In this document: positions 1-12,982 of the stretch, piece after piece | Position numbering within the stretch: position 1 is the stretch's first letter | Layout: each line of letters opens with the position of its first letter | Assembly (NCBI GenBank): GCA_963807635.1 | Contig: CAWEDJ010000103.1 | Location: 1-12,982 of the forward strand | From: an uncultured cyanobacterium | GTDB taxonomy: Bacteria; Cyanobacteriota; Cyanobacteriia; Cyanobacteriales; Microcystaceae | DNA: 12,982 bases | Reading direction: 5' to 3' | Notes under the pieces: generated by a model | Databases searched by the model: none | What the model was told of the DNA's origin: nothing | Seen by the model: the letters and a program-made list of their open reading frames with translations, nothing else | Made by a program: the position numbers and the translations under genes

Positions 1-125
1 TAGTTATCAATAAATTGGCGGTTACAGGTCACACAAATATGATTTTGCTTGCCTTGTTTATTGAAACCATTTTTACGGATATGGGTAGATTTACACTCAG
101 GACATTGCATTTTGATTTCCTCCAT
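1..125 (-). CDS. IS1-family transposase, InsA-like zinc-ribbon N-terminus (partial, runs off the left edge)
   Basis: Manual minus-strand translation, not in the ORF track: (MEEIK)MQCPECKSTHIRKNGFNKQGKQNHICVTCNRQFIDN. The CPxC...KNG...GKQ.(Y/H).C..C.RQF pattern is the IS1 InsA signature. ATG at 125 or 110. Confidence 0.9.
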   Translation of the reverse strand, partial: MEEIKMQCPECKSTHIRKNGFNKQGKQNHICVTCNRQFIDN

Positions 126-148
126 TCATATCTCTATTATGCAACACC
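1..148 (-). mobile_element. End of an IS1-family insertion sequence; probable terminal inverted repeat at ~125-148
   Basis: Minus strand from 148 reads GGTGTTGCATAATAGAGATATGAATGG. IS1-family ends start with GG(T/C), and this lies just upstream of the InsA start. The partner end is outside the window. Confidence 0.7.
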
Positions 149-273
149 AAAAAATCTTCATCAAAAAATGAATCATAACGCTGATCAACTAGGTCTCTAT
201 CTTGAATAGAATCAAAAAATAGCTCGTCTTTGATAAGTTGCTCAATATATATTTGAATTTCGCTTTCTTTCAT
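149..273 (-). pseudogene. 5' fragment of an unknown ORF interrupted by the IS1 element
   Basis: ATG at 273 opens MKESEIQIYIEQLIKDELFFDSIQDRDLVDQRYDSFFDEDF, which stays open up to the inferred IS end at 148. Confidence 0.45.
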
Positions 274-404
274 ATTTTTAAAGCTTCAATAATTTAAAAA
301 AAGTTTTATATGTTCTAACAAGTGAAAGTTACAATGAAGGCTCTCAAGCACTAATTTCTTATTACTATACACTATAGCTTCATACGGTACAGCTAATTCA
401 AAAT

Positions 405-440
405 AAAAAACCTCCTATTAATTAAAACAGAAGGAATTTT
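405..440 (-). terminator. Possible intrinsic terminator downstream of desC
   Basis: Minus strand CCTTCTGTT-loop-AATAGGAGG (with G:U pairs) followed by a T run, about 30 nt after the desC stop. The stem is imperfect. Confidence 0.35.
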
Positions 441-468
441 ATTAATCATTATTTGGAGAGCCTAAAAC

Positions 469-1320
469 TTAAGCAACACCATCTTGTTTCAGTTGATTAC
501 TAGGAGGCAATTTGATATCGGACGCTAAACCTAGAATGTTTAACAAACGAATCGTCATCCAAGTCAAATCCACTTCCCACCATTGCAAACCATGACGGGC
601 TGAATATTGATAGGCATGGTGATTATTGTGCCAACCTTCGCCAAACGTTAGGAGAGCAACCCACCAACAATTGCGGGAATGATCCTTGGATTCATGGCTC
701 TGGTATCCAAATTTATGGGTTGCGCTGTTGACAAACCAGGTGAAATGGAAAACCAGCACCAAGCGGACAAAAATTCCCCAAATCACAAAGCTCCATCCGC
801 CTAAAGCAAAAAGCCCTAATCCTAAAACAACTTGAATAGGAATAAAATATTTATCGCAAAACTGATAAAAAGGATCATCAGAGATATCTTTTGTAAAACG
901 AGGAATTTCTTTCTTGGCGGGATTATCAACCATCATCCAACCAATATGACTCCACCAAAAACCGCGATTAGAATCATGGGGATCTTGCTGGGTGTCGGAA
1001 AATTTATGGTGCATTCGGTGTAAGCCAATCCAGCCGAAGGGGCCGCCTTGACAAGCCAGAGTACCGCAAAATACTAAACAGTATTCTACCCATTTGGGAA
1101 CGGTAAAACTCCGATGGGAAACGAGGCGATGAAAGCCCAAGGTGATACCCAGACCACCCGTAATCCAGTAGAGTAAAAAAGCGACTCCGATCGCCTTCCA
1201 ACTAAAGAACTGGGGTAGGAATGCGAGTAACGCAAACAGATGAACGATGCCTAGATAGAGGATAACTCCCCAATCCAGGGGAAGTTTTTCATTGGAGTTA
1301 TTAGGAAGCGCAGCAGTCAT
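469..1320 (-). CDS. desC: Acyl-lipid delta-9 desaturase
   Basis: His boxes HRLVSH, HRMHH and HNNHH; GEGWHNNHHAYQYSARHG motif; hydrophobic membrane segments; 283 aa. Confidence 0.95.
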   Translation of the reverse strand: MTAALPNNSNEKLPLDWGVILYLGIVHLFALLAFLPQFFSWKAIGVAFLLYWITGGLGITLGFHRLVSHRSFTVPKWVEYCLVFCGTLACQGGPFGWIGLHRMHHKFSDTQQDPHDSNRGFWWSHIGWMMVDNPAKKEIPRFTKDISDDPFYQFCDKYFIPIQVVLGLGLFALGGWSFVIWGIFVRLVLVFHFTWFVNSATHKFGYQSHESKDHSRNCWWVALLTFGEGWHNNHHAYQYSARHGLQWWEVDLTWMTIRLLNILGLASDIKLPPSNQLKQDGVA

Positions 1321-1558
1321 TTAAGAACCTATAGAAAAAATTAAAGAAGTCGCTAAACAGCCAAAATTAAGCTAATGATTTTCAGTTACGTTTTGACAAT
1401 AGAAAAATTAATAAATTAAGTCTTTATCCTTTTTTAAAGAATTTTTGAGGGATTTATTTTACATAACTGAATTAACACAAAGCAAATAGAGAAATTTGAC
1501 ATTAGGTAATTTTAGAAGTTGAATCTAGTAAGGACTAGAGAAACATTTAAACTGACCC

Positions 1559-2788
1559 ATGAACAATTTAGCACTCCTCAAAGAAGCAGAAAATATATTA
1601 ATCCCGATTTTTTCTGAAATTGACACAAAGGTCAAGCAAAATCTGAAAAAAGTTTTAGCAGCCTTTCGAGATCATCGGGTAGGAGTCCATCACTTTGCGA
1701 GTGTGAGCGGCTACGGTCATGATGATTTGGGACGAGAGACACTAGATCGGGTTTTTGCTCAGATTATGGGAGCAGAAGCCGCCATTGTTAGAGTCCAGTT
1801 GGTTTCTGGTACTCATGCGATCGCCTGTGCCTTGTATGGGATATTGCGACCTGGGGACGAGCTACTAGCTGTCATGGGCGCGCCCTACGATACTTTAGAA
1901 GAAGTTATCGGCGTGAGAGGTCACGGACAAGGCTCCCTGTCTGAGTTTAACATTTCCTATCGAGAATTAACGTTAACCCATCAAGGATCAGTGGATTGGG
2001 AAGGGTTGAAAACTGCCATTAAACCCCACACTCGCATGGCATTGATTCAGCGTTCCTGTGGTTATTCCTGGCGTTCTAGTTTGTCTATCGACGAAATTGA
2101 GGAGATTATTCGCATTATCAAACACCAAAATCCCCAGACGGTTTGTTTTGTGGATAACTGCTATGGAGAGTTTATTGAAGACCGAGAACCGACTGCGGTT
2201 GGGGCAGATCTCATGGCAGGATCACTGATCAAAAATCCAGGGGGAACCATCGCAACGGCAGGGGGATATTTAGCAGGGAAACCAGAATTTGTCGAAGCGG
2301 CGGCTTGTCGTTTGACGGCTCCAGGCATTGGCTCAGAAGGCGGAGCGACCTTTGATCAAAATCGGTTATTATTCCAAGGGCTTTTTCTCGCGCCCCAGAT
2401 GGTCGGTGAAGCGGTCAAGGGAACCCATTTAATGGCCTATATCTTTGACAAGTTGGGTTATGGGGTGAATCCTTTGCCGTTGGTTCCCCGTCGAGATGTG
2501 ATTCAAGCGATTAAGTTAGGCTCTCCTGAAAAACTAATTGCTTTTTGTAAAGCGATTCAATCCGTTTCTCCCGTTGGCTCCTATCTTGATCCTGTTCCTG
2601 CGACGATGCCAGGCTATGAAAGTGAAGTGGTGATGGCGGGCGGTTCCTTTATCGATGGCAGTACCTCGGAATTTTCGGCGGATGGCCCGTTACGCGAACC
2701 CTATACGGTTTTTTGTCAGGGCGCGACCCATTGGACTCATGTGGCGATCGCGTTGGAATCAATTTTGGAATCCTTTGAGAAAATTTGA
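1559..2788 (+). CDS. Methionine gamma-lyase family PLP enzyme (YnbB / 'aluminium resistance protein' family)
   Basis: GYGHDDLGR, VSGTHAI, IQRSCGY, FVDNCYGEF, GSLIKNPGG (PLP lysine) and MPGY...MAGGSFIDGSTSEFSADGP motifs; 409 aa. Confidence 0.92.
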   Translation: MNNLALLKEAENILIPIFSEIDTKVKQNLKKVLAAFRDHRVGVHHFASVSGYGHDDLGRETLDRVFAQIMGAEAAIVRVQLVSGTHAIACALYGILRPGDELLAVMGAPYDTLEEVIGVRGHGQGSLSEFNISYRELTLTHQGSVDWEGLKTAIKPHTRMALIQRSCGYSWRSSLSIDEIEEIIRIIKHQNPQTVCFVDNCYGEFIEDREPTAVGADLMAGSLIKNPGGTIATAGGYLAGKPEFVEAAACRLTAPGIGSEGGATFDQNRLLFQGLFLAPQMVGEAVKGTHLMAYIFDKLGYGVNPLPLVPRRDVIQAIKLGSPEKLIAFCKAIQSVSPVGSYLDPVPATMPGYESEVVMAGGSFIDGSTSEFSADGPLREPYTVFCQGATHWTHVAIALESILESFEKI

Positions 2789-2791
2789 ATA

Positions 2792-2824
2792 AAGCCCCCT
2801 AAATCCCCCAATTCTGGGGGACTT
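2792..2824. repeat. GC-rich REP-like hairpin between convergent genes; possible terminator
   Basis: AAGCCCCCTAAATCCCCCAATTCTGGGGGACTT contains the 7-bp stem TCCCCCA (2804-2810) / TGGGGGA (2815-2821) with an ATTC loop, between the stops at 2788 and 2848. Confidence 0.6.
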
Positions 2825-2847
2825 GTTGATATTAATAGGGTAAAAAA

Positions 2848-3408
2848 TTACCTAATGTTTTTATCGCGGCAACCTAAGCTATCTCTCGTTGCTACGCCTG
2901 TTTTAGGGTTAATTCCCTCTGCCCTTTCACACATTAAAGAAACTTGATAATTGTCGATAATGGTATTACTAAAATCTGCTCCCGTAATAATCGTGTCATA
3001 GAAACGGGTGCGGGTGGCGATCGCGTCGGTAAAAATCGCATTAGTTAGATCAGCAAAATCGAGGGTTACTCGGTCAATCAACGCAGAGGTAAAATCGGCA
3101 TTTTGTAAATTAGCTTTTAATAAAATAGCTTCGGTCATGATGGAAAAGGATAAATCGGAATTCTCCAAACTAATTCCCCGCATATCGGCGGCGGCAAAGG
3201 AGGCTCGAACAAATTTTTGATCGGAAAAGTCTTGGTCGTGCAAGTCTGCGTAGGTATAGTTAGCAATATTATCAACTGCCATTACAGGTAAGGCTGTGAA
3301 CACGATAAAGGCGATCGCGAAACTAATCACAAATAAAAGTTTTAGGCAGAATTTAATTGAGATTTGTAAGGAGTGAATAGGCGACATTGAATAATCCTGA
3401 ATGATCAT
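2848..3408 (-). CDS. Pentapeptide repeat protein with an N-terminal signal-like hydrophobic segment
   Basis: A(D/N)(L/F)xx repeats ([30 protein letters not shown]) and a C-terminal C...[14 protein letters not shown] typical of cyanobacterial lumenal/periplasmic PRPs. The true start may be a downstream Met. Confidence 0.92.
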
Positions 3409-3460
3409 TGTGATTGTTTAGAATTAATTTTTCGTAAATTGGCGATCAAGTCAATTCTAT

Positions 3461-4353
3461 TTATTTTCCTGATTGACTATTATTTGGACGGGGGAAACGT
3501 GCCATCAATTCGCGAACCTGTTCGGCATGGTAGGAACTGCGGGTCAGAGGAGAAGAAACCACTTGCAAAAAGCCAATGGATTCCCCAAAAAGTCGCCAGG
3601 CTTCAAATTGTTCTGGGGTGACAAATTCTTGCACTCCTAAATGTTTTTGGGTCGGTTGGAGATACTGCCCCAAGGTCAAAATATCACAATCGACTGCCCG
3701 TAAATCTTCCATAACTTGGCGAATTTCTGCATCTGTTTCCCCTAATCCCACCATTAAGCCCGATTTGGTGTAGGTACTAGGCGCGATCGCACGGGTACGT
3801 TTCAATAATTCCAGCGATCGCCCATAATCTCCCTGGGGACGAGTCCGACGATAGAGACGCGGGATGGTTTCGGTATTGTGATTCAAAACTTCAGGACTGG
3901 CACTGAGAATAATGGCTAGAGCGTCCCAGTTTCCGCATAGGTCTGGAATGAGAACTTCAATGGTCGTTTTAGGGGAAATTTTCCGAGTTTCTTCAATGCA
4001 ACGCACAAATTGAGACGCACCACCATCGGGCAGATCATCGCGATTGACAGAAGTAATGACGACATGATTGAGATTTAAGCGTTTCACGGCTTCGGCTAAT
4101 CTGATCGGTTCTGTTGCATCCAAAGGTTGGGGCTTTTTTTCAAAATCGATATCACAGTAGGGACAGGCACGGGTGCAAGCTGGCCCATGATCAAAAAGGT
4201 TGCGGTTCCTGCCTGAAAGCATTCGCCAATATTGGGGCAAGATGCCTCTTCACAGACGGTATTGAGGGATAAATCGCGCAAAATCTCTTTGACACTGCCC
4301 ACTCGTTGCCATTGGGGTGCTTTTACTCTCAGCCATTCGGGTTTAACGGTCAC
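3461..4353 (-). CDS. lipA: Lipoyl synthase, split by a single-base frameshift at ~4182-4186
   Basis: ORF 4096-4353 gives KPEWLRVK and [12 protein letters not shown]...[11 protein letters not shown] 3461-4240 continues [12 protein letters not shown] (radical SAM CxxxCxxC), [22 protein letters not shown] and RSSYHA. Adding one base at ATGGGC^CAG restores MGPACT. GTG start with a GAGGAG RBS 6 nt upstream. Confidence 0.95.
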
Positions 4354-4506
4354 GGTTTACTCCTCGTCGATTTGGTGTTGTGTAGCTGATATAGTGCGGT
4401 GAATACCAAAAATTTTAAGATAGATTTATTATTATATAATTCATGCAGTTGATTAATGGGCGTTTTTTCTTATTATTACTGTCTTTCTAGATTAATGGTC
4501 TTTTCT

Positions 4507-5157
4507 ATGTCTCAAAAAAGAGAGCTATTTACCATCGGGCATTCCAATTTAAGTGAGGAAGATTTTATTCGTCATTTAAAACAGCATAACATCACGGCGT
4601 TGGCTGATGTGAGATCCCATCCCTATAGTCGTTATTTACCTCATTTTTGTCGGGATTATCTGAAGTTTTTGTTAAGGCAAAATAATATTCAATATGTTTT
4701 TTTAGGGGAGCAACTGGGAGCGAGACCAAGTGATCAGGATTGTTATGTTGAGGGAAAGGCAGTTTATGAAAAAATAGCGAATACGGTTGCTTTTCAGCAG
4801 GGTTTGGAGAGGGTCGTGATCGGTTCAGAAAAACATAGAATTGCGTTGATGTGTGCGGAGAAAGATCCGATTACTTGTCATCGAGCGATTTTGATTTGTC
4901 AATATTTACGAGATTGTGATCTGGATATTCATCATATTTTATTGAATGGAGATTTAGAGTCTCATTCTCAGCTTGAGGATCGTTTATTGGAATCTTTGGA
5001 TTTATTGCCTAAGCCTCAAGTTCAATTAAGTATTTTTGATGAGGTTAATAATATGATTAATGGAGTAGTCAATATTTCTAGACAAGATTTATTAGCTAAT
5101 GCTTATATAAAAACCGGTGACAAAAATGCTTATCAATTACCTAACATCAAAAGTTAG
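4507..5157 (+). CDS. DUF488 family protein
   Basis: LFTIGHS, LADVRS.PYSR..PHF, LGARP and ALMCAEKDP..CHR motifs. The likely start is ATG 4507 (MSQKRELFTIGHS) rather than 4456. Confidence 0.9.
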   Translation: MSQKRELFTIGHSNLSEEDFIRHLKQHNITALADVRSHPYSRYLPHFCRDYLKFLLRQNNIQYVFLGEQLGARPSDQDCYVEGKAVYEKIANTVAFQQGLERVVIGSEKHRIALMCAEKDPITCHRAILICQYLRDCDLDIHHILLNGDLESHSQLEDRLLESLDLLPKPQVQLSIFDEVNNMINGVVNISRQDLLANAYIKTGDKNAYQLPNIKS

Positions 5158-5160
5158 TTT

Positions 5161-5185
5161 TTATTTAATATATGGTATTAAATAA
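5161..5185. promoter_or_regulatory. Perfect AT-only inverted repeat (10-bp arms, 5-nt loop), function unknown
   Basis: TTATTTAATA-TATGG-TATTAAATAA, starting 4 nt after the DUF488 stop. Confidence 0.4.
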
Positions 5186-5328
5186 TCAGAAAAAATTGTA
5201 TATTTTCAAATATTGACTCAAAGAAACATTTAATATTTCTGTTGCTTTATGATTTAATTTAATTTATTGCAAAATGAACAGACTTTTTATAAATTTACAA
5301 GTACTTAAAAATAAAGTCAAATCAAATT

Positions 5329-8067
5329 ATGAATAAAATTATTACTCCTGAAATCATCGTTTCTTACGCCCAATGTCCTCGTAAAGCATATCTATTGTTG
5401 TTTTCTAATGAGGTTGGCAGACATAATCAATATATCACTATTATTGAAAAACAAAAATCTATTAATCAAAATAAATACATAAATAATCTGAGTAAACAGT
5501 ATCCTGCTTCAATATCTTTTAATAACAAGAACTTGGGGGAAAGTAGCGATTTTTTAATTAATACAGAAATCCAAATTGAAAATAATAAAATAGCTTGTTG
5601 TATTCTGACAAAAACACTCTCTCCTTCATTGTTAGGTGAATACAGTTATGAACCAACAATTTTTATTGGAACACACCATATTAGCAACGAACAAAAGTTA
5701 GAATTAATCTTTATTGGATATATTTTAGGGGAAATTCAAGGTCAACTACCTGCAAGGGGTTGGATTATTGATGGTGGACTAAAATCCCATCAAGTCAGAC
5801 TAGAAAATGGTTATAAAATTTTAAATCCTATACTTGAAGACCTACAAAAACTAACTCAATCTACTCCACCTAAAATTCCTCCCCTCATCTTAAATAAACA
5901 CTGTACTTACTGCGAATTTCAGAATTTATGCCAAGTGCAGGCTGAACAAGATGATAATCTGAGTCTATTGGATCACGCTACTTCAAAAGTTATTCGACAC
6001 TATGAGAAGAAAGGGATTTTTACGATTAAACAACTTTCCTACTTGTACAAACCTCGACGACGCAATAAACGAAAAAAGAAGGCCCCAATACAATTGCATA
6101 AATTAGAGTTACAGGCTTTAGCGATTAGAACAAATAAGATTTATATTCATGAATTACCTAAATTGAACAGAAAACCTATCGAACTATTTTTTGATATTGA
6201 GGGAATTCCAGATCAGAATTATGAGTATCTTCTCGGATTGCTTGTGTGTCATGAAAACAAATCATGCAATCACTATTCTTTTTGGGCAGATACTTGTGAA
6301 GATGAATATGTAATATGGCAACAGTTTATAGAAGTAGTTAATCAATATCCAGATGCACCTATTTATCATTATGGAGATTATGAATTGCGGGCGATCAACA
6401 AATTAGCGAAATCTTATGAATCAAATTTAAGTGTGGATATTGAAAGTATTAAAAAACGCCTTGTTAATATTAATACTTACATTTATGGTCGAATATATTT
6501 TCCTGTCTATTCAAATAGATTGAAAACTATTGGTCGTTTTATTGGAGCTTCTTGGACATCTCCAGAAGCATCTGGGCTACAAAGTCTTGTCTGGAGATAC
6601 CATTGGGACAGTACAAAAGATGAAAGCTACAAAAATTCACTACTGATTTATAATAGCGAAGATTGTCAATCCTTGAAATTATTAACGGATAAACTTTCCA
6701 CAATTAAGGATTCTGCTGACACCTTATCCGAGATTGATTTTGTAGATCAGTCTAAACGATCGACAACAGAAATAGGCACTGAACTACACGATCAGCTTGA
6801 CACGATTCTCAAAATTGCTCATGGTGACTATGATAGAAAAAAAATTAGTTTTCAGGATGGCACAAATAGCAATAGAGAAAAGTTAAAACGCGGAGGTCAA
6901 AAAGGACACCAAGGTTACACAAAATTACTTCCAAAAGCACACAAAGTCATTTATTTTGCCACAAGATTGGAATGTCCGAAACATGAACATGGTGGCCAAC
7001 CTCTAATCGAGTCAACCCGAACTACAGAATCTACAATTGTCGATCTCATTTTTGTCAAGAATGCCATCAAAAAAGTAATTATAAAATATGTGAGAAAAAA
7101 GGGTTTCTGTTCAGAATGCAATAAATACTATAATCCCTCGGAAATGATGCTAGAATTAGGCTATTTTTCGTATGGACATGGTATTCAAGCATGGGTTGTG
7201 TATCACCGATTGTTTCTACGCTTACCTTACAGAGTTATTGCAGAAACATTAGAAGATCAATTTGGAGAAAAAATTGGTAAGAGTTCGCTCACAAATTTTT
7301 TAAAATATTTTAGTAACTATTATGTTGAAACGGAAAAATTTCTTATCGATAAAATGCTAAGAAGTCCTTTTATTCATGCAGATGAGACGGTTGTTAATAT
7401 TCAAGGTTTTGATCAATATGTTTGGGTATTTACAGATGGAATTCATGTTGTTTTTAAGCTCACTCCAACGAGAGAAGCCGCTATCATCCATGAATTTTTA
7501 GGTAATTATGCTGGAACCCTAATTTCAGATTTTTATGCGGGATATGACTCCGTTCAATGTAAGCAACAAAAGTGTTGGGTACATTTAATTCGAGACATGA
7601 ACGATGATTTATGGAAGGCTCCCTTTGATATAGAGTATGAAAGCTTTATATTAGAAGTACGCAATCTGATTGTGCCTATTTTACAAAGTGTCGAGGAGCA
7701 TGGATTAAAAACTAAAAAACTTAGTAAATTTAATTCTAGTGTTGAAAAATTTTATGAAGATACAATTAACAAAAATTATAAATCTGAGTTAACACTCAAA
7801 TATCAAAAGCGATTATTGCGCTACAGAGAAAGTTTGTTTACTTTTCTTAACGAAGATAATATTCCCTGGAATAATAATATGGGAGAACGTGCGATTAGAC
7901 ACTTAGCTGTTCAAAGGAAAATTTCAGGTACTTTCTTTGAATCTATGATGCCTCACTACTTGTTGCTTCTTGGAATTATGCAAACCTGCCGATTTCAAGA
8001 TAAATCCTTCCTTCAATTTCTCTTGTCGAAAGAAAAAAATATTGATAAATTCAAAAAGAAAAAATAA
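5329..8067 (+). CDS. Fusion: TM0106-family RecB/Cas4-like domain + RNase_H_2 (DEDD-type) exonuclease + IS66-family zinc finger and DDE transposase
   Basis: N-terminus: YAQCPRKAYL (C16) and HCTYCEFQNLC (C192/C195/C201). HhH-like segment KKGIFTIKQL. Exonuclease motifs FFDIEG (D289/E291), YHYGDYE and YNSEDC (D445). IS66 motifs RGGQKGHQG, CPKH...CSEC, IHADET (D685), LISDFYAGY (D734), QKCWVHLIR and NNMGERAIR...RKISG (E853). Confidence 0.88.
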   Translation: MNKIITPEIIVSYAQCPRKAYLLLFSNEVGRHNQYITIIEKQKSINQNKYINNLSKQYPASISFNNKNLGESSDFLINTEIQIENNKIACCILTKTLSPSLLGEYSYEPTIFIGTHHISNEQKLELIFIGYILGEIQGQLPARGWIIDGGLKSHQVRLENGYKILNPILEDLQKLTQSTPPKIPPLILNKHCTYCEFQNLCQVQAEQDDNLSLLDHATSKVIRHYEKKGIFTIKQLSYLYKPRRRNKRKKKAPIQLHKLELQALAIRTNKIYIHELPKLNRKPIELFFDIEGIPDQNYEYLLGLLVCHENKSCNHYSFWADTCEDEYVIWQQFIEVVNQYPDAPIYHYGDYELRAINKLAKSYESNLSVDIESIKKRLVNINTYIYGRIYFPVYSNRLKTIGRFIGASWTSPEASGLQSLVWRYHWDSTKDESYKNSLLIYNSEDCQSLKLLTDKLSTIKDSADTLSEIDFVDQSKRSTTEIGTELHDQLDTILKIAHGDYDRKKISFQDGTNSNREKLKRGGQKGHQGYTKLLPKAHKVIYFATRLECPKHEHGGQPLIESTRTTESTIVDLIFVKNAIKKVIIKYVRKKGFCSECNKYYNPSEMMLELGYFSYGHGIQAWVVYHRLFLRLPYRVIAETLEDQFGEKIGKSSLTNFLKYFSNYYVETEKFLIDKMLRSPFIHADETVVNIQGFDQYVWVFTDGIHVVFKLTPTREAAIIHEFLGNYAGTLISDFYAGYDSVQCKQQKCWVHLIRDMNDDLWKAPFDIEYESFILEVRNLIVPILQSVEEHGLKTKKLSKFNSSVEKFYEDTINKNYKSELTLKYQKRLLRYRESLFTFLNEDNIPWNNNMGERAIRHLAVQRKISGTFFESMMPHYLLLLGIMQTCRFQDKSFLQFLLSKEKNIDKFKKKK

Positions 8068-8100
8068 TAATCAAACAAATATTCTCATATTTTCCCAACG

Positions 8101-8141
8101 TTGATCGCGTTTAGTTGGTTTAAAGGGAAATAGGCGATCGC
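8101..8141 (+). repeat. HIP1-bounded direct repeat, copy 1
   Basis: ttGATCGC-GTTTAGTTGGTTTAAAGGGAAATAG-GCGATCGC (25-nt core). Confidence 0.9.
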
Positions 8142-8148
8142 AAAAAAG

Positions 8149-8157
8149 TGTTAAAAT
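8149..8157 (+). promoter_or_regulatory. Putative extended -10 promoter for the DUF433/DUF5615 operon
   Basis: TG-T-TAAAAT, 33 nt upstream of ATG 8191 and just after repeat copy 1. Confidence 0.45.
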
Positions 8158-8181
8158 AATTAGAGTGTCCTTTCAAAATAG

Positions 8182-8412
<231 letters not shown>

Positions 8413-8423
8413 AATTGTAAACC

Positions 8424-8783
8424 ATGAAATTTAAAATTGATGAAAATTTACCCGTAGAATTTGCTGAACTTCTACAAAATGCTGGTTATGATGCCATGAC
8501 CGTTCATCAACAGAATTTAAAAGGTGAAAAAGATCCCATTCTTCTGGATATTTGTCAGCAAGAAAATAGAATTTTAGTAACCCTCGATTTAGATTTTAGT
8601 AATATTAGAAATTATCCTCCAGAACAATTTTTAGGAATCATAGTATTACGAGCTAATCGTCAAGATAAACTATACCTAATGTCAATCTTTCAACAAGCGA
8701 TTCCTTTATTAAATCAAGAACCAATTATTCATCGCTTATGGATTGTAGAAGAAAAACGGATCAGAATACGAGGAGAGGACTAA
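8424..8783 (+). CDS. DUF5615 family PIN-like toxin (VapC45-like)
   Basis: MKFKIDENLP, D..IL...Q.ENRILVTLDLDF and GIIVLR motifs; starts 11 nt after the DUF433 stop. Confidence 0.92.
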   Translation: MKFKIDENLPVEFAELLQNAGYDAMTVHQQNLKGEKDPILLDICQQENRILVTLDLDFSNIRNYPPEQFLGIIVLRANRQDKLYLMSIFQQAIPLLNQEPIIHRLWIVEEKRIRIRGED

Positions 8784-8832
8784 AAACTGTCTCAAAACAA
8801 GCTAGAAAATAATTACCTTTTTAGAAATTGTC

Positions 8833-8888
8833 GCGATCGCGTTTAGTTGTTAAAGGTAAATAGGAGATCGCGCTTCTACTGACAGAAT
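8833..8888 (+). repeat. HIP1-bounded direct repeat, copy 2, with 3' extension
   Basis: GCGATCGC-GTTTAGTTGTTAAAGGTAAATAG-GaGATCGC (8833-8871), then GCTTCTACTGACAGAAT, which resembles the tail of copy 3. Confidence 0.9.
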
Positions 8889-8906
8889 CGTAGAAACAAT
8901 TATAAT
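8879..8906 (+). promoter_or_regulatory. Putative sigma70-type promoter for parDE
   Basis: CTGACA (8879-8884), 16-nt spacer, TATAAT (8901-8906), 26 nt upstream of ATG 8933. Confidence 0.5.
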
Positions 8907-8932
8907 CAAAAAAAGTTCAACCCTGATTTACT

Positions 8933-9190
8933 ATGAATTTACTACTCAAACCTGAACATCAAAAACTGATTGAAGCCCAACTCAACACAGGACGCTACGC
9001 AAATCCCGACGAAATTATTGCTGAAGCCTTAGAGCTACTAAACAAGCGTGACCAGTATCAAGAATGGAGCGAGGAAATTGGTCGAAAAATTGACATCGCC
9101 GCCCAACAACTAGATCGAGGCGAAGGAATTGATGGTGAGAGCGCGATCGCCCTGCTAAGAAAAAAACTTCAAAAAAATAGTGAAATTTAA
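8933..9190 (+). CDS. parD: ParD-family (CC2985-like ribbon-helix-helix) antitoxin
   Basis: L.PE..KLIEAQL.TGRY.N.DEII.EAL.LL and I..A..QLDRGEGIDGE patterns; directly upstream of a ParE-like gene. Confidence 0.85.
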   Translation: MNLLLKPEHQKLIEAQLNTGRYANPDEIIAEALELLNKRDQYQEWSEEIGRKIDIAAQQLDRGEGIDGESAIALLRKKLQKNSEI

Positions 9191-9196
9191 GTTTCC

Positions 9197-9492
9197 ATGA
9201 ATTCATATATCATTGCCCCAGAAGCCATGAGTGATCTTGAACAAATCATAGATTATTTAGCAATGGATAATGTTAATAAAGGAGAAAATTTTCTAAATGA
9301 ATTCAACAAAAAATGTTGCTATTTAACCCAATTTCCGATGATGGGTCGTAGTTATCGTGAAATTCGTTCCTATCTACGCGGCTTACCGATGAAAAAACAT
9401 ATTTTTTTTATCGTGTCTTAAATGGTGGACTTGAGATTATGCGTGTCGTTCCCGCTAATCGGGATTTAGAAGCTATTTTTTCAGACTATTAA
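9197..9492 (+). CDS. parE: RelE/ParE-family toxin, frameshifted in a T8 tract at 9402-9409
   Basis: APEAMSDLEQI.DY and L.QFP.MGR.Y.EI...LRGLP. One extra T gives HIFFYRVLNGGLEIMRVVPANRDLEAIFSDY* (stop 9490-9492), a canonical ParE C-terminus (FYR...EI.RV....RDL). Confidence 0.87.
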
Positions 9493-9510
9493 TAAAATTT
9501 GAACACAATC

Positions 9511-9573
9511 AATAGGCGATCGCGTTTAGTTGGTTTAAAGTTAAATAGGTGATCGCATTGCTATTAACAGAAT
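9511..9573 (+). repeat. HIP1-bounded direct repeat, copy 3, with 3' extension
   Basis: AATAG-GCGATCGC-GTTTAGTTGGTTTAAAGTTAAATAG-GtGATCGC (9516-9556), then ATTGCTATTAACAGAAT. Confidence 0.9.
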
Positions 9574-9614
9574 ATTGTCCTAAAGATATAGATTTATTAA
9601 GATTAAGATAGGAA

Positions 9615-10418
9615 ATGAACTTTTCATCGTCAATTATGCGAGAACCATTGATTCAATTAAAAGGAATCTGTAAATCTTTTGGGGATCAGGTAATCTTGGA
9701 TGGCATTGATCTCACCATCTATAAAGGAGAAGCCCTGGTGATTATCGGCCCTTCAGGCACAGGAAAATCAACAATTTTGAGGATTATTGCAGGATTATTG
9801 CCCCCTGATGCAGGAGAAGTGGAAATCAAAGGAACACCTCGTCCAGGCCTAGTTGAAGATGGGGAAAATCCTATGCGGATCGCCTTGGTTTTTCAGCAAT
9901 CAGCCCTTTTTGACTCCCTCACCGTAGAAGAAAATGTTGGCTTCTTTCTCTATGAACATTCTCTTTTGTCACCCTCTGCAATTCGACAATTAGTAGAAGA
10001 AAAATTGGCAATGGTCGGACTCCAGGGAATCTGCGATCGCTATCCGTCCCAACTATCGGGGGGAATGCGTAAACGAGTGAGTTTTGCCCGTGCAATTATG
10101 TCGAATCCCGAAAATCCTCAGGACGATCCCGAAATCATCCTCTACGATGAACCGACGGCGGGACTCGATCCCGTTGCTTCTACTGTTGTTGAAAATTTAG
10201 TGCGTCATTTGCAAACCGTTAAAGGAGGCTGTGATACCTATGTGATGGTTACTCATCAACAAAGTACCATTCGTCGTACTGCCGATCGCATTGTGATGCT
10301 CTACGAGGGAAAGGTACAATGGCAAGGTCGAGTGGACGAAATTGATACAACGGATAATGAGATGGTTAAACAATTTTTTACAGCCAGCGTACAAGGGCCC
10401 ATTAAAATGCTTGAATAA
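9615..10418 (+). CDS. ABC transporter ATP-binding protein, MlaF/Mkl/TGD3-like (lipid transport)
   Basis: Walker A GPSGTGKS, FQQSALFDSLTVEENV, signature LSGGMRKRVSFARAI, Walker B ILYDEPTAGLDP and C-terminal V.QFF..S..GPI. The start may be ATG 9636. Confidence 0.9.
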   Translation: MNFSSSIMREPLIQLKGICKSFGDQVILDGIDLTIYKGEALVIIGPSGTGKSTILRIIAGLLPPDAGEVEIKGTPRPGLVEDGENPMRIALVFQQSALFDSLTVEENVGFFLYEHSLLSPSAIRQLVEEKLAMVGLQGICDRYPSQLSGGMRKRVSFARAIMSNPENPQDDPEIILYDEPTAGLDPVASTVVENLVRHLQTVKGGCDTYVMVTHQQSTIRRTADRIVMLYEGKVQWQGRVDEIDTTDNEMVKQFFTASVQGPIKMLE

Positions 10419-10462
10419 AATTAAATAAATGCTTAAACTTTTTATTTTTAATATTATCTTCT

Positions 10463-10906
10463 ATGATTTTTGAACAAAGAATTGAAATTAATGCCAGTGC
10501 CACTACGGTTGAGAAATGCTTTACGGATTTAGACATTATGCACCGTTGGTTAAATCCTGTTTTAAGCTGTCAACCCATTGGCAATTGGAGTACAGAAATT
10601 GGCGGAAAAAGTCGTTTTATTATTAATATTCCTTTGCTTAAGCCCACTTTAAAAAGCGTTGTCGTTAAAAGAGAACCTGGTTTAATTATCTGGTCATTTG
10701 ATGGTTTTTTTAAGGGACGCGATCGCTGGGAATGCCAACCGATGGAAAGGGGAACTTTACTGATTAATTGTTTTGAATTTGAAATTCCTAATCCCTTAGT
10801 GAGTTGGGGATTTCAAGTATTTGCCGCCCAATGGACAAGTCGGGATATGCAGGCTCAATTAAGACGATTAAAACGAGTGGCAGAAGCAATTTATCAAACA
10901 GATTGA
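10463..10906 (+). CDS. SRPBCC (polyketide cyclase/START-like) family protein
   Basis: FEQ.I.INA....VE.C.TD...MHRWLNP N-terminus and C-terminal helix DMQAQLRRLKRVAE; 147 aa. Confidence 0.8.
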   Translation: MIFEQRIEINASATTVEKCFTDLDIMHRWLNPVLSCQPIGNWSTEIGGKSRFIINIPLLKPTLKSVVVKREPGLIIWSFDGFFKGRDRWECQPMERGTLLINCFEFEIPNPLVSWGFQVFAAQWTSRDMQAQLRRLKRVAEAIYQTD

Positions 10907-11015
10907 AAAGACACGCAACTTTTTTTATTTTTATTGCCTACCTTTCAAACTCTACGATTCTTGTCCATCGTCAAGATTTAATCTATTCTATATCACTAGC
11001 CTCTCGATCAAAAAG

Positions 11016-12155
11016 ATGATGAAAAATTCAATTACAGTATTTCTATTGAGCTTAGGAATTATCGCAACGACTCCCCATTTATCGTTATCCCAAACCTTAC
11101 CCCTAACCCCTGTTCAATCTCCTCAAAATCCTGAATTAATCGGTCTAGATGACCAAATTTGGACAAAAGATCGCGCGGTTTTACTTCAGGCAATTGATCA
11201 AAGTTTACGCTATCTCAACACTGCTAATGCGGCCAAAGCCTACCGCAACTATCCCGTTAAAGGCGTTACTTTGGCACGAGTCAAGCGTTCTCTAGTGCGA
11301 TTTCGTACTCTTGTCAAACAAGCGCGATCGCCTGAAGCATTACAAGCGGCAGTTAAAAAAGAATTTGTCTTTTATCAATCGACAGGTCACGATAATCAGG
11401 GAACAGTTCATTTCACGGGCTACTTTGAGCCCATTTATACTGCAAGCCCCCGTAAAACAGCCGAATATCGCTATCCCCTCTATCGTAAACCTGAGAATTT
11501 TTCTAAGTGGTCTAAACCCCATCCCACACGGTCAAAATTGGAAGGAACGGATGGATTAGGTGAAAAAACTCTTCTAAAGGGCTATGAGTTGGCTTGGTTT
11601 AAGGATCGTTTGGAACCTTATTTAGTGCAGATCCAAGGTTCGGCTAAATTGCGTTTAACCAATGGGAAAACCATTTCCGTGAGTTTTGATGGCAATACGG
11701 ATTATCCCTACGTGAGTTTGGGCAAGGAATTGGTGAAAGATAGTATTTTCCAGCCAGGTGAGTTGACTTTACCGATTCTGATTGATTATCTCAAAAAACA
11801 TCCTGAAGCGGTGGATCGCTATGTTCCCCGCAATAATCGTTTTATTTTCTTTAAACAAACTTCGGCGGCAACTAAGGCAACGGGCAGTTTGGGCTTACCT
11901 GTCCTCGCAGAGCGATCGATCGCAACGGATAAGTCACTGATGCCACCAGGGGCGTTGGCGATTTTGGTGACTCAGATTCCTAATACTAATTTACAAAAAG
12001 AATGGGTGAGTCGTTATGTTTTCGATCAGGATACGGGCAGTGCGATTAAGGGGCCGGGTCGGGTTGATATTTTTATGGGGACAGGCAATTTAGCAGGCGA
12101 TCGCGCTGGTTTGATGAGCGATGATGGTCAGTTGTATTATTTGTTATTAAAATAA
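11016..12155 (+). CDS. mltA: Murein lytic transglycosylase A (MltA + 3D domain)
   Basis: Signal peptide; FTGYFEP, YRYPLY, QIQGS, SIATD and QDTGSAIKGPGRVDIFMGTG motifs. Confidence 0.93.
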   Translation: MMKNSITVFLLSLGIIATTPHLSLSQTLPLTPVQSPQNPELIGLDDQIWTKDRAVLLQAIDQSLRYLNTANAAKAYRNYPVKGVTLARVKRSLVRFRTLVKQARSPEALQAAVKKEFVFYQSTGHDNQGTVHFTGYFEPIYTASPRKTAEYRYPLYRKPENFSKWSKPHPTRSKLEGTDGLGEKTLLKGYELAWFKDRLEPYLVQIQGSAKLRLTNGKTISVSFDGNTDYPYVSLGKELVKDSIFQPGELTLPILIDYLKKHPEAVDRYVPRNNRFIFFKQTSAATKATGSLGLPVLAERSIATDKSLMPPGALAILVTQIPNTNLQKEWVSRYVFDQDTGSAIKGPGRVDIFMGTGNLAGDRAGLMSDDGQLYYLLLK

Positions 12156-12202
12156 TCTGATGGAAGCGATATCGTGTTCAAGATCTTTTTGTTCAAATTT
12201 AA

Positions 12203-12982
12203 TTAACCATTACTTGCCAAATTGCGAGACGGATCACCCAAAAAAACCTGATAGTGGCAGGATTAATGCAGTCGGTAAAATCTGCCAATGTTGAGATAAA
12301 CGCTGTAAAACCTTATCCTGTTCTGCCCGTAGGCGATCAAAATTACTGCCACCATTAATAATCGTAAACCAAACCATTCCCCGTTCCTGGGTCGGAATAA
12401 TCCCTGCTAAAGCACTGACTTGATTGAGGGTTCCCGTTTTCACCGTCAAACCTGGGGGCATATTGCGCCACTTTAGAGTTCCATCGCGATCACGTCCCAT
12501 CACAGGAAACGATCGGAAAGATTCAAGGTTGTGGATTTTAACTTTTCTTGTAATGCCATAAACATCAACGTCACCGCACGGGGAGAAATGCGATTTTCTA
12601 CCGCTAATCCCGATCCATTTTTTAACTGAATTTCTCCTGGGGAATCTTGGCTAATTGGGAAACCCTCTCGACAACCACCGCCGCGCCGCCAATTTCTTCA
12701 GCCAACATTTCCGCCATGTCATTATTACTATAAATATTCATCTGCTTTAACAGCGAACTGAGGGGCAAAGATTGATGACGTAATAATAATTGGGCATCGG
12801 TCGAATCAGGTTTTGGGACTGGATAGAGCCTTCAATTTCCACAGTGGGAAGAGGTGTTTCTTTTGGTAATTCTGCGTAGGCTTTTTTAATTAAACCAGAC
12901 CATTGGGGAGAATTAACCGCTTGTTTAAATAAAGCACCACTTATCTCAGGTTTATTTTTAAAATTCATGGCAAAATTATCCG
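12203..12982 (-). CDS. dacB: D-alanyl-D-alanine carboxypeptidase/endopeptidase (peptidase S13, PBP4), 3' part with about four frameshifts
   Basis: Frame-hopping translation gives LLRHQSLPLSSLLKQMNIYSNNDMAEMLA (SxN motif), EIQLKNGSGLAVENRISPRA, KTGTLNQVSALAG (KTG motif) and LGDPSRNLASNG*. Breaks near 12800, 12640, 12510 and 12240-12265. The 5' end lies beyond the window. Confidence 0.85.

Follow-up and report, generated by a model that had tools for sequence, protein, structure and literature searches.

We report a cyanobacterial gene whose 912-amino-acid product joins a TM0106-type module to an IS66-type transposase, and which belongs to an apparently unstudied family that is old, widespread across several phyla and horizontally transferred. 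The gene lies at 5329..8067 (+) of the window, by which we mean the whole 12,982-nt stretch of DNA analysed, and its 912 codons are followed by a stop and interrupted by none, as the initial annotation had stated. Profile searches placed the N-terminal half in NCBIfam TIGR03491, the TM0106 family (aa 8-454, E 1.8e-75, 254.7 bits against a cut-off of 97.45, covering model positions 4-460 of 462), with Pfam RNase_H_2 at aa 286-456 (E 1.6e-26); the C-terminal half fell in NF033517, the IS66 transposases (aa 524-899, E 1.6e-54, 185.5 bits against a cut-off of 180), with Pfam DDE_Tnp_IS66 at aa 615-869 (E 6e-34). Solved structures, when searched by sequence, gave nothing at E < 0.1. The AlphaFold2 model (mean pLDDT 85.1), read together with residue conservation in the columns of a MAFFT alignment of 118 full-length homologues, confirms a predicted architecture of three domains: a Cas4-like 4Fe-4S domain, a DEDDy exonuclease of the family-B-polymerase type, and an IS66-type DDE transposase with a zinc knuckle. 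As had been anticipated, databases file such proteins under one half of the fusion and leave the other unmentioned: some are called ‘IS66 family transposase’, others ‘TM0106 family RecB-like putative nuclease’.

The Cas4-like domain (aa 1-208; 5329..5952, +) has as its best structural match, by VIA-align, the Cas4 part of the Cas4/Cas1 fusion 7mi4_A (Z 17.6, rmsd 2.9, 184 residues aligned). The split 1+3 arrangement of Fe-S cysteines that the initial annotation had picked out (C16; C192, C195 and C201) is invariant, each residue being present in 118/118 homologues. The PD-(D/E)xK site is degenerate (C91, E108-P-T110): position 91, a Cys in the window's protein, is Asp in 51 homologues, Gly in 46 and Ala in 12; E108 is invariant; and position 110 is Thr in 96 of the 118, with Lys outside the six commonest residues. 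We take these columns to be those of the Cas4 D...ExK motif, from the strand order of the model and the usual spacing of the motif; on that assignment ExT stands in place of the canonical ExK, and the nuclease site looks inactive. Profile matches to Cas4 are low, with Pfam Cas_Cas4 at E 0.011 (16.3 bits, under its cut-off of 22.7) and TIGR00372 at 14 bits against a cut-off of 65. The parallel with Cas4-Cas1 fusions that had been drawn for this protein holds at the level of the fold but not at the active site. There follows a helix-rich, HhH-like segment with a basic disordered stretch (aa 209-283; 5953..6177, +). It contains a conserved motif, LSLL...KKGIFTxKQLS, and a run of KPRRRNKRKKK, with pLDDT < 50 at aa 246-249. 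The part originally described as HhH-like, aa 211-237, is highly conserved, but Pfam HhH models gave no match to the protein at E values up to 1.

The DEDDy-type 3'-5' exonuclease domain (aa 284-472, or on a slightly wider reckoning aa 282-472; 6178..6744, +) matches the exonuclease domains of family-B polymerases in fold, with 5mdn_A at Z 15.8 (rmsd 3.7, 169 residues aligned) and E. coli Pol II, 3k5l_A, at Z 15.2. The catalytic residues proposed from the sequence alone (D289, E291 and D445) are invariant in 118/118 homologues, as are H347 and Y441, and position 352 is Glu in 113 and Asp in 5. The predicted RNase-H-like fold carries D289-x-E291, H347...E352 and Y441-x3-D445, which represent the motifs known as Exo I (DxE), Exo II (acidic) and Exo III (Yx3D), and which point to a DEDD exonuclease of the polymerase-B type. 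Because the Cas4-like active site is degenerate, any trimming activity would most likely reside in this domain only.

The junction between the two halves (aa 473-531; 6745..6921, +) consists of a conserved helix at aa 481-498 and then a disordered basic linker that includes KRGGQKGHQG. Junction-region residues D470, F471, K476, H487 and Y501 are kept in at least 95% of homologues, and the linker at aa 501-531 has pLDDT < 50. The GGQxGH motif that had been named as a mark of the IS66 module is present in the window's protein as GGQKGH (aa 522-527), but it is only semi-conserved among homologues and lies inside the disordered linker. Beyond it, a zinc knuckle with long beta-hairpins (aa 532-612; 6922..7164, +) is presumed to bind DNA; the zinc finger noticed earlier comprises C549, H552, C594 and C597 both in the model and in the alignment columns, with position 552 being His in 75 and Cys in 41 of the 118 homologues. 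The IS66-type DDE core, with a helical insertion, occupies aa 613-912 (7165..8064, +). Its triad of D685, D734 and E853, as originally proposed, is invariant in 118/118, the core also has a C749/H752 motif, and the ISCth4 transposase 6xg8_A superposes on it with Z 14.3 over 306 aligned residues.

All of the best 120 database matches contain the Pfam domains of both halves, and 118 of them are 880-960 aa long, giving at least 118 full-length homologues at 52-76% identity. Their sources are cyanobacteria, Chloroflexi, Bacteroidota, Deltaproteobacteria, CPR bacteria and methanogenic archaea, and include Snowella, Xenococcus, Pleurocapsa, Calothrix (plasmid-borne), Anaerolineae, Poribacteria, Thiorhodococcus, Desulfococcus, Peribacteria, Bacteroidales, Ferruginibacter, Methanoperedens and Methanoregula. 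The junction alone, used as a query, recovered 181 cluster representatives, and the junction position is the same in 13 full-length cluster representatives, down to 24% identity; relatives are also encoded by 567 of 659 matched metagenome stretches. Within genomes the gene is sparse. Of 401 cyanobacterial genomes sampled, 4 carry it, with one copy each, and the window's own genome (G000) has one copy; a search of 40 close relatives gave full-length copies in G004, in G010 (with one internal TGA) and in G014 (two copies) and nowhere else, those of G004 and G014 being matched over the full query with no internal stops. Plasmid records gave matches in only 2 of 72,556. A pattern search of 2.9 million viral contigs found no relative of the fusion, nor did 50,697 phage records yield a match, and we therefore see no link to phages. 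In the literature searched, the only trace of the fusion is one row of Table 1 of PMC3469429, which attributes four ‘IS66 + COG2251’ genes to Candidatus Solibacter usitatus Ellin6076; no functional study was found.

Across eight pairs of genes, dN/dS is 0.09-0.44 in all segments (overall 0.16-0.28; exonuclease 0.11-0.26; DDE core 0.09-0.19; junction 0.14-0.40), which indicates that both halves of the fusion are under purifying selection. That this gene might be the one-off product of an in-frame IS66 insertion in a TM0106 gene, or else misassembled or a relic in decay, had in its favour only its a priori possibility and the two probable single-base frameshifts that the window carries in genes other than the fusion. 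This idea is refuted by the 118 full-length homologues with the same junction, by purifying selection that spans that junction, and by the reading frames themselves, since the G004 and G014 copies lack internal stops and, of the 51 complete fusion genes at the loci examined, 43 can be read through with neither a stop nor an N. Relaxed selection and a want of full-length homologues, either of which the initial annotation had named as fatal to a genuine fusion family, were thus not what we found.

Some family members are mosaic in their 5' modules, as pairwise comparison of segment identities showed. The most variable part of the protein, aa 1-106, has been swapped between lineages by recombination, and the zinc-knuckle segment (aa 532-612) is a second recombination-prone part. 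The two G014 paralogues illustrate this: their proteins are 40% identical, yet their DNA is 88% identical over the first ~700 nt and ~95 nt upstream.

In the window the gene forms part of a segment, 5138..8102, that is missing from the same site in the same-genus genomes G003 and G004, and that comprises the gene with 191 nt of AT-rich upstream and 35 nt of downstream sequence. Homology to contigs G004:C74 and G003:C261 ends at 5137/5133 and restarts at 8103. A contig from metagenome run X9 joins position 5107 to position 8850 with 1207 other letters between them, and comes from an abundant relative lacking the fusion gene at the window's site. An 11-nt sequence at the left junction, ATTACCTAACA, was considered as a recombination site and was unconvincing, having one exact copy and, once 2 mismatches or fewer are allowed, 9 matches where 4.3 would be expected. 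Next to the segment, at 8103..9559 (+), is an array bounded by a 40-nt, HIP1-bounded direct repeat (copies at 8103-8141, 8833-8875 and 9511-9559), which we describe only as context of the fusion. A DUF433/DUF5615 toxin-antitoxin cassette (8191-8783) lies between its first two repeats and a ParD-like/ParE cassette (8933-9421) between its last two. The 40-nt sequence was rejected as a generic dispersed repeat, as G000 has 3 copies only. The array is also present in G003 and G004, where no fusion gene adjoins it and the order and content of cassettes differ. Rfam searches of the window and eight loci found no family except one chance-level match, and scans of the DNA for promoters and terminators gave no useful information, with 19 promoter-like sites where 15.7 were expected and 0 terminators.

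Considering how such a gene might move, we examined its surroundings for the signals of a transposon. No terminal inverted repeats flank the ORF in the window, and at 10 of 10 loci, the window included, the best inverted match of the flanking sequences was no better than the best from 30 shuffles (one locus gave a tie). Direct repeats between upstream and downstream DNA, sought in the 44 loci with enough flank, were clear only at L060 and L078, which belong to a soil clade, and at L089, where the match seems to be one between paralogous coding sequences. Ten of 87 loci, which fall in the soil clade, have in common a 3' end of ~105 nt whose outer boundary is sharp and which shows homology to a classical IS66 element at that element's end; no inverted partner of it was found in 13 loci, and no tRNA in 11 soil-clade loci. 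The accessory genes tnpA and tnpB are absent from the window and from 84 of the 87 loci, the 3 exceptions all being of one soil clade and having tnpB and tnpA beside a separate classical IS66 transposase. Such a transposase adjoins the fusion in 7 of 87 loci, where the fusion could be cargo of a classical IS66 element. The DNA common to copies in different contexts amounts to the ORF with ~8-124 nt upstream and 0-130 nt downstream. The chromosomal site of the gene differs between G000 and G004, and comparisons of G014 with G425 and of G004 with G000:C86 show the gene within a replaced island rather than as a clean insertion. IS66 elements make target-site duplications of 8 bp; at the sites compared, neither the ends of the unit nor such a duplication could be defined. 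The gene is thus not an ordinary insertion sequence: it lacks terminal inverted repeats, the genomes that carry it have it once or twice, and it sits in variable, toxin-antitoxin-rich islands, in the window as a single solitary copy.

The fusion was compared with several known systems. With IS66 TnpC, including the single-ORF ISBst12-type, it shares the DDE_Tnp_IS66 core, the D/D/E residues, a C..H pair after the second Asp, and a zinc knuckle and basic G-rich motif N-terminal of the core, but ~520 extra residues replace the usual N-terminal region, and the IS66 transposases of the same and related genomes are only 26-28% identical to it. Canonical IS66 members have accessory tnpA and tnpB genes and single-ORF subgroups lack both; the fusion differs from IS66 insertion sequences in having neither inverted repeats nor multiple copies, besides the rarity of tnpA/tnpB at its loci. 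The closest solved structure to aa 535-892 is that of ISCth4, an IS256-family transposase (6xg8/6xgx; Foldseek E 2.7e-08, VIA Z 14.3-14.9), which likewise has an alpha-helical insertion in an RNase-H-like core and a region for DNA binding N-terminal of it, but which belongs to another IS family (11-16% identity) and has no nuclease modules. In Tn7, TnsA and TnsB, a PD-(D/E)xK-fold protein and a DDE transposase, cooperate on the transposon ends, where the 5' strands are cut by TnsA, an active endonuclease. In the fusion, by contrast, the PD-(D/E)xK site looks inactive and the additional nuclease is a predicted 3'-5' exonuclease; neither ends nor partner genes of the Tn7 kind accompany the fusion. 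Cas4-Cas1 and DnaQ-Cas2 fusions resemble it in that an end-trimming module is covalently joined to a strand-transfer enzyme; here the integrase is a DDE transposase and not Cas1, the Cas4-like Lys is replaced and the Asp is variable. The N-terminal half has the two domains and the Cys pattern of TM0106/COG2251 proteins (TIGR03491; RNase_H_2 with a DUF83-like domain). Stand-alone TM0106 proteins, of ~480-550 aa, are found in 38 of 40 related cyanobacteria and are 25-34% identical to this half, whereas the fusion is rare and adds a transposase core. PMC3985635 describes the TM0106 family as a presumed 3'-5' exonuclease with a PD-(D/E)xK-like DUF83 domain.

We propose, tentatively and at somewhat less than even odds, an accessory gene that moves horizontally and encodes an enzyme that binds and trims the 3' ends of DNA and uses its DDE site to join them. 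The Cas4-like 4Fe-4S domain, with its degenerate nuclease site, and the HhH-like segment would hold the DNA end; the polymerase-B-type DEDDy exonuclease would trim the 3' strand; and the DDE site would take the resulting 3'-OH for cleavage and strand transfer. The purpose would most likely be the gene's own spread, as a non-canonical unit of ~3 kb that lacks terminal inverted repeats or is one-ended. The domain architecture, the conserved residues, the selection, the patchy spread over several phyla, the mosaic recombination and the want of inverted repeats are observed, while all the enzymatic steps and the tie to mobility are inferred. In favour of mobility are the few scattered carriers, the different sites in G000 and G004, the absence of the gene from the window's site in the X9 relative, the narrow limits of the DNA common to copies in different contexts, the soil-clade 3' end and the mosaic 5' modules; against it are the want of inverted repeats and of an inverted partner for that 3' end, the low copy number, the replaced islands in place of clean insertions, and the possible status as cargo beside classical IS66 transposases. 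Alternatively, and in our view possible though rather unlikely, the protein is an exapted, IS66-derived recombinase-nuclease serving in host or mobile-element conflict, for instance by attacking or processing invading or competing DNA ends, and is a passive cargo of defence, toxin-antitoxin or mobile-element islands rather than self-moving. Its low copy number, its lack of transposon ends and the retention of all catalytic residues over very deep divergence are consistent with such a role, as are the patchy, horizontally transferred and island-borne pattern typical of defence genes and the replacement of islands, rather than insertion, at the sites compared. Neighbours of fusion loci point the same way: DUF488 (a PADLOC PDC-M45B candidate, 227 bits) and the two toxin-antitoxin cassettes in the window, HEPN/nucleotidyltransferase and DUF4143 ATPase genes at L019, an Eco57I-like methylase at L020, Bro-N genes at L021, L026 and L027, PD-(D/E)xK and XhlA-like genes at G004 and G014, and Phd/ParE at G014 and L044, although this description has no statistical control. 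Against it, PADLOC-DB 2.0.0 returned weak Cas4 models only (best E 4.1e-05) and no match to a defence-system protein, no partner gene is conserved across 10 loci, the ORFs directly upstream in G004 and in the Calothrix plasmid are unrelated, and the searches of viral contigs and phage records found no relatives.

A role in repair, in which a nuclease with a transposase-derived DNA-binding or processing module acts like, and can replace, the stand-alone TM0106 proteins, seems to us quite improbable. G000 lacks a stand-alone TM0106 gene (tblastn with two same-genus proteins matched the fusion only), most of its relatives have one, and that of G004, a carrier of the full-length fusion in the same genus, has an internal TAG; yet these are two genomes only, G000 is 93.7% complete, G014 and G010 carry the fusion together with an intact stand-alone gene, and the low identity between the two kinds of protein sits poorly with replacement. 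Moreover, repair would leave the invariant DDE triad and the presence of the gene in 1% of genomes unexplained. Very doubtful, too, is a capture-and-integrate enzyme akin to Cas4-Cas1 or DnaQ-Cas2, which would trim and insert fragments and so might build or shuffle the adjoining cassette array. The Cas4 of a Cas4/Cas1 fusion is the top structural match of aa 1-208, the exonuclease site adjoins the strand-transfer site with the residues of both intact, and the gene heads an array of two cassettes whose 40-nt repeat occurs three times in the genome and whose content differs in G003 and G004; repeat-bounded toxin-antitoxin cassettes lie near the gene also at L044, L073 and L027. However, G003 and G004 have the array with no adjoining fusion gene, and the Cas4-like nuclease site is degenerate. 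Of 87 loci, 12 had direct-repeat pairs close to the gene, while 150 random 5.2-kb windows taken from G000, judged by slightly different criteria in that a gap of at least 100 nt was demanded, had such pairs in 21 cases; there is therefore no enrichment, and repeat-bounded cassettes were rejected as a hallmark of the family. Nor does the window contain cas genes or a CRISPR array, and PADLOC gave weak Cas4 matches alone; the suggestions of DNA capture, target choice or defence made in the initial annotation found no support.

A bolder and unlikely form of the mechanism is integration independent of transposon ends, in which the Cas4-like domain, taken to be catalytically dead and both highly variable and exchanged by recombination, would act as a specificity clamp, the DEDDy domain would trim arbitrary or motif-defined 3' ends to length and the DDE site would integrate them. 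Were this true, the family would be a non-CRISPR analogue of Cas4- or DnaQ-assisted Cas1 integration, put to use in cassette capture or in defence against invading DNA.

Returning to the mobile accessory enzyme that we favour, we consider the family to be one of ancient, self-contained accessory genes that pair an IS66-type DDE recombinase, predicted to be catalytically competent, with a built-in DNA-end module. DDE transposases usually rely on host enzymes or on separate subunits for the processing of DNA ends. In this deep family, which spans several phyla, a proofreading-type exonuclease and an Fe-S end-binding domain stay covalently joined to an intact IS66-type core, and ordinary transposon ends are missing; either feature could be the sign of transposition by a route not yet known, or of a transposase co-opted for some different DNA transaction. 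To our knowledge the chemistry of IS66 transposition is poorly understood, and this family offers a compact system, of one protein only, for testing it.

The gene at window positions 5329-8067 (forward strand) is one open reading frame of 912 aa in which, as the initial annotation proposed, a TM0106-type half is joined to an IS66 half. All four profile matches were above cut-off: NCBIfam TIGR03491 (the TM0106 family; aa 8-454, E 1.8e-75, 254.7 bits, cut-off 97), NF033517 (IS66 transposase; aa 524-899, E 1.6e-54, 185.5 bits, cut-off 180), and Pfam RNase_H_2 (aa 286-456, E 1.6e-26, 93.6 bits, cut-off 22) and DDE_Tnp_IS66 (aa 615-869, E 6e-34, 118.2 bits, cut-off 23.1). An AlphaFold2 model built with 60 homologues as input (mean pLDDT 85.1, pTM 0.55) contains a sole long disordered stretch, at aa 501-531. 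Structure comparison found three folds within it, in keeping with the predicted modules: a Cas4-like fold (aa 1-208; 7mi4_A, the Cas4 part of a Cas4/Cas1 fusion, Z 17.6, rmsd 2.9, 184 residues aligned); a 3′-5′ exonuclease of the family-B polymerase type (aa 282-472; 5mdn_A, Z 15.8, rmsd 3.7, 169 aligned; E. coli Pol II 3k5l_A, Z 15.2); and a DDE-transposase fold (aa 535-892; the IS256-family ISCth4 transposase 6xg8_A, Z 14.3, rmsd 5.1, 306 aligned; 6xgx_A, also ISCth4, Foldseek E 2.7e-08).

Residue columns were counted in an alignment of 118 full-length homologues, and the catalytic and cluster-binding residues picked out from the sequence have no exceptions there: the Fe-S cysteines C16, C192, C195 and C201, the exonuclease residues D289, E291 and D445 (together with D295, H347 and Y441), and the DDE triad D685, D734 and E853 are all invariant. 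Exonuclease position 352 is E in 113 sequences and D in 5; in the zinc knuckle C549, C594 and C597 are invariant, and position 552 holds mostly H (75) or C (41). The PD-(D/E)xK site of the Cas4-like domain, its columns tentatively assigned to the Cas4 motif by strand order in the model, is not conserved. At position 91 the 118 sequences have mainly D (51), G (46) or A (12), and the window protein has C; E108 is invariant, and T stands at the expected-lysine position in 96 of 118. The motif is also absent from stand-alone TM0106 proteins of related cyanobacteria. From alignment and model we read the first domain as a probable Fe-S-stabilised DNA-binding domain, and not a working nuclease. COG2251/PF13482 is described in PMC3985635 as a presumed 3′-5′ exonuclease family whose members often have a DUF83 PD-(D/E)xK-like domain.

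Both halves are under selection. Pairwise dN/dS for eight pairs of fusion genes was 0.16-0.28 over the whole gene, 0.11-0.26 in the exonuclease segment, 0.09-0.19 in the DDE core, 0.14-0.40 in the junction and 0.12-0.44 in aa 1-106; thus no segment, at 0.09-0.44, has the relaxed selection that would have spoken against a functional fusion.

In a whole-length search, 1245 of 8000 scored candidates reached an E-value of 0.001 or better. Among the best 120 of these, both Pfam domains were present in every one, and 118 were 880-960 aa long with 52-76% identity; their sources included Snowella, Xenococcus/Xenococcaceae, Anaerolineae/Chloroflexi, Poribacteria, Thiorhodococcus, Methanoperedens and Methanoregula. 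Genome contigs added Pleurocapsa, Desulfococcus, Peribacteria, Bacteroidales and Ferruginibacter, one fusion gene lies on a Calothrix plasmid, and 567 of 659 pattern-matched stretches of metagenome contigs encode a relative. Relatives were not found in viral contigs and phage records. When aa 440-620, spanning the junction, were compared with 1.84 billion cluster representatives, 181 proteins matched with E no higher than 0.001 (112 with E no higher than 1e-10), of which 13 are full length (878-920 aa). The initial annotation would have taken a lack of full-length homologues as a sign of a one-off insertion or misassembly; since these 13 keep the same junction position at identities as low as 24%, the fusion must be old. 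For the C-terminal half, the closest relatives (at least 50% identity) all belong to the fusion family or are fragments; ordinary IS66 transposases from this and related genomes share 26-28% identity with the fusion protein. These results confirm a biologically real fusion, ancient and under selection, with an architecture that is new within the IS66 transposase kind. Full-text literature searches, which do not reach subscription journals or ISfinder/TnPedia, yielded no functional or comparative study of it; Table 1 of PMC3469429 gives four Solibacter usitatus genes as ‘transposase IS66, pfam03050 + COG2251’ without comment.

The gene is also a mosaic. Residues 1-106 of the window protein are 50-60% identical to one sub-lineage and the remainder 88-93% to another, and in the same pairs synonymous distance jumps from segment to segment. 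In one complete genome, G014, two paralogues (C1:1929077-1931788 and C1:3159870-3162575) encode proteins 40% identical, yet their DNA is 88% identical across ~95 nt upstream and the gene's first ~700 nt, suggesting gene conversion in, or modular exchange of, the 5′ part. Recombination exchanges the 5′ module and the zinc-knuckle segment.

The source genome (G000) has one copy, on a contig of 12,982 nt of which the window is the entirety. Within a set of 40 close relatives, the genomes with full-length copies are the same-genus G004 (74% identity), G014 (two) and G010 (one internal TGA); same-genus G003, and G006, have only pieces, which reach a contig end or stop a few nt short of it. Across the phylum the gene was present in 4 of 401 sampled genomes, each in single copy. 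G000 has no stand-alone TM0106 gene, which 38 of the 40 relatives have; tblastn with two same-genus TM0106 proteins matched only the fusion gene. The stand-alone gene of G004, the genus's other full-length fusion carrier, has an internal TAG (C164:28431-29600). With two genomes only, this coincidence could be chance.

G003 and G004 align with the window up to 5133-5137 and resume at 8103, with other DNA between; G004's own copy sits elsewhere. In lake-metagenome run X9, a contig of depth ~48 passes from window 5107 to 8850 through 1207 other letters; the fusion-like contigs of this run are at depth 5-7, with different flanks. The 171 nt upstream of the ORF plus the gene start (5001-5500) are 23% G+C, the flanking housekeeping genes ~40-45%; low G+C (0.23-0.37) extends over all of 5.1-9.5 kb, consistent with a foreign origin. 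The adjoining DUF488 gene (4456-5157, forward) scores 227 bits against PDC-M45B, a candidate-defence model of PADLOC. Its final ~20 nt, past the break at 5133-5137, are unlike G003 and G004, and an 11-nt string at this junction is inverted relative to that of G004; at the site G003 instead carries another DUF488 gene together with one encoding a DuOB domain. Further upstream, the lipoyl synthase gene (3461-4353, reverse) is two overlapping ORFs, a base being missing after 4183. Its homologue in G004 is uninterrupted at 298 aa, and contigs from runs X4 and X9 have an extra C at this point; the split is due either to an assembly error or to a real frameshift.

Downstream, a 40-nt direct repeat bounded by HIP1 palindromes (GCGATCGC) at 8103-8141, 8833-8875 and 9511-9559 flanks two toxin-antitoxin (TA) cassettes; the 4.03-Mb assembly has no other copies of it. 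On G003:C223 there are three such cassettes, differently ordered, and on G004:C28 three tandem repeat copies plus a PIN cassette; the region is a cassette-like variable array. Its ParE-like toxin ORF (9197-9421, forward) encodes 74 aa against 98 in G003 (L039:5173-5466), and in an X4 contig one more T follows 9401; a frameshift has probably shortened the toxin in G000. That the fusion protein acts as an integron-like cassette recombinase is of low probability: direct-repeat pairs are no more frequent at fusion loci (12 of 87) than in random G000 windows (21 of 150), and G003 and G004 keep the array without the gene beside it.

Does the gene behave as a transposon? Inverted repeats exceeded shuffled controls at 0 of 10 loci, and copies in different contexts share the ORF with ~8-124 nt upstream and 0-130 nt downstream. 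At comparable sites the gene lies in an island that replaces other DNA, not in a clean insertion flanked by duplications: in G014, 3.8 kb (XhlA-like gene, fusion, Phd antitoxin gene) stand against 1.1 kb of other DNA in the related G425, and a ParA-like gene in G000:C86 occupies the place of G004's fusion. Neighbours differed in all ten loci first examined, where neither tnpA/tnpB nor a conserved partner gene was found. In one soil clade, 10 of 87 loci have a common ~105-nt sequence, starting in most ~105-120 nt past the stop, with a sharp outer boundary (...CCGGAAGGACAC) beyond which flanks are unrelated. At 7 of the 87 a classical 560-aa IS66 transposase gene lies upstream, head-to-head with the fusion gene, with tnpA/tnpB beyond it in three; the region before it repeats the 3′ end in direct and not in inverted orientation. 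The order in L078 (1-5454) is tnpA-tnpB, the classical gene on the opposite strand, the fusion gene and the ~105-nt end, and the arrangement recurs in L079, L060, L048, L081, L084 and L082. DNA identity is 72-78% with unrelated right flanks, and the arrangement may be a composite mobile unit. Because L049 has the 3′ end with no classical IS66 gene within its 983-nt upstream flank, that end belongs to the fusion unit (in L054 and L062, which also have it, the upstream flanks are too short to show or exclude such a gene). No inverted partner of the end was found in the soil-clade loci. These features are compatible with an origin from an IS66-type element and, perhaps, with one-ended movement.

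A close rival, which we hold possible if rather doubtful, is that the gene encodes an enzyme exapted for conflict or defence and travels as cargo. Many neighbours are TA, restriction-modification, Bro-N, ParA or small nuclease genes, a descriptive tally made without statistical control; a 278-aa Bro-N gene lies directly 3′ of the fusion in three Bacteroidales loci (L021 6169-7002, L026 1567-2400, L027 4422-5255). By analogy with CRISPR adaptation, the initial annotation suggested that the enzyme might capture and integrate DNA. The fusion it described stands, with both halves under selection; the adaptation-like role is without direct support, the link to repeat pairs being no commoner than in random windows, and we consider it improbable. 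We tentatively favour a self-contained, horizontally mobile accessory gene, whose enzyme would couple 3′-end trimming to DDE chemistry, probably in the service of the gene's own non-canonical spread.
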